A DNA stretch of 64,000 nt from Trichosphaerium sp. ATCC 40318. Taxonomy: Eukaryota > Protista > Tubulinea. The stretch covers positions 186,001 to 250,000 of the forward strand of contig JALMLS010000228.1 in NCBI GenBank assembly GCA_038496445.1, given 5' to 3'. The notes beneath the pieces are model-generated. The model was not told the origin of the DNA. It made no database searches and saw only the letters and a program-made list of their open reading frames with translations. A program made the translations under genes and the position numbers. This document shows, one piece after another, positions 1-64,000 of the stretch; positions within the stretch are counted from its first letter, which is position 1, and each line of letters begins with the position of its first letter.

Positions 1-2860
1 CTCTCTTTGCGGCTGCTTCGTTTCTCTTCATTATGAGCTCCATTGCTGCCCGAGTATCTTGTGTAACACCATGAACCTCTTTAATTGTAATACGTTCGAT
101 TTCCATGCCGTTAGCTTCTATGACGTAAGCTGGAGCAACAGGATCATCAGGGTTGCTTGATTTTTTGGCTACAACAATCCGTAAGAAGAAATGTTAAACT
201 ACAAGGTCTCCACAACTTACGTCTTAATTCTACTGAAGACACATTCTTGTAGAAATCCCTTAATGTCATGGTTGCAATTTTACTTGTCACTAAATCTTTG
301 AAGACATTCTCAAGCTCCTATTAAAGAAAGATATTAACGATAAATTCTGCTTGACGCAACGACGAAAATCATACTGTTGTGATGAATGGACGGCTGAATA
401 ACTTGAATAGGTTTTCTTGGTCCACCTTGAAACTCCATGTAACCATAGCATTAATGGTTAGTTGGTGGTTATCAACAGTTGTTGCTTTTCCGGAAAAATT
501 AAACTGAGATGGTCCCAAGGGAAGGTTGTTTGATTCGAAACCTTGGAAATGAACTTTCACTGGTTCTTCGAAAGGTTTGGTTATGACCTTTGAAGGCCCA
601 AACTCGACTCTCGAAGTATTAGCTCCTTTATCAAATAACATCATTGCTTCGTTTGGCTTTAGATCATATGATACAGCCATTGCAGATTCAGGATTGCTTG
701 CTTCTTGTTGATCTCTGTTTTTTGAAAAAACACACGTGTTAGCATCAAAACATAGAAATGATGATGGATGATAGGTTTCGTACTTTTTAGACCATAATTC
801 CTCGTCAACATCTGGTATAAACGAACAACTTCCTTCTATTAACTTGATATCGCCAGTTGTTTTATTTCTTACGTAGATGCCGTTTTCAACCTAATTTTTT
901 GGTAAGAATAAACGGAGAAAATAAAGTGTCTTCAAGTACCAGTATGCTCTTATGCGTTTCCTCAACACCAACGTTGACTTCCGGGATATATCTCGCTGGG
1001 CCTAAAAGAAGTTTTGGTAAGGTAAAAAATAAGTTGTATTTTTTTTTGTAAAATTGTTACCTCTTATCATCCATCTTTCTCCTGCTTTTCTCTCGACTTT
1101 GTTATCTACACAGTCCCGTTTAGCGACTAGCGTAAGAGCTTCATCACTGGCTATAGTATACACAACCATTTTACGTTCTTCAGCAAGAGATTCATGAGGT
1201 TGTAAAAAAAAGCTACAAGGTCCTTCCATAACTTTTGTCTTTGAAATATCATTTGTGCGTTTCTCCATGTCTCTAACATTTTGGATAATACAATACTGAT
1301 TTCTATTTACGTTTATCTTTTCTACAACGTTAACAATCTCTTCATGGACATCTTCAATATGGGACGCTGACTCTGAATATGAAGCAGTTAGTTCAAAGTG
1401 TATACTCAGAAAAAATAAGTTGTGTACCATTAAAAGTCACCAACCACTCTTCTCCTTCCTGTCTTTCATTACCGTACACATCCACAAATTCTTTCTTTGC
1501 TCTCAAATGAAGTGCAGTGTTCTCACGTAAAATCTAAAGTAAAGATAAGTAATTCACTCTTGGCTATCAACTTGTTGTTTGCGTACTATCGCTTTGACAA
1601 CTTTTATTACTTGTTCATAAGGTTCAGGAATAAATGATCCTTTACCAGCTCGCATATACATATCTCCAGCAGCGTGGGTGCGCACCTCGTCTAAAAAAAA
1701 TGTTAAGAATAAAACAAGAACGTAAGTAGCTTTATCACTTACTTCCTTCTTCATCAGTAGTGAGTACATCATGCAACGTTCGTAGCAAAACAGCTTCGTG
1801 TTCGCCAACAATAATAGCTGTTTTCTTTCCTGTTATTGCTTCCTCAACACGTGGCATATACGTCCCTGGGCCCTATTGACAAGGTATTAATGGGAGAGAT
1901 GTTACTGCAAAAAAAAATATAAATAACGTACTCTGAATAGTCGTTCGTCGCCAGCTTTTGTAGAATCAAAGTTTACTTCAGCCCTTATTTGCAACGCTTC
2001 GTTAGGCCCAATAGTTATCAATTTAAAGATTTTATCGTCTACTATGACTTCTCCCGGGTACAGAGGAAATGGATCTTGAGTGTGTCTAATTTCACGCTCA
2101 CCATGCCTTATTGCAACTTGTTTCTTGTCATCTGAATCCTATTAACAAAACTCATGACAATAGACACTAGCTTACCGAAAAGAATATCACCTTTCTCATT
2201 TCTGCAAACAGGGTTCTCGATGATACAATAGTGTTGTGGAGGTACAACTATCATCGGATGTGGACCATCAACAATGTCAAGTAGATTGTTTCTAAATATT
2301 TCTATCAGATTTTTGCACTCACAGTTTCCATTCGCACGTGATATTAATTGTTTTGGGTCCTATTTCTACTGTTGTAACAAGAGAATCGTTGTTGACCACA
2401 TGCACGTATCTAAAAGAACATATTACACTTCATAGCTTCTGCGAATGAAAAAAAAAAAAACGTACTCGTAAGGTCGAAGATTGATGTGCGTGTTTGTAAC
2501 TTTGGAGAGCGCTCGCTTCCCTGAAAGATTTCTAGAGTTTAGATCTTGAACCAGTCGTGTAAGCTGATTGTTTGAAGATCTTCCAGTGGCCTCTTGACTA
2601 GATGAAGTTGCAGAAACAACATTTGTAGCTTCTTTTGAATCTACTTTTGCTGGAGTATCTGAGGGCGTGCTTGAGCTCTCTTTAGAGAGTTTTTCAAGTT
2701 CCTTGAGAAGCTTTACTTTGCTGCCTGTTCTAGCGAGGCCATATTTTGAACACACGTCCTTCAATTGCTAGAAAAGGATCTTTGGTAAGTGTGACAAAAT
2801 ACAACCATTTTAACGCACTGGAATGGTCATTTTCTTTAGATCTGTCATGGTATGCGACAT
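1..2860 (-). CDS. MVP: Major vault protein-like with N-terminal SAP domain (multi-exon, 3' end runs off window)
   Basis: Spliced exons give vault repeats (PMIVVPPQHYCIIENPV, RHGEREIRHTQDPFPLYPGE, GPGTYMPRVEE, RKAGERWMIRG) and a shoulder-like region. The first exons give MTDLKKMTIP-QLKDVCSKYGLARTGSKVKLLKEL (SAP motif). Start is ATG 2860 or 2848. Confidence 0.9.
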
Positions 2861-3441
2861 AAACCTATACGTCACACGTGTGGTATCAAAGTTCTGTAAA
2901 ATAGTGTCAACTCAAAAAATTTACAATTGAGAAGCAGTGTCAGGAAGACTTTCAAGTTGGTACCTTTACGTTTTGTATTGATGTAGCAGATAGCGTTGAT
3001 CTAGCAACACGGCGTTGCGAAGAGGCTTGAGTTCGTCTAGTTCCGTACTTTAAAGCTCGAACAAGCATGTTTCTTATGTACGTGAGTTTACAGTTTTCAA
3101 ATATCAACGAATTGAACTCAACGATTAAGTTGTGTAACATACCTTAAAGGCTCGGGATAACAATCATTGAATCAAACCAGAAGTGCTTCCCCATCCAAAA
3201 GTAGATTTTGGGATATTTATCACGTTAGTGATACCCAAAGGGGTATGTTTACGACCTTAATTAAGCTTTTTACGGCAGGTGTTAAGTTACGAGCTCAAAG
3301 ATGCATCATGCATTGAAACGTAGTTCTTAGTATGTGTGAGGAAGCCATGATCATCTACTTTAAGAGGGTGGAGTGGTTACTTTGGTCGAACCTACAGCGG
3401 CCTTTTTTTTGGTAATGGTGATATAATTAAATAAGTTGTTT

Positions 3442-4052
3442 TTATTTTTTTTCTTCTTTTTTCAAAAAATACTTAATTAACGTCATTTCAACAAAAGATT
3501 TTACTCCTGGATCATCTCCCATATTATAAGAAACGAGTACGTTCTTCTTTATACGTTTACCTAGTAATAATATATCATGAGAAGCCGTAAAAAGAGAGAA
3601 AAAAAAGCAAAATTTTATCTCATTTTGACACATTGCATACCGACACGTCTTGACAGTTGCTCTCCTAAACCACCTCTTTTACCCATAAGTGTTGATGTAT
3701 CAGCTGTAGAAGATAAAGCACCAAGCGTAAGAGCTATGTTTCCAAAAGAACCTTCTTCCGTTCCAACCCACACAAAATACGATGCATCAAGGGAATAGAC
3801 CATAAAAAAAACGTTCTAACTGGTTTTAAGCAACATACAGTCTTTGCGTACTAAATGTTTACCTGCTGTTCAAACGACGCTCTAGGGTACTAATAAGCAG
3901 CGAATTTAACCGTTTAGGCGTACTTCCAATGTTCAACAGTGTTTTTGCTTGGTAACAATTCTACTGGAGTCGTAGATGCGTTTTTGGCTTCTGGTTTATC
4001 TACAAAACGATTACGCAACGTATAACTGTAATAAATCGTAACTTGGTTCCAT
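3442..4052 (-). CDS. PSMG4: Proteasome assembly chaperone 4-like (multi-exon)
   Basis: Spliced: ...WKASFEQQNVFFMVYSLDASYFVWVG...FGNIALTL...STLMG...LSRRVGKRIKKNVLVSYNM...VEMTLIKYF, matching the PAC4 pattern. Confidence 0.8.
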
Positions 4053-4342
4053 TGTACTCTTGAGCGTTTCCAACTGAATGCCGTTCTTGGTCAACTTAAT
4101 GCAAAAAAAAACATCACTGCTTTTTTCAACTAATTTCCGTGTTGCAAGGCACAAAGAAATTATGTCACGTGATTATAAAAACACTTTGTTGTTAACTTTA
4201 AAGGTCTTCAATAAGCATATCCTTACAGATTCGCACACGAATCATTTATGCTTGTTTTTTATTTACTGTACAACTTTGTTTAATAAACGAACCCAAAAAA
4301 GAAACTTCTTTTTCTGTTCTTTGTTTTTCGTCATTACTCTTC

Positions 4343-7300
4343 TTAGGCCACTGGTAACTCAGGTTTAGGGCGTTTACCAGCACCAACAACTCGTTTTGTC
4401 TTTGGTTGGGGTGATTTCGCATGAACAATAGGAGAACCAAGACCAACAATTTTTTCCAAAGGAACTTTTTGAAACATAGTGTGAATAGCCTTGCGATGTT
4501 TCCTACGCATAGGATAACTATCCATAATCCTAAAAGCCTCTACTAGATTCTCTGGATCACTGAATAACTCCGAATTATGAATTCTAAGCCTATCAAAGAA
4601 ACCATCAATAACCACAAAAACAACAACTTGATCCAAAAAAAAAAAAAATCGAAAATCAAATAAGTCATCCACGTTTTCTCAAATCAAATTGGTGACGTGT
4701 TTGTAATATTTTGGAATAAAAAATAATCACGTGCTTTTCCAAGTTAGGCATCGCTTCCTTATCCGCTGTAACACCATTGCAAAGATTACGCAAAGTATAA
4801 AATAACTCTTCCTTTGGAGATGATTTAGGATCAACATCTTTATCAATAGCTGCTGTGCGTTTTTGTGTAGGTAATGTATTTTTAACACTCGGTAGTTGCC
4901 AAAATTTTATATCAGACAGACTAGGAGGTAAAGCAACCTTCGTATTTAAATCACTTGGACACTCCCACCTTTAAAAAAATCATTAAAAAAAGACATCAAG
5001 CATACCGAAGGCTAAGTCCTTTTATACGTATTTAAACTTACCCTTTGTCTTTAAGGAATGAACGACCTTTCTTATGGCCAGCAAATAACGAAATCGCGTA
5101 ATACCCAGTTCTACAAAGTGGACATGAACAAAACAACACTTGATTTTTTAGATGTAAAGTTAGGCTTTTTTTGTAAACCAAAAAATTGCTACGCACCCTC
5201 GCAATGAGAGGCTCTTTCCTTTTGTTGCAGTGCTCATGATTGGAGATAATGCATTACCCGCTTGTAGAAGTGCAAATCCGGTAGCTGAAGAACCAATATG
5301 ACCCTTCAAGTTGTCAGCAAGGGAGAGGAAGAAAAAACGATGGTTATGCCGCGTGACGGAAGAACAAAAAATATCAACATACAAGTGCCCAAACAATTGA
5401 CCGTTTCTTCAATCGTGATGCTTTCTTTGACTTCAAGGACTTAAGGAACTTTGCAATAACATTAGCTGATTTTATAGCTTCACAACCCTCGTTTGTTTTC
5501 GCCAACTCGCCTTCAAAAAAAGTTAGTCTCAAAACAAATATCTCAATATAAAAAAAAAGACTTCATGTGTACCAAACAAGTGTGGAGGCAAATACAAGTC
5601 TGAATCATTAAATCTACATATATGTGTTAAAGGCGCGGATATTATACAGTTGTACTGAAGATACTCAAAAAGGGTGTTGGTCCACAAATGTAAAAATATT
5701 TTGGACCCAATAACATTTCTTTTTAATATAGTACCTTGATTCTCGTCTCATAGATTTACCACCAGTATTATAAGCACGTCCAAGAGCTTTCCATAACTCA
5801 GCCTATAAAGAAAAACTTAAAAACTAGCCACAAACACCAGAAGACAACAAAAACGATAAAATAAGTCACGCAAAATAAAGAAAAAAAATTACCTCCAAGT
5901 TTTTGGTATACGTCTCATTCTTTTGTTTAATCCACAACTCAATTTGAGTAGTAATAAACTTTTCCTGCTCTAGAATCTTAAACCCAGTAGTACATGATAA
6001 GAAACGCATAGTAAGCCTTAAACCGTCTTCATTAAGCTTATCAAGGTCAGGTTTTTGACCAACAATCATTTCAAGGCAAGAAGGATAATCAGCAGCCTCA
6101 TCCAAAATGGATAATGCCAAGTTACGAATCTTGCTCTCAGAATCGTTTAACTTTGAACATAAAGCAATAATACCCCACTCTCTAAAGCTGTATACATTCG
6201 TACGAAGTAGTACACGTAAGTGTCTGACTGCTAGGTAACGAACAACAGCGGATTTAGAATCAACAACAGTCGATAAAATAGCACGTGAGTCTTCGGCTCT
6301 AAACAGGTTGTAAATACGACCAAGTGTCAAGAGAATGATCTAGAAAGGGTTCCTTACTTGTTGTTGTAATCTAAGCAAGTAAGAATTAATGAAGTGAGAT
6401 CATTTCTATCCTCCTTGCTAGAAAGTTCTTTAAGGTTTTTAAACATTGAATTTTTACGAAGAATCTCAATGCCTTCCTCATAACGAGACAGTACACCAAG
6501 AATTGTAAAATACTCCTTTGCCATTGTCTTTAGAACCTATGTAAACGTATAAACAAAAAATAAAGTACATCAAGTAGAAGAGAGTGAAGATTTTGTCTAT
6601 GAATACGTACACTTTCAGGAGAGAAGATGCCTTCCTTTTGTTTTCTATTCGATTTATGACGTTCTTTGGTTTCATGTGATACCATACTTGCCAGTTCCCC
6701 AATAATACCACTTCCGGCGAGGAATACACGACCTTCAGAGTGCTGACAAAGAACTTCCATAACCTACACAACAAAAAGTAAGATGCTGACCGATACAATA
6801 ATAAAAAAAATACAAGAAACACTTCAATTAATGTACACATACCTGACATGCAACACGAACATATATAAGATTATCATGACTCCAAGATATAGAACAGAAT
6901 AGTTTCTACCACAAATAAGGTAAGATACATGAAGAAAGATATAAGGTTCCAACAAAACAAAACAAAACTGCAGTTATGTACCTTGCTTGGTTTCAAGAAA
7001 TTAATTAGTTTCTTGAAGAACCCGGTTGACAAAGAATATGTCAAATGAACAGGATTTCTCATAGGACCAGCTAATATCTCTGATACTAATTCCCAATCCC
7101 ACTTTTGGTATTCTTTTGTTTGAGTCACTTGCGTCTCTCTTAGTTTATTCGCAAAAGTTTCTTGATTAATATTCCATTCCATTTTTTGTCTTACAACTGA
7201 TATTCTATCCGCATGGCTATCAACATCTTGTAGAAGTAATGACATATGAAACCCAATCCCAGAGTTTCTAAAAAAATTATAAGAACAGAATAATACGCCA

Positions 7301-9509
7301 GAGTTAAAGAGAAAAGAAGCAATGCAAACCAAAAAAAAAGACAAGTTCTTTTTTTGTACAAAAGAATGTACACATTCGTACCGTAGGCTGACGTTGCATT
7401 TGTTTGTGTACTGATGAAGCTGTGATACCATTAATGCTGCTTGAGACCGAGCAAGCGCTGAACCATGAAATAAAGTCGCTTTGGCTACAAGAGAAGGAAG
7501 TTGTTGAACATTACCACTTGTAACAGAAGGTAGTAATTTACTACTTAAAAACAACAACTCTCCCAATAGAACAGTAATCTAAAAAACACATGAGAATCAT
7601 CAAAACACCAAAGGAAGCGATTTAGGCTCATCAGAGTTCCAAAGATGAAGAAAAAATCGAGATTGTAAAAACGAGTTCAACAGCAAATGGATGAGAATCA
7701 TTACCCGTTCTCGGAGTGCAGGTGCTTCTATAGCATCAAGTTCATCTTGATCACCACTAGAAAGTGAGTTCCCGCAGTTTACAAGTTGCTATACAATAAA
7801 TAAGATGAAACGAAAACTTGCTGTTAAAAAGAGCGTACGGCAAACAGTCCTGCCTCAATGAATGTCTGTAATAGTACTGCAAGGTAGTTATGTGTTAAAC
7901 TATGTTGATTCTGCCTTGTTTTCGAAGGGATATCATACTCTAAGTCAATGCTACTAGACAATAAGAACAAGCAATCGGACGAGAAATGGTACACTATTTC
8001 CGACGAATCACAACATACCTAAGTGTACTAAGATCACTAGGCGGAATCTCATATTCCACAGCGAATGGATCTACCCCAACTTTAGGTTCAATCAATCCGA
8101 ATATCTCAAACAACATCTGTACAACATAACCCTAAAACCAGTCGTAAGTAAAAAGAAAAAAAAAACAACTTGAAGTTTGGAAACTGTTGCTCACCTTTAG
8201 TTGATTATCAGGCGTATCTAAGGCACTGACAATGCCCTTGAAACCTGTAGAACTACTTGCAAAATGATAAATTCCAGCCCAAGTACGTAAGAGCATAGAT
8301 ACAGCGGAAGTAGACATTTTCCATTTTCTAACAACTGAGCTGCACTCTTTAGCGCGACCCTTCGCCTTGAGAGCCATACAATACCCTGAATCCATTATAG
8401 GATTCATAACATACTAAACCAAAATATTAAATAAAAAATAATTAAATCACGTGACTAGACATACCTGTAAGTCAAAATTTGGATTAACATGTGATCTTGA
8501 ATCTACATCATCCAAAACATGAGCCAAAGCAATTACGATTGTCTCCTGAAGAAACCGAGCTCTATCATCCAAAAGTGTTTCAAGAAGTAGGTCTGTAGTT
8601 GCTGATGACCTACAGATAGAAGGAGCAATAATAACTTAAGAAAGGAGTAAGCCACAGCCACGCCAAAAAAGAACGGGAAAAAAATAAATGGTGAGAAAAA
8701 AATAATGATTACCAAGCTCAATGATCATGTGTAGTGCTGCCCATCTCAAAGGTTCTTTTTCATCATCTCTTGCGATAGCAATAAGAGTAAATACCCAAAT
8801 ACGAGGAACATCATTAGGACATGAAAGCGCTGCTTCACGAATTACTTTTAAAGTCTCTATACTCTCCACTTTCGTTACGTTCTTTCGTTCTAGGCACCTA
8901 AATAGCAACAATAGGTTGTTAATAATGAAGCCAATACAATTAGAACCTAAGAAACACAAAAAGGCAAGTGTGAGCCGAAAAACAAGGAATGTCTTTTCAA
9001 ATGAGCCGAAAAGTGTTTTCTGTTTACATTTATATTATCGAGTGATGCTCGTACGTACCGAGATACAAAGAAATGGATGTTGTAGTGTTTGACAATTTCA
9101 ATAGACGCTGTTTTTTTTATGAAATACCTCAATACGCGTAGGGCTGTTGTTCGTAGCGTCGTGGACTTATGTACGAGGTAATTTGCTATACTGTGACACG
9201 TTAATTTGTAAATGCTTGTTTCTCGTGCCTTTCAGCTACTAGATCCCTTGTGCGATTGCCCGGTGTATCGAAGGGGTTATCGGTGTCCCGCAAGTGTGTG
9301 CACAAGCTGTTGAGTGAGTCAAGCTTCTCCGTTAGAGACTTTGTTTGTGAAGATAGTACAGCGAACGTGCGCTCGATTTTACCTATAGGAGATATTAACG
9401 GGATTATAACACTGCAAAATAAAATAGCGCCTAATTTATACTGCGGACTACAGTGTGGTGCGTTTAATAGGTTAAAAAAGTGCCTTACTTGGTCCAACAA
9501 AAGAACCAT
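4343..9509 (-). CDS. RICTOR: Rictor (TORC2 subunit), many exons
   Basis: Motifs LLRTWAGI, TKEYQKWDWELVSEIL.GP, YLPPHLFGELAKTNEGC, GHIGSSATG, SLRGTGYYAISL. The C-terminal exon ELFSDPENLVEAFRIMDSYPMRRKHRKAIHTMF matches the Rictor C-terminus and joins through a GC-AG intron at 4590-4734. Confidence 0.92.
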
Positions 9510-9705
9510 CTACTGCTCGCCCTCTTTCAAGGTGAGGTGGTATTGTAGACATTTCTACACTAAGCGATCAAGCCATTTTAGCCATCCTTTAGCTATAAAG
9601 GCAACTATTTAGTCAATTCACTTCAGTAATTTATTCAAGTACACAGTAACTAGCAACGGTTTACTAGCAATAGGTGTAGTTCCGTTATATTTTGCAGGCG
9701 GTACG

Positions 9706-11417
9706 ATGGAGGATGAATCAAAGAAATTAGAAAGTATTCTTGGGCAATCTATAGCAGATGACGAGGAAGAGAGCGCGTTGGATCAGTCTGTGGAGATAAG
9801 GGAAAGCAATGATATTTCGATGGAAAAGAGTTACAGGGACTCTAAATCACCGAAACCTGTGACAAATTCGAAAAGTGAGCCACGTAGAGCACGCTCAGAG
9901 TCACCTAGGCGAACCAGGTCAAGTGAACGAAGATCTGATACAAAGCGTCGTGAGACGAAAATAAGCCCAGAGCGAGGTCACAGAAGCAAGAAGGAGCGCT
10001 ATTTTGTAATGAAGAGCTATAATCTAGAGAATTTAGTCCATTCTATTAACCATGGCATCTGGGCAACCCAACAACACAACGAAAAAAAGCTTTGTGACGC
10101 CTTCAGAGTATGCATACAATAACCATCATTATTGCACTTCATAATATTTCAAAAAACTCAACGCATTTTTAATGGTAGACATCAAAAGAGGTGATTCTGG
10201 TTTTTTCAGTTAACAACAGCCGTCACTTCCAAGGCTATGGGAAAATGATGTCGACAATAACAAGAAAAAGAGACAGGGGATGGGAGGTATCAGAGTCTGG
10301 AAAGGCACCTTGGGGACACACATTTAAGCTCCAATGGCTTCGCTTGTATCTTTTTTTTTTTTTTTTCAACTTTTTTTTTTACAACTTCGGTTCAAAACAA
10401 CCTTAACTCTCCAAAGATATGAGCTACCCTTCCAAGAGACGATGCATTTACATAATCCACTTAATGAGAACAAACCTGTCAAGAGATCCCGTGATGGTCA
10501 GGAACTGACTGCTGAAGTTGCTCTTGCGCTTTGTAAATTAATAGATGAGGGCGCTAAGAGGGACGAAAAGAAGAAAAAGTACGTGTAAAGCAAGTAGTTG
10601 GCCGTTCACTGAAACTGAAAGCTCTGCATAGTTTTTTTTTTTCTTTTTTGCCGCGTGGCGTTCTAACATAACTCACAGGAAATACTCTATTCCTAAGAAG
10701 CCTGTGACGCCACCAAGGGATGATAGTGACAGAAGAAAGCCAGTTAAGCGACCACGACGGGAAGAAGATCAAAGACGTCCTAGACGTGATGAAAGACCTC
10801 GCACACCGCCTAGAAAACGTGAACCAAGACCTCGGTCGCCAGCGAGAAGTAAAAGGTAAGATATTATATCGTTTCATTCCTAAGGCTAACTTTTCTTGTA
10901 GAGCTTCCTATCCTCCTTCTTCTCGGAGTGATAGGCATAAGCAAGATGGTGGACGCAGTTGGCCAGATGCAAGACGCAGAGATTCGAGGGATTCGAGGGA
11001 TTCAAGGGATACAAGGGATTCGAGGGATTCAAGGGATTCAAGGGATTCAAGGGATTCGAGGGATTCGAGAGATGCGAGAGATGCAAGAGATAGAGATATG
11101 AGGCAACAGATGCCGGTAAGAATTTATTGTTATTTATATTCGTCCTTTTCATTTCTTCTTTTTTTAACTTGTATCAGCCATATGAAGCTGATTATCGCTA
11201 TGCTCGCGATCCTTGGTCAATGTCATATGACCCTGCTATGCTGTCAGCTTGGTATGGATATTATACTCCAGATTTCTATGGCGCTGCTCCTCCACCTCCA
11301 AGGGATCGTTACAGACCTCCAGATGGCCGTGATTACAGAGATTATGGCAGGCCTAGTCGTGATTATAATAGAGATGGTCATAGAGATAGACCAAGGGAGA
11401 GAAGACGATACAATTAA
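9706..11417 (+). CDS. YTH-domain m6A-reader protein (YTHDC1-like) with RS/RD low-complexity regions
   Basis: RYFVMKSYNLENLVHSINHGIWATQQHNEKKL, ILVFSVNNSRHFQGYGKM, NPLNENKPVKRSRDGQEL. Confidence 0.92.
10978..11090 (+). repeat. 9-bp coding minisatellite (AGGGATTCR)n encoding RDS/RDA repeats
   Basis: About 12 tandem units visible; translation RDSRDSRDSRDTRDS...RDARDARD. Confidence 0.9.
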
Positions 11418-12092
11418 CGAAGGAAGAAAAGAAAAGAACACGAGATTTTTTTTTGATGTTTTTTTTTTTGAAAAATTTGTTTTGAATGGACACTTCTCTT
11501 CTCCTCTCTTCTTTGCAAAAGTACATTGCGTGGAGTATAATATTGGCTATTATTGCATATTTGTATACAACAACATGAATGTCAAAAATAATGAAGCAGA
11601 GATTTAAAAAAAAGAAACTTGTGATTTGATAATCGAGGCTGACAAAAGGGAGAAAAAAAGATAATATGGGGATAATTTTTTTTTAATTTTTAAAGGTTGC
11701 TTACTCTCTACATGCCTCTCACCTTTTGGTTGGATGTAATTATGATCATATATATACATATATAAACTATTAATCAGGGCAGGGCTGCGTTTCTAGTAAA
11801 TATTGGTCTACAAGAACACTTCCAAAAAAAAAAAAAGACTTCGTAAAAAAAAAAAAGAAAAAAAAAGAGTTGTTGTCGTTTTTTAACCATCTAGGATAGG
11901 TTGAAACCCAAAAAGTCCACCACATATAGATGAAAACTAGAGGTACATAATACTGATATTAGCTTAGGGTTATGTGGGGTTTTTTTATTGATACTTCATT
12001 AAACGTGATTTTTTTTTCATTCTTTTATTTTTTTCTTTGTACAATTTAGGTGTGTCAATAAAGAATCAACACTGCTCATTTTGTTCCTTGTT

Positions 12093-13691
12093 TCAATCTA
12101 TAAAGATATTTGGATAAAATACAATACCTTCAAAAGAATCATCCCTACACAATAATCCAGCTCTTTCAGCGGCCTGTTAAACATTAGTACGAGTAGGGAA
12201 TAAAACAAAAAACGCTTTACCTCACAAATTTCCATTGCGATTACCAGTGGCATTGATAATTTCTCAGCAATGGAAAAAGCTGTAGCTGGTCCATTATCTT
12301 TTAGGTCATTTGCAACATTAACACAAGCCTCCTCTTCATCATAATTGCCTTTTGAATTGTCAAAAAAAACAAGTAAATTTTTTTTGGTTTTTGGTTTCTG
12401 CAGCGACTGCCCTTATAAAAAAAACCCTACGTACGTGATTGAATAGCCATAACACCTGAAGAAAATCTCTTGAATTGCATAGGTAAGTCAAGTTTTTCGA
12501 ATAACCGAGCAGCAGACAATAAATCATTTGGTGAAATTTGCTCTAAAAAAAAACCATTTTAGCCAAAAGTAAACTATGAGTACTCATGTTTTTACATGTG
12601 TTGAGTCTTGTTGTTTGCTAGATCCGAAAAAAAAATACTATATTTCATTGTATACCTGTTCCTCTTGCTCTGTTATAAATGCAATATACATCAGTGAGTG
12701 ACATAATGCCAGAACCGTTCTTCATTTTTCTCATCAAAACATCACAAAGTTGCCTTGCTACCTCTTCATGAAACGCACTTCCAGCAGATTTCCTATATGC
12801 TTTCGTAAGTTCAACATAGTTTGCTAATTATCAATAACTCATAGCGTCAAAAAACTAAAAACAAAACACAAACATCAGAAACAACATTCAACCCAACAAA
12901 ATTCCTATTTTTTTCTTACTTTGTTACTGGCGATGCAATACCAATATCCTCCAGCATTTCTTGCATCTGTCCATCACCAGCCCATCTGTTAGCTATACCA
13001 ACAAGTTCTTTAGCATTTGCCATCAAAGCGTCTATATCTGTAAAAGCTTCTTTGACAGCAGTAGCAACAGCTTCTTTGTTTTCTTCAGCCCTTCTAGTCA
13101 AACCGGCTTTATTTTTGTCAGTATCGCTTAGAATCGCCCGAAAACATATGTCGTACATAGACCAGCCTTCGCTGTATCGAATTCTTGTACAGCAACCTTG
13201 TTTGGTTTCTTTTGTACCTATTTGGGTTTGTAAACGGTTTTTTTTTATTAATTGAGTGTATACCCATGACCTTGCTTTCACGACGCCCTCAAGGCACTCT
13301 ATAAATTGTTCACGGTCATTCTTCGTGAATTTAACCTCTATTACCTTAGAAACGCCTATAATCGCTATAAGTACTCTTGGCGGTGCGCAAACGCTTACCT
13401 CGTAGATAAATCAACAACGATATTGGTTTTGACCAAAAACTTGCTCTCTTGGCTTCAAATTTGTCTATTCTCTTCAAATCTAAACCGTACAACTGCGAGG
13501 CAGAGTTTTCTTCATAAAGTAAACGATGTGTGGTTAGACGCAAAGTTCCCGGTCCTGGTTTCATTAAAACATCATTGCTGGGCTGTTGTACCATTTTGCC
13601 CCTCAAAATGAACACCACGAGATATCAATACTTCAATTTCATCAGCATGCAGTTTAGGTCTACCAGAGGAGCTACGCGGCACCGATTTCAT
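12093..13691 (-). CDS. VPS36: ESCRT-II subunit VPS36/EAP45 (multi-exon)
   Basis: MKSVPRSSSGRPKLHADE...GTLRLTTHRL (GLUE domain), EAFTDIDALMANAKELV, IGIASPVTK, YCIYNRARGTEQISPNDLL, LCRDDSFEGIVFYPNIF. Confidence 0.92.
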
Positions 13692-13934
13692 CGTCAGGTA
13701 CAGAAAATGAGTCGCAGTGCGTCAAAATGTCGAAAAACGTCAATTTTGAAAACAAAACTTTGATATTCTTGTAACACGTGATCAGCATAAGTCGTTTTGC
13801 AGTACAGGGTCGGATCTAGTGTTTAAAGTATTAAAGGTGAGTATTGACAAATAGAATCTGTCATTGAGAACAACAAAACGTTCGATAGTCAACATAAACA
13901 CGAGACAATCTTAACTAAAAGGAGAATTTATTGT

Positions 13935-15056
13935 TTATTCGTTACCACTTGCCCATGCCTGACTACTACCGATTGATATTAATCTACTGCGCCCGGATCC
14001 AACAGCTAAAACTTGTGTATAGTGGTCTCCTGATCCAATATGCCAATTACCAATCAATCCATTACCATTATTTCCACTTACATAAGTCCACCGGTTTTTC
14101 ACTAACTTCATCGTTTGCGAATGACCGTTATGATTAATAGCCACAACAGAATCAGTAGGTGAAGATGAAGAAACATCAAAGTCGCCAGCAAGGAAGCGAT
14201 CGCTAGCCTGAATGTGCCACGAACCGATAAGTCCTCCAAGTCCTCCTTCAGCATAAACAAACGATTTGGTGATTCCATCAAATCTCATTGTATGATGCAA
14301 TCCGTTTGGGTTTATAGCTAAGAGATCCTCAGCAGGAGCACCATAGAAGCTTCCTACAACGTAGTGGTCGTTTGAATTGATCGCCCAGTAGTGTATTTGT
14401 CCTGTTCTTGTACTGGATAGGATATCCCAGTTATTTGTATTTCTGTTGTATTTCATCACGCGACACCCATTGGATTTAATGAGAGCGACGTATGTTGAAG
14501 GATTAGGGTTGATTACTTCAAACATACCCGAAATAAGCTTATCTGAAGAAGAAATGTCGCCGTTCGATGCGTATTGGATTTGTGTCCAAGTGAAACCATC
14601 AACATTGTATTGAGGGTTGTATTCAAGCTTTAGAGTTGCGTATCTACCGTCAGGGTTGGCTGCGAGTAGAGATTTACGTCCTGCACTGTCGAAGTATCCA
14701 GAGACATATTTGTCGCTCCACCTTGTTGTCCAAGACCCGATTGCCATTCCTCCGGTTTCTGCAGCTCTCCACTCCTTTGTAGCATCGTCGATGTACGCTA
14801 ACATCCACTTTTTACCAGGCTTTATAAATAGAGTGAAAGCACCGTGGTTGAGAGAAGAGAGGTATTCCATTGGAATGAATTTATCTCCTGATGCAACATT
14901 CCATGTAATAGTTGTATAAGGTCCGCTCGGGTGAAAATACCTTTGGTATCTCTTTGCGACGATCTGGTTACCAGAGGCGTGTGTTTGCCAATAGCCGTAG
15001 ACTCTTGTAGTAGCACTTAAGAGAACTAGTAGGAGTATACAGACGTGTTGTTTCAT
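13935..15056 (-). CDS. Intronless secreted protein with FG-GAP/VCBS-like beta-propeller repeats
   Basis: N-terminal signal peptide; recurring ~55-aa motif IGxWxI..xDx(F/Y)xxGxF..xLLAINPNG; no introns. Confidence 0.75.
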   Translation of the reverse strand: MKQHVCILLLVLLSATTRVYGYWQTHASGNQIVAKRYQRYFHPSGPYTTITWNVASGDKFIPMEYLSSLNHGAFTLFIKPGKKWMLAYIDDATKEWRAAETGGMAIGSWTTRWSDKYVSGYFDSAGRKSLLAANPDGRYATLKLEYNPQYNVDGFTWTQIQYASNGDISSSDKLISGMFEVINPNPSTYVALIKSNGCRVMKYNRNTNNWDILSSTRTGQIHYWAINSNDHYVVGSFYGAPAEDLLAINPNGLHHTMRFDGITKSFVYAEGGLGGLIGSWHIQASDRFLAGDFDVSSSSPTDSVVAINHNGHSQTMKLVKNRWTYVSGNNGNGLIGNWHIGSGDHYTQVLAVGSGRSRLISIGSSQAWASGNE

Positions 15057-16554
15057 TTGTCTTGAGCCTTTTTATTTTGTGTTCTTGCTGTTTTTGAACA
15101 TGTGATTTTTCAATTTTAGCTCACAATCAGTGATTGCTTCACGTGAACCATTTCTCGAGAAAAAACGTGTTATTTGCTGTTGGGAAAACCTTGTGAGTGT
15201 TTCAAACCAAAAAAGCCGTATCTGTCAAGGTAAATGAGGAAGACTTTAGACAAGTGGGAAATTTCCATGCTTGTATTTTTGCGAAATGCATTGTTCTTAG
15301 ATTTATCGGGGTTTTTTGAATGCGTACTCGGTCTACAAATCCAAAAAAGAACTGGTTAACGATACTTCGATCAGGAAGGTGGCTGTCTACAATAGACATT
15401 CCAGGTGGCAGAAATTAGCTATAAATTAGTTCACAGATTCAAAGAAAAAAGAAAAACGTGGAAGCAAAAGTCAGTATGCTTTGTTCAGAACAGAGAACTT
15501 TTTACTAAGTATACTAGATGTATACTACGTCTAGAACACGATAGTAAACTTAGAGTATACAATAATTGCACCTAGCCGCGATATTAATAATTCAAGAACT
15601 TTCTTGACATTTTTGCGTGAAAAAACTGTAAAAATATACTGTTCGTGAACCACTACCACTTGTTTACTCTTGCAGGTCACTGTAGTACTAAATAGGTTGT
15701 AATGGATTTAATGTGAGTATTTGAGCACTGTGGATACGATTAACTGGAATAAACGAGGTAAGTTCTTCTTGTTGTTCTTTTCTACGCATATAATAGCTTG
15801 TCCTAAAGTTTGGTGTTCATACCAACCTACCAAAAATGTTTTTTTGTTAAAAATACGATTTTGAAATGAAATAATTACAAGATGTCGAGAATCTTTTAGA
15901 GGTTTTTTATTCACCCAGAACCATCTTACAGTTCAGTTGCTATTTTGAACATGTGTCCATGATGCTGTACTTATAGGGGCAAAGTATATTTTGCGATTCG
16001 TTTATGCTGTACCAAGGAAAAGTACCGACAGTCAAAGCAATATTTTTCAAAACACACTTTTTCTTCAATTTTGGAATTTCTGAAACTGTTTCAAAAGCGC
16101 TGCTGCCCAGACTATCTGGAAATCGCTAGGCGATCTTTTTCTGACTTTAGTCAAAGTTCATACCACCTCGACCTAGGTTTTTTTTGTCTCTTACGCGATG
16201 GTTTACTACGCGCAACAAGCAAGCTGCATTCTATTATTTTTTCCAAAAACCGAAATTTCTAGCATTATCCCAGTAGTATGAAACTTGACGCAAGACATGG
16301 TTATAACCACATTACACAATGCAGCGGTTGATTTTAGGACATTTTAACAAACAATGACGTGATACGACACTAATCAAAAAAGTAGACTTGTTTAAAACCC
16401 TATTTGCTTTTAATAAGCGTAATACAAGGAAATAATAAAACTTTGTAGAATAGGATTTGATAGTCAAAGCCTTACGTTGAAATGTCTCCTAAATTGTGCA
16501 TTTTTTATTTCATCACTACAAATCAGGACAACGTCTTAAACACAATTTCCAATC

Positions 16555-17205
16555 ATGATATCAGCAACTATAGCACTCATACAATCATTTTTCGTGTATG
16601 AAAGCGTTGTAGAGCATGATAATCATACGGAAAGTTCAAAACAACTACAAACTATCACAAACACCCAATTAACGCTCATTGACACGAAAACACAAAAAAC
16701 CAGTTTAAGAACGAGTCAGGAAAGAGATGATGGCCGTAACAACCTTAAACATACATTACGACCATTCGGAAACCTATTTGAACCACTCAAAACGCCCTCA
16801 ACGCAAAATACGGAAAAAAAAAGCAGAATTCTGATAAATGACCTAAAATCCGCCTACACAACATCTACACCACCACATCCCACCCTTAACAGCCAAAAAC
16901 AATTGCCAACGCAATTAACTAGTCAGAGGCGCAAGTCAGACGAAAATCAAAACAACAAAGAGAAAAACGGTTGGGAACTTATTCCAGACAAAGCAGTACA
17001 CTTTAATATTCTATTAAACCTTGCTTTGGCTGAATATATTGTTTTGGACGGGAAAGAAAGTACTCGTTTTGGAAAAAACTTGAAAAAAGAAACTTTCGAG
17101 AAAGTCTGCAAAACGATCGAATCTTGTCCATTCCCTCCAACAAATTTTTTCCCTAAACAATCACAATCAGCATATGACTTGTATTTTCTTGAGTTGACTT
17201 TGTAA
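16555..17205 (+). CDS. Hypothetical intronless ORF, possible weak F-box-like motif
   Basis: 216-aa ORF; WELIPDKAVHFNILLNL resembles an F-box; otherwise unrecognised. Confidence 0.3.
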   Translation: MISATIALIQSFFVYESVVEHDNHTESSKQLQTITNTQLTLIDTKTQKTSLRTSQERDDGRNNLKHTLRPFGNLFEPLKTPSTQNTEKKSRILINDLKSAYTTSTPPHPTLNSQKQLPTQLTSQRRKSDENQNNKEKNGWELIPDKAVHFNILLNLALAEYIVLDGKESTRFGKNLKKETFEKVCKTIESCPFPPTNFFPKQSQSAYDLYFLELTL

Positions 17206-17368
17206 ATTTAAGCCATATTTCTAATCATAATTTATTACGTGTACAGTAAACAAAAAAAAAAATAGTATCCACAAAATAAAAACTCTATTATTTATTATCA
17301 ACCCCTTTGCTTGTTTGGTCACTCAGTACTTCTTTAAATAAAGAATTTACACGATGGTATAAGAACAC

Positions 17369-18706
17369 TCACCTACGAACATTTGGAACACCTGCCAATA
17401 TCTTCATTACACCTTCATTTGTTATTGAAAAACATCCTACCAACACGATTGTATGTGCACCAACCAACGCCTTCAATCCTTCATCTGTTATTGATTCGCA
17501 TTCTCTCAGCTTGATTGTATGTGCACCAACTAATGCCTTCAAATGTTCATCTGTCACATGTGTGTAGCTTAAATCAATGGTATGAACACCAGCGAGAGCT
17601 TTAATACCTTCATCTGTTATGTTCCTACAATAACTAAGATCAATTGTATGAACTCCATGCAACGCCTTTATACCAATGTCTGTAATACAATTACAATCAT
17701 ACAAGCAGATTGTGTGAACACCAGTCAAAGCCTTTAATCCTAAATCAGTCACATTAGTAGATGCTAAGTCTATTTCATGAACACCAGCCAACGATTTTAA
17801 ACCTTCATCTGTAATTCTTGTAGCAGCTAAACCAATGACATGCACACCAGCTAACATCTTTACCCCTTCATTAGTTACCTTATTACAATAATTTAACCTG
17901 ATTTTATGTACACCGGCCAATAATTTCAAGGCTTTATCAGTAACTTCTGTTGATGATAAATTAATTTCATAAACACCAGCTAATACTGAAATACCTTCAT
18001 CAGTTATTTGTGCACAAAAACCCAAGTTAATTGTATGGACACCAACAAACACCTTAACACCTTCATCAGTTATTAGGCTACAACAACTCAAGTTGATTGT
18101 ATGTACACCGGCCAATGATTTCAAGGCTTTATCAGTAACTTCTGTAGCTGATAAATTAATTTCATGAACGCCAGCCAATACTGAAATACCTTCATCAGTT
18201 ATATTGTAACAATCATTTAACTTGATTGTGTGAGCACCAGCTATCCATTTCAGAGCTTCATCATTCACACCTGTTTGAGATAAATCAATTCTATGCACTC
18301 CAGCTAAGTGCCTTATACCTTTTTCTGTTATTTTCTTGCAACCATTCAAGACGATATCTCGAACACCAGAAAGTAATTTTAAATGACTGTCTGTAACACG
18401 TGCTTTAAAATTGAAAGTAGAATGTTTGTAAAGAGCAATTCTTGTATTTTGAAGTAAAGCGGTCCCAACAAGTAAGTTTAGCGAGGCTTCACTTGAAACA
18501 TTAATACATCCGTATCCCACATGTTTATGGACGATATCATGCATTAAATGGCATGTTTGCGCTGTCTGAAGTGTAAACGTTCCACTCTTCAGAATTTGAA
18601 CAATTATTTCAACGGGTAGTTCTGTGATGCTTACAGCGTCTTCTTTTGAGGTACATTGAGTTGTTATACCAGCATTGTAATCTTTTTCATCATTATTTTG
18701 TTCCAT
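17369..18706 (-). CDS. Intronless F-box / leucine-rich-repeat protein (copy A)
   Basis: Likely start MEQNN, shared with the paralog; F-box-like ITELPVEIIVQIL; about 15 repeats of 21-22 aa (AGVHTIxLxxxxxITDEGxKxL). Confidence 0.9.
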   Translation of the reverse strand: MEQNNDEKDYNAGITTQCTSKEDAVSITELPVEIIVQILKSGTFTLQTAQTCHLMHDIVHKHVGYGCINVSSEASLNLLVGTALLQNTRIALYKHSTFNFKARVTDSHLKLLSGVRDIVLNGCKKITEKGIRHLAGVHRIDLSQTGVNDEALKWIAGAHTIKLNDCYNITDEGISVLAGVHEINLSATEVTDKALKSLAGVHTINLSCCSLITDEGVKVFVGVHTINLGFCAQITDEGISVLAGVYEINLSSTEVTDKALKLLAGVHKIRLNYCNKVTNEGVKMLAGVHVIGLAATRITDEGLKSLAGVHEIDLASTNVTDLGLKALTGVHTICLYDCNCITDIGIKALHGVHTIDLSYCRNITDEGIKALAGVHTIDLSYTHVTDEHLKALVGAHTIKLRECESITDEGLKALVGAHTIVLVGCFSITNEGVMKILAGVPNVRR

Positions 18707-19665
18707 TCTGTAGCACACGACGGCCTGGGCTTTTGGGTTATTCGATGTAATAGAAAAAAGATGTATCCTAAGCAAAATAATTAATCTTCACTGTGGTACT
18801 TAAATGAAGATGTGCCTGAGATAAGAAGGCAGGATGTAACGTTTTAGTTCCGATTAATAGAACTTAATTACAATGCACTCCCAACTAATATTGTCAACTC
18901 ATGTCAAGTTAACACTGTAGGTATTTTTAGTTTTCTCAAAAAGGAATCCCAGCAACAGCTTTGTCCGTTTTCATTTTTTCTTGAAAATAGTAAAGCGCTG
19001 TAGTCTCATTGCACATGTTTTTTTTTCAGTTTTTTTTATTGAGTATGAAACAATTACAAATTTATGTCAAACTCTGGTACAAGAACGCTGTTTAGAGCAG
19101 TTTGCATGACGCCTTTCCACGTGCGTGTGTAAGTTTGAAAATAGAAAATTTGGTAAGGCGTTTTACATTCAAAACTAGCCTGGCACAACAACTCATAAGG
19201 TTGTAGCAAAGGTAATCGAGGTATATCACACTACTAAAGTAGAATGAATTCGTCATCATAGGAAATACATCACGGGCATAGAATAAACAAACGATAGTTG
19301 AGGAAGTACTAAATATGTATGAAAATTTACTGGCACAAACCTGTTTGAAATGATTCTAAAACAACCTCTGCATTTACACTTACCTAATGACTCCTTCACG
19401 AAGTCACTCGGAGATCTCGTTGTGAGCACGTTAGATTTGATCATTCAATTAACGAATATAAAGAGCACATAGTACTAAAAGCGTAGGTATAGCAATGTAC
19501 CTGTACAGTTGTGGGCTAACAGCACCATGTGATATCACGTGATTCACTCCAAACATTCATTGAACCATGTTAAATCTCGAACCTTCTCATCGCGCTGCAG
19601 TATTTAAAACTCCGCACAGGTGCACATTTTTCTATTCTTTATCTTGTATTGTTTACCAACACACT

Positions 19666-20457
19666 ATGCACCTCACATCAATACTATCAATACTCGCTTG
19701 TCTGATATTACTTACAAGTGGCGTTGTCAGTAAGTCATTTTATTAAGCTATACCTGTAACCTCAATACTGATGTTCGGAGGCCGTTACTTCTGTAACGAA
19801 AAACTAAACAAAACGTGATTTCTTCTTACTTTCAGTGCTTGTTAATGAACTGTTAGGGGTTGGAGATAGAGGCTCGTGCCAATTCATTAACCTTAAAACC
19901 AATAGAGATCTATTTGCAATAAATCATCCAGGGTTTATTTCAAATACAGGACCGGAGTATCCACTATTTGCTGTGTCTGATATTGATACACCTGCGGTTG
20001 AGTACACATACTTGATTACTATTCCTAATGGCCCTGGAGGATTACTGATGACTGTTGATATTGATTCTACACAACTTGAAATCAATATTAGTTTTCAAAG
20101 TGCTATAATTCCCACGAGACTTGTTTGTACTTTTGATAGTGCAATTATTGAAGGTAAACACTGTTTGCAACAAAATACAACTGCTTTGAAAACTAATTGG
20201 ATCTAGGTTCAACGATCGCATCATCATCTATTGATATTTCAGTAAATTTCCCTAATCCAAACACAATAGAGTACGCTGTTGAACATAAAAACATCATATT
20301 TCTTATCTTTTTCTTAAGGATACCATTGCCTGCATTTGACCCGCTTCCTGTTCCAGATTTTAACGCTGTCATTTCCTTTCCACCTTCTATTCCAGATACT
20401 CCTCCATCAATACGTCCATGCCTCCCTGTCAAACGCCGTAGGTCAATGTTTGCCTAA
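19666..20457 (+). CDS. Secreted hypothetical protein (4 exons)
   Basis: Signal-peptide exon MHLTSILSILACLILLTSGVV; GT-AG introns join ORFs 19835-20206 and 20197-20457 in frame. Confidence 0.65.
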
Positions 20458-20704
20458 TAAATCTAGAACTAAATAAAACGTCAACTCGAAAGTTGAATTG
20501 ACAGTGCCAAGGCCGTTCCCTATATTTGGTGGTACTATTTGAAAAATCTTTTCTACAGAACTAGGTGCAAGCAAGCAAGCAAACATACCAAAATGTATAC
20601 AATACTTGAGCTACATTTGGCTACCAACGTTTGTGTTGGTTTTCAACGTCTGTTTGGTTGGTGTATTTGACTTAAGCAAGTTTAAATAGTAGCGATCCGC
20701 GTTA

Positions 20705-21019
20705 AGGGACAGTGGCTGTGGCTTAGTTGGTATATTAGTCATTTGTAAAGCTGTGGTATCCAGGTTCAAACCCCGGGTTAGCAACGGGTTAGCAATAAAT
20801 CTATTTCCACCCTCAGGCTAGCCATTGCTACACCCTTACTGGTGATCCATTGCCATTCTCCAGGCAAGGGCCTGGATCTCACGGGCGTGGTATAAATGTA
20901 CCTTGTCGTGTAATTGGCGACCTTGACTGAGTCAAAGCACAGCGACCTTATCTGCGTCCCGCTAGATGTAAAAATTGATAGTCAATGTAAGATAATAAAC
21001 ATTAAACAAACAAACAAAC
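20705..21019 (+). mobile_element. tRNA-derived SINE with (AAAC)n tail and 10-bp target-site duplication
   Basis: A box TGGCTTAGTTGG, B box GGTTCAAACCC, ~230-bp body, (AAAC)4 tail; ATCCGCGTTA at both 20695-20704 and 21020-21029. Confidence 0.85.
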
Positions 21020-21149
21020 ATCCGCGTTACAACACAAGCTCCATCGAGCTTGGAAAGCCCTTGGTTTTCAACGTCTACGTTATCTAATTGCTTCAAACCC
21101 TTTCAACGACTTGAAGTTTTCTTTCATATTGTTAATTAAGCACTGCGAT

Positions 21150-21365
21150 TGTATCAAGTTTTCCTAATCCAAACACTACAGAGTGCGTTTGAAAAGGATT
21201 TTTAATTTTTTCTCTTATCATTCACGAAGGATACCGCTACCAAGGTTACCTATTGGCCCAGATGTTAATATTGTAATTTCCTTTGTATAAGAAGAATTCT
21301 TGTGCCTACAGACGCTTCAGGCGTAGGTCAACATTTGCTACATAAGTCTTGGCTCAGAAATAAAC
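21150..21365 (+). pseudogene. Degenerate duplicate of the 3' end of the 19666-20457 gene
   Basis: Collinear similarity to 20240-20480 (cctaatccaaacac, aaggatacc, atttccttt, cgtaggtcaa..tttgc). Confidence 0.65.
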
Positions 21366-21524
21366 AACATTGCATCTTCTATTTCATAAGGCAAATTACA
21401 CTTCCCAAGCTATTCCTGCACGTGGAAATAGCGCTACAACACCAAAAAAAACAAAAATATTTTTGAATTTCTTTCTTTCTTTATTCTTACACGTGCTTTT
21501 TTTTTTACAAAATTCCCTATTTTC

Positions 21525-22738
21525 TTACTCTTCATCATTATCAAAACAAGGTAAAAAACCTGGTTTTATCCGCTTAGCAGGCGGTCGTTGTATTTTACCA
21601 TCTAAATTATCTACTTCTTTTCCTAAGTTTGTCTCATCCTTATCATCATCTGTACGTTTCCTCTTCTTAGTATAAACATGCTTCATACTACACTTAGAAC
21701 CAAGAGGGCAGTAACCCTTAATATTAAAGTCGGGGCAAACTTTTGCGTTTGGACCGAGATTGACGTGTAAATAAGGACACTCGAGGTTCGTACAAACACC
21801 ACGCAAAAAGTGATAACAAATAGGCATTTTCTCCTTATCCACCTCATGTAAAAGCTTGCAAGAAGAGTTTGTACACTTGCCTTGCAAAAAAGACCTGCAT
21901 ATAGCAACTTTCTTTGCGTCATGTATGTAAGGACACTCCTGAGCTAACTTACATTCGCCTAAGAGGAAAAGAAACTAAGTTCAAGCGAGAAGAAACGTAC
22001 ACGTAAAACCACAAACAACTACGCACCAAATTTCGTGTAGTATACGCAGAGTTCTGTTTTTTTCTTCTTTTTCTTCTTTGGACGTCTCCTAAAAATCATG
22101 ATAAGCATGTTATTTAGATAGAAGACAAGCCTTTGTAGTGATTTGTTGTTGTGAGTTTTTTTTGTTCCGTTCTTTGCTTGAAACGCTAATGGCTATCATT
22201 TTTTACAGAGGTAAACCGTGTTGACAACGGCATAGTGCGGGGAGAGTATTTTTTTGGGTTTGTGTCTGTCGCGAAACGACGATGTTATGCCGCTTTGTAT
22301 AACGGCTTTTTACCTTTGTTTCACGAACTTGAGAAGTTGTTTCCCGACCTACCCAAAGCAAGACGTACCTTTCGCTGCCTTGAAATCATTCACTCGTTTC
22401 TTGTGAGTATTAATGACACCTGCGATACTAGCTATCTGTCTATAAATCTCATTTTCCTCTGCAGTTGATTTTTTCTGTTTCGTTTCACTCACGGTTGTAG
22501 GATTCTTATTCACAAATGTCTTGTTCTTGTGGCGAACCACCCGCTTAGGTTTTACGGGTTTAGCTGTAATTTCTGGCTGCGACCCAGTCTGTTGTTGCTT
22601 TACTTTGTTTATTTGGCCTGCCAACCGAGCTATCTGCCCTAATAAACGCTTTTCAGCGCTTTTTTTGGCCTGCTCATTATGCTTCTTAATTTGAAGCGTT
22701 AATGAGGCTATTTCTTTTTGTAAAGCCGCTTCGTTCAT
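21525..22738 (-). CDS. CCCH zinc-finger protein (ZC3H3-like)
   Basis: Five tandem C-x7/8-C-x4/5-C-x3-H fingers (CPYIHDAKKVAICRSFLQGKC, KMPICYHFLRGVCTNLECPYLHV, CPLGSKCSMKH). Confidence 0.85.
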
Positions 22739-22982
22739 TGTGCTGTGAATTATTTTCAACTCAAGACAAGAAATTACAGTCAACACTTTTACTTTTAAAT
22801 TTCGAACAGAAAAACCACGAATTCTCTCTGAATGAGATTTAGTATTCTGGTATTCCCTTTTGCTCAGTATACTCAAAAGATATTTTTCTATTTTCACCTC
22901 TTTTAGGCGGTATTTAACGAACATGTAGCATAAATATTTATGATGGGAAGTGATAACTTTTTTTTTACAAATTTTACGTGGT

Positions 22983-23606
22983 TTACATTATTGAGCAAGG
23001 TCCTGAAGTCTTTACCTTCTTTGATTTGAGAAGGTAGCTTATTTGTTTCTGGTTAAAAGCACCCTTGCGTTTATTTCTGATTATTTCTATTGCTTTAACT
23101 GCAGAAACGTTAGACTGAATTAATGCCAACGCAACCTACGGTAATAGTATTAGACAGAGTGCATTTATAAAAATGGGTAAAGCGAGCACAAAACAAAAAA
23201 CTCCGTTGACAGGTACCAGTGCTGGAGCGCGGCCTAAGCCAGCGACACAATGTAATGCGATTGTTTTTGGTTTAGCGGATTTTTTATCTCCTTTTTCATT
23301 GTTGTAAACTTCGGAAAGTACTCGCATCCACTGCAATTTAATAGCTTTAGGTGGACCGTCACCGTCTGGAAAGTTCATATCCTATTTTATGTTAACTGTG
23401 AGCAAAAAGGTCGATCGTACGTGTACTGTTATTCCGTTCTTCTCCAGGTATTCTACAGGGTATGTAGGGGCACATGCACGAATAACCACCGTTGTATTGT
23501 AACTTTTAAGCAATTTTACGTAATCTTTGACGCTGTCCTTGTCAGGACCTTTGGTAATGAGAAAACTCAATCCGTCGTGTTTAATATGAGACTCTTCAAA
23601 AAACAT
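22983..23606 (-). CDS. PTP4A: PRL/PTP4A-type protein tyrosine phosphatase with CAAX tail
   Basis: HCVAGLGRAP active site, FPDG loop, spliced C-terminus ...KKVKTSGPCSIM*. Confidence 0.92.
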
Positions 23607-23857
23607 TGTAATTTTTAGCGCATAGATTTCTTAGCCTGGATCGTCTGTTGTTGTTTGTAGTCCAAATGTCGAGAAGAATACGTCCATTAAATAATTGAGG
23701 TACTTTTTGTGAAAGAGCCTCAACGCAAGGTGCGACAAGAGAGTGTAATGAGAAAATTCATAAAACGAAAAGTTGGGCGCAAGAAAATCGCGCATGTTTT
23801 TCAGAACATTCAACATTGGTCTGTAGATTAGGTAGTTTCGCTACAGATTGTTACAAA

Positions 23858-26634
23858 ATGCAAGTGGAACCGTTTTCCTTCGAACAGAGAACCAATGCGG
23901 TAATGTACGCTAAACGATTATTTCTATTTGGTTTCTCAAATTTCTAACGCTCATTTCTGTATAGTTCTTGTCCGCTATGTGGCGCAAAAGTACGTAAAAC
24001 AAATTTACACTTCAACAGTAGTTAACATTGACACAGACGAACCCAAATGCGTTAAATATGTGCGTACAATGTATACGTACGCAAGTAGACATCACTGAGG
24101 GCATACCAAAACAGTGTACACTTCAATGGTGTAAGGGTTGCGGAAGGTAACTGAAAGCAGCAAAAAAACGCCGTGGGTAACCTTGAATGTAGGTACCTTG
24201 TCCCTCCTGATCGTTGGGCCTTTGCCAACTTAGAATCCCCACAATTGCTTCATGTATGCTTAAAACGGTACGTAATGGCATAGGAAACGTCAAAAGAGGC
24301 ATCAGATACCTTATTAACCGACTTTAAAACAAACCCGCTAATTTTGCCGCAATTCCACTTAAAAACGCGCAATAACTTACTTTGGAGTAGTCTAAGAGGA
24401 CTTAATAAAGTCACAATGAAGGATGCTAGTTTCATTTGGACTGAGCCTCACTCTAAACGTATCAAAGTAAAATTGCGAGTCAGAAAAGAGGTACATTTTT
24501 GTTTCTGTTTCCTTTCGTAGTAGGCCCTTTTATGTCTTTGTTTTCGAATTTTAGTTCCGAAAGTCCATTTACAGTACGTCTTGTGCAACTATTTAATGCT
24601 TAATTAAGGTCTTTGGTGCTGCTGTATTGGAACAAACATTCGTTGTTGAATATGTTGTCGCAAACTTTTTCTGCCCAGATTGTCATCGTGCTGAAGCTAA
24701 AGAACAATGGAAAGCAGTTTGTCAAGTGAGACAAAAGGTGCGTTAACATTTTTTTTTACGCATTTAATACAACCGAAAACTGAAAACATTCGCGTGCGCT
24801 TTGCACAAGAATAAGAAAAAAAAACCAAGAAAAATAATTGAACCAAAAACCAACCGTTCGCTAACTAAGCTACCTACAATAGGTCAGTCATAAACGTACA
24901 TTCTTATGGCTCGAACAAGTAATCTTAAAACACAGAGCTCATGCAAATGCATCGAATATCAAGACAGAGAAGGACGGAGTAGACTTTTACTTTCCACTTC
25001 AACAACATCAACTAAAATTCCTCGACTTTCTCCAAGCAGTTTCACCTATCCGATGGAAACACGCGAAACAGCTCGTATCTCATGATGCAAAGAGTAACAT
25101 AGCTAATTTCAAATTCGCTTGTTCTATCGAAATTGTTCCTATCTGTAGGGCACGTGAAAATCACGTGTGAGAATTTTTTTTCTTCTAACTTTTTTTTTCA
25201 GGAAGATTTGGTTGTATTACCAAAACGTTTGGCTCACTCTTTGGGTCATATCTTCCCATTGAGTCTTTGTTGGAAGGTTTCAAATATTATTCATTTTATT
25301 GATCCTTTTACATTACAAGCAGCTGAGTTGACGTCAGACGCATACTGGGCTACTCCTTTTGCTTCAATTGCAAATAGAGGAGGTTTAACACCTTTTGTTG
25401 TTCTTGATATTGAACCTCTTGGTGTTGTTAATGGAAAGGTAAAGTAGATATTTCGTTTATGAAAAACAACGCTAAATCTCACGCTTCAGTTTCTTTGTCT
25501 AATACCTTTTTTTAGTTCATTTTGGCTGAGGCTACTGTTGCTCGTAGTAAGGATCTTGGTGTTAATGATACTGTGTTTATAACAAGAACACATTTGGGAA
25601 GGTCATTAAAGGCAGGAGATAATTGTTTAGCGTATGTTTGAAGCAAACAAATCAAATTAACTGTTCTCACTTTGTCCTATAGATATGATTTAACTACACT
25701 TAATCTTGGCATAGACACACTCATGCCTAACACAGAGGTTCCTGAAATTGTACGTCCATACTTGCCATAAAATTTGAGACGTTCTCAGTTTTTTTTGTTT
25801 CTTTCTTTGCTTCCTGATTGTTTACTGGTTCCCTCATAGATTTTGGTCAAGAAATACTATCCTATTCGCCGACGTAAAATCAAACGCCGTCATTGGGACA
25901 TCAAAACACTCGTTAAGGATGAAGCAGAGAATATGACAAAAGCTGACATGAACAAAGAAGAGTACGTTTTGGATTTTATTGCAAAAGGAGGATTTTCGAC
26001 CAAACCACTTTCAAAAATCTCTCCTTCTCTAATGGATACGGCCATACAACCATGAAAACTCCGTGTCTCTTTCCGAACCGCGAAGATAAGCATGGTATGG
26101 CCCTGCCAGTACTTGGGTCCGTGAGGACCAGGGAACGTAGGGTGCTGTATTCATTTTGCTTTTTTTTTGTTTTGCCTTTCCACTTGCTGTGTTTGTCTTA
26201 TTTATAATTTGAATAGAGCGGACAGAGAACGCCTAATGCGAGATATTGAGGAAGATCCAGATTTCAGAGAACAATTTGATTTAATTAAAGGTACGTGGCA
26301 TGACGCCTTTGTTTTATCAATTCCTGTTTTTTTCTTCGTTTTCTCCTTATTAGACTTTGCGTTACTGACCCATTTATTAGTTGCTGGTGCTGAAGAAATA
26401 TTTAAAAATAATCAAAAAATCATCAATGATCCAAACTCTATGCTAGACGAAGAAGTAGAGACAGACTTCCCAGAAATTCGTATGTGTTTTTTTTTGCAAT
26501 TTTTGAATGACTTGTTGGTCCCTTATGTTCTTTTAGAAATGGACGAACTCGCTGATGATTTGCAAAAAATGACAATCAATAAACCTGTATTGGATCACTT
26601 ATCTGATAACGAGGATATGGATATGGATGAATAA
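23858..26634 (+). CDS. NMD3: 60S ribosomal export adaptor NMD3 (many short exons)
   Basis: DASFIWTEPHSKRIKVKL, CPDCHR, QVRQKVSHKRTFLWLEQVILKH, DGVDFYF, RTHLG, YDL, DIEEDPDFR. Confidence 0.95.
26034..26152 (+). rRNA. 5S rRNA: 5S rRNA gene nested in NMD3 intron 25962-26216
   Basis: 119 nt GGATACGGCCATAC...CCGAAC..GAAGATAAGC...AGTACTTGGG...GGGAAC...GTGCTGTATTC; 5' and 3' ends pair (GGATACGGC/GCTGTATTC); T-runs follow. Confidence 0.95.
26154..26168 (+). terminator. Pol III oligo-dT terminator of 5S gene
   Basis: TTTTGCTTTTTTTTT immediately after the 5S 3' end. Confidence 0.8.
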
Positions 26635-27027
26635 AGCTCTATTCATTCAGGCAAAATATTGCCTCCTGAATTTTTTTGCTTTACTGAGGGACTCGTTTTA
26701 ACAGTAAGCCTTTTGGGAGGAAATAAGCAAGAATTTGAATTCGAGATGCCCATCGTAGTATCAAATTGAAAGGGACAAATGTAGCGGATTCAGCATGTCA
26801 AGGTTTGTACTAATTGACATCAATTCATTTATAAATAAAAATAAGAAAAAAATACAAGTGTCTATGTTTTCCACAGTGATGCAAATGGTATTAATTAATG
26901 CTTTTCGAAGTTGTACCAACCATATTTCTCTATGTTATAGAGGGTATAGTTTCATATGCGAACTCTTCCTTCTCTTATGCTGGTAGTTCAATTGTAGTAC
27001 TGCTGTTACGTTTGCACCACTTGATGT

Positions 27028-27360
27028 TTGTGAGCACGTTAGATTTGATCATTCAATTAAAGAATATAAAGAGCAGTATATTCTAACAGTATACAAAGTT
27101 GGTATTGCAATGTACCTGTACAGTTGTGGCTAACAGCACCATGTGATGTCACGTGATTCACTCTAATGATTCATTGAACCATGTTAAATCTCGAACCTTC
27201 TCATAGCGCTGCAGTATTTAAAACTCCGTACAGCTCATAATTGCACATTTTTATCATTGTTAGTTTATATATTGTTTACCAACAATACACTATGCGCCTC
27301 ACATCTATATTATCAATACTCTTCTGTCTGATTGCCATCAAATGGGTTTGTTAGTACGTG
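27028..27360 (+). repeat. Duplicated promoter + signal-peptide exon (copy of 19420-19735)
   Basis: Long near-identical blocks, e.g. ttgtgagcacgttagatttgatcattcaattaa and cattgaaccatgttaaatctcgaaccttctcat; MRLTSILSIL vs MHLTSILSIL. Confidence 0.9.
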
Positions 27361-27842
27361 TAGTTTTTATTGCTTTGTTCGCAGGTTAAGAAAGATACTT
27401 AACTGTTTATCAGAAGAAGCAGAAACAGTAGCGAAATGGCTTGTACCCAGAATTCGTAAAGCATCATACCGTAAGTATTGGTTGTAATGTTTACGTGATA
27501 AATTTTCTTTTTTGAGTATTTTCTGACCAGTTTTTAGATGCTAGTAGAAGTATTATATTCTTAGGTGCTTGGGGTGTTGAATGGAGATTTGCTTCTAGGT
27601 ACTATTCAAACAGAGATATTATAATTAAATGGGAAGAATCCAAAAAAAATCAGAAACCGCTCAGCAATAAAACTTGATTGTCAACCAAAACACGTGACTT
27701 AATACTCGCTATATTTTAAACAAACAGTTTTGTTATTTCAAAAAATTAATATGTGTGATAACTGAGACGTTTTGAGGGCTGAGATATTTGATTATTTATT
27801 TGTTATTGTATTTCAAAAAAAGTATGCTTGACTATTTGTTTC

Positions 27843-30800
27843 TTATGATGTACCACGATCAAGTGTCCATACATTCCACAAGTGAGCGTTATTTCCAGGA
27901 GCTCTTGGTCTGCATCCGTTACAACAACTTTGCTTTCTTACACACCAACATTTAACAGCCATTTGGTCTCCGTATGTGAGCCATGTTAAGTCTTGAGTGA
28001 AGATTTCATCAGAACATTCTGAATCTCTTGAAGCGGCAGCTGCACATTCTCCAGCGAAATGCCATTGATTCCAGTCGGCCATACGTCCTCTAATGAGTAC
28101 TTGTTTATGGCATCTGTCTTCAGCACCGTTGTTGCATGTGTGGTGTCTTACGCCACCTCCAAGGTTGACCCAGTATCCGTAGAAACCGTCACAGAACATG
28201 CCAGCTTGTTTGAGGATGAGTTGAGGTGGATTAAATGGAGGTGTATCAGTCTTTGGTTCCAAGTCGCAGTTTCTACAGTCGTTTGTCATTGGCCATTTAG
28301 GAATACGTGTGATGTTTTTGTTAAGGTTCACAGCATCACAAGAAATGCACTCGTCTCCGTGTCTCCATGGGATATCTTGATGTTGAGGTGGGATTTCAAA
28401 GTCGGCAAATAGACGTCCTGATCCCTTCAAATAACATGTCGAGTGGTAGGCTGGATCTCCGGCATGTACGACTTCTGTTGGACCGAAGGTTTCGGAAGCC
28501 AAACGAGCACGGACAGTAAAGCAAACGTCAGATGTTTGCCAGTCAGCGCCGATGTTGATTACGACATCTTTGCATAGTTGAGGAAGGAGATCAGCTTGCC
28601 AGTTGTATTGGTTTGCTTCAGGGAATCGAGGCATAACAATGTATCCTTGACATCCACCTTGTCTGTTTTGACATTGTCTAGCACAAACACTAGCGTCATT
28701 GTAAATTCTGTGACAATCTAAATGAGTATGTTAGTAAGAATTACATACAACGCAGGTACTAAGGAAAAAAAAACTTACCAAAAACGTCACGGCGATCAGG
28801 GAAATAACAGTGATCAACACGACTAAAAATCAAGTTATTACATGTAATAAATAAGTGTAAAAAAAAAAATTGGCACGTGAGAAAACACGTGTGAAGAGAA
28901 AAAAACAAGAAAAAGTGAACGTACGTGAAACCACCATCAGGGTTTGGCAGACCATAGATATCTTGTACTTGTCTGTTGACGTAGTCAAGGTCAATACAAT
29001 CTCTGTATCCTCTCCATAGCCATTGTACAACATAAGCACCAAACTCAGATCCGGCAGGAACACGAAGTCTGACCATGTCGGCATCTTGAGGTCTGTGTGC
29101 GTGATGTTCAAACTTGAATATAGCTCTAACAAAAGGCATCTTGCTGTTTGTGTATTCGCAGTAGTTATTTACTTCTAGGCTGTCCTTGTATCCGAATAAC
29201 GTAGCATCATCTGCCCAAACACCGAAGGCTTCTGGCCTTGGGATGAAATTTGGAGAGGTTTCAGGGATCTCTCCGCTGTAGTATTGTAAGAAAGCATCAA
29301 AACCAGCATCACGAGCTCTGAATTGTCTGTGGTATACAGGCAAGTTTTGGCAGTCTCCATTTGATGCTTCGTTGAGGTACGTCTCCATGGAGTCGAAAGA
29401 AACTTCTCTGAGTCTTGGTTCATCTTCTGCTTTGACGATAACGTAGTATGAAGGTTGTGTATGACCAACAGACCACTCAACTTCAAAACGTTGTCCTGGA
29501 CCGACTTGAACGTGAGGAGAAGCTTGTCTTCTTGATGGACATGGTGTTTGGGTACTAGCAATATCTGCGCTTCTACCAATTCCAAATTGCCAGTTGTGAG
29601 CTTGAGTGGTAGGGAAGGATACTAAAGCGATGAGGAAGAGAGCCAAGACAACTGAAGTTGTCATTTTTCCAGAAGAACGCATCGTCAAACCGAGGACAGC
29701 GAGAGCCATGAACAAGAAAGATGTTGTCGATTTTGTGGCAGGTGAAGTTGCACCTCTTGCGGCAATAACAGTATTACCTGGGTTTGCAGGAGGAAGAGTG
29801 TTTGCAAGACATTTGCACATACGAAGTCTAACAAAGAAGGTAAGTTCAAAGAAACCCGAAGTTAAAAAAAAAAGCAAAACAGTTTGACTTTGACTTTAGC
29901 ATACCCGATTCTTGTATCACCGCTTCTGGAGTCACAGGTAACTCTTCCTGTATTACGTCCTTGTGCTGCACATCTTGTATCATCAAAATAGCAAAGGCCA
30001 TCAGTACCCATTGTAGCTCCTTTGTTGCTACATCCGCTGACATATGGAAGTTTGCAAGGGAAACTTTGTGGAATAATGAGCTGTTCGATTCTCGTTGGGC
30101 TGTTAACACGCTCCATATGGACGACATCACATTGGAGATTCTCTTCAGCACATCTATCAGTACAAGATTGACCTCTCTAAGAAGAAACATTAGTGAGGGA
30201 ACAATAGTAAAAAAGAAAAATATTCAGAAAAACGCTTACGTTGGATTGAAACCATGTTTGACGTGGTTTACCGCTTCTTGATTCTGTGAGTTTGAGCGGA
30301 CCTGTGCCACCGTTGTTTGGCCAATAAAAGGCGCCAGTATTGGCATCACCTTGCTTAATCAAACAGTGAAAAGTTACTGCTCCTGTTCCTTTTGCAGGAG
30401 CCTTCCACTTCCATGTTGACTTGAGAGGCTTGAGTTCAGCGCTGTTGTGTGTTATACTTTGACGGCACACATGTGTATTAGGCCAAGGCAATTGAAAGAA
30501 TGCTACAAAAGAGTTAAAACATGATCAGATGGAGAAAAGAAAGCAAATGAACAAAGTCAGAAAATATAGTGATTCGAGTCATTGAATTGAATCACTTAGT
30601 TGTTCCGAAAATGTTAAGACAGTTTTTTAGAACACTTACGATTCGTTTCATCTGGTAAGAGCCATTCACCGACTCTGTTACCGTCCTCGTCTTGAGCATA
30701 GATGAGAATACCGCGGTATTTGAAAGCGTAGTTGTTGACACGAATACTTATGTCCATGACCATTTCAGGAACGTATTCGGTCTTTTTATCGTCTTCGTTA

Positions 30801-31045
30801 CCAGCCCAAGTGCTGTAGGCATTGCTGCGAACTACTTTTGTGGCCCAAGACATACGAGGCTCTGGTTCCTTTCTACAAGTGAGTCTGTCGACTCTACCGT
30901 TTCCGAATACTCTGTAATCAGCAGGAGGGCATCCCCAGTCAGGAGAAGAAGCATCGCAGTTAGGTACGGACTCAGTAGGCCTTGAGGCACCGTTTACCAT
31001 GGCTACCATAACCAAGAGCGCGCAAAGTACTAAACAAGGGCGCAT
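27843..31045 (-). CDS. Secreted polyprotein: signal peptide - Reeler domain - Cys-rich domain - GPI/TM-like segment - internal signal peptide - His-brace LPMO-like domain - Cys-rich C-terminus
   Basis: Six exons join in frame. Reeler motifs (YRGILIYAQD..NRVGEW, SITH, WKWKAPAKGTGAVTFHCLI); two hydrophobic stretches then TQA/HNW; EWSVGH; YVVQWLWRGYRDCIDL. Confidence 0.8.
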
Positions 31046-31929
31046 TCTAAAAAGAAACAAATTAGTGACGTTTTTAGTATCACGTGATCAGAAAAAACAC
31101 AAGGTGGTAAAAAACATCCAAAAAACAAGCTTGGACGTAGTTTAAATTGACGTACTTAAAAGATTTGCAAGTGAAGAGCTGCTGCGAATGCTTTTTGTGC
31201 TGAATGAAAATAAATTTCTTTAAATAGGAAGAGAGCTAGCGAACTGTGTACTTCTTTGTTCGCTAGCAAAAGTGTTCTGTAGCGCTAGAAAATGCTAAAC
31301 AAGTAGTTTTGGGTGTATCAGTGTTTGAAACCCTTTTGTTGACACAGTGATACAAAACCAATAAATAGCGCTAGAAAACCCGCAAGTCGTTTTCCTTTAT
31401 GTGTCGATGGTTGTACTTCGCTTAAGTGGCACCAACAACGGCCTGGTAATGTCCCGAACCATAAATCTTTTCATATCACCGCTTCAACACTCTCTCATAC
31501 GTTCAGTCGATTGCACGTTGACAAGGCACAATACAGCTGCTTTAAGAACGACTCACTTACCCGTACACATATGCGAACATACGCTTTATGACATGCGGAA
31601 CAGCATACGCAAACAAAAGACTATGAAGACCACGAGAATGAAAAAGTCACTATTTTGTTTTAATCAAAAAAGAAATACTTTACCCGCAAAAAGCGGACGG
31701 CCAGTTTTGCGTTTCTTATGACATACTATGGTGTTCATGCGAAAAATACCTCTAAAAACTTAAAACGGGTAAACACATGTGAACAACGATAATTGATTGG
31801 AAGCCTTCGGTTTTTTTAACCCACGTGATACTTTGTACCGGAAAAACAACGATTTTTTTTTGAAATACCACCTGAAAGGATATTTAAAGTCAAACATAAA
31901 ACCCAAATTCACGTGCTTAAAGAACATTG

Positions 31930-33600
31930 TTTAGGTGGTGTTCTTGAAACTAAAGATGCTCTTGAAAAAATGATCAATGGTACCAAAGCCTGTTACTCCA
32001 ACAACTTCTAAGATTGCTTGCCACTAGTGCTGAGTCTGATACTTTCCAAGCCTGCACTTAAATATGAAGAAGCTTCTTTCAAGTTAGATAACAAAAAGTT
32101 TGAACCTCTTTGGAAGACTAAAGCAACTCTCATAACAAAAAGTGACAAGGTTACAGAAAGGTTTTGGTTCAATAGCACCCTAGCATCAAATAATAGAAGG
32201 CCCGCGGTCTATATGTTAAAGGTTTGAACTGTCGGAATAGTGGGCTAACAGTGTCCCTTACCATAAATCATTTCATAGTGCGACCTTTTTTAAAGGGATG
32301 CCTATGCTCGCGATCAATACAAACAGACAAGCTACAGCTTGTTACAACCATATATCCTTTCACAGATATGAACACATTCGCGTTCCAGCCTAGCGTACTC
32401 GTTGAGCCAAAACTAAGGTGCTAACCAACGTCCAAACTTCGGTGTATACTCACAATTCACGTGATACAGCGAAAAAAAAAAGGTGAATACAAGTGTGGTC
32501 CAATAGTTCATATACTGACGAAAGCAAACAACACTCGCATTAAGATTTGTATAGTTCTGTGGCATCAACTTGTATTGTATTGATATTCCATAGTGGACCA
32601 CAGTCTGATAACCAACGCATGATGCAAAAATATTACTGCTACTTTCATGCTGTATTGACGCCGTTTGGTAATAAAAAGAATCTATCTAGTGATTGGTTTA
32701 AAGTGTTTAGTAACCAATTAAAGGAAGGCTCTCAGTTATGAATTGTACTTGTGTACAATAAGTACACACAACAAGATATTTTAGAAGCAGGTACGAAAGA
32801 AACCTCTTACCATGCCATTCGATTCTTATCCTATTGAGATGTTGTGATTGTTTCCCAACCTTTTTTGCGTAACCCAAGATACATAAATGTTGGCATGACA
32901 ATCGTTGCAAAGTGTATAGCAACAAAGATACCATTAGTGAAGAAAAGAGCCAGAATGCTCACTAATCGTCAACGTGCAATTAGACCAAGAAAACTAAGTG
33001 ATATGAGGAAGGTAAGTGCAAAAAAAAACTACTAAGGGAATCTAAAACGAGCGATTCACGTGATTTAAATAAAGCAAATGATCGAGCGCTTAAGAAAGAG
33101 GCTCATTTTTATATTGAAGAGTTGTGTTCATTTGACGGAAGATCAAGATGGGCAACCAATGAAAAACCTTTCCCGAACTGGTACAGTAATAGGACATTAG
33201 TTCTTGTTTTTTTCTTATGGTTTTGGCCACAACTATCTTATACACTTTTTTAAAGGCTTACACTTAAGGGCGTGATGAGATTCATCAGGATCAAATCTAG
33301 CAACCCCCAGTTTGAAATGTACACAGATTACCAAAAAACACATGAACAAGCATACAGTAAGTCCGTCTTATTCTTTTTGTGCTTGTAATAGCGAATTTTA
33401 GTTGGGTTATTGCTGATAAACTATTTCTAACCTTTACTGGTAAGAAAACAATTCGTTGCTTTCAGATTTGTACTTACCAGAGACTCTATAGGAACAGTTC
33501 AAAACGCCAACGCGATACCTGATGAACTAGTGCGAAATCAGGGGATGTAGAAACACTTTTTGAAACGCTATTACTTTGTCAAGCAGCTAATAAAACTGTT
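31930..33600 (+). pseudogene. Probable degenerate multi-exon gene of unknown function
   Basis: Exon-like blocks with GT-AG boundaries but in-frame stops; no recognised domain. Confidence 0.3.
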
Positions 33601-34189
33601 GTACAAAGGGTAGGTTCAAGGATTTGGTTATACTACTTTCGATTCCATAACAACGTATCTGGTGACTTGAACTTGGCATAATTATTGGTCTTTCAGAAGT
33701 CAGGAAACGTAATCTGCAGAAACACAGCATCTCTGCAGCAAAAATGCGATGGAGCGAGAGTTAAATGTGCACTTACTTCTTATGTCTGTAATTATAGTGT
33801 CCATGTAATGTTTATGTAGTGTGTACAAGTAGTATACTCCGGCAGTATGTATCACAAAAAAGATGATTATTGCTAATCTTTAACAGTGAGCATCAAGTGG
33901 TGTTCTTGTTCAAACAAGAAGATTAAAATGGCAATACTAAATACTATTTCTTGGCTGTTTGTGATGCATATTTGTACGACTAGAGACAAAATATAGGAAA
34001 AATCAATTTACAATCCCGGAATTTATAACAATTGATTGTTTAAACAAAGGCTTTGTATCATCTCATGCAGTTTACGAGTGTACAACGGAAGGTTGTCAAC
34101 AATCAATATCAGTAAACCTTTCATATGATGATCTTGTATACCTCAGAAGGGATGTAGGAGGCTCCGCTACTGAACTAGTACGACAGTCT

Positions 34190-34300
34190 CTAGACCATCA
34201 GATGGCAGTGAGAATTTTCAGGTTTTTTGAAGCCGTATAGTCCATGATATTGTGTAGAATCTCAACTGGAAGGCGTAATTGATGTCTTTCATCAGATTCT
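34190..34300 (-). pseudogene. F-box relic
   Basis: Reverse strand reads RHQLRLPVEILHNIMDYTASKNLKILTAI*. Confidence 0.4.
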
Positions 34301-34716
34301 ACAACAAAACTCTCTTTGCTGGCTGTTAGGTTTGTAATTTTACTCTGAAAAGTGTGTGATAGCCTTTATGTTGCACTGTATGTTGTTGAGAGACAAGGCT
34401 GGCGAACTTCTTGGTATGTTTGAAACCTAAAAATAGAACAATTACACAGAATTCAGACAGTTAAATGAGATTAAGAGAACACGTATTAATACGATGATTG
34501 TGACCGGGGTTAAATAATAAGAATACACAACCAGTGTTATACACTTTTTGAAGAAATGTAATGGTCCTTTGTTTATGACTCCATCGAACTACACGAGTTA
34601 CTTTGTGGAGTAAATGTACAACATGAATTGGGGTTAAGTCACCAATGTTGCTAATAGAATAAACCTTTTTTCTATTACATCGAATAACCCAAAAGCCCAG
34701 GCCCTCGTGGTAAAGA

Positions 34717-36105
34717 ATGGAACAAAATAATGATGAAAAAGATTACAATGCTGGTATAACAACTCAATGTAACTCAAAAGAAGACGCTGTAAGCATCACA
34801 GAACTACCCGTTGAAATAATTGTTCAAATTCTGAAGAGTGGAACGTTTACACTTCAGACAGCACAAACATGCCATTTAATGCATGATATCGTCCACAACC
34901 ACGTGGGATACGGCTGTATTAATGTTTCAAGTGAAGCCTCGCTAAACTTACTTGTTGGGACCGCTTTACTTCAAAATACAAGAATTTCTCTTTCGAAAAT
35001 TAAAGCACGTATTACAGACAGTCATTTAAAATTACTTTCTGGTGTTAAAGATATCGTCTTGAGTGGTTGCAAGAAAATAACGGAAAAAGGTATAAGGCAC
35101 TTAGCTGGAGTGCATAGAATTGATTTATCTCGAACAAGTGTGAATGATGAAGCTTTGAAATGGATAGCTGATGTTCATACAATCAACTTGGATTTATGTA
35201 AAAGTATTACTGACGAGGGTATCAACGCATTGACAGCTGTACACAGTATATCATTGGCATTCACAAATATCAAAGATACATGTATTGCAGGATTAGCAGG
35301 CGCGCACACAATCAACCTTGCTGGTTTCCAGTGTAAAAGTGGAGAAATTACAAAGTTATCAGGTGTTCATAAAATTGATTTGTCGTACACCAGAGTAACA
35401 GACGAGCACTTGAAGGCGTTCGTTGGTGTACACGAAATCAAGCTAGATGGTTGTATCAATATAACTAATGACAGTATACGATTATTTGCTGGTGTCCACA
35501 CTATTCACTTAGGCTATACTGATGTATCTGATGAGTCTGTTAGTGTATTGGCTGGTGTTCATGAAATTGATTTATCTTCTACAAACGTTACTGATAAAGC
35601 CTTGAAATCATTGGCCGGTGTACATACAATCAAGTTGGGGAGTTGTAGGCATGTAACTGATGAAGGGATAAAGATGTTAGCCGGTGTACATACAATCAAG
35701 TTGGGGAGTTGTAAGAATGTAACTGATGAAGGGATAAAGATGTTAGCTGGTGTGCATATAATTGGCTTATCATCTACAGAAATCACAGATGAGGGTTTGA
35801 AAGCATTGGCCGGTGTTCATACAATTGATCTGTCATATACTAAAATTACGGATGAAGGTTTGAAAGCATTGGCTGGTGTTCACAGAATTACGTTGAAGGG
35901 TTGCGATTGTATTACAGACATTGGTGTAAAGGCACTAGCTGGAGTTCATACAATTGATTTAACTGGCATACAGAGTGTGACTGATGAATGCTTGAAGGCT
36001 TTGGTTGGTGCACATACAATCGTGTTGGTATCTTGTTTGTTTATAACAAACGAAGGTGTAAAGGTATTGGCAGGTGTTCCAAATGTTGTTCTAGATAGGT
36101 ATTAA
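34717..36105 (+). CDS. Intronless F-box / leucine-rich-repeat protein (copy B)
   Basis: First ~90 aa almost identical to copy A; same 21-22 aa repeat; near-perfect 66-bp tandem duplication at about 35614-35745. Confidence 0.9.
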   Translation: MEQNNDEKDYNAGITTQCNSKEDAVSITELPVEIIVQILKSGTFTLQTAQTCHLMHDIVHNHVGYGCINVSSEASLNLLVGTALLQNTRISLSKIKARITDSHLKLLSGVKDIVLSGCKKITEKGIRHLAGVHRIDLSRTSVNDEALKWIADVHTINLDLCKSITDEGINALTAVHSISLAFTNIKDTCIAGLAGAHTINLAGFQCKSGEITKLSGVHKIDLSYTRVTDEHLKAFVGVHEIKLDGCINITNDSIRLFAGVHTIHLGYTDVSDESVSVLAGVHEIDLSSTNVTDKALKSLAGVHTIKLGSCRHVTDEGIKMLAGVHTIKLGSCKNVTDEGIKMLAGVHIIGLSSTEITDEGLKALAGVHTIDLSYTKITDEGLKALAGVHRITLKGCDCITDIGVKALAGVHTIDLTGIQSVTDECLKALVGAHTIVLVSCLFITNEGVKVLAGVPNVVLDRY

Positions 36106-36406
36106 AGGTGTTTGTTTGTTTTTTTACAAAAAAAATCGATTTCAGAACTGAATGAAAGGCAATTGGAAAAATGATGAACAATTTTCATTTTTGTCTATTT
36201 TTGAGCTTTTGAAAGGCTTCATGGTTTTACATCTCTACTTTAGATTATATCACCATAAGTTAAGAAACCTGTTTGAGGATTTTTAGCGTTTTTGTATTTT
36301 ATACACCACGTGCATTCAAACGTCAAAGAGAAACTATCTCGCTGTACATGAAAAAACAAGGCAAATCATGTCATAGCAATGGACTTTATTTTCTTATCAA
36401 CATTTC

Positions 36407-37779
36407 TAGTTCATCAAGGACTCTATATCTTCTTCAAACGTACTATAATCAGGTCGCCGTGTGTCAGTTGTCCTGAAAGCAACACCTGTATTTCTTTTAG
36501 AAACGTGCTCTTGTAAAAGGAACCGAAATACTTTTTAATGACTTATGAGTAGTTACTTACTATTATGTGTGCTTCCTGTAGGATAAGACCAAGATAATAA
36601 TCGGTTATGCATGTTCAATGTGCATGCACATTTACCATGGCTATAAGCAAACACGAATGCGTTCACAACACCAAACAAGGTATGAGGAGCAGACTCAAGA
36701 AGTAACACAGCAAATGGCTAACACAATTCTTAGTAATCCAAGTACTACCTTTCTGTATACGTACCACATTCCTTGGAGTCAGTAAGAACGCATAATATAC
36801 AAGAACTGGACACCATAGAATCAGAAAAGCGATTGGATACCAAACAAGTTTACAAACAAGCGGTTTTAGAGTTGTTCTTGATCCCATTGCATCCCTCGCT
36901 TTTGATATGAATCTTACCTTTATAATAGAAGCTATGTTAAGTATTATAACTACTACAAAGCTTAAAATGAAAGGAGCCAATAGAGCAATGAAATAAAACC
37001 TGAAAGAAGAAGGATGTCAGTACTTAAAAACGGTTAAAATGTCTACCATTTATCCGTTGTTTCAACGTCCTTCATGAAGCACCTAGGCCGTAACATTCGC
37101 TATTATTCTTATGGTGTATAGCATGGAGTACCTTCCATCTTGTTGTCTACCGTAGGACTTTGTAATAAGCGGAAGAGCAGCAGTACAAATAGGAAGAAGG
37201 ATGAGGAAATATGTCAAATATCTTTCGGCAAAACTAGCATCTGTACTATTCGTTTTGGTTAGTTAGAGTACTACGGTTATATGTACAAACGCACCCGTTC
37301 TTTACAAGCCAATATAAATTGAATGAAATAATGAAAACTACACAGAAAACTGACACGTGCGAGAATGAAGCAAAGAATGCAGAAAACACGCACAAAACCT
37401 CTATGAAAAAACGATTATCCAAACAGAAATAACAAAACCAAAAAAACGATTTTTTATATAGCTCGTTACTACCACGTGGTCCAAACCACGTGATTTGATC
37501 TTTTCCCTACGCACCATTATCCTTAAAGGTAGCAATACTAACGAGAATCTCGCTAATAGCAGCCAATAGGTCATACACGCCCAAATATATCAATATACGC
37601 ATAGAAAATACACGGTAGCCTTTCTTTAATAAAAGAACAATTATCATCCATACTGATGCCACTAGAGATAATAGACCGCCTGTAGAGACCAAAATAGAAA
37701 GCGTACGCTCTTGTTCATAGTTGGTCACATGCATTTGAGCGTTCAGTATAACACCTTTGTTTAAGGGCGGTTTTATCAT
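36407..37779 (-). CDS. Seven-TM GPCR-like protein (cAMP receptor / GCR1-like), multi-exon; 3' boundary approximate
   Basis: TM1-2 GGLLSLVASVWMII...FSMRILIYLGVYDLLAA; TM6 KLVWYPIAFLILWCP. Confidence 0.7.
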
Positions 37780-38149
37780 TAAGGTATAGTATCCGGAAGT
37801 GTTTCAGGTGTCTCGCTAGAGAGCCTCAAGTGCTCAACAAAATTCATGGGAGCTGCAAGAAAGTAGGTTGGTCTTATCGAATTTCCTAAGTCGTATCAGT
37901 TAAGCAGGTGGATAAAAACTGTTATGCAGTTACGCCAGAGCACTATTGCAGCAACGAAGAACAATTTAAAAAAATGCAGCACAGGCAAAAATTTAGTGCA
38001 ATGTGAAGTAGAGTATGGAATGCTTTCACGCTAAGACAAGGTGTAATTATTAGTATTTCCACCGGAACCTTAAGCTTATAGCAACGTAATTTCTTATCGC
38101 AAGACAAACAGACTTCCCTCTAGTACAGATAAATCAATTGTAAGTTACT

Positions 38150-38725
38150 ATCTTAATAAACTAAACGTGGCGTTCACTACTGCTACTCCACAAGACCGAA
38201 GGAAGAAATCTACCATTCCAGAGGTCATGGAATCGCAGACACAATTGTTAAGAGGACCGAGAAGATATAGACGATCAGTAACTAATGAACAATCATTTGA
38301 TCTCAAATCTCTTGCACCGTTTCCACATCCTACCAACATCTGTAATATAACATAGTCCAGTAATATCAATCTTCTCAACTCCTGCGAGACACTTCAATCC
38401 CTTGTCTGTAATTTTTTCGCAATCCTTCAAGTTAACAACACGTGCTCCTGCACACCTTCATCGGTTATTTTATAACACTTTCTGAGGTAATTTCTTGCAC
38501 CTTCAAGCGCTTGGACAGACTGGTCAGTAATCTTCTAACAATCATTGAGATTGACTCTGTACGCTCCACTCAAAGCTACAACGCCTTCATCAGTGACTGA
38601 GTTGCATCCACTTAATTCTATATTATGAACACGCTAGGTGTTTAATACCTTCGCCAGTGACGCCCAGACAATAGTTCAATATTATTTCTTTTACACCTTT
38701 GAGGAACTTAATTCCTTTAGATGTC
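38150..38725 (-). pseudogene. LRR pseudogene of the same repeat family
   Basis: IELSGCNSVTDEGVVALSGA, VNLKDCEKITDKGLKCLAGV, with frameshifts and an in-frame TAG. Confidence 0.8.
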
Positions 38726-40203
38726 ATGAATTCAAAAAAACCGCAAAGCCCTTTTTTGGCAAACACTATTTAAGCTGAGAGGAAAACCTATGTTATCGCT
38801 ATCGACGAAAGGTAAAAATCAAGATATCTGTAACGCTTGGTACTTAACATGTTCTTTAATAAATAGTTTAGTATCGTTACATCCAACCTTCGTACCCTTA
38901 CAAGAGTTTTGTGTTTATCAAACGCTAAGTCAGGCAAGCGAGGTTTTAAGTAACTGAAAATTCCAATTGCCACCCTTTTCTTAGTGTATGATACGTTATC
39001 TAAGTCTCATTGTTTTTACGATTGTAAGCGCAACACTCGCAAATCAATTCTACATTGATTGCTCAAATATTCATTGTACTATCCCTAATAACCTATAGCC
39101 GTTACTGACTATGTTATTTAGTTAAGGACAGCAACCATACATACAATATATCAAAACTATGCGTAAGTTTTTACTCTTTGATCGAACTACGATGCTAATA
39201 TCTATGGTAGAAGTATAATATCGAACAAGGTGCTGTAAATACGAGTATTTACTATCAGTTCTTTATTGGTGGAGTGAATGGGATTGGTTGTGACCAAGGA
39301 GACCAACAAAACAGTAAGTTTCGCCTATTTTTATCAAAATCACGTGTTTTTTTGTTTGTTTCTGGAACTAAACGTTTTTTCTCAGTTTGTGCTGTTTGTG
39401 CATCACCCGATAGTAAGTTTCAGAATAGAACCCTTAATCATTGTCGAGGAAAATATTCCGGCGCTACTTCTCAGGTTTCAGAAATGAAGAATAAAAATGG
39501 AGTTTCCTTTCAATTTGATGGTACGCTCCAAAAAAGTCTGCGTTCCAGTCATGTTAATTTTACATAGCTGGCTACAATCAAAGTTACACAACTATATATG
39601 CTATATGTGATGAAGACTACAAAGGTAACAATTAGATGCTAAACTAGTCAAATCGTTCAAATTCTTCTATTTTTTTTTTCCCACCACAGAACTCTTTGCG
39701 TTTTATTTCGCTTATAAAAACAGTATTTTCAAGGGAAAAAGTAATACGATTTGAATGCATAGAAGTGTATACTAAATAAGGTTTACCTAGGTTATGAAAA
39801 CACAACTGTTGATAATACTCATCTAAATAGTCCAACGGTAAAGTATTTTTTCTTACATTTTTTTTGGGTACTATTGCTAACACTGTTGCAAGATTACAAT
39901 TTACACTGAAGATGCGTGCCGTAAACCGCTAGAACCTATAAATGATGCGTCAGTGTTGAATGGCTGAACACTCTAAAATATCACGTGTACATGCATTGTA
40001 AAAAAAGCAATACGCCGACAAGATTTTAACGTAAAGTTAGTACTATTTATTGTTTCTTATTTATGCCAATGCCCGCAAAACATCAATGTGCAATCAGTAC
40101 TAAATTTCCTTGACTTCTCTAGGTACATTGTACAAAAGTCAGCATGGCGTCGTGAAGACTATACACGACCGTATTGTCACCTTTTTAGAAAGCCCTTCAT
40201 ACC

Positions 40204-41910
40204 ATGAAACAAGCTACAATCATCTTTTTACTCAGCTTATTCGCTACTTTATGTGTTTGTTCTTGGTACATACTATCACGTGACCAATTTAACGCTTACT
40301 TAGGTCAAATAAAACGCTTTTCACCTTTGCGTCTGGTACTTCCTTCTCTGCGTATACAAGCACATCAGAGAGCGTATTTCTTACTTGGGTACGTTAGACA
40401 GCTTTGTTTACAGTATTTCGTTTCGTTCTTGGTTAAACTGTCAATGTTTGTGAACACAGTTCTTCGTTTCGCAACTGTTGTCATTTTCTTATATTTATCG
40501 GAACTTACGGAAACTTCCAAGGTGAATTGGGAAAGACCTGACGGCTTGACTTTTGGTGGTAGGATAAACGCTTTGCAAAGCAGTGATGGCTCTATATTAT
40601 GGACAGGGGAATACATTTATGGCACGTGATATGAGAATTTTCTAAATCAGGAAGGAACGATTGTTTATAAGCTTGTTACTTTAGGTTACATTCGTGATGC
40701 CATTTGGTCTGAACCTCAAGACGTAGTGTACCTTAGCGTCTTTGAAGAGCAGTTATACACTAGTACCTATAAGCCTACTGTATTTGCTATTGATGCGAAG
40801 ACTGGACATCATAAGTGGAACTTTACCGCTTTGAATTTAATTCATGGTCCATCCGTTCCACAACCAACGAATATGCAAGAATCTTTCAATGGACATCTTG
40901 CGTTTTTAGGTGGTTCTGTACTCTTGAGTTTGGACCAATTCACAGGTAAAATCGTGGCTATAGATGTTATGAATACGCCAAACATTCTAGATTTCAGCGT
41001 CGACGATTCACGTGGTACCTCGTTCTCTTTGGATACGTAGAACCTAACTATCTTACTAGATGATTCTTACTTTATATACGCTGGAGAGCAATCATATACT
41101 CTTTCGAACAATCAAGTAAGTGCTATTACTTTCTTTGTGTTCGAGCTTATGTTTTCGCTTAGTTACTGGGTATTGGCTTGGAGAAGAACCTTTCTATTGT
41201 TTTATCTGGGTATAACAACACCTATTATGGGTGTAAATATTCTAAGAAGCTACATGAAGTTGATAGTATTTTCAAGGTGCGAAGAGCTTTCACTTATAAA
41301 CGTTGTGTCTTCCTTACTTACCTCGAGTTTAGTTTAGATTTGGTTACATGAACTCCATAATTAAAGAGTGGTCAATAAACCTCCAGTTTGTTACCACCAC
41401 CAACCCTGAGCTGGGTGCGTTACAACGTCAAACAAACTGATGTTTTGTTCTTCAAAAATTTTTTATTTGCTTAAAAGATGTTTGTTCGTTACACTGATGG
41501 ATGTGTAGTGAGTCACGTGGTAAATAATAAGAACCAAGATATCCTAATTGTTCACGACTTGACTACAACAATGGGTATTGACGAGAATAAGAAACCGATA
41601 TGGACAGTAAAACAAGCAAAAGAACCAAGTATAAATGTTTATGGAAATAGCTTTCTTTTATATGGAATCAACTCTGATACTATATACGTATATGATGCTA
41701 TTACTGGAAAACAAAGAGCAAAGGAGAACCTAATGAACATCACAAACAAGCAATATGCAATGACAATATCGTGTGAAATGAGTACGAAACAGCTTGACTG
41801 TTCAACCAAAAACCGAGATCTTACATATTCTTTTTATAGGTGGAACAAACACAGTTTTCTGTTGTAGAGGCTATGCTGACGAAGTTAACTTTCCTCACTA
41901 CTTATGTGAG
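40204..41910 (+). CDS. Secreted PQQ-like beta-propeller protein, possibly pseudogenised
   Basis: Signal peptide; INALQSSDGSILW, VFAIDAKTGHHKWNF, IYVYDAITGKQ; an in-frame TGA at 40627-40629 and unresolved exon phases. Confidence 0.6.
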
Positions 41911-42602
41911 TCCATAGATTTTGTTGGTTGATTAAAACATATTCTGAACCCAAAGAGTTGTAAATTTCTTAGCAAACGCACGTGTACTTCAACACTTTTC
42001 CCTAAAAATGGACGTAAACCTCTGTCTACTAAAGTGCTCTTATACTCGTGCTTCTAAAAGTTTCCCGTACATAAACAACAACATTCGCTAACTTGATTGA
42101 TACGTGTACGGAAAGTTCCTCCGTCAAGAAATTCACTATGGTTGTACATTAGGTTACACGATAAACTAAAGGTATAATAATAGACGTTTATACACGTCAT
42201 TCCAAAAAAAGCTTTCCTTCTAACACGTGCTATACTCGTTTCTTGCCCTTACCAATGTGAAAAGCTGTTGTTCAATGTAAAAGACATACTTAGTGTGAAA
42301 TTTTAATTCTCTTAATCAAACTCCAATTGAACTTGCATAAAAGACTTTGACTTTATCCAAGCTAAGAAGCTACATTTGGTGTTAACCAGTAGGTAACAAA
42401 AAACGCTACTACCGAAACAAATGTTTTTTTATGGTTGACAGATTCTTCACCGAACAGAATGTCAACTTGACCGGTTGACCTGGGATTACTGGTTAGTTCT
42501 AGATGACAAGAAACGTAAAGGTACAATCTAAAAATATAATAAGCCACGTGGCTAACCAAATAATAGCAGATAAATGCCCATAACTCAGAATGTCACCATC
42601 TG

Positions 42603-43090
42603 TTGTCCCTTCCTTTGGAGATACAGCTTGATATCATGGACATGGAAGCTGACAACTTTTTTAGCCGTACAAACTGGCCACTGCTCTGTAAACATACAGC
42701 AACTACAACAAAGTTTGATTTTGACTTTAACACATGGAAAGTGGGTCAAGGAGAGCTTAGCCTTACATATGAGCTCCTTTATTAGAATAAAGACTCTATG
42801 CTGTTATGTACACGGTAGAAAGGAAGGGGTGCACAAGATATGGCATGACAATCGTCTGATTTTCCATTGTGATTATGCTAAAAAACATGGAGATTTTAGT
42901 AGATGGCACGAGAATGGTCAAATGTCTGAGCACACGAATTGTCAATGATAAAAAGGAAGGATTATTTACAAGCTGGTACAGGAATGGTCAAATGATTGAA
43001 CAGTGCTATTACATTGCTGACAATAAGGTTGGAGAGTACAAAAAATGGAGTGAAACTGGTGAATTAGTGGAAAGCACGACTTTGGTTTAA
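42603..43090 (+). pseudogene. F-box-like + MORN-variant repeat pseudogene
   Basis: SLPLEIQLDIM; KHGDFSRWHENGQ and KKEGLFTSWYRNGQ spread over three frames. Confidence 0.75.
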
Positions 43091-43307
43091 GGAAGAGTTT
43101 GAAACCCAAAAAAAAACTTGCCGAAAAAGTTTCCATGAATGCCATGAGTATAGTTAACAATGCTTGATTATTTCGTTGGAAACACGGGCACAAATACCAA
43201 GATAATTATGTGCTTTTAATTATACCACGGTATGTAAATTAATAGCTTTATTGTACAGTGGGTGTTTGGGGTTTTCAAAAATTTTTTGTGATGAATACAA
43301 AGTTTTT

Positions 43308-46300
43308 TTATGAAGGTATTGAGTCTAACCGTGCAATGATTGTTTCAAAATTAGGTCGTTTTTCAGGATCAATAGTGGTACAATGCTTCATTAATTCTAT
43401 TACCTCGTGAATACCTTTATTCTAAAAGAAAAAAAACGTTAGCTAAAGAAGCTGACTTAGCTCTTTTGTTTACCAGAGGATAAAACTTAAGTATGTCCTT
43501 TGTTTTCGCTTCAAGGTCCCATATTTTAGGTAAAGCTTTTTGCTTCGTTAAGACTTCATAAATAACAAGCCCTTGAAATAATTAATTTAGCTTAAAACAA
43601 TATCAAGAAGATAGAAAAGTGAAGTCAATATTCTTATTGTTCGTACCATACATATACACATCTGACTTTTTAGTGAAATTGCTACGGTCTTCCTGTACCT
43701 CTGTGGGAGTTTGAGTGGATTTAATAATAAATATAAGTATGCCAATTACCTGGAGGCATTACACGCTGGTAAAGCTTTTTACTGTGACTTTGATAGCCTC
43801 CAACAATATCGCTTACACCAAAATCTAATAACAAAAATTATCAGTAACAATTGCGTTTGAGGGACAGCTGTACCTGCAACACAGCATTCTCCGGCTCCTT
43901 TTACTAGTATATTATTGGAATGAAGATCACGATGTAAAATTGGTGGTTTTCGTGAATGAAGCCATGCCTAAAAAACAAGAAGATTAAAATACAACTTTTA
44001 AAAAAAAAAACCTGATAACAACTTCTTTGCTGAACAAAAAATGACTTACCATGCCTCTGGCTGTTGTTTTCAGACATTTAATAAGTATATGATAAGCAAG
44101 TGGGCCATCGTTACTTCTACAGAATTTCCACAAGGACCCTACAATAACGGTTTAGGCCAAAGAGTTAAAGGGAAGTCTAACCTCCAGGCATAAACTCTGT
44201 TACTACAAGAAAAGATGGAGGTTTCGTTACAGCACCCAAGAATCGTAAGACATTAGGGTGACTAATATCACTGGTAAAATATGAGTTATATGAATCGATT
44301 CATACGTAAATAAAGACGAGCAGTACCTCATAACTCCAATTTCAAATCGGAGATTTTCAACAGCTCGGCTGGTTTGAAGAGGACTTGACTCAGCTGCAAG
44401 TTCAGCACCCATGTTCAACTCCTTTACAGCAACAGGTGTACAATGTAAACTACCCTATACGTTATGCATTAATAAAAGTGAACCAATTTAAGTAATAAAC
44501 GCACAAGGTAAACAATGCTGAAACTTCCTTTTCCTAATTTTTTATCTGGAAATAAAAGTTTAAGTAAGGCGGTTTCCATGTTGCTTGTATCTATTCTTAC
44601 CTCTATAGATATCGATATCCTGTTCATCTATTTCCCATTTCCAATATTTGGAACTTGGTGCAAAATCCTACAGGCAAAGTAAGAAGAAAATGGATTAAGT
44701 AAAAACATCGTTTTTAAAACAATGACAAACACAAGTGCACTCACCTCAAGTAGTTTCCTTATTCTTGGATTCTCACACATATCATGTGCTGTTTTACCAT
44801 TCATATTAGTTATCCTATTGCAGTGCATTAATAAAACAACAACACGTGCTTTTTTCAACACACCTGTGATCAATATTTGCTTTTGTTAGCAGAAACTCAA
44901 CAGCGGCCTCAGAGTTAGAGCGAACACTCTTGTGTAAATAAATTAGATGTGGAAGGATAAAGGATGTTGGGAAAGACTTGAGTAAATGTTTGTGCTTTGT
45001 ACCATATGAAGAGCAGTCTCTCCGCGGTTATCTCTCTTCCTGACATCAGCCATATGATCTATGAAAAGTTTCATCATCTTTAAGTTACCCTGAGAACACA
45101 CAAGCAAGAAAGGACTGATTCCTTCTATAGTTGATATATTTACATCAGCTCCACGTTGAAGAAGAGCTAGAATTCTCCTGGGACGAATATTGTGTTGATG
45201 AACAACAGCTACAAAAAAACCATCAGTATTCTACTAAAGAGAATATATTATTGGCATTCAAGCGCATACCAAGATACAACGCTGTAGCTCCTTGTCTGTC
45301 TCTAGCATTCACAGCAATATCTCGATGTTTGATAACTAAATCAAACAAATGACCAAAGATTTTTCTTCTAAACAAAGCATTTAGCTCAGTTAAAAAAGAA
45401 GCTTGTGCTTTCAAAAAAAATTTAGCGCAAACTTTGCTGTTGCTGGTACGTACTGTAAAATACAATAGTGTAAAATTGTTCGCTCATGAGAGTCTAATAA
45501 CGTAAGTATGTACATAACACATAATACTGACTGACCTTTTATATTTATGTCAGCTCCTGCACGTATCAGAATTTCAGCAATGCCCACTTTAGACTAAAGA
45601 AAAAATCATTAACTTCAACTTTGTATACAATTTTCCATACAGATTCCAAAGCAACAGCTAGAGGTTGTAGTCCACTTGATGATCTCAACTGTAATACTGC
45701 AGGTTCTTCTCTTATTTTACCAGCAACAACCTAATATTGTAAATATAAGTAACTTATCTTCGACTTACACATAATTTTCCTTCTTTAACATCATGATGAA
45801 TTGATCCTTCTTCGAAATCAGGACGCTTTTGCTCTCTTGTAACTAATGTTAGATCTTAATATACTATTGAATTAACCTACTCTGGTGTTGCTCTCTTAGA
45901 GCGTCTTCTAGGTGTACCAGAAGATGACCTAACAAGGCGATCCAAGTCCAAACCATAGGAATCCTTTTAAAAAGTCAGAAAAACGGTTAAGCTTGTGCTT
46001 TCTTACCTCTCTTGAGTCTTGATCAGATTGATTGAGTGTATGTGAGAATGGGAAACTATTACTACTATGAAATTCAGACGATCCTGATGTATTAATAGGT
46101 AGCTCAATGCTCTCTCTTGAATATTTCATATCATTTTTTTTTTTCTTTGTTCTTTCCTTCTGCAAGTGCTTTATTTTAGCTGCACTTTCTCTGTGTGATC
46201 CTGATTTCATTTGTCGTATATTATGCTTCAATTTCTTGATCTTTTGTTGATTTCGTCTATATACAGTAAGCATAAAACACAACTGTCTGATAAAATTATA

Positions 46301-47850
46301 ATTTTATATTAAACTCACTCAAGCTGTCTTTTCATCGATGATGTCCGCTTTACATCACATTCAAGCTCATCAGAAAGATCCTCACTATTATCACCATCTT
46401 CGTCTACAACAAAATTTATATAAGCATATTAAATATCTAAACAAAGCACGTGAAGCGAACAGTTACTGTACACATCGATCCAAAAAAAACCTCGGAAAAT
46501 ATTTTCGCATACCTGAGTGTACTTCATGTGCTCGAGCACTCCATACATCATTTACAGTCTTAGCAATAGCATCAGAACTCATTCCAAGCACTGACACCCA
46601 TTTTATATCCAAAACTTCAAAATCAGCAACGGTAAGTTCGTTTAATTGCCATTTATGGTATAACCTCCAAAACCCGCATAGAGTAGTAGATGCCATAATA
46701 CGTCCAGCGTCTTGTCTGTTACTCATTCTTTTTATATGTACATCAGTTGATACTAGTGCTTCAAGACCTTCTTTGAATGCAACATGATTTTTTTTAAACT
46801 CGCTAAACTTGACAATGTTGAAAAGAATGGCGAATGTTACTGTAGGTGATCTTGGCATTATATGATAAAATTCACTGTTGTGTATAGTGTTATATACTAG
46901 CTTAACAGCACAAGTTTGAATACGAAAAAGGTCATCAGCGTCAGTACTTTCACCAGCAATACCTTGACAAAAAGTCAAAAAAAGAAAAAAAAACAACTTC
47001 AACAAAATCATGTTTTTATCAGTTGACGCGATATCATCTGTTCCCAAGTTTCTTGAACAACGTACCTAGTATTGCAAGGGTTACAGGGATATCACTTTTC
47101 ACATCAGCAAGATGAAGAGCCTTGTAACAATGCTTTTCGCGGAGTTTCTTTGTATTTTGTCCACCATCAAAAACTTTGACTCTGTCAAACAAAATGTTGC
47201 ACTAAGAAATCGTTAATTTTTTCTGATTCTGTAATATTCAGATACTCTCATGTGGTTTTTCCAATTTATTTCTGAGAAGAAATGGCGGAAATTTCGTGAA
47301 AATTCGTTGTGAAACAAAAATCATTATTCCTATTTTAAACTTGTTTTTTGGGTATTCGACGCGTCGTTGTGTTTGTTGCGTTGTAATTGGAGTATTTTTA
47401 ATTTTGTTCAGAGGATAAAAGGTGTCAAATTACAGTACCTTCTCCATACCAAGTTTTGCAACGCTAGCAGCCCATTTTTGAGTATTTTCTGTTTTAGAAA
47501 GCACCTTGATGCCTTCTTTCCAAAGGGACAGTTCATCGCCGTCAACCGACGCTGAAACAACGTGTTGAGGCACAACAATATTACCAACATCTTTAGCAGG
47601 TCCCTGACAAACACCCAGGTAAATAACAAGCTCCGGCATCCAGTCCCTGTAGAGATTGAGACCTATTATTATTTAATCAAATGTAATTTCTGTCAATCGT
47701 ACTAGCAGCTGATCTGTTTACTTCGGCCACCAAAATTAGCCATGACGTTCGTAGAGGTTTATTATAAAACGTTAAAACAGAACCGTCGGCAGTCTCCCAC
47801 GTTTTGCCTTTTTTAAACGCTACTAGCTCCCTCGCTAGCAACTAAATGAT
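43308..47850 (-). CDS. Ankyrin-repeat TKL protein kinase with N-terminal nucleoside-phosphorylase (PNP_UDP)-like region; start unresolved
   Basis: Kinase: [39 protein letters not shown]. Ankyrins: [21 protein letters not shown]-terminal [18 protein letters not shown] and [11 protein letters not shown]. Confidence 0.8.
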
Positions 47851-48324
47851 GTTACACAAAGCTAATCGCGTGATGAACAAATATTGAGCGTACAGCTCTG
47901 TAGTTATTATTTACGCCACTTCGCGTTATTATCATGCATAGGCGGGCATTTTGGGAAGGACTCTGCGCAAAATTAGTTTGGCAATCGAATTTTGCCTTTC
48001 TTTAGTACCTGGATATCATATTTAAGGCTCTTTACTTCACTCATCGAATTCCACCATGCTCTATGCACTCCACGTTCAGACAAAAAATATAACAAAATCA
48101 ACGCAATTCAAAAAAACAACATTTTCGGCCATTTTAGGCAATGTACAATACTCCCTTCCAAGTAACAACAACATATATCAATCACACCTTAGTTTTTTAA
48201 AATTTTTTGACACGAGAAGTTTACTACTCGCTGGTTTATTAGTACAATGGTATGCTTACTGGCGCAAGGGATAATCAAGAGAGGGTTTCTATATTTTTTT
48301 TCTTGTTTTTGATCATACGTCATC

Positions 48325-49216
48325 TCAGTAGAAGTAAAACTTTATGAATACTAGTAATAGTACGAAAAAACTACCACCAGCTATTGGTCCATACGTGCGC
48401 CACATGTAAAGCCAATTTAGATTTTTTGATTTTGTTGCGTATTCATTAGAGTAACCATAAAGCTCAGAAGCACGATTGTCGATGTCTTAAATAGAGAATA
48501 AGCGTTTGGCCGGATTTGGTCTACAAAAAAAATAGATGATTATCATTGACGAGTAAGGCGTTTAGCTGCTTTGTCCATCAGTTTTGATGGCGTTTGATTA
48601 ATCAGATTTTCTTTACGCGCACCTTCTAAAACTTCACCTCTTTCTAAAATGTCTCTGACGTTCTTTACCATGATACGATTAACGTTTCGTAGGTCGGATG
48701 ATATCTTGTTTAAGTTTCTCTGGGATTTTGTGTCTTGGTACAATGCTTTAGTGCTTTGTATGAACTTATCTATACATTATTGTTAATATTTGAGCGTTGA
48801 ATAGCGTATAGTCGCTTATAGAGATAGTTTTCAATAACTTTGACTGTATACACTAAATACTGCTTGTACGTACCAAATTTCTGGCAGGCATAAGGCCTAC
48901 GTGCTTGTTGTGCTTCTTGACCGTACTGAATGTCAAATTCTTTTTTTATTTCATCCGTAAAGTTGTAGCAGAACTTCTTTGGATAAGACTTCTCGCATAG
49001 AGTCAAATAGCATATACCGTTATCAATAATGTACAAGAAATAGTGGTCTCCACTCTGAATTATTGAGTCGGGCTCAGAATGCTCATTTATGCACTTGAGT
49101 ATGTCTTTCGCCTGTGTTTTATAAAAATCGTATAGCCTCTTGTCGTCTGTCGTGTCCATAGAGCCACATAGCGCCAAATGATCACGTACTCGCGTAATAA
49201 GAGTAAAAAGTGGCAT
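48325..49216 (-). CDS. SEC22: Longin R-SNARE SEC22
   Basis: ICYLTLCEKSYPKK, ARRPYACQKFD, IMVKNVRDILERGE, C-terminal TM. Confidence 0.95.
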
Positions 49217-49567
49217 TTACAGGTTTTGTTGTTAGCAACGTAGTTGATAATTTCGGAATAAGTATGACGAGGTTAAGTGACCTTGTTCGTTTAAACAATA
49301 ACTCATGTGATTACTGGATGCTATCTGTGAAGGAATACAATTCATAGAAGCCAAAGAGTAGCTGTATCAGTCTTTCTAGCTCAAACGAAAATATGAGACG
49401 AGTCATTGATGACTGGTTGTAATCTCGTATCCAAAAACCCCTGAAGCACTCTATTGGTCTTTGGACAGATCACACTCTCTTGTCTCATTATTCTTGGACA
49501 GTGGATACCAAGATCTTCCTCAATGAGTTTTCAACAAAAAAACCGAAATGAACAGCACTAGAGTTGT

Positions 49568-51822
49568 TTATTCGTCAGCAAGCCACGGCCCAGAGAATCC
49601 GGACCACTTACTGTGTATTACGTCACACGCTTCTTTTGCTGAAGTACCTAGAACTATTTAATGCAAGAGTATTATACAAAAGGGGTTACCTCTATTTGGG
49701 TTGTAGACTGTCTTAAAGATTTCATCTGCTCTTTGTTTTAACTCTTTCAGTATCTCAGGGTGTGAAGATGCTATATCGTGATGTTCAGTTGGATCATTGA
49801 TGATGTCATAAAGACAACCGGATGTGCAGTCATGAAGCATGTTATCACCTAAACAATCACGTGAACAAAAGTAAAAAAGGAGAACGTAAAAACAAAATTA
49901 ACTTACCAACCCAACTCTTATCTTTTACTGTTGTTGCGTTAGGATAACTCATACCAGTCCAACCAGATATCCATTGAATACCTTGCAACAGCTTATAGTT
50001 ACCTAAAAGACATAAGCTGAACCTCAAGGTGATAAACTCAAGCGGAGCAGATACACTTGTTTTTTTACTTTTTTGTTTTCTAAGCTCGTACCCTTAATGA
50101 GTTGAATTGATGAAGGTTGTTGATCTCTCTGAGGGAAACTTGCAAGAGGAATCTCTGTTCTTGGAGACGTTTTGTTCTCACCAACTACCAAAGACCATAC
50201 ATCCATGCTATCAACCCCAGGAAGACCAGGGACGTCGTCTTTAGCGTCTACGCCAGCAAGGTTACATAGAGTTGCATACCAATCGCAAACGTGTATGTAT
50301 CCATCCTTTAAAAAAAGGTTAAGACAGGCTCCTTTTACACAAAACAGGAAAATACACTTGCCACTTTTGTTCCAGATGCCTTTGAAGGTATGAACCCTCC
50401 AGAAACAAATGCAATACCTCTAACGCCTCCTTCCCAATCAGAGCGTTTACCGCCTCTTAGAGGGTAGTTATTCGCGGCACCACCTTTATATGTAGGCCCA
50501 CCATTACTATAAACGTTAATTAAATGGGAACACAGTCAGTTGTGGACAAAGAAATAATTAAGATTTTAAATTCGTGTTGCATACTCTGTTGAGAATATAA
50601 TGAGGGTGTTATTCCACATGTCATTCTGTTTGAGAGTATTCGTTATATTCTTAATTGCTTCATCAACGAAACTTGACATGCCCATGTATGTTTTTCTGTT
50701 TGCATTATCTGCATTATACATATTCTTATACTTCTCAGGTACTTCAAGAGGCTCTAAAAACATAAACAAATGAGATCCAAACGAATAAGCAAACAAGGAA
50801 AAGAATGAAAGAGCTCACCGTGACAATTTTGAAAAGCCATGTACATAAACATTGGTTTTGATTTATCATGAGATGATATCAACTCTATGGCCTAGTAGAT
50901 ACAATTAACAACCACTATAGAGACAATTACATTCTGACACCTTTTTATTGTACATGTATCCAGCGTAGCCAGTGTTGTTCAAACCAATAGCAGGTAGTTT
51001 ATTCTATACATTGTTAACTTAAGAATCATCTTGAGGGTAACGACTGTGTACCTTCCACAAATCAGGGTGGCGGCCACATGGACCTGATATCGTTTCGGTG
51101 TAGTGATCTTCGGCGCCTCCAAGATAACCAAGATGCTCATCAAATCTTACAGTTCATTAATTTAACATATATTCAAAAAATAAAGTTGCTTACCCTCTGC
51201 CTATTGGAAGTCTAGAAAATGACGATAATCCGACATGCCACTTTCCAAGAGCATAACTAGTATATCCGGCTTTCTTCAACTTTGCAGGAAGAGTTGTCAT
51301 TTGAGGTGGAATCCCAGCATTTGGAATAGTATCTCCTAGGTTCTTTGCTGCTATGAGACACTTCTAATAATGCTGGTACTCGTCTTATTCGTACCTGTTC
51401 ATTGACGTGGATAGGTAATCGACCTGATAACAGAGAACTTCGAGTTGGAGAGCAATACTTAAAGGGTACACAATTACACGAAGACGTACAAAAAAACAAA
51501 AAAAAAAGAAAGTTCTAGGGATTGTTCTCCTCTTTTTCGTGTAGTGTTCTTTTTCGTACCTTGTAAACATAGAACCTATCAAGTAGTATGCCTTCTGAAG
51601 CCAACTGAGCAATATGTGGCGTTTTCATCGCTGGATTGGTTATTTGAGTGTCGTAGTGACCCAAATCATCGACAAGAAAATAAACCACGTGCGGTTTAGG
51701 CGCTATTGAAACGAACCGTTAAAGAAAAACACGTGGGAACCCAAATGAACACAAATGAAAAATAACATACCTCCATGTACTGAACAGATAAATAGCACCA
51801 GTGCGGCTACAATTATGTTCAT
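49568..51822 (-). CDS. Arylsulfatase (ARSB-like), secreted, multi-exon
   Basis: PHVVYFLVDDLG, CSPTRSSLLSGR, GKWHVG, NYPLRGGKRSDWEGGVRG, LYDIINDPTEHHD. Confidence 0.93.
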
Positions 51823-52039
51823 CTTAATACACATAGCCAGAAAAATGGTTAAATGACGTCAAATGTGGTCAAACAAGTCGAATTTCTACAGAAACCGTTG
51901 GACATCTCGTGGTTTCACGTTTACAAAACAACGTACTAACCGCTATTACATAGCAATGGAACACTGGTACGTTTTACAACGCACTAAACCTTTCATTTAA
52001 ATGTCGGATCCAGCATCCTTTAGAGCACTTTTGCTCTTT

Positions 52040-52192
52040 CAGACTAACACTTGAATATTGTCCAAGATAACAGATGAAGGTGTCACCACTCTTAAAGGTG
52101 CCCGTAGAGTCAACCTTCGGATCATATATAAGGTGACACACAGTGGTGTCAAGGCATTGAGGAGTGCAGGTGCAACAGTAGATGTACGATAA
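52040..52192 (+). pseudogene. Orphan LRR 3' fragment of the same family
   Basis: KITDEGVTTLKGARRVNL...VTHSGVKAL; frameshifted upstream, no N-terminus. Confidence 0.65.
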
Positions 52193-52410
52193 ATTTAAAA
52201 GCTAATCAATTTCAGTTTGTAAAGTCATGCCCTTGTTTGGACTCACAATAGCAATACGTGTTCATTGAAGTTTTAAATAGAGGAACTCTCAAAAGGTGGG
52301 TACCGTATAAACAGGATTAACAGTAAAGCTGTATGGTAATAATCAAAATAAAGGTTATAATTAAGTTAAAGTTTATAAAAATACAATTGTCAAGTTTTTT
52401 TTTTCCTGTA

Positions 52411-55400
52411 CTATTCTGTTTCTTCTCGATCTGATGATTTATCATTAACAGAAGGAATACCATCGCTAATATCCATAGGGTTCAAGATATTAGGAACAGA
52501 ATTGTGGCTTGTTATAGGTACATCTGATCCTTCTAAGCTGCTGGAAGAACGTTTTAATTCAAAAAAAATCCACAGAACTGTTTTCAAAGTGAAAGATTTT
52601 CAACATACGTTGTTTCTTGTGCATCACTTTTACCCTTTTCAATAGGAATGTGCTCATCCATTGACATATCTTTTATTGGCAAGTGTACCTAAATAATGTT
52701 ACAAAACCAATAATAAGAAAATTTTAAGAAACCAAGGAAAGAAAAAAAGACAAGTGTACATTTTGTTCAGTTGGAGAAATACCCAATTTAGGTTGTTCCT
52801 GTTTTTGTTTTTTTGAATCTTGTATTAATGTCAGCTCAACTTACGTAGGTTTCGAATTCAAAAATACAACGTACTTGGTGACTCCAAGGTATCTTGGCTC
52901 TTTCGCTTTCGAGACTCTGAAGAAGGACCTAAAGAAAAGTCAAAAAAAAAATAACAAGACATCAAGTTTTGATTTCATACTGCTTGGCTTGGTTGTTTCT
53001 AGTTCCATAGGCTCAATATCATGTTCCTTGTTCTCTTTAAAATCTGGAGTATCGCGTGATTCATATGAAGGACCACCAGGCTCACTAGCAGTCTTATTTC
53101 CCAATAGTGCGAAGTTAGAACCCAGAAGATTTTGCAATGCAAGAAGCGCCTCAGGAGCTGCTTTAATTACATCTTGCATAGCGCTATCTTGCTGATTCGT
53201 AACAACAGGCTCTGGCGAATCTTCTACAACAGGCTCTGGCGAAGCTTCTACTTCAGGCTTGTTTGCATCATCACGAGAAGGATCAGCGTTCAATATAGAA
53301 GGCGAAGAAGGTGGAGGCGTAGAAATAGCATAACCACCAGTTACCTCTCTTGGAGGCGAACTCAACACAGGTTGTACTTGAGTTGGCGAGTTTGGTGCTT
53401 CACTGCTAATCACGTTACTAGGAGGAGATTCCAGCTCCATATTTGAATCAACATGGTTGGTAGAATTCAATATTGTTTCGTTTTGTTCAACATCTTTTGG
53501 TGTTTCTGCCTTCTCTTCTTCAATATCTTTTGTAGTAAAAGTTTGTTCATTTGGAGTTTCAGCGCTTGGTTGTGGGTTCGCTTCTTTAACTTGATCGACT
53601 GTTTCAATCAATGCATGTTGTTCAGTACTTTCTACTTCACTGCGTCCATTGGTTACTTCTGTACTAACCTGTTCATCTGGCTGTTTTGTATCAACATGTG
53701 TTGACTCTTCAGGCTCCACTTTAGGCTCTGGTTCGGGTTCACTCAAGGCGTCATCCTTCATTGTAGGCATAGTAATTGTTTTAATCCCTAACCTGGGTTC
53801 TTGAATGCCTTCTGATTCATTCGCAGGTTGCACAGCATCAGGTTCCTTAGCGGTAACTGGCTGTTGATCAACCTCCATATCGTCAATTTTTTGTTCCTGA
53901 GGTGCAGTTGTTACATTGTTTCCATCCATTAACTTCGCATATTCCTCAAGTAGTGAATTACTTACTTCATCATCCGACGATGAACTATCGGATGATGAAG
54001 CATCATTGGCAATCCGTATACCCATCTCGTCTGAAATAGGCTCATTCAACTTCATTTGTTGGACATTAGGGTTACCAAACCCAGGGAACGCATTTCTAGA
54101 AGGAGTACTTTCGTATGTTGTTTTGGTAGTTTTCGTTTGTACTTCTCCTTCAATTGGCGGGTAAACCTCTGGTGTCATAACGACAGCACCAATACCTATG
54201 TTGTCAGCACCAATATCAGACATTTCAACATCAACTGGCGTTGCTGTAGTGACGCCAGAACTAACTTGTTCGTTTGTTTGATGTGTAATTTCACCCATAG
54301 CAACATCAGTAGTATTGAATACTTCTAACGAAGGAGGTTGGGTATGTTGCTCTTCTTTAGCATTGCCGATATCCATAGAATCAACTTGTCCAAAAGGTTT
54401 TGATGTTTTAATATTTTGCTCAGGCGCAACAATAGAGCTCTTCACCTATACCCATTGTCAGTTTACATGTGATTCTAGACAACTCATACATACCACAGGA
54501 GGTTGATTAGGATCCTTACTAAGAGGTATTTGAACTAGTTTTACCTACAGAAGAACAGTTAGGTTTTTCTTAAAAAAATCAAAATTACAAGAGACGCACT
54601 CTCGTAGGTGTCACTAGTTTAACCCCAGATGCTGTAGAAGTAGTTGTCATTGGAGACATTGGTATATCACCTTCAGAAGGTTCAACCATTGGTTTGGCGA
54701 TAGGTATGGATGCAACGTTTGCTTCAGAAGCATCAATACCAACTGCCTTTGACGACTAAAGAAAAAAAAAATATCAGATACATTCACGTGCATTCAAATA
54801 TACGTACGACAACGTCTTGGCCTGGTATTATATCATTTACATCATCTACAGAAGTAGAGCGTGCCCAAGATATATTATCATTGGAAGCCATCATCGCCTC
54901 TGTTTCTCTTGTTTAGAAAAGCATATCCAAAAAAAGCAATAAAAGTACACTTACCTTTCCATTTATTTTCCGAGGCTCGTGTTGAAACCCCTTTACTAAT
55001 ACTAGCCCTTCTTCCTTCTTTACGTATTTTTGGTGTTGTTGAAGAACGTCTTGATTTCGCCCAATTACCACGTGATCCTCGAGAAGCTAAACGAAAGATT
55101 AAAAAACCGATCAAACAGTTTACTACCTTGCTTCCAAGCATCAAGCTTTGCCTTGTATACTTTATAGTCAGGATGACCTATAAATGTCCTAGCAGGTTCT
55201 TCACTATGATGTTGAATATCCAAAAGATGCAGAAAGCTTGGTGGACTCAATAAAAGCATTGAAACGCTTTCACCGAACTGGTGAATGTACCAATCTTCTC
55301 CAGGAGTTACATCTGTCAAAAAAAAGTTAAGGTTTTTATAAACAGCAATATCCTAGTACGTACTTTTTGTATTCGTTATAAAAGCACAAATAGCACCAGT

Positions 55401-58400
55401 AGCAAGTTGACGTAGAGTCCAACTTTTATTATCAGACTTGGCAACTTGTAGTAAAACCTTTTGTAAGTTCGAAACACGTGATAAAACGCTGAAATACTTC
55501 CCTAAAAGCGAACCAAATATTAGCCTTGTAACCTTGCGCGAGAAGCTCTAAAATAGGTATACCTTTCTCATACGTTGCCACTGCTATAAATACACGACAA
55601 CAATGTCGTAGAATGTCATCAGCGTCATAAGTATTAAGTACAAGGTTTGCTAATTTAGCGATTAAGCCATTTGATACGAGCATATCAACGACTCCCGGGA
55701 TAGCCAGAGCATTCGCAATTGCAAATACTAAGTACCCATTATACTCATTACGTAGGTTATCTCTTTCGTTAAGTTGTAACAAGTCATCAAACCGCTTGTA
55801 TACATCTTCTCTCTTAAACGCATCTGTGATTACATCAAGTCTTGATGTAATCGGAGTTTGATCGTTTGCACCAAGTAGGTTTCCAAAGAATAACGGAATT
55901 TCACGTATCACTTTATAAGGTGTATCTGTAGAACAGAACCAGTTGTAGAGTTTCTCAAATAAGCCACAATTAGTCATCTTTTTGACAGCCTTTTACATAA
56001 AAAAAAAAAGAGTTAGCTTTAGATATCAATTCAACGGTTTTCTTGCGTACCTCTGGAATAGCAGCAATATTGGATAGTATTCTAATAATATAGTGTTTAT
56101 AAGGAGTATCTTTCTCAACAAGTTTGTGCAAGAGGTCAAGTTGATTAGTATCCAACATATCACATGCATGTTTACTAACACATAAACTAGCCAACAACCT
56201 TGCAGCCATACCTTGCATATCCACAGATTCCGAATTCAACAACTTGAAGAAAGTATCCAAGCCAACTAAATAAATATATAAACAAACAAAATATAATAAA
56301 TACAAGGTCAACAATGAAGAACAAAGAACAAAACAAAAAGAAAAAAAATGTCGAGAAACAAAAGAGCAAAAAATAAAGAATAACTCAGTACCCGTATCAA
56401 CAACGATATAAACTGACTTTGGTTGATTATTTATATACTCCAGCATAGCAATACAACCACCAAGTTGTATTTGAAGAACACGAGAATTTAACATACAAGA
56501 TAAAACATCAAGTACGCCATCACTATTATCTGAACTTGCCATGAAAGATAAAACTTGAAGAATATTTGCTTGATTATCAGTTATCGTCTCTTCGCCCTAT
56601 TAAACAACGTTAAAAACTACTCCTACATAAATAAATAAAAATTCATACTCTAATATCATTAAGAGAGCTATGATTGGCTATAATATCTAAAAGACCTGAG
56701 CCACGAATAGCATCATGAGCATCTTCATATCCGGATAAGGTTTGTAATACTTGAAGAGCTAATTGCCGTAATGTTTGTATATAAGCTGTAGTATAACCTA
56801 ATAATCACGCACATCAGCATAAAAGCAACAAATAACGCTTTTTAAGCTCATTCCAAACTCTAAGTTTGAAGACCTAATTCAAAACCTATCCATACCATCT
56901 TTATAATCTGGGAGTTGTATAGCATTCTTGATCACCTTAAGAACACCACTCTCCGCTATCCGCTCAACATTAGAGTCGCATATAGAGCTATGAACCAAAG
57001 CCAAGCTTGGAAGATACAAGGACGTATCACGAGAACGTAATGCGGTAACAAGACACTCTAGAGTATCCTAATAATAAAAAATGACAACAAACTCACAATT
57101 GTGTAGTGTACCTTGTTTTTAGTTCCTTTCTTGTGTGGCTTCGGTTTGATTATCAAAGCCTTTACTTTAGACCTTAGTTTACGTGCAAGTCTTAGAAGCA
57201 AGATAGTAGCAAGCTTTCTAACAGTAGAATCACGATCAGAGCCCATACTATTTATTATAGTTTGGATTTGTTTTTGTTTTCTTGCTAATACTTGACGTCC
57301 TTGCTCTACATAACAAAGGGTTAAAATACTGATTCATAAACATTCCCTACGCTATATTATAACATACCATATTGAGCTATCTTAATACAAAACTGAAGAG
57401 CGACAATACTTTGATGACGGAACTGTGATGAAGCCTAAGAAAAAGTAGATTAAACGACTTGAAGTTATCAGCTTAAAAAACAGCCACTATGCGTTTCTGT
57501 AAGCCCATAGTATTCTTCGATTTTTATTTACCTTTCTTTTCTCTTCTCTGCCTCTTTCAGGGCGCTTGAGCAATTGAATGATTAAAAGCAAAGTATCCCT
57601 AAATAATGTTAATCACAACTTTTGTTCTTTGATCAGTTTTCATGTTACCTATCCTTAATCACCTTTGATCGGACAGACGCTACGATAAATATAAGGTACT
57701 GTATTGATAGATAATAAGGAGACAAATTAAAGCGACTGGTGAAGTCAAAGAACAGAGAAAATAAGGGTTTAAAACGAACTTGTTTTCTCAAATCTCCCGT
57801 ACCATCACCGAGCAAGTGTACTAAAGCAGCAGCCGCTGGTGCTGTGAAATTAATATCACCTGCCATCAGGCTCATAAGAGAGTCGTGTGCCTTATTAGAG
57901 ATGATATGACGAGCGTTCTGAGCTAGAAAAAGCAGAATTATGATCAAGCGTTGAGGAGATTTTTAGATTTACCGCTCATTTGTGCCAGAGATTCCAAAGA
58001 ATTGATTGCCAGTATTGTGACATATCCGTCATGATGTTCTAGAAGGCTACGCAGTAATTAGAATAAAACCGTTTGTAATGTAAGAATTTTTGGAATTCAT
58101 TTTACAGCCTCTTTAGTACCCCAGAGCTCCTTCCAAACCTGGTGTTGGCGCTTTTGGTGCGTTTTCGTTTGTAATTAAGATATTGTAGAGCTTTAACACT
58201 GCAACAACCTTTGGTTCCTTCCCACTCGCGTTTTCATGTGTTCTAGAGAGCTCTTCGGCGTACATGCGCGAGTGCAACTCACTGAGAATGTTATTGTTGA
58301 TGAGAGTCCTTTGTAGGCCTATACCATTATCTTAGACAATAATTGTTCCATTTTGACGAGTTAACAAATTTTCTTTTACAAATTGGTATTAATCGCGTAC

Positions 58401-58593
58401 CAGGGTCACTTTGTACGTCCTGAATTATTTGGTTGCGTCGTGTGAGACTATTAGAGTCAAGGGCAGCTAGGCACGATCTGGAAACGTTTATCAAGCTATG
58501 TTTCCCTACATGCTGTACTTTAGGTGGTACATAGCTCTGTGCAGCAGTAAATTTTTGCGCAATCGGCCTGTAGTGAGGAAACTGTGGGTTCAT
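52411..58593 (-). CDS. Large armadillo/HEAT-repeat protein with long acidic disordered C-terminus
   Basis: Helical repeat exons (GLDTFFKLLNSESVDMQGMAARLLASL) and a ~500-aa E/P/S/T-rich exon at 52940-54445. Confidence 0.65.
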
Positions 58594-58688
58594 GACGCCC
58601 CTAGCGATTCATCAACTTTGTATAACTTTAGCAATTACATTTCAATTTTCAACATTTTTCTTTCGCAATTTATCAAACTCGCTTCAAC

Positions 58689-59084
58689 ATGGACAAACAA
58701 CAACCTAAAGCAGAAAAACTCGAATTATTAGAAGAGGACGACGAGTTTGAGGAATTTAAACAAGGTACAAAACGGCTGACAAGTATTTACTAATTACGCT
58801 CTCTCTACGTTGTTGCGTTAGTATATAAGCGATATAACACCATTTAGACTGGGAAGAGGACGAGCAAGACGAAGAAGATAAAAACTTGTGGGAAGATGAC
58901 TGGGATGACGAGGTACACTAGCAGTAGTATTAATAAAAATTTTTAAACGAATGCATACAAAAACCTAACGTATCGCTACAGGATCTCGAAGATAACTTTT
59001 CCAAACAACTCAGGTACGCATATGCAATATTTAGACTATTTTTTAACGTAAATCAATAGAGCCGAGCTCGAAAAAAACAAATAA
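58689..59084 (+). CDS. SEM1: SEM1/DSS1 (4 small exons)
   Basis: LLEEDDEFEEF, WEDDWDDE, DNFSKQLRAELEK. Confidence 0.95.
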
Positions 59085-59124
59085 GTCCTAAAAACCACAA
59101 AGAATACGGACAAAAATGTACAAT

Positions 59125-60055
59125 TTATACAGTGATACTTGTTGAATACGCGTCAAGTTTGCTTTTGATCTCATAGATTACTTTCTCTTGACTCTTAACC
59201 TCCTTATCATTCCCACGTCTAAATTACGCGTAAATAAGACAACCAAAACTAAACAAAACAAAAAAGGATGACATCTACAAAAAATCCGCGGATCAGAGAT
59301 TGAGAACAATCGTTGCGTACCTGTAGTATCTAAACAAGGGCATGGGTTCGTTATCGCTCCTTAGGTTATGTTAGAACAAAAGATAAGGCACAATGCTCAA
59401 TCCAACAAGAAAGAGGTTGTTATATGTTGTAAACAGCTCGTACATAGTCAACGCCACTCTGATCCAGGTTTCGTGATGCATCTGTTTTTCTTGTTTGATT
59501 GCATTTTTGATGTCTTGTAAGGGTATTACTTTCGTTATACCTACGCCAGGAAGCAATATGGGCACTAAAAACCGCGTTAGAAATAAGTCGTTTGTTGGAA
59601 CGAGAATCAAAGATTCAACGTGGCATTTAGTTTACCTCTAAACAATTTAAAGACGCCTGGTCGTCTGTAATACGCGGTTGCTGTTTCCTGTAGGAATGTC
59701 AGATTTTTCTATGTGGTATTTTGGCACCTTGTGGAGATCAAAAGCCCATAGTTGGTCGACAAACGCGTCTGACGTTGTAAGAAAAAATGTAATAATGCCG
59801 TAGCCACTACCAATGAGAAACCAGATTTTATACGGTAAATAGTCCTTTTTATGCATTAGAGCGTATACAAACGCATTGAAAGTACCATTAGTGTTAAACA
59901 AAATATTGTAACGCTGATTACCCAACCTGTTGGCAGTAATAGTTTCTCTGGGCTAACTAACTACGCCACAATTAGGTAGAGAAGCATTTTAAACAGCTTA
60001 CCCATGGGCGATATCTGATGACCAATCTATCACGTTCACTGCTTACTATTTCCAT
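59125..60055 (-). CDS. Small membrane protein, possibly CYBC1/EROS-like fold
   Basis: MEIVSSERDRLVIRYRPW, a hydrophobic segment, WAFDLHK, VIPLQDIKNA. The resemblance is by eye and one junction is unresolved. Confidence 0.4.
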
Positions 60056-60324
60056 AGCTTGTTCGCCTTATAACATACGCAGTTAAATGAGAAGAGATTG
60101 TAAAACGCGCTTAAAGTAAACTACAAAATGACTTATCGAGTAAACCGTAGTCGAGATGGTAGATTGACACTTGGTTGGCCGCGCAATTTCATGGGTACCT
60201 ACAAACAGGGCACGTGAATTTTAGTTTGGTTAACTTGTTGTACAAATCACATGTTTTTTTTTTGCAGAGCCTACGTTTAGAGTTTGTTTATTCTCCTCGT
60301 ATAGTGTTTCTTTCGTGCAACCTA

Positions 60325-60405
60325 GTGTTGGGAAACTTGAAGGTGAGTTTAAGAAGTGGACAAAGAACGGTTTGTTGTATGAAATTGGAGAATACAATAA
60401 TTTAA
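60325..60405 (+). pseudogene. MORN-variant repeat fragment
   Basis: GKLEGEFKKWTKNGLLYEIGEY. Confidence 0.45.
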
Positions 60406-60741
60406 GACTTCTTTTTACAATCAATCTGTGATTTCTCACTGATTGTCACGTGCAACAAAAATAGCGAATTAGAAGTGCCAAGATTAAGAAAAGTCAGTCA
60501 CTGACGATTCAATAGAACCGAACGGTAGTTATTTATTGGAAGGTAGTGTTAGATATGCGTAACGTTCCAGTTACAAAGCCCACCACTGTTAGAAAGTTAA
60601 CTGCCGAAGAAATACAATACTACCGCAATTTATGAACAGCTATCGCAAGAAAGGAACGCCCGTAAATGATTATGTTGTTATGGCTGTATTGGGCTTACAT
60701 TGACGGCCACACAACAGAATAAACTTCTTTTTTATTTCTTC

Positions 60742-61001
60742 TTACATTCTCAACGTAGAACCTTCTTTTATGCCACAGTTGGATACATTCTGGTTATCAG
60801 CTAGAATCCGACCATTGAAGACTACAGAATGAGTATTTGCTTTGTATGGGGCTAAATACAAGTTTTAGGTAGGCATTTCAATATAACTCCCTCTGTCGTA
60901 CTTCCTTTGATGGCTTTTCCCTTGACAGCGAGTATAGTATCTGTTGGTGCTACAGTGACTTTAAAAGTTTCACCAACAGGTCCCTTGATTGTTATATTCA
61001 T
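60742..61001 (-). CDS. Single-domain ubiquitin-like protein lacking C-terminal GG (one intron)
   Basis: MNITIKGPVGETFKVTVAPTDTILAVKGK...VVFNGRILADNQNVSNCGIKEGSTLRM*. Confidence 0.8.
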
Positions 61002-61217
61002 GATGCAAGTTAAACAATAGTTGGTCAAATCTTACATCTTTGTAAATTCTAGACAAAACTTTTTTGCAATTTAGTTTCACGTTGCAAAGTTGCATCAAGG
61101 ACACTTGAACTAAGCAATTTAAAACATAAATATCCTATTATTCATAGCACATTTATCATTATGACACTATGCTGGGTTGAATGCTGTGTTTATGTACAAT
61201 TTTTTTTTTTTTGGTCC

Positions 61218-63291
61218 TTATGACTCTGCCTCAACTTTAGGTACAGCAGCTTCAGTGTCTTCCTTATCCTGTTGTTCTACTTCTTGTCGTATATCTTTCA
61301 ATAAAGCCTTGAGGTTCGCTCTAGTCTCTTTACCCATTCCAACCCTCATCAATCTTCCTTTCATTTGATTTGTAAGCCTTGGGAAAAAAAATAAGTTTTA
61401 AGTGAGAACAAACAAGTGACATTCAAACAACGTGCATTTTGGGATTGAATAATCTCATTATGCAAAGAGGGTGAGAAAAATACTTACTTGTTATCAAGCA
61501 TTCTATACATGTGAAGGCCCACGTTTTTCTTATGTGCATTTGTTTCATCAGCAAGGTCCAAGTATTCATCTATTAGTTGCCATGTATCTATCTTCTTTCC
61601 AGAGAAAAAAGCTGGGTTATGTAATAATGCATCTTTTGAAAGGTCAGTATCACACAAAACAAAAATAACAACAGCGCAAAGTGCTGTGGGGTAAAGAATA
61701 AGGTGCATCTTTGTTTCAAAGAAATTTAACAATACGATGGAATACTCACCTGCACTCATGATACCATCTACACCTGTTTCAGCTATACAACGCTCAATAT
61801 CACCAAATTCTTGTATGCCGCCATTTGCAATAACAGGAATTGTAAGTGCTTCCCTGATACAAACATTAAAAAACTGACATTCCAAAAAAAAAATGTTACT
61901 TTATGCGCTTTATTATTTTCCAATTAGCTGCACCAGTGTTCGCCCTAGATACAAGAAGTTACGAAAAGAATTTTCAGAGGGAGTAAGCAAATAGAGTACC
62001 TGACATTTTCTTTAGTACGGCCATGTACAGCCAAAAGCTACATGATTAAAGTCAGTGCAAATAGTACAATGTAAGAAATTTTTTTTTATACCTGAGCACC
62101 AGCCTCTTCAATGCCCTTTGCAAGTGCTATTGTATCATCATCATTTTTTAGAATACGTATTTTAGCAAAAACTGGTATTTTTAATCCATCTGCAAGTGTT
62201 TTAACTACAGTAACAATAAGCGAACCGAGTTTTAACAAAGAAGTAATTGCGAAAGTTCTCCATTGATTTTTAGCAAAATCACAAAACGAAGAGGCCATAG
62301 ACCAACTCGCTTGTATTCCAGAAATTGGGATATAGCTAATTAGCATACACCCACGAGACTTGGATTGTAGTTTTCAAATAGCAACGAGTGTTGATCCGGG
62401 TGGACGTCACTTCATTCACTTACTACCCCAAGCGCAAAGACATGAGTATTGTATTGAATTGTAGTATTTAAACAAGTGCATATTAACAAATAAAAAATTA
62501 TGGTACATAGAACATAGCAAAGCGAAAGACAATCAAGCAAATTCATTGAAACTGAACTGTTATTTTTTTCATAAATTTCGCAGATTTACTTGACTTGTAA
62601 AAAACACGTGCCTATATGAAAAACCTTTTCGGGTGTCTCTAGTAAGAAAGCACCATATCCACCTTTTCTTGCACATCGTTGTGGACAACCAAGGTTTATA
62701 TCTATAGCGTCACATTGATCTTCAATTATTCTCGCTGCATCCAGTAGTATTGACGCGTCTGTTCCATTAAATTGAGCTACGAGTGGTCTGTTTATCGAAA
62801 AATAGTGTAAGCCATGGAGCTAATTGCGTGTTAATAATTTTTGGGACCTGTCATCCGGAGAAGGGTCAAAATGCTTTTGTCTATATGTAGGATCCTTTCT
62901 GAAGTTAAAACTATGCGTTGGATAAGTTTCGGTGGAGAAATTGATGCAAAGTCTTTTTGAATGCGTACGCATGCATCATTGGCGTATATGTGAGCTCTGC
63001 ACCATATCTAAAAGCGTATTATATTTATTTACAGAAAGAATTGTGTTTTTCTTGTATAATTCTTCGAGCGTATAGTATGCGCGTCGTACCTCCTTGTAAG
63101 CAAACGGAATGCCAATTCGGACCCATCTACCTATAAAAAGCTGTAAAATCGCTAATATACGTCTGATTATTACCATAGGTGCCACCATTAGGCGAGGAGC
63201 TCCTAATTTTTCAAATGTAGCGTAAGCTGTTGTTTCTACAAGTACATTAGCGAAATGTACCAACAGGCACTCTTGTACTTTTTTGCTCCAT
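61218..63291 (-). CDS. DUS1: tRNA-dihydrouridine synthase 1-like
   Basis: VAPMVDGSELAFR, DRPLVAQF, IDINLGCPQ, YGAFL, PVFAKIR, AVHGRT, IPVIANGGI. Confidence 0.93.
62287..62441 (-). ncRNA. U4: U4 spliceosomal snRNA nested in DUS1 intron 62205-62611
   Basis: 5' GUCUUUGCGCUUGGGG (U6 stem II arm), UUGCUAUUUGAAAACU (stem I arm), Sm site AAUUUCUGG, flanking stem-loops, ~155 nt. Confidence 0.9.
62498..62505 (-). promoter_or_regulatory. DUSE/PSE-like snRNA upstream element
   Basis: TACCATAA about 57-64 nt upstream of U4, one mismatch from the Dictyostelium DUSE consensus WCCCAYAA and at the expected distance. Confidence 0.5.
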
Positions 63292-63663
63292 TGTTATAGA
63301 CTTGTAGGCGTGAGTTATCTTTCTCAACATTAAATTAAGTCATTGCACGAAAATACGTTTGTTGAATACATGTTGGACAAATTATTCTTTTGCATAATTA
63401 ATTCACTTGAGCATTCCAATAGTTGAAGATGTATGACTGGTTTATGGTTCCCTGTCGACATTACTAAAGGCTCAGCAACAAGTGATCAGTAAATCACTTT
63501 CTACCACATGGTACATGTTTTATTTTGACACGTGCTATACAAGTTGTACCAAATACTTAGTCATGGCAGGGATTGTCAGGAATGGTAGAACCTGATGACT
63601 ACAAACGTTTTTGGGTTCAGTTATGACTTTACTGTACTAATATCGTGGGTAACTTCTGTTCGG

Positions 63664-64000
63664 TTATTCGTTGTCCCATCCTAAATTTCGTGCTTGCTTT
63701 CTACTTCTTGCCTTTTTTCGTTTTGCATCTCTACAATTATGGCGATTCCTATTAAGGTCTCTGTGAGTTGGATCTGTGTACACAGTTACAGGAAGTTGTC
63801 CTAATTCATATCTCTCTTTAGCAAGCAGTTCAACATACGACACTAAATAACAAAAAAATTAGCTAAAAAATATGGTTCTTTGCAAGTCACGTGCCAGAAC
63901 GGTGTCTTCCTATTAGACAACCTATAGCAATAGTAGCAGAGATTGTATCTTCGCAATTATCAAGATCAATATCGTTTTCAAGGAAAGTTATGATGGAGTC
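63664..64000 (-). CDS. RapZ/YvcJ C-terminal-domain-like protein (3' part; 5' end outside window)
   Basis: TIAIGCLIGRHRS|VSYVELLA...HRDL, joined through a GC-AG intron at 63843-63894. Confidence 0.75.

What the first reader, a model, noticed from the sequence alone, without database searches (positions are those of the whole stretch)
25962..26216. 5S rRNA gene nested, sense, in an intron of the 60S export factor NMD3
Seen: a complete 119-nt 5S gene with terminal helix and oligo-T terminator, inside an unusually long GT-AG intron. Known: 5S genes are usually tandem, rDNA-linked or dispersed Pol III units with internal promoters; 5S is a 60S component and NMD3 exports 60S. Inference: a dispersed intronic 5S organisation, possibly with Pol II/Pol III coupling or interference at a functionally related host gene.
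Basis: partly seen in the sequence, partly recalled or inferred. Interest (0 to 1): 0.8.

Follow-up and report, generated by a model that had tools for sequence, protein, structure and literature searches.

The report
5S rRNA gene inside NMD3 intron
A complete, normal 5S ribosomal RNA gene with its own start and stop signals sits, pointing the same way as its host, inside a genuinely spliced intron of the ribosome-export gene NMD3 in an amoeba-like protist; it looks like one case of a genome-wide habit of tucking small RNA genes into introns, not a special tie to NMD3.

Summary
Rfam 5S_rRNA matches window 26034-26153 (+) end to end (93.7 bits, E 5.6e-19). The gene folds as the canonical three-way junction and is followed by TTTTGC plus T9. 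It lies in intron 11 (25962-26216, 255 nt, GT-AG) of a 14-exon, 521-codon NMD3 gene. cDNA-like contigs from three studies show that intron, and the other 12, cleanly removed.

RNA-run contigs carry the same 5S joined to other flanks. The copies agree only from about -41 to the end of the T-run, a unit of about 175 nt with a shared upstream core ACCnnACCACTnnCAAAA. Without this unit the intron would be about 80 nt, ordinary for this gene (46-145 nt).

The best reading is an autonomous Pol III 5S unit nested in an ordinary intron. Transcription of this particular copy was not shown.

The NMD3 link is probably coincidental. The only other small-RNA gene in the window, U4, also lies sense in an intron, of a Dus gene. 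Unchecked scan notes on other pieces of this genome report the same sense-in-intron layout for 5S in at least seven unrelated hosts, so the scan has found this before.

Intronic Pol III genes are well known for tRNAs in worms and flies. I found no paper on an intronic, consistently sense 5S organisation. Verdict: a new variant of a known kind.

The parts
26034..26153 (+). 5S rRNA gene, full length (120 nt)
   Evidence: Rfam RF00001, 93.7 bits, model 1-120. Canonical fold, z -3.6. The X3 RNA-run contig is identical over 26052-26163.
25993..26033 (+). Upstream block conserved between 5S copies (-41 to -1), with core ACCAAACCACTTTCAAAA at 25999-26016 (-35 to -18); candidate upstream promoter element
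   Evidence: An X1 contig from another locus aligns from 25993, with changes only at 26027, 26028 and 26030, and is unalike before that. The upstream letters of an X4 copy match ours at 18 of 30 positions in register and share ACCnnACCACTnnCAAAA (aligned by hand). The motif occurs once in the window at 0 mismatches. A promoter role is inferred.
26154..26168 (+). Pol III terminator-like T-runs (TTTTGC + T9)
   Evidence: Read from the sequence. Other copies diverge only after 26164, 26166 or 26168, so the T-run belongs to the conserved unit. The X3 contig runs to 26163.
25962..26216 (+). NMD3 intron 11, 255 nt, GT-AG, phase 2; hosts the 5S unit (72 nt from 5' splice site to 5S, 63 nt from 5S end to 3' splice site)
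   Evidence: Joint 25961>26217 in X1, X3 and X4. Lengths and phases.
23858..26634 (+). NMD3 gene: 14 exons, 521 codons, 13 introns
   Evidence: Pfam NMD3, NMD_SH3 and NMD3_OB on exon pieces. All 13 joints seen in cDNA-like contigs. Phase check without joining exons.
62302..62441 (-). U4 snRNA gene, sense inside a 407-nt GC-AG intron (62205-62611) of a Dus-family gene; second nested small-RNA gene of the window
   Evidence: Rfam RF00015, 62.3 bits. Dus Pfam profile 59-112, 116-153 (weak) and 179-214 on collinear minus-strand exon pieces either side. Splicing of this intron was not checked with reads here.

Best explanation
This is one copy of a dispersed 5S rRNA gene family in an amoebozoan-like protist. 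The copy is a self-contained RNA polymerase III unit of about 175 nt. It has a short conserved upstream element (about -41 to -1, core at -35 to -18), the 120-nt gene with its internal control region, and a T-run terminator. The unit sits in the middle of what would otherwise be an ordinary 80-nt intron of NMD3, on the host's strand. Pol II reads through it and the spliceosome removes it with the intron. Pol III is inferred to transcribe it on its own. The NMD3 host is most likely incidental. In this genome introns seem to be the usual home of small-RNA genes, and the sense orientation probably reflects a genome-wide constraint, for example avoiding head-on Pol II/Pol III encounters or antisense-5S pre-mRNA. 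Shown: gene identity, intron identity and splicing, several loci with a shared unit, and identity to 5S sequence in RNA runs. Inferred: Pol III transcription of this copy, the promoter role of the upstream block, and the reason for the sense bias.
For: The 5S match is full length and high scoring with a canonical fold. T4 and T9 follow the 3' end directly. Contigs from other loci share sequence only from 25993 to about 26164-26168 and then diverge, so the upstream 41 nt and the T-run are kept along with the gene. A more diverged copy still keeps ACCnnACCACTnnCAAAA in register. The intron is cleanly spliced in three studies. It is 255 nt against 46-145 nt for the other 12 introns, and about 80 nt without the unit. 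No flanking direct repeat marks the unit's ends. U4 is likewise sense-intronic in a Dus gene. Unchecked scan notes report sense-intronic 5S in a CTD phosphatase, UPF2, an AAA ATPase, SIN1, ABCE1, CAF-1 p60 and a kinase, plus tRNA-iMet genes. No note mentions an intergenic or antisense 5S.
Against: Nothing shows that this particular copy is transcribed. The 5S letters are identical between copies, and contigs cannot show starts, strand or level. The upstream-element claim rests on two other copies seen only as contig ends. One comparison is 18 of 30 positions aligned by hand, on the assumption that the printed loose letters abut the match. The genome-wide pattern comes from unchecked notes with likely ascertainment bias, since nested genes get reported and plain ones may not. 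A consistent sense orientation is also what processing from the host transcript would predict.
Confidence: 0.7

Rival explanations
1. Host-dependent production. The 5S RNA is made from the NMD3 pre-mRNA or its excised intron by trimming, as intronic snoRNAs are. Sense orientation inside an intron would then be obligatory.
For: Every case noted in this genome is sense and intronic, and U4 in this window is too. The 5S sits centrally in the intron, 72 and 63 nt from the splice sites. In C. elegans, where intronic tRNA genes are autonomous, only 56% are sense (PMC4999229), so a 100% bias would be unusual for autonomous genes.
Against: A T4 + T9 terminator and a 41-nt upstream block are conserved between copies while the rest of the intron is not. 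Processing would need neither. From general knowledge, the cell's demand for 5S far exceeds what introns of modestly expressed genes could supply. U4 is reported with its own upstream element (note s1-390639, unchecked).
Confidence: 0.1
2. NMD3-specific coupling. The nested 5S tunes NMD3, or the reverse. Pol III complexes might impede Pol II, or the perfect 5S fold in the pre-mRNA might bind free uL18(L5) or TFIIIA and alter splicing, linking 60S export capacity to 5S supply.
For: NMD3 and 5S both belong to the 60S pathway (established knowledge). The sense orientation places a true 5S fold in the pre-mRNA. Two other hosts in the notes, ABCE1 and UPF2, are translation-linked. [quoted passage not shown] From my own knowledge, not checked here, plant TFIIIA pre-mRNA uses a 5S mimic bound by L5.
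Against: Most of the noted hosts have no ribosome link. The same nesting applies to U4 in a Dus gene. The unit looks like an addition to an ordinary intron. All laid contigs show the intron cleanly removed, with no alternative joint. Conservation of the pairing in related species could not be tested.
Confidence: 0.07
3. A silent or decaying copy: a 5S pseudogene or the relic of a 5S-derived mobile element that happened to land in an intron.
For: No locus-specific transcript evidence exists. Dispersed 5S families in fungi and animals commonly include pseudogenes (general knowledge).
Against: The copy is full length with a very high score and an intact fold. It has 0 differences from the X3 RNA-run contig over 26052-26163. 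The upstream block and terminator are retained. There is no truncation, A-tail or target-site duplication.
Confidence: 0.1

Closest known systems
Intronic tRNA genes of Caenorhabditis elegans and Drosophila (nested Pol III genes)
   Same: An autonomous-looking Pol III gene lies inside a spliceosomal intron of a Pol II gene. In C. elegans 44-47% of tRNA genes are intronic and the host promoter licenses or restricts the nested gene (PMC4999229). In Drosophila 46% are intronic (PMC9249942).
   Different: Here the nested gene is 5S rRNA, not a tRNA. In C. elegans the intronic share equals chance and only 56% are sense. In this genome every noted case is sense, though those notes are unchecked. Introns here are tiny (46-145 nt), so the unit triples the intron's length.
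Dispersed 5S rRNA genes of fungi and protists (for example Neurospora, Schizosaccharomyces, Acanthamoeba; reviewed by Drouin & Tsang 2012, cited in PMC10161547 and PMC6562748)
   Same: Single 5S units are scattered through the genome and are not in tandem arrays or linked to the rDNA. Each has an internal control region and a T-run. The 5' end GGAUACGGCCAUAC resembles the Acanthamoeba 5S as I recall it (from memory, not tested).
   Different: The known arrangements listed in those reviews are tandem, rDNA-linked, linked to SL or snRNA genes, or dispersed. I found no mention of intron nesting as an arrangement.
Intron-encoded snoRNAs
   Same: A small structured RNA gene lies in sense orientation inside an intron of a housekeeping gene, often one linked to translation.
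   Different: snoRNAs lack their own promoter and terminator and are trimmed from the excised intron. This unit keeps an upstream block and a Pol III-type T-run.
Plant TFIIIA P5SM, a 5S rRNA mimic in a pre-mRNA (own knowledge; not retrieved here)
   Same: A 5S-shaped RNA element inside a pre-mRNA of the 5S/60S pathway.
   Different: P5SM is a mimic within an alternative exon, not a real 5S gene, and its regulatory role is demonstrated. Nothing of the kind is shown here.

Membership tests
5S rRNA (Rfam RF00001) | Covariance-model score above the curated gathering score over the whole model | tested here: met
   93.7 bits against 38, model positions 1-120 of 120, E 5.6e-19.
5S rRNA (Rfam RF00001) | Three-way junction with a terminal helix I pairing the 5' and 3' ends | tested here: met
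   The MFE structure shows a 9-bp helix I and two arms, z -3.6. Only two non-standard pairs are flagged in the cmscan alignment.
5S rRNA (Rfam RF00001) | Same sequence as the 5S RNA present in the cell's RNA | tested here: inconclusive
   The X3 contig is identical over 26052-26163 and an X1 contig covers the whole gene. However, the 'RNA' label of X3 is a guess, contigs cannot prove ribosomal origin, and the first 18 nt are covered only by X1.
Autonomous Pol III type-1 gene | Run of four or more T directly after the gene | tested here: met
   TTTT at 26154-26157 and T9 at 26160-26168, retained in other copies.
Autonomous Pol III type-1 gene | Transcription by Pol III from +1 of this locus, independent of the host | not testable with these tools
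   Only contigs were available. They show no starts, strand or level.
Nested (intronic) gene | Lies wholly inside an intron that is really spliced from the host mRNA | tested here: met
   Joint 25961>26217, GT..AG, in X1, X3 and X4. The exon either side is in frame.
Intron-processed small RNA (snoRNA-like) | No promoter or terminator of its own; only the mature RNA is conserved between copies | tested here: not met
   The 41-nt upstream block and the T-run are conserved between copies while the remaining intron sequence is not.
5S pseudogene / 5S-derived SINE | Truncation or divergence, an A-rich or foreign tail, flanking target-site duplication | tested here: not met
   Full length. T-run but no A-tail. 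No flanking direct repeat at the unit's ends.
NMD3 (60S export adaptor) | N-terminal Cys-rich NMD3 domain followed by SH3-like and OB-fold domains, in that order | tested here: met
   PF04981 on two exon pieces (profile 14-43 and 120-154), PF21193 at 3.5e-19 and PF21192 at 5.7e-12, collinear. The model is 521 codons.
Conserved host/nested-gene pairing (as for Caenorhabditis intronic tRNAs) | The same small-RNA gene in the same intron of the orthologous host in related species | not tested
   No relatives could be fetched. The word search with exon 8 was blank, as were exact look-ups and two metagenome scans. The large protein search was not spent on this.

The most novel reading that the evidence does not exclude
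In this amoebozoan lineage the 5S genes, and perhaps small-RNA genes in general, may be obligately housed in sense orientation within spliceosomal introns. Their expression would then depend on host Pol II transcription, either through chromatin licensing or through actual release from the intron. Ribosome-pathway hosts such as NMD3 and ABCE1 might also sense the embedded 5S fold in their pre-mRNAs. That would be a previously undescribed mode of 5S gene organisation and Pol II/Pol III coupling.
Probability: 0.15. Interest if true: 0.85.

Novelty: new variant of a known kind. Interest (0 to 1): 0.55.

Why it matters
5S genes are textbook examples of tandem, rDNA-linked or freely dispersed Pol III units. 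A genome where they live one by one inside short spliced introns, always on the host's strand, would add an arrangement missing from the reviews I could reach. It would also offer a compact natural system for asking how Pol II elongation, splicing and a very active Pol III gene share the same 255 bp. For NMD3 itself the practical message is caution: the appealing 60S link is most likely a coincidence of where one copy landed.

Tried and rejected
1. Organism identification and relatives. Exact look-ups of three window ORFs found nothing on record. The word search with NMD3 exon 8 (79 aa) gave no hits, but its length filter excludes full-length NMD3 proteins, so this blank says little.
2. Two metagenome scans, one with a 23-nt exact 5S pattern and one with a degenerate two-anchor 5S pattern, both returned 0. 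No further 5S loci could be read in full.
3. The spliced NMD3 model was searched exon by exon, by reference only.
4. The large representative-protein search was not used. The operators flagged it as costly and the protein's identity was not open. It would also return only relatives below 50% identity, which makes for a weak test of pairing.
5. Target-site duplications or terminal repeats around the unit: none convincing.
6. A second copy of the upstream motif in the window: only a chance-level match with 2 mismatches.
7. Other 5S or tRNA genes in the window: none.
8. Literature: ten searches found no report of intronic 5S genes. The library lacks most subscription papers, so this is absence in what was searched, not proof of novelty.
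9. Pseudogene reading: rejected on score, fold and identity to RNA-run contigs.

Full report
**The observation**

The match covers all 120 model positions at 93.7 bits (gathering score 38, E 5.6e-19). A permissive whole-window scan adds only one other RNA gene, a U4 snRNA at 62302-62441 (-). ARAGORN finds no tRNA.

The 120-nt RNA folds into the expected three-way junction closed by a 9-bp helix I. The energy is -45.7 kcal/mol, z is -3.6, and none of 200 shuffles folds as well. Directly after the gene the DNA reads TTTTGCTTTTTTTTTG (26154-26169). That is the kind of T-run at which RNA polymerase III terminates (established knowledge).

**The host gene**

The host is NMD3. Exon pieces given by reference match Pfam NMD3 (two pieces, profile 14-43 and 120-154), NMD_SH3 (3.5e-19) and NMD3_OB (5.7e-12), in the right order.

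I laid contigs of four public runs on 23700-26800. This gave 13 joints, all GT..AG except one. Each is present in one to four of the runs. X1 carries SMART cDNA adaptor letters at its loose ends, so it is cDNA. X3 and X4 are labelled RNA only by a guess, but they contain the spliced forms.

The joint 25961>26217 (skips 255, GT..AG) appears in X1, X3 and X4, which come from three studies. A script placed the splice sites and checked phases without joining the exons:
- 14 exons spanning 23858-26634.
- 1566 nt, or 521 codons.
- Every exon open in its phase.

The intron lengths are 46, 47, 51, 52, 57, 60, 77, 90, 90, 118, 123, 145 and 255 nt. The 5S intron is by far the longest. The 5S lies near its middle, 72 nt from the 5' splice site and 63 nt from the 3' splice site.

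**What the unit is**

The read-laying output also shows that this is one of several 5S loci:
- An X1 contig from another locus matches 25993-26161 with six differences (three of them at 26027, 26028 and 26030). It then continues for 105 letters that are unlike the window.
- Three further X1 contigs leave the window sequence after 26164, 26166 and 26168, and an X4 contig leaves it before 26028.
- An X3 contig is identical from 26052 to 26163.

The copies therefore share the gene, about 41 nt upstream and the T-run, and nothing else of the intron.

The 30 upstream letters printed for the X4 copy match ours (25998-26027) at 18 of 30 positions in register. They share ACCnnACCACTnnCAAAA at -35 to -18. 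I aligned these by hand and assumed the printed letters abut the match. The motif occurs only here in the window at zero mismatches. No direct repeat flanks the block.

Removing the block of about 175 nt would leave an intron of about 80 nt, typical for this gene.

I read this as a self-contained Pol III unit lodged in an ordinary intron. It consists of an upstream element, a gene with its internal control region, and a terminator. The promoter role of the upstream block is an inference, as is Pol III transcription of this particular copy. Contigs cannot show starts, strand or level, and the 5S letters do not distinguish loci.

**Is NMD3 special?**

The evidence says probably not.

In this same window the only other small-RNA gene, U4, also lies in sense orientation inside an intron. 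That intron spans 62205-62611 and has GC-AG ends. It sits between minus-strand exon pieces that match Pfam Dus collinearly at profile positions 59-112 (5e-14), 116-153 (weak, 0.16) and 179-214 (1e-8). I did not check splicing of that intron with reads.

Earlier notes of this scan, on other pieces of the same genome, report intact 5S genes nested in sense orientation in introns of several hosts. These are a Pol II CTD phosphatase, UPF2, an AAA ATPase, SIN1, ABCE1, CAF-1 p60 and a kinase. Two tRNA-iMet genes are reported in the same layout. Fourteen of the fifteen notes that mention 5S also mention an intron, and none mentions an intergenic or antisense copy.

These notes are unchecked and biased towards what looks odd, so I treat them as leads. 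They did change my reading, from 'one dispersed copy, intronic by chance' to 'one case of a genome-wide habit'. So the scan has found this layout before on other DNA of this genome. The notes also describe the organism as amoeba-like, with proteins shared across Amoebozoa. I could not name it.

**Mechanism and rivals**

My favoured account (0.7) is an autonomous Pol III gene that Pol II reads through and the spliceosome discards. Its sense orientation would be imposed by a general constraint, such as avoiding head-on polymerase encounters or avoiding pre-mRNAs that carry antisense 5S. The reason for the bias is speculation.

Processing of 5S from the host intron, as for snoRNAs, would explain the orientation directly. 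It does not explain why the terminator and the upstream block are conserved while the rest of the intron is not (0.1).

A regulatory tie specific to NMD3 cannot be excluded, but nothing here argues for it (0.07). It could work through Pol III interference, or through the 5S fold in the pre-mRNA being bound by uL18 or TFIIIA.

A dead copy is unlikely given the score, the fold and the identity to RNA-run contigs (0.1).

**Comparison with what is known**

Pol III genes nested in introns are familiar:
- In C. elegans 44-47% of tRNA genes are intronic, a share no different from chance. Only 56% of them are on the host's strand. The host promoter nevertheless licenses or restricts the nested tRNA gene, and host/tRNA pairings are conserved between Caenorhabditis species (PMC4999229).
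- In Drosophila 46% of tRNA genes are intronic (PMC9249942).

Reviews of 5S organisation list tandem arrays, linkage to rDNA, SL RNA or snRNA genes, and dispersed copies (PMC6562748 and PMC10161547, both citing Drouin & Tsang 2012).

Ten full-text searches found no report of 5S genes housed in spliceosomal introns, and the phrase 'intronic 5S' occurs in no paper of the library. The library omits most subscription journals, so this is not proof of novelty.

I therefore class the finding as a new variant of a known kind: nested Pol III genes are known, but here the gene is 5S and the orientation is apparently uniform.

**What could not be done**

- No relatives' NMD3 loci could be obtained, so conservation of the pairing is untested.
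- The large protein search was not used, because the operators flagged its cost and the protein's identity was not in question.
- A genome-wide census of 5S copies was not possible from one window.

**Verdict**

The 'dispersed intronic 5S' reading is supported, and the 'functionally related host' reading is not. Interest is moderate (0.55). It would rise sharply if a census confirms that 5S genes are obligately sense-intronic, or if host dependence is shown.

Noticed in passing
window 25150-25201 (+) and 62205-62611 (-): Two GC-AG introns in one window, both starting /GCACGTG: NMD3 intron 7 (joint seen only in X1) and the Dus intron that holds U4. The usual 5' site here is GTACGT, so these are T-to-C variants at position +2. 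GC-AG introns may be fairly common in this genome.
   Followed up: partly
window 62302-62441 (-): A U4 snRNA gene lies sense inside a 407-nt intron of a Dus-family gene. It has TTTAAATA at -31 to -24 and short T-runs downstream. This is a second nested small-RNA gene, already noted by the scan (s1-390639).
   Followed up: partly
window 17369-18775 (-) and 34717-36105 (+): Two long ORFs encode LRR_6-rich proteins whose first ~100 residues and C-termini are nearly identical and whose repeat cores differ. They are inverted paralogues about 16 kb apart.
   Followed up: no
window 24191-24360: A contig of run X5 continues from exon 4 into intron 4 unspliced and carries four or five C/T and G/A differences. 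This suggests a retained intron or DNA from a slightly different strain.
   Followed up: no
window 10720-11607 (+): An ORF with a run of SRD/TRD/ARD tripeptide repeats (RDSRDSRDTRDSRD...), possibly an exon of an RS-like protein.
   Followed up: no
window 26537-26634 (+): The last NMD3 exon encodes MDELADDLQKMTI..., a leucine-rich stretch where NMD3 proteins carry their Crm1 export signal (own knowledge). It ends in an acidic DNEDMDMDE tail.
   Followed up: no

Follow-up and report, generated by a model that had tools for sequence, protein, structure and literature searches.

We identified a gene that appears to be transcribed as one mRNA and translated as one 920-aa precursor, which signal peptidase would split into an anchored Reeler half and an LPMO-like domain starting at His391. 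We give this reading a probability of about 0.7. The cleavage, the topology, copper binding and oxidative activity are inferred, and there is no protein-level evidence of the cut. In the proposed mechanism, a single mRNA would yield one secretory precursor whose N-terminal signal peptide would deliver its Reeler and Cys-rich domains to the ER lumen. Translocation would be halted by hydrophobic segment 1, a short basic loop would remain cytosolic, and hydrophobic segment 2 would re-insert N-in/C-out as a signal peptide. A signal peptidase cut after ...T-Q-A would then release two products at 1:1, a membrane-tethered Reeler/Cys-rich protein and a soluble protein with His391 as its first residue. 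Cutting of internal signal sequences by signal peptidase is known from model membrane proteins (PMC8277137) and from viral glycoprotein precursors (PMC7926653, PMC7601889).

The gene was found in a 64-kb window, the whole stretch of DNA that we analysed (Table 1). Its six exons join in frame to give 920 codons plus a stop, and across the exon 3/exon 4 joint ...IG is followed by LRMCKC, as the initial annotation had proposed for a single ORF. Every exon junction, including exon 3 to exon 4, was covered by spliced RNA contigs from three runs (joints 29827/29826->29905, 30176->30240, 28717->28779, 28822->28925 and 31046->31156). This agreement between splice joints and RNA contigs is far above chance. 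The intron 3 joint was 29827->29905 in X2 and 29826->29905, with one replaced base, in X1, X2 and X4. If intron 3 were kept, the frame would end at TAA 29864-29862; once it is removed, a splice seen in all three runs, the frame has no stop at the end of the Reeler part. The contigs with the exon 3-exon 4 joint extend across both hydrophobic segments as far as 29612, and the RNA contig that follows overlaps 29641-29504.

The RNA check across this joint, which the initial annotation had proposed, thus detected the splice in variants of the sequence. Contigs with the exon 3-exon 4 joint were only about 91-95% identical to the window and represent a close paralogue, allele or strain, not the exact window sequence. 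We did not find a second copy of the gene (paralogue) inside the 64-kb window. Coding constraint holds across the junction: 10/10 RNA-versus-window substitutions within aa 328-398 (linker, both hydrophobic segments and the His) were synonymous. Over all 36 substitutions listed, 31 fell in codon position 3 and 32 were synonymous. The RNA contigs cannot reveal where transcripts start or end.

Table 1. Coordinates and supporting observations for the gene and the features of its precursor (window positions).
Feature	Position	Strand	Observation
Gene	31045-27843	minus	Six exons, in-frame splice to 920 aa
Exons 1-6	31045-30640, 30502-30240, 30176-29905, 29827-28925, 28822-28779, 28717-27843	minus	
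5'UTR intron	31047..31155	minus	Joint 31046->31156 in RNA contigs of runs X1, X2; ends one base upstream of start codon
Intron 1	30503-30639	minus	Splits Reeler-like domain between exons 1 and 2
Intron 3	29828..29904	minus	GT..AG; removal links Reeler half with LPMO-like half
N-terminal signal peptide, aa 1-19	30989..31045	minus	Strongest N-terminal hydrophobic stretch; relatives begin alike
Reeler-like domain, aa 20-223, exons 1 and 2	30240..30988	minus	213 bits, E 1.9e-67 against relatives' profile
Cys-rich module, exon 3, aa 224-313, 8 Cys	29905..30176	minus	Kept in most fused relatives
GPI-omega-like small-residue stretch and hydrophobic segment 1, aa 333-362	29683..29772	minus	Hydropathy peak from aa 347-351; proposed stop-transfer helix
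Basic loop MRSSGK, aa 363-368	29665..29682	minus	Proposed cytosolic
Putative internal signal peptide, aa 369-390, ends T-Q-A	29599..29664	minus	(-3,-1) pattern of relatives
LPMO-like His-start domain, aa 391-614	28927..29598	minus	Invariant residues, AF2 model, structural matches
His1 (His391)	29598-29596	minus	
Arg9	29574-29572	minus	
His46	29463-29461	minus	
Tyr198 (Tyr588)	29007-29005	minus	
C-terminal Cys-rich extension, aa 615-920, 22 Cys, and stop codon	27843..28926	minus	Joints 28822->28925, 28717->28779

The precursor reads, in order, signal peptide, Reeler domain, Cys-rich module, small-residue stretch with hydrophobic segment 1, RSSGK loop, segment 2 ending in ...TQA, and His391. A hydropathy scan gave three prominent hydrophobic stretches, at aa 1-19, about 349-363 and 368-389. 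The positions bear out the earlier outline of a signal peptide, Reeler and Cys-rich domains and two hydrophobic stretches, the second ending in T-x-A directly before His. Met363 and Met369 leave room for an additional internal start at this locus. The C-terminal extension consists of exons 5 and 6 plus a split codon at the 3' end of exon 4. It was kept in about 35 of 150 relatives; no hydrophobic tail was seen in it by hydropathy scan and no match by Pfam search, and a PAN/apple lead was only weak.

We observed that H1, R9 and H46 of the His-start domain were invariant and Y198 was >90% conserved (125 sequences); D144, D174, D200 and D203 were also invariant. Loss of the His among homologs would have refuted the initial annotation, and this was not the case for either H1 or H46. 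His391 begins HNW, and both the second His in EWSVGH and the closing strand pair that had been noted earlier (WLWRGYRDCIDL, including Tyr588) are in the sequence. By sequence, the domain has two hallmarks of histidine-brace copper proteins (the LPMO superfamily): a His directly after the signal-peptidase site (where the cut is only inferred), and a second conserved His with an axial Tyr on the C-terminal strand pair. LPMO folds need a free N-terminal amine. A point against the assignment is that His46 lies closer to His1 than the second His does in characterised LPMOs. Most likely, His391, the invariant His46 and the conserved Tyr198 form a copper histidine brace on an LPMO-type beta-sandwich, with copper binding and activity inferred.

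An alignment-based AlphaFold (AF2) model of the His domain reached a pLDDT of 93.3; a single-sequence AlphaFold model (pLDDT 32) was unusable. The best match to the AF2 model in an exhaustive VIA search was AA15 TdAA15A (5msz; Z 7.9, rmsd 2.6 Å, 118 residues), with model residues 1-209 aligned to chain residues 1-195 at 20% identity over aligned residues. The second was X325 LaX325 (6ibh; Z 7.3, 128 residues aligned), and other LPMO matches were AA9 (Z 6.9), AA10 (6.4), AA11 (6.3), AA13 (6.1) and AA16 (5.8), with a range down to 5.4. All LPMO matches started at model residue 1, paired with the LPMO's mature His1. By the search tool's scale Z 6-8 is 'middling' and Z <8 is only moderate support, and plain Ig-like proteins were also among the matches. 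The structural comparison suggested in the initial annotation was uneven: Foldseek against the PDB gave low-TM, mixed matches (Ig-like, GH123, AA10) that are weak alone, and the exhaustive search placed AA15, X325 and other LPMOs on top. LPMO_10 or BIM1-like domains were also present among the neighbours in the Atlas and by language model. These data suggest, with moderate support, an LPMO-like fold, in which a modelled beta-sandwich superposes on solved LPMOs from residue 1; convergence of His1, His46 and Tyr198 in three dimensions is not established.

Family assignment was assessed with profile searches. The query His domain had no match in a Pfam scan of the exons even at E 1, and no PDB LPMO was recovered with it by sequence or profile search. 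The top match of the PDB profile search, an ADP-ribosyltransferase (E 0.43), was a chance match. Weak AA9 matches were seen in only 4/125 relatives (best E 0.0057), and the HMM cut-offs of AA9 (PF03443), AA10/AA15 (PF03067, LPMO_10) and BIM1-like (PF20238) were not met. Because no HMM match exceeded its cut-off, we file the domain as a new LPMO-like family and not as a member of AA9, AA10, AA15 or BIM1-like. The earlier LPMO reading thus survives as a fold that is LPMO-like from residue 1, whereas membership of AA10/11/15/16 is not supported by HMM. Like TdAA15A (Thermobia domestica), the domain has the mature His1, a second His and, within its final strand pair, a Tyr. It differs in its low identity and lack of HMM-level similarity, in HNW, R9 and the early His46, and in lying mid-precursor, not straight after the protein's own N-terminal signal peptide.

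We consider it possible, at well below even odds, that the precursor is cleaved as proposed and the released domain is an X325/Bim1-type copper handler or non-enzymatic binding module, not a polysaccharide-cleaving LPMO. LaX325 was the second-best structural match, BIM1-like clusters were among the language-model neighbours, the domain is compact and its His1 and His46 are closely spaced, and the invariant R9, D144, D174, D200 and D203 are not classic LPMO residues. However, AA15 was on top, followed by six catalytic LPMO families, and the Cys-rich, possibly PAN-like C-terminal extension could bind substrate, although this is a weak argument. LaX325 resembles the query in its compact LPMO-like fold and cell-surface link. 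X325 proteins carry the domain at the N-terminus and a GPI anchor of their own at the C-terminus, whereas in this gene the anchor-like element is upstream, in the partner protein, and no hydrophobic tail follows the His domain.

The N-terminal half was assigned through its relatives. Because intron 1 splits the Reeler domain, a Pfam scan of the query's undivided domain was not possible, and we used an alignment of 47 N-terminal sequences (46 relatives and the query's own exon 1). Pfam Reeler (PF02014) was matched by 28/47 of these (E up to 0.01; best 8.9e-12), and the profile matched the F-spondin reeler structures 2zou, 2zot and 3coo (E about 3e-6; 2.5e-6). The spliced N-terminus of the query scored as given in Table 1 against the profile of the 46 relatives. 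Membership of the Reeler family, by PF02014 HMM or reeler structures, was thus met via the relatives' alignment and profile. The query carried 18/18 of the near-invariant residues of the Reeler half, including Met65 and His154; these two are 100% invariant and absent from the F-spondin reeler domain. The exon 3 Cys-rich module resembled the last 85 residues of GnT-V (PF15024) at E 0.007 in the query and at best E 1.3e-5 in 4 relatives, in both cases below the Pfam cut-off.

Since a cupredoxin is present in the anchored half of some relatives, this half probably serves as a functional partner, in adhesion, in binding of substrate or in supplying electrons. Two relatives, P0073 and P0006, have a plastocyanin-type cupredoxin above the Pfam cut-off in this half; the Cys, His and Met of the type-1 copper ligand motif are present in both, and the upstream His in P0073. 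A DOMON-like stretch in the Reeler half of P0065 was below the Pfam cut-off, and this lead had no backing from a PDB sequence search. No flavin or haem domain was found in the gene. The more specific idea that the Reeler half is a cell-surface electron or copper donor to the released His-brace domain, a built-in redox pair, is speculative and in our estimate unlikely. It leans on the invariant Met65 and His154 and on the cupredoxin or DOMON-like module of some lineages. If it were true, one chain would bring LPMO and reductant together, 1:1 and at the same membrane spot, a one-gene equivalent of fungal CDH-LPMO that would be widespread in amoebae and marine protists.

The likeness to the fungal reductant-plus-LPMO systems applies only if the anchored half supplies electrons. 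Fungal cellobiose dehydrogenase-LPMO redox pairs are separate genes and separate secreted proteins, whereas both halves here are on one chain that is inferred to be split by signal peptidase. Extracellular Reeler and redox modules also occur together in the CYBDOM ferric reductases (SDR2/FRRS1 and Drosophila CG8399, reeler-DOMON-cytochrome b561; PMC10691727). Similarly, relatives of the present gene add a cupredoxin or, below cut-off, a DOMON-like stretch to the Reeler half. In contrast to the CYBDOM proteins, the gene has no cytochrome b561.

How the Reeler half would be anchored bears on a further alternative, in which it becomes GPI-anchored at the small-residue stretch after the cut, possibly through signal peptide peptidase and then GPI transamidase. 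In the query and its relatives, S/G/A/N residues abound in the stretch preceding segment 1, and segment 1 of the query is short (12-14 aa) and GPI-signal-like. We nevertheless regard this as improbable. A GPI signal is by definition C-terminal, but the GPI-like element at aa 333-362 comes before the loop and one more helix, with 558 residues still to follow in frame, so that the criterion for a GPI anchor was not met. To our knowledge there is no precedent for a GPI signal upstream of a loop and a further helix. Standalone Reeler relatives ending at such a signal were not found in a homologue search with the N-terminal alignment, which was saturated by 8000 word-sharing candidates and gave only 2 proteins (P0184 and P0185) that were uninformative; under the same limit the full-length alignment gave 4 proteins. 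The GPI-like element would be near-terminal only after further processing.

We assessed the junction before His391 across the family (416 representatives at E<=1e-3), using the best 150, which were <50% identical to each other. The His domain was internal in 94/150, mostly at aa 300-450, and lay behind an ordinary N-terminal signal peptide in about 30/150. The domain started with HNW in 139 of about 141 informative sequences, in accord with the initial annotation, which had placed the His after a second signal-peptide-like stretch. At the internal-type junctions, position -1 was A/G/S in 94/94 and position -3 was A/V/T/S/C/G in 94/94; the (-3,-1) rule also held in the relatives with an N-terminal signal peptide. 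Two hydrophobic segments preceded the His in 88/94 internal-type relatives, the double-hydrophobic arrangement that had been put forward for checking. The loop between them was short (median 5 aa) and on average positive (mean net charge +1.3), with a negative charge in only 2/88. In length and hydrophobicity, the internal segments could not be told apart from the signal peptides at the N-terminus of the standalone relatives, with a median uncharged stretch of 19 aa versus 17. As read from sequence, the Reeler plus internal His-domain design is family-wide. The query and 88/94 relatives meet the test for a polyprotein, namely a translocated domain, a stop-transfer helix, a positive loop and a small-x-small internal signal. 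The junction pattern in 94/94 thus supports the mid-protein cleavage releasing a His-brace domain that had been inferred earlier, with the cut itself still an inference.

Signal-peptidase polyprotein processing is known mainly from viruses. The proposed layout is like that of flavivirus/hepacivirus C-prM-E and bunyavirus Gn-Gc, with a stop-transfer, a short cytosolic loop, a re-inserting signal and a lumenal small-x-small site (PMC7926653, PMC7601889). Unlike those polyproteins, the family consists of cellular genes of free-living protists, and the cut would make a chemically required N-terminal residue, not a mere separation. The signal-peptidase polyprotein route would then serve cellular genes, giving two stoichiometric surface or secreted products. 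Since the N-terminal histidine of LPMO-type copper proteins has to be free, the field assumes that the domain must open a secreted protein, and genomes are searched accordingly. The alternative, kept across many divergent protist lineages, is a domain that lies 300-900 residues into a precursor and that the general signal peptidase apparently exposes; surveys limited to N-termini may miss protist members. The fixed pairing with Reeler, a poorly understood domain, and sometimes with cupredoxin suggests a testable role for Reeler as a partner, and also a possible native source of electrons for an LPMO-like protein. A literature search found no published description of a Reeler, internal signal peptide and LPMO-like His architecture, consistent with the earlier remark that no description of it was known.

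We regard it as very unlikely that the His-domain protein arises from a second message or start, by an internal promoter or by initiation at Met363 or Met369, with an ordinary N-terminal signal peptide. In the amoebae Flabellula and Rhizamoeba, fused ORFs were present on single Trinity transcripts, and a 953-aa fused protein was a single uninterrupted gene call on a 10.2-kb metagenomic DNA contig (gene coordinates only). At the locus, two in-frame ATGs do stand just before the second hydrophobic segment, and the contigs are unable to show transcript starts; but the spliced Reeler frame has no stop, and contig depth was greater upstream than downstream, the opposite of a strong internal promoter (a weak argument). 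The roughly 30 relatives with an N-terminal signal peptide are truly standalone, which is compatible with separate messages. However, a Met near the junction or loop was seen in only 19/88 relatives, about chance level, and is not conserved, so internal initiation cannot be the general route.

It is equally hard to sustain an uncleaved multidomain membrane protein, a permanent hairpin in which the His domain stays attached with its His internal and blocked: cleavage data are nonexistent and signal peptidase normally spares transmembrane segments, which Spc1 shields (PMC8277137), but a small-x-small site precedes the His in all 94 internal-type relatives, in standalone relatives an ordinary signal peptide ends right before this His, where the domain begins, the internal segments have the short length of a signal peptide, not that of a long transmembrane helix, and the fold family requires a free N-terminal amine.

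In a FastTree of the His domains, we counted 16 switches between internal and N-terminal position, compared to 24 for shuffled labels. There is some phylogenetic signal, with two well-supported standalone clades, but the tree is too weak to order fusion and fission events. The relatives point to amoebae and marine protists.

We observed that the Reeler and His domains lie in a single minus-strand gene. Its six exons are set by GT..AG borders (table), and their in-frame sum is 920 codons plus a TAA stop. The initial annotation had read one in-frame open reading frame with the exon 3-exon 4 joint IG/LRMCKC, and this reading held. The junction was also as described there: aa 333-362 comprise a small-residue stretch and hydrophobic segment 1, MRSSGK comes next, and hydrophobic segment 2 (aa 369-390) terminates in T-Q-A, with His391 (codon 29598-29596) immediately behind it. 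A second His (codon 29463-29461) and the WLWRGYRDCIDL strands close to the end of the His domain were likewise present. If intron 3 were left unspliced, the Reeler frame would stop at a TAA (29864-29862). The fusion therefore hinges on this splice, which decides between a Reeler-only product and a two-part precursor. The C-terminal 306 residues contain 22 Cys with only a weak PAN/apple lead; hydropathy revealed no hydrophobic tail in them, so the released product should be soluble.

Exons of the gene and invariant residues of its Reeler-like domain, in window coordinates
Feature	Position	Strand	Remark
Exon 1	31045-30640	-	GT..AG borders
Exon 2	30502-30240	-	GT..AG borders
Exon 3	30176-29905	-	GT..AG borders
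Exon 4	29827-28925	-	GT..AG borders
Exon 5	28822-28779	-	GT..AG borders
Exon 6	28717-27843	-	GT..AG borders
Met65	30851-30853	-	100% invariant in the family's Reeler-like domain
His154	30447-30449	-	100% invariant in the family's Reeler-like domain

Exon 4 (300 aa) served as query in an exhaustive HMMER search. It matched 416 cluster representatives at E ≤ 1e-3, 208 of them at E ≤ 1e-10; since they represent clusters at 50% identity, they are mutually divergent. We mapped the five parts of the query onto the best 150 of the 416 and aligned the junctions. Most of these 150 had a Reeler-like N-terminus, a Cys-rich module and the His domain in the same order, often with a C-terminal Cys-rich extension. 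Both the internal His and the paired hydrophobic segments claimed by the initial annotation were conserved. In the His391 column, 139 sequences had His and 3 had Asp (the other 9 were gapped, being truncated upstream), and the HNW motif was almost invariant. The His domain was internal in 94 of the best 150, usually at residue 300-450 but at 500-920 in some; in about 30 it directly followed an ordinary N-terminal signal peptide. Without exception, the 94 internal cases had A (81), G (8) or S (5) at position -1 and A, V, T, S, C or G at position -3. Two hydrophobic segments preceded the His in 88 of the 94, separated by a loop whose median length was 5 residues and whose net charge averaged +1.3; only 19 of the 88 had a Met close to this loop. 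The internal segments matched the real N-terminal signal peptides of standalone relatives (uncharged stretch, 19 versus 17 residues; peak hydropathy, 2.78 versus 2.70). In the amoebae Flabellula baltica and Rhizamoeba saxonica, the fused form is encoded on single Trinity transcripts, and a 953-aa fused protein is one uninterrupted gene call on a 10.2-kb metagenomic DNA contig (by gene coordinates only). The standalone form was found in the acantharian Phyllostaurus siculus, as a 60-member cluster on mRNA-sized contigs. Some relatives (P0007, P0010, P0090) carry a WW domain at the far C-terminus, and their released His-domain product must therefore be membrane-spanning with a cytosolic tail.

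Given the observed gene structure, splice, coding constraint and conserved junction grammar, we prefer a five-step processing route as the most likely reading; the cut, topology, copper binding and catalysis are all inferred. The N-terminal signal peptide would begin translocation, segment 1 would halt it, the basic loop would be left cytosolic, segment 2 would re-insert in the manner of a signal peptide, and signal peptidase would cleave after T-Q-A. The products would be a Reeler/Cys-rich protein that stays anchored and a secreted one with His first. Flavivirus and bunyavirus glycoprotein precursors use the same grammar (PMC7601889, PMC7926653), the likeness lying in the order of segments, loop and cut site. 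Cleavage of internal signal sequences by signal peptidase is also known from yeast model proteins (PMC8277137). Polyprotein processing by signal peptidase and the LPMO fold class are each already known. Full-text literature searches found no paper tying LPMOs or histidine braces to Reeler domains, internal signal peptides or polyprotein processing, and likewise no description of the architecture, of which the initial annotation had known none. The interest is high because the architecture contradicts the working rule that LPMO-like domains must be N-terminal and is open to direct testing.

Pfam gave no matches for the query His domain (weak AA9 matches in 4 of 125 relatives), and no PDB match was found by sequence or by profile. 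In an alignment of 125 domains, H1, R9 and H46 were invariant, and N2, W3, P19, Y74, D144, Y149, P155, D174, G187, W195, G197, Y198, D200, D203 and G216 were at least 90% conserved. AlphaFold with this alignment predicted a confident beta-sandwich (pLDDT 93.3, pTM 0.90). Foldseek with this model was indecisive. The best hit of an exhaustive structural comparison was the AA15 LPMO of Thermobia (Z 7.9, rmsd 2.6 Å, 118 residues; model 1-209 against chain 1-195), and near the top were the copper protein LaX325 (Z 7.3) and AA9, AA10, AA11, AA13 and AA16 enzymes (Z 5.4-6.9). Nearly all LPMO rows aligned from model residue 1 and the enzyme's mature His (in CBP21, for instance, residue 28, and in CelS2 residue 35). 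An ESM-Atlas fold search returned haptophyte clusters (TM 0.51-0.53), one partly LPMO_10, and a language-model search returned LPMO_10, "polysaccharide monooxygenase" and BIM1-like clusters. Each of these results is weak when taken singly, yet all point the same way. As modelled, the His domain is a new, divergent family in the LPMO fold class; convergence of His1, His46 and Tyr198 was not measured. That the released domain handles copper or binds, instead of cleaving polysaccharide, remains a real if tentative alternative.

By sequence comparison, the N-terminal domain of the precursor is assigned as a Reeler domain. Of the 47 sequences in the N-terminal alignment, 28 matched PF02014 (E up to 0.01), and the profile of this alignment matched F-spondin reeler structures. 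The spliced N-terminus of the query scored 213 bits against it and kept 18/18 near-invariant residues. Trp67 is 98% conserved, and His154 stands where the F-spondin reeler domain has Glu; Met65 and His154 could form a metal or haem site (untested). Domain scans of the upstream halves of 93 fused relatives found Reeler (32), a Cys module like the C-terminus of GnT-V (4), DOMON (2, below cut-off), TSP1 (1) and plastocyanin-type cupredoxin (2). The cupredoxin of one relative, P0073 (366-441), was above the Pfam cut-off with 48 PDB cupredoxin matches and the ligand motif GGHN...YYCDPHPWM; this domain lies directly before the hairpin formed by the two hydrophobic segments and their loop. A second relative, P0006 (1-40), shares the C-terminal ligand motif, so that both have the Cys, His and Met ligands; P0073 also has the upstream His. 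This suggests an electron-donor partner. The occurrence of a copper domain for electron transfer in the anchored half lends independent, limited support to a copper/redox role of the released half. Further processing could leave the Reeler half GPI-anchored, which is possible but doubtful and has no precedent. The Cys-rich modules of the query (29905-30176) and of 4 relatives show weak similarity to the final 85 residues of N-acetylglucosaminyltransferase V (PF15024), every match being below the Pfam cut-off. In P0038, P0110, P0039 and P0065, the region between Reeler domain and hairpin contains either TSP1 repeats, which F-spondin has too, or a DOMON-like stretch below threshold, and the His domain is thereby shifted to residue 640-920.

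We compared with the window RNA contigs from four of the runs in which parts of the stretch occur. The contigs skipped precisely the predicted introns (30176→30240, 29827/29826→29905, 28822→28925, 28717→28779), and no form retaining intron 3 was seen among them. Contig depth in intron bins was almost nil, so the material is spliced RNA. The initial annotation's exon 3-exon 4 splice was thus found in RNA, in contigs 5-9% different from the window, whose source is therefore a closely related paralogue, allele or strain. A 696-nt contig of run X1 covered exon 2, exon 3 and exon 4 as far as 29612, i.e. through both hydrophobic segments, and a second contig took over across 29641-29504. Among 36 listed RNA-versus-window substitutions, 31 fell on the third base of a codon in the spliced frame and 32 were synonymous; across aa 328-398 all 10 were synonymous, including His codon CAC to CAT. 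From this pattern, we infer purifying selection on the linker, both hydrophobic segments and the His in this one frame. Separate messages or internal initiation for the two halves are very unlikely, as there is no stop codon between them, the Met is not conserved and fused ORFs exist elsewhere. Contigs cannot reveal transcript ends. Depth dropped ~tenfold at about 29612-29641, the signal-peptide/His junction, in two runs, which may reflect a unitig break specific to one paralogue or divergence of the sequence further downstream; if the drop is meaningful at all, it counts against a separate, abundant mRNA encoding the downstream half. We give little credence to a hairpin that stays uncleaved, given the perfect cut-site pattern and the existence of standalone relatives. 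RNA contigs of two runs also revealed a 109-nt 5'UTR intron (31047-31155, joint 31046→31156), with its acceptor one base before the ATG.

Follow-up and report, generated by a model that had tools for sequence, protein, structure and literature searches.

We consider it probable, at roughly three chances in four, that the DNA analysed here carries a functional U4 snRNA gene which is nested, in the same orientation, within an intron of a Dus1-like tRNA-dihydrouridine synthase gene and which possesses an external promoter of its own. The window, that is, the whole stretch under analysis, comprises 64,000 nucleotides from Trichosphaerium sp. ATCC 40318; the positions of the features are collected in Table 1.

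Table 1. Window positions of the U4 gene, its candidate control elements and the host gene, in order of transcription
Feature	Position	Strand	Basis
Host gene, Dus-family (Dus1-like) tRNA-dihydrouridine synthase, 12 exons, 338-aa ORF	61200..63330	-	spliced contigs, Pfam, PDB
Upstream host exon, ends ...ETPEKVFHI + G (phase 1)	62612..62787	-	contigs; Pfam Dus 54.3 bits
407-nt GC-AG intron with the U4 unit	62205..62611	-	X1 contig joint
DUSE-like box TACCATAA, -64..-57 from U4 +1	62498..62505	-	sequence; putative element
TATA-like box TTTAAATA, -31..-24 from U4 +1	62465..62472	-	sequence; putative element
U4 snRNA, Rfam limits, 140 nt	62302..62441	-	RF00015, full model
U4 nt 1-17, U6-pairing arm of stem II	62425..62441	-	duplex with generic U6 segment
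U4 5' stem-loop with K-turn (AGUGA ... GA)	62387..62420	-	Rfam alignment
U4 stem I arm GUUGCUAUUUG	62375..62385	-	fits family consensus UUGCUAGUUG
Sm site AAUUUCUGG, U4 nt 116-124	62318..62326	-	Rfam alignment + sequence
Probable real 3'-terminal U4 hairpin, 7+4 bp, nt 130-158	62284..62312	-	folding
Alternative 5' splice site UUG/GUCUAU, upper stem of the 3' hairpin	62301..62303	-	X2 contig 3 joint
Two T4 runs just 3' of the hairpin	62286-62283 and 62278-62275	-	sequence
Downstream host exon (TT + KTLADGLKIPV...), joined to 62612 or 62303	62092..62204	-	contigs

The U4 gene was identified by a cmscan search of the whole window, in which RF00015 matched from 62441 to 62302 on the minus strand, from which the host gene is read as well, with 62.3 bits, above the gathering score of 46, at E 1.8e-11. 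The match spans model positions 1-138 of 138 without truncation, and a search in E-value mode had the same outcome. The E-value is decisive for U4 identity against chance. An earlier note on this DNA, made from the sequence alone, had recognized a U4 gene with its hallmarks on the host strand and had named an Infernal search with RF00015 as the check; the full-length minus-strand match bears out that identification. When the window was scanned more permissively with Rfam, the further matches consisted of two sub-threshold snoRNA-like ones only.

The Rfam alignment places each of the expected modules. The 5' arm of U4, which pairs with U6 to form stem II, is GUCUUUGCGCUUGGGG and appears in the alignment as UCUUUGCGC..GGGG; its duplex with the U6 segment CCCCUGCGCAAGGAU, a near-universal generic sequence rather than this organism's own U6, whose gene does not lie in the window, has an energy of -26.3 kcal/mol, which was equalled by one of 500 shuffles. 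The internal loop of the K-turn (AGUGA/GA) falls in loop columns with paired stems on both sides. In U4 5' stem-loops the K-turn is the binding site of Snu13/15.5K. Stem I together with the central region reads UUGCUAUUUGAAAACUA. The stem I arm carries one change from the family consensus and, paired by hand with human-type U6 (again not that of this organism), forms 7 of 8 pairs. This organism's U6 would be expected to carry a U-to-A change opposite U4 nt 64. A central stem-loop is present as well. The Sm site reads UUUCU, as against the usual UUUUU. Taken together, the K-turn, the Sm site and both U6-pairing arms are all intact.

With every functional module intact and the whole model matched, it is very improbable that this copy is an inactive or minor paralogue, a decaying duplicate of working U4 genes located elsewhere. 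Promoter-like boxes stand upstream of it, and U4 nt 72-139 are present in an RNA-derived contig (contig 3 of run X2, described below). The suspicion is not without grounds, in that snRNA families are often multi-copy with fast turnover (PMC3342880) and the Sm site and stem I each show one deviation from consensus; further copies of U4 may exist.

At its 3' end the gene appears to extend beyond the Rfam limits. The model stops at 62302 in a poor 3-bp stem, and the sequence beyond forms a far better hairpin between 62312 and 62284 [-9.9 kcal/mol, z -2.67, equalled by 1 of 200 shuffles]. Because this better hairpin extends past the end of the model, we infer from the folding that mature U4 would be ~158 nt long and would end after the 3' hairpin, at ~62284. 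An Sm site followed by a 3' stem-loop, the arrangement that marks the U4 family, is thus present.

The structure of the host gene is derived from RNA evidence, namely two small public runs (X1 and X2) from one sample of one study, which were compared with the window over 61100-63400. They supplied three assembled contigs in total, the library type being not on record; since the contigs are spliced we regard them as RNA-derived. The X1 contig (1044 nt) skips eleven stretches of the genomic sequence, and its joined blocks constitute one open frame of 338 aa (MEQKK...VEAES*). Two of the exon translations score 54.3 and 35.0 bits with Pfam PF01207 [Dus; gathering score 20.4], and the host protein is matched by Dus chains of solved structures in the PDB. 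We take the protein to be probably of the Dus1 subtype on the strength of similarity to human DUS1L and the absence from the 338-aa ORF of the extra domains of Dus2 and Dus3.

The intron that holds U4 is defined by the X1 joint 62204->62612, which skips 407 nt. On the plus strand the skipped stretch has the ends CT..GC, equivalent to GC..AG on the gene strand, with the donor TAG/GCACGT at 62611 and the acceptor CTGTAG/ at 62205. The joint has 3 nt of microhomology (CTA), and GC-AG is the only sensible register since the others (GG..TA, AG..GT or TA..TG) lack splice-like ends. The U4 gene lies wholly between the used donor and the used acceptor, and in the X1 contig it is completely removed from the host mRNA. 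The earlier note had predicted the donor G/GCACGTG together with its phase, and had proposed a search for RNA-seq reads across the junction 62611/62205; the X1 RNA-derived contig contains just this joint (62612/62204), with the reading frame ETPEKVFHI/VKTLADGLKIPV.

Its description of the donor as weak is, on the other hand, questionable. The neighbouring donors are GTACGA, GTACGC, GTACAA and GTACTC, and GCACGT departs from the GTACG type only at +2; judged by its sequence, TAG/GCACGT is a consensus-like GC donor apart from the C at +2, and "weak" overstates the case. The donors of GC-AG introns are usually consensus-like in other respects. The remaining ten introns of the host gene are GT-AG introns of 43-117 nt. 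At 407 nt the U4-bearing intron is a length outlier, four to nine times as long as its neighbours, because it holds the U4 unit (~225 nt). An alternative GT donor within it, AA/GTAAAT at 62588, was combined by hand with the known acceptor and rejected, being out of frame and absent from the contigs.

We also considered a helix bridging the intron ends. The duplex energy of the flanks was no better than that of shuffled sequences (98 of 500 shuffles, or 37 of 500 when the exon was included), and the idea was dropped. There are two inverted repeats, one between 62601-62611 at the 5' end of the intron and 62192-62202 at the start of the next exon, and one between 62573-62582 and 62248-62257; if they paired, the U4 unit would be looped out. 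No convincing target-site duplications or repeat hallmarks of insertion were found around the U4 unit.

An upstream element had been claimed about 60 nt before U4, and the octamer TACCATAA does occur there, at -64..-57. It resembles the DUSE of Dictyostelium promoters in being a C-rich box of 8 nt which ends in A[CT]AA and lies ~60 nt upstream (PMC3188802, PMC7919456). Every spliceosomal RNA gene of D. purpureum has a DUSE ~60-63 nt before it (PMC3188802, PMC7919456). Expression is dependent upon the element (PMC7919456). The box in the window is putative and comes from an organism which is not a dictyostelid; it differs from the published [AT]CCCA[AT]AA in having two Cs rather than three and is therefore not an exact match, while its position fits. 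Versions with two Cs are reported for Polysphondylium pallidum, Acytostelium subglobosum and D. lacteum (PMC7919456). The degenerate octamer WMCCAYAA is not enriched, with 17 matches in the window against 21.7 expected, and since it occurs at chance frequency it carries no weight by itself. This octamer at -68..-53 and a TATA-like box at -36..-21 occur together at 1.9e-4 (0.019%) of window positions, a figure to be read with the knowledge that the motif definitions were fixed after the site had been seen.

The layout suggests that U4 would be transcribed from its own external promoter, composed of the DUSE-like box at about -60 and the TATA-like box at about -30, much as in the snRNA genes of Dictyostelium and of plants. 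The polymerase would most likely be RNA polymerase II, with a start at ~62441-62443. Independent transcription of U4 is likely in view of what is generally known of Sm-class snRNAs, of how the boxes are laid out, and of the cell's demand for U4 in amounts far above those of Dus mRNA.

One might instead suppose that U4 has no promoter at all and is cut from the excised host intron in the manner of intronic snoRNAs, the boxes being chance matches. Like the genes for those snoRNAs, this is a sense-oriented gene for a small nuclear RNA in the intron of a housekeeping gene, and the chance frequency of the octamer in the window and the sense orientation of an intronic 5S gene in the same window (see below) are in keeping with such an origin. 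We nevertheless hold it to be improbable. Intronic snoRNAs have neither promoter nor cap and are trimmed from the intron, whereas U4 belongs to a capped, Sm-class family and has promoter-like boxes here. No Sm-class snRNA is known to arise other than as a primary transcript with a hypermethylated cap. Furthermore, the boxes stand at the expected distances and as a pair are rare in the window, albeit by motifs defined post hoc; U4 must greatly exceed the mRNA of a tRNA-modification enzyme; and the 5S gene, which is of the internal-promoter type and has a T-run terminator, provides no precedent for processing.

Granted transcription from a promoter of its own, RNA polymerase III is an unlikely though not negligible candidate. 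In that event the promoter would be of the U6 style (DUSE plus TATA) and the transcript would end at a T4 run after the 3' hairpin. Such runs do follow directly past the hairpin, and there is none within U4 nt 1-139; a T4-free stretch of 139 nt of such composition is not unusual, however, the rough chance being ~0.3-0.4. To our knowledge U4 is a product of RNA polymerase II in all studied eukaryotes except the trypanosomatids, and the spliced chimera described below implies RNA polymerase II, if it was started at the U4 promoter. The Sm site with UUUCU instead of UUUUU would be more in accord with RNA polymerase III, as would the double role of the DUSE, which according to PMC7919456 (citing Hinas 2006) is common to RNA polymerase II and RNA polymerase III genes in Dictyostelium. 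An RNA polymerase II gene remains our preferred reading.

The earlier note had placed U4 inside the intron. This holds for the X1 joint, by which U4 is removed; the note had missed a second joint, in which U4 is additionally spliced to a host exon by way of 62302. This splice is newly found and is the one point worth following up. Contig 3 of run X2 (266 nt) extends from 62370 to 62303 (U4 nt 72-139), jumps to 62204 and then continues through three spliced host exons. The exon thus ends at 62303 and is followed by GT at 62302-62301; the joint 62204->62303 skips 98 nt whose plus-strand ends CT..AC correspond to GT..AG on the gene strand. Because of these GT..AG ends and the use of the host's own acceptor, the joint is a product of splicing and not an artefact of assembly or reverse transcription. 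A perfect GUAAGU is present at U4 nt 19-24; this contig was spliced from another donor, with which the exon stops one base short of the Rfam U4 end.

Two origins of the chimeric RNA have to be weighed. In the first, some U4-containing RNA would not be ended after the hairpin and would be spliced to the host acceptor with a cryptic GT at U4 nt 140 as donor. In the second, the joint 62303/62204 would stem from the host pre-mRNA, with the GC donor skipped and the GT at 62302 used as an alternative 5' splice site; the corresponding Dus mRNA would have an exon 309 nt longer, containing U4 sequence and premature stops, and would probably be unproductive and degraded. The acceptor is the same as that of the host in either case, as alternative donor use would have it, and the 309 nt that separate the two donors leave the Dus frame unshifted yet contain three in-frame stops, which is typical of unproductive isoforms. 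GC donors are, moreover, generally used less efficiently than GT donors.

We consider this second origin a serious possibility, and yet lean towards read-through from the U4 promoter, because the contig stops near the start of U4 (71 nt short of it), much as coverage falls away close to the 5' end of a transcript, and because the host 5' exons are not covered by any X2 contig, although the 3' exons were assembled; this would fit RNA begun at the U4 start. Had the GC donor been skipped, one might have looked for a contig ending in the unique intron sequence upstream and not inside U4. Both points are weak ones, for contig ends say little about either origin: breaks have other causes, and 3' bias is common. 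Whichever its origin, the chimeric RNA cannot yield normal U4, since the donor falls within the 3' hairpin, in its upper stem. The U4-Dus chimera is probably a dead-end by-product.

The position of the donor invites comparison with fission-yeast TER1 (PMC4299874), likewise an RNA with an Sm site, a 5' splice site close behind it and a spliced by-product. In TER1-type 3' end formation the mature end coincides with the 5' splice site beside the Sm site, and the second splicing step is disfavoured. In U4 the donor follows the Sm site at a distance of 15 nt and falls within the predicted terminal hairpin, and complete splicing is seen. A 3' end formed by first-step cleavage, as in TER1, is unsupported for U4, the donor being placed within a significant hairpin and the product being fully spliced. 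A related and more far-reaching idea is that U4 biogenesis is coupled to the spliceosome, with no efficient terminator of the gene's own and the 3' trailer spliced off between a donor built into the 3' region of U4 and the acceptor of the host. We regard this as very doubtful. If it were true, TER1-like first-step cleavage or a competition between hairpin and donor would set the amount of mature U4, and the spliceosome would by feedback control the supply of an RNA that is part of itself. More generally, the U4-to-host-exon joint shows that host and guest are incompletely separated from one another in their transcription and splicing, and if the joint were regulated, the supply of U4 would be tied to splicing activity.

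The only other Rfam match above the curated threshold in the cmscan of the window is a 5S rRNA gene at 26034-26153 on the plus strand. It is located within a 255-nt gap (25962-26216) which starts with GTACGT, ends with AG, and separates an in-frame exon from the C-terminal exon (...MRDIEEDPDFREQFDLIK) of an NMD3 gene. Two exons before the gap, at 25516-25629, is the exon of this gene that matches NMD3_OB with 49.5 bits. The 5S gene shares the strand of the NMD3 gene and is followed by a long T run. From the sequence it is plausible that 5S is nested in an NMD3 intron.

From the 5S and U4 cases the earlier note had proposed that the genome uses the introns of housekeeping genes to hold core ncRNA genes. 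With two cases in one window, such a genome-wide strategy is unsupported as stated, nor is the idea needed. Two nested RNA genes in sense orientation within 64 kb are noteworthy all the same. Roughly half of the span of the Dus gene, however, is intronic. By a rough estimate in which exons are closed to insertion, about half of the permissible sites may be intronic and half of those in the sense orientation; two sense intronic genes are then not improbable under neutral placement, the chance being ~0.25-0.3 per gene. By the same rough estimate one window in every ten to fifteen or so would hold two such cases. At present, neutral placement in a genome rich in introns accounts for the nesting.

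Small RNA genes within introns have been described before, in worms, flies and humans. In C. elegans 47 of the 120 snRNA genes (39%) are nested in introns (PMC3342880), and there, as in the window, a whole snRNA gene resides in an intron of a protein gene, an upstream promoter of its own is expected, and the host splices the gene out. The present case differs in coming from another supergroup, in having a GC-AG host intron and in the splice that connects the snRNA with the following exon of the host; the putative promoter is of a DUSE/TATA-like type in place of the nematode PSE/UM motifs. The human RNU4ATAC gene is situated in intron 2 of CLASP1 in the antisense orientation (PMC12703291). It, too, is an intronic gene for a U4-type RNA whose host is a protein gene of the housekeeping type, but it specifies U4atac of the minor spliceosome, as opposed to the major U4 gene in sense orientation described here.

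What the window adds is a well-documented non-animal case of a core spliceosomal RNA gene in sense orientation within an intron of a protein gene, the intron being an RNA-proven GC-AG intron. It also offers a candidate for a DUSE-like promoter outside the Dictyostelia. For annotation the case is of practical use, since an intron of this kind is easily mis-modelled and the U4 gene within it easily missed.

Relatives of the locus were sought by several routes, none of which led to a comparable locus. The 58-aa exon adjoining the intron, when used for a word search, recovered only three Dus fragments, with 59-66% identity. Their contigs (L001-L004) use TAG/TAA as sense codons, are ciliate-like and intronless at the site, and contain no U4; for these reasons they are uninformative on conservation of the arrangement. 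A scan of metagenomes with a 20-nt U4 word gave six chance matches, none of them with U4, and exact look-ups of two ORFs of the window (86 aa and 133 aa) found no record. The neighbouring 462-aa ORF matched F-box/LRR clusters with giant-virus labels, and these only.

The 5S rRNA gene of the window lies on the same strand (+) as a protein gene which we named NMD3 because its exon at 25516–25629, two exons upstream of the gap that holds the 5S gene, matches NMD3_OB (49.5 bits). This gap of 255 nt (25962–26216, +) has GTACGT...AG ends and is bordered in the window sequence by NMD3 exons in frame on both sides; on this reading of the sequence, it is a putative NMD3 intron. A long T run is present 3' of the 5S gene.

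Within the U4 snRNA gene, nt 19–24 (62418–62423, −) read GUAAGU, a perfect consensus 5' splice site. The donor used in the single chimeric contig, which joins part of U4 to the downstream Dus exon, is not this one but the weak GUCUAU at U4 nt 140. Pairing of both inverted repeats at the ends of the long intron would leave the U4 unit in a loop; their duplex energies are no better than those of shuffles (98/500 and 37/500).

The transcript contig from public run X1 differs from the window at approximately 11 bases, all in exons and four of them grouped at 61796–61820, whereas the contigs of the second run, X2, are >99% identical. The pattern points to different alleles or strains, or to a close paralogue, in one sample.

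Features of the window and their positions
Feature	Position	Strand	Remarks
SNORD82, C/D snoRNA-like	11919–11977	+	27.6 bits, sub-threshold
5S rRNA gene	26034–26153	+	93.7 bits
DUSE-like 8-mer TACCATAA	32259	+	TATA-like box 22–26 nt downstream
F-box/LRR ORF, 462 aa	34717–36105	+	nearest atlas clusters labelled giant-virus (Nucleocytoviricota)
DUSE-like 8-mer AACCATAA	48453	+	TATA-like box 22–26 nt downstream
Short inverted repeat 1	62192–62202 / 62601–62611		pairs two ends of long intron
Short inverted repeat 2	62248–62257 / 62573–62582		pairs two ends of long intron
ceN108, C/D snoRNA-like	62913–62972	+	25.5 bits, sub-threshold

Downstream of the two other DUSE-like 8-mers no match to any Rfam family was found, and the sequence past 48453 does not look like an RNA gene. 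The ceN108-like match lies opposite a Dus intron of 58 nt, in antisense orientation; the two snoRNA-like matches are probably due to chance.

The nearest relative of the Dus exon is found at 3850–4830 of L001, a Logan contig (DRR438462), where the Dus frame is devoid of introns and reads through TAG and TAA. The contig seems to come from a ciliate whose genetic code is reassigned and which is not related to the organism of the window. The viral labels on the clusters nearest to the F-box/LRR ORF are typical for amoeba-associated gene families.
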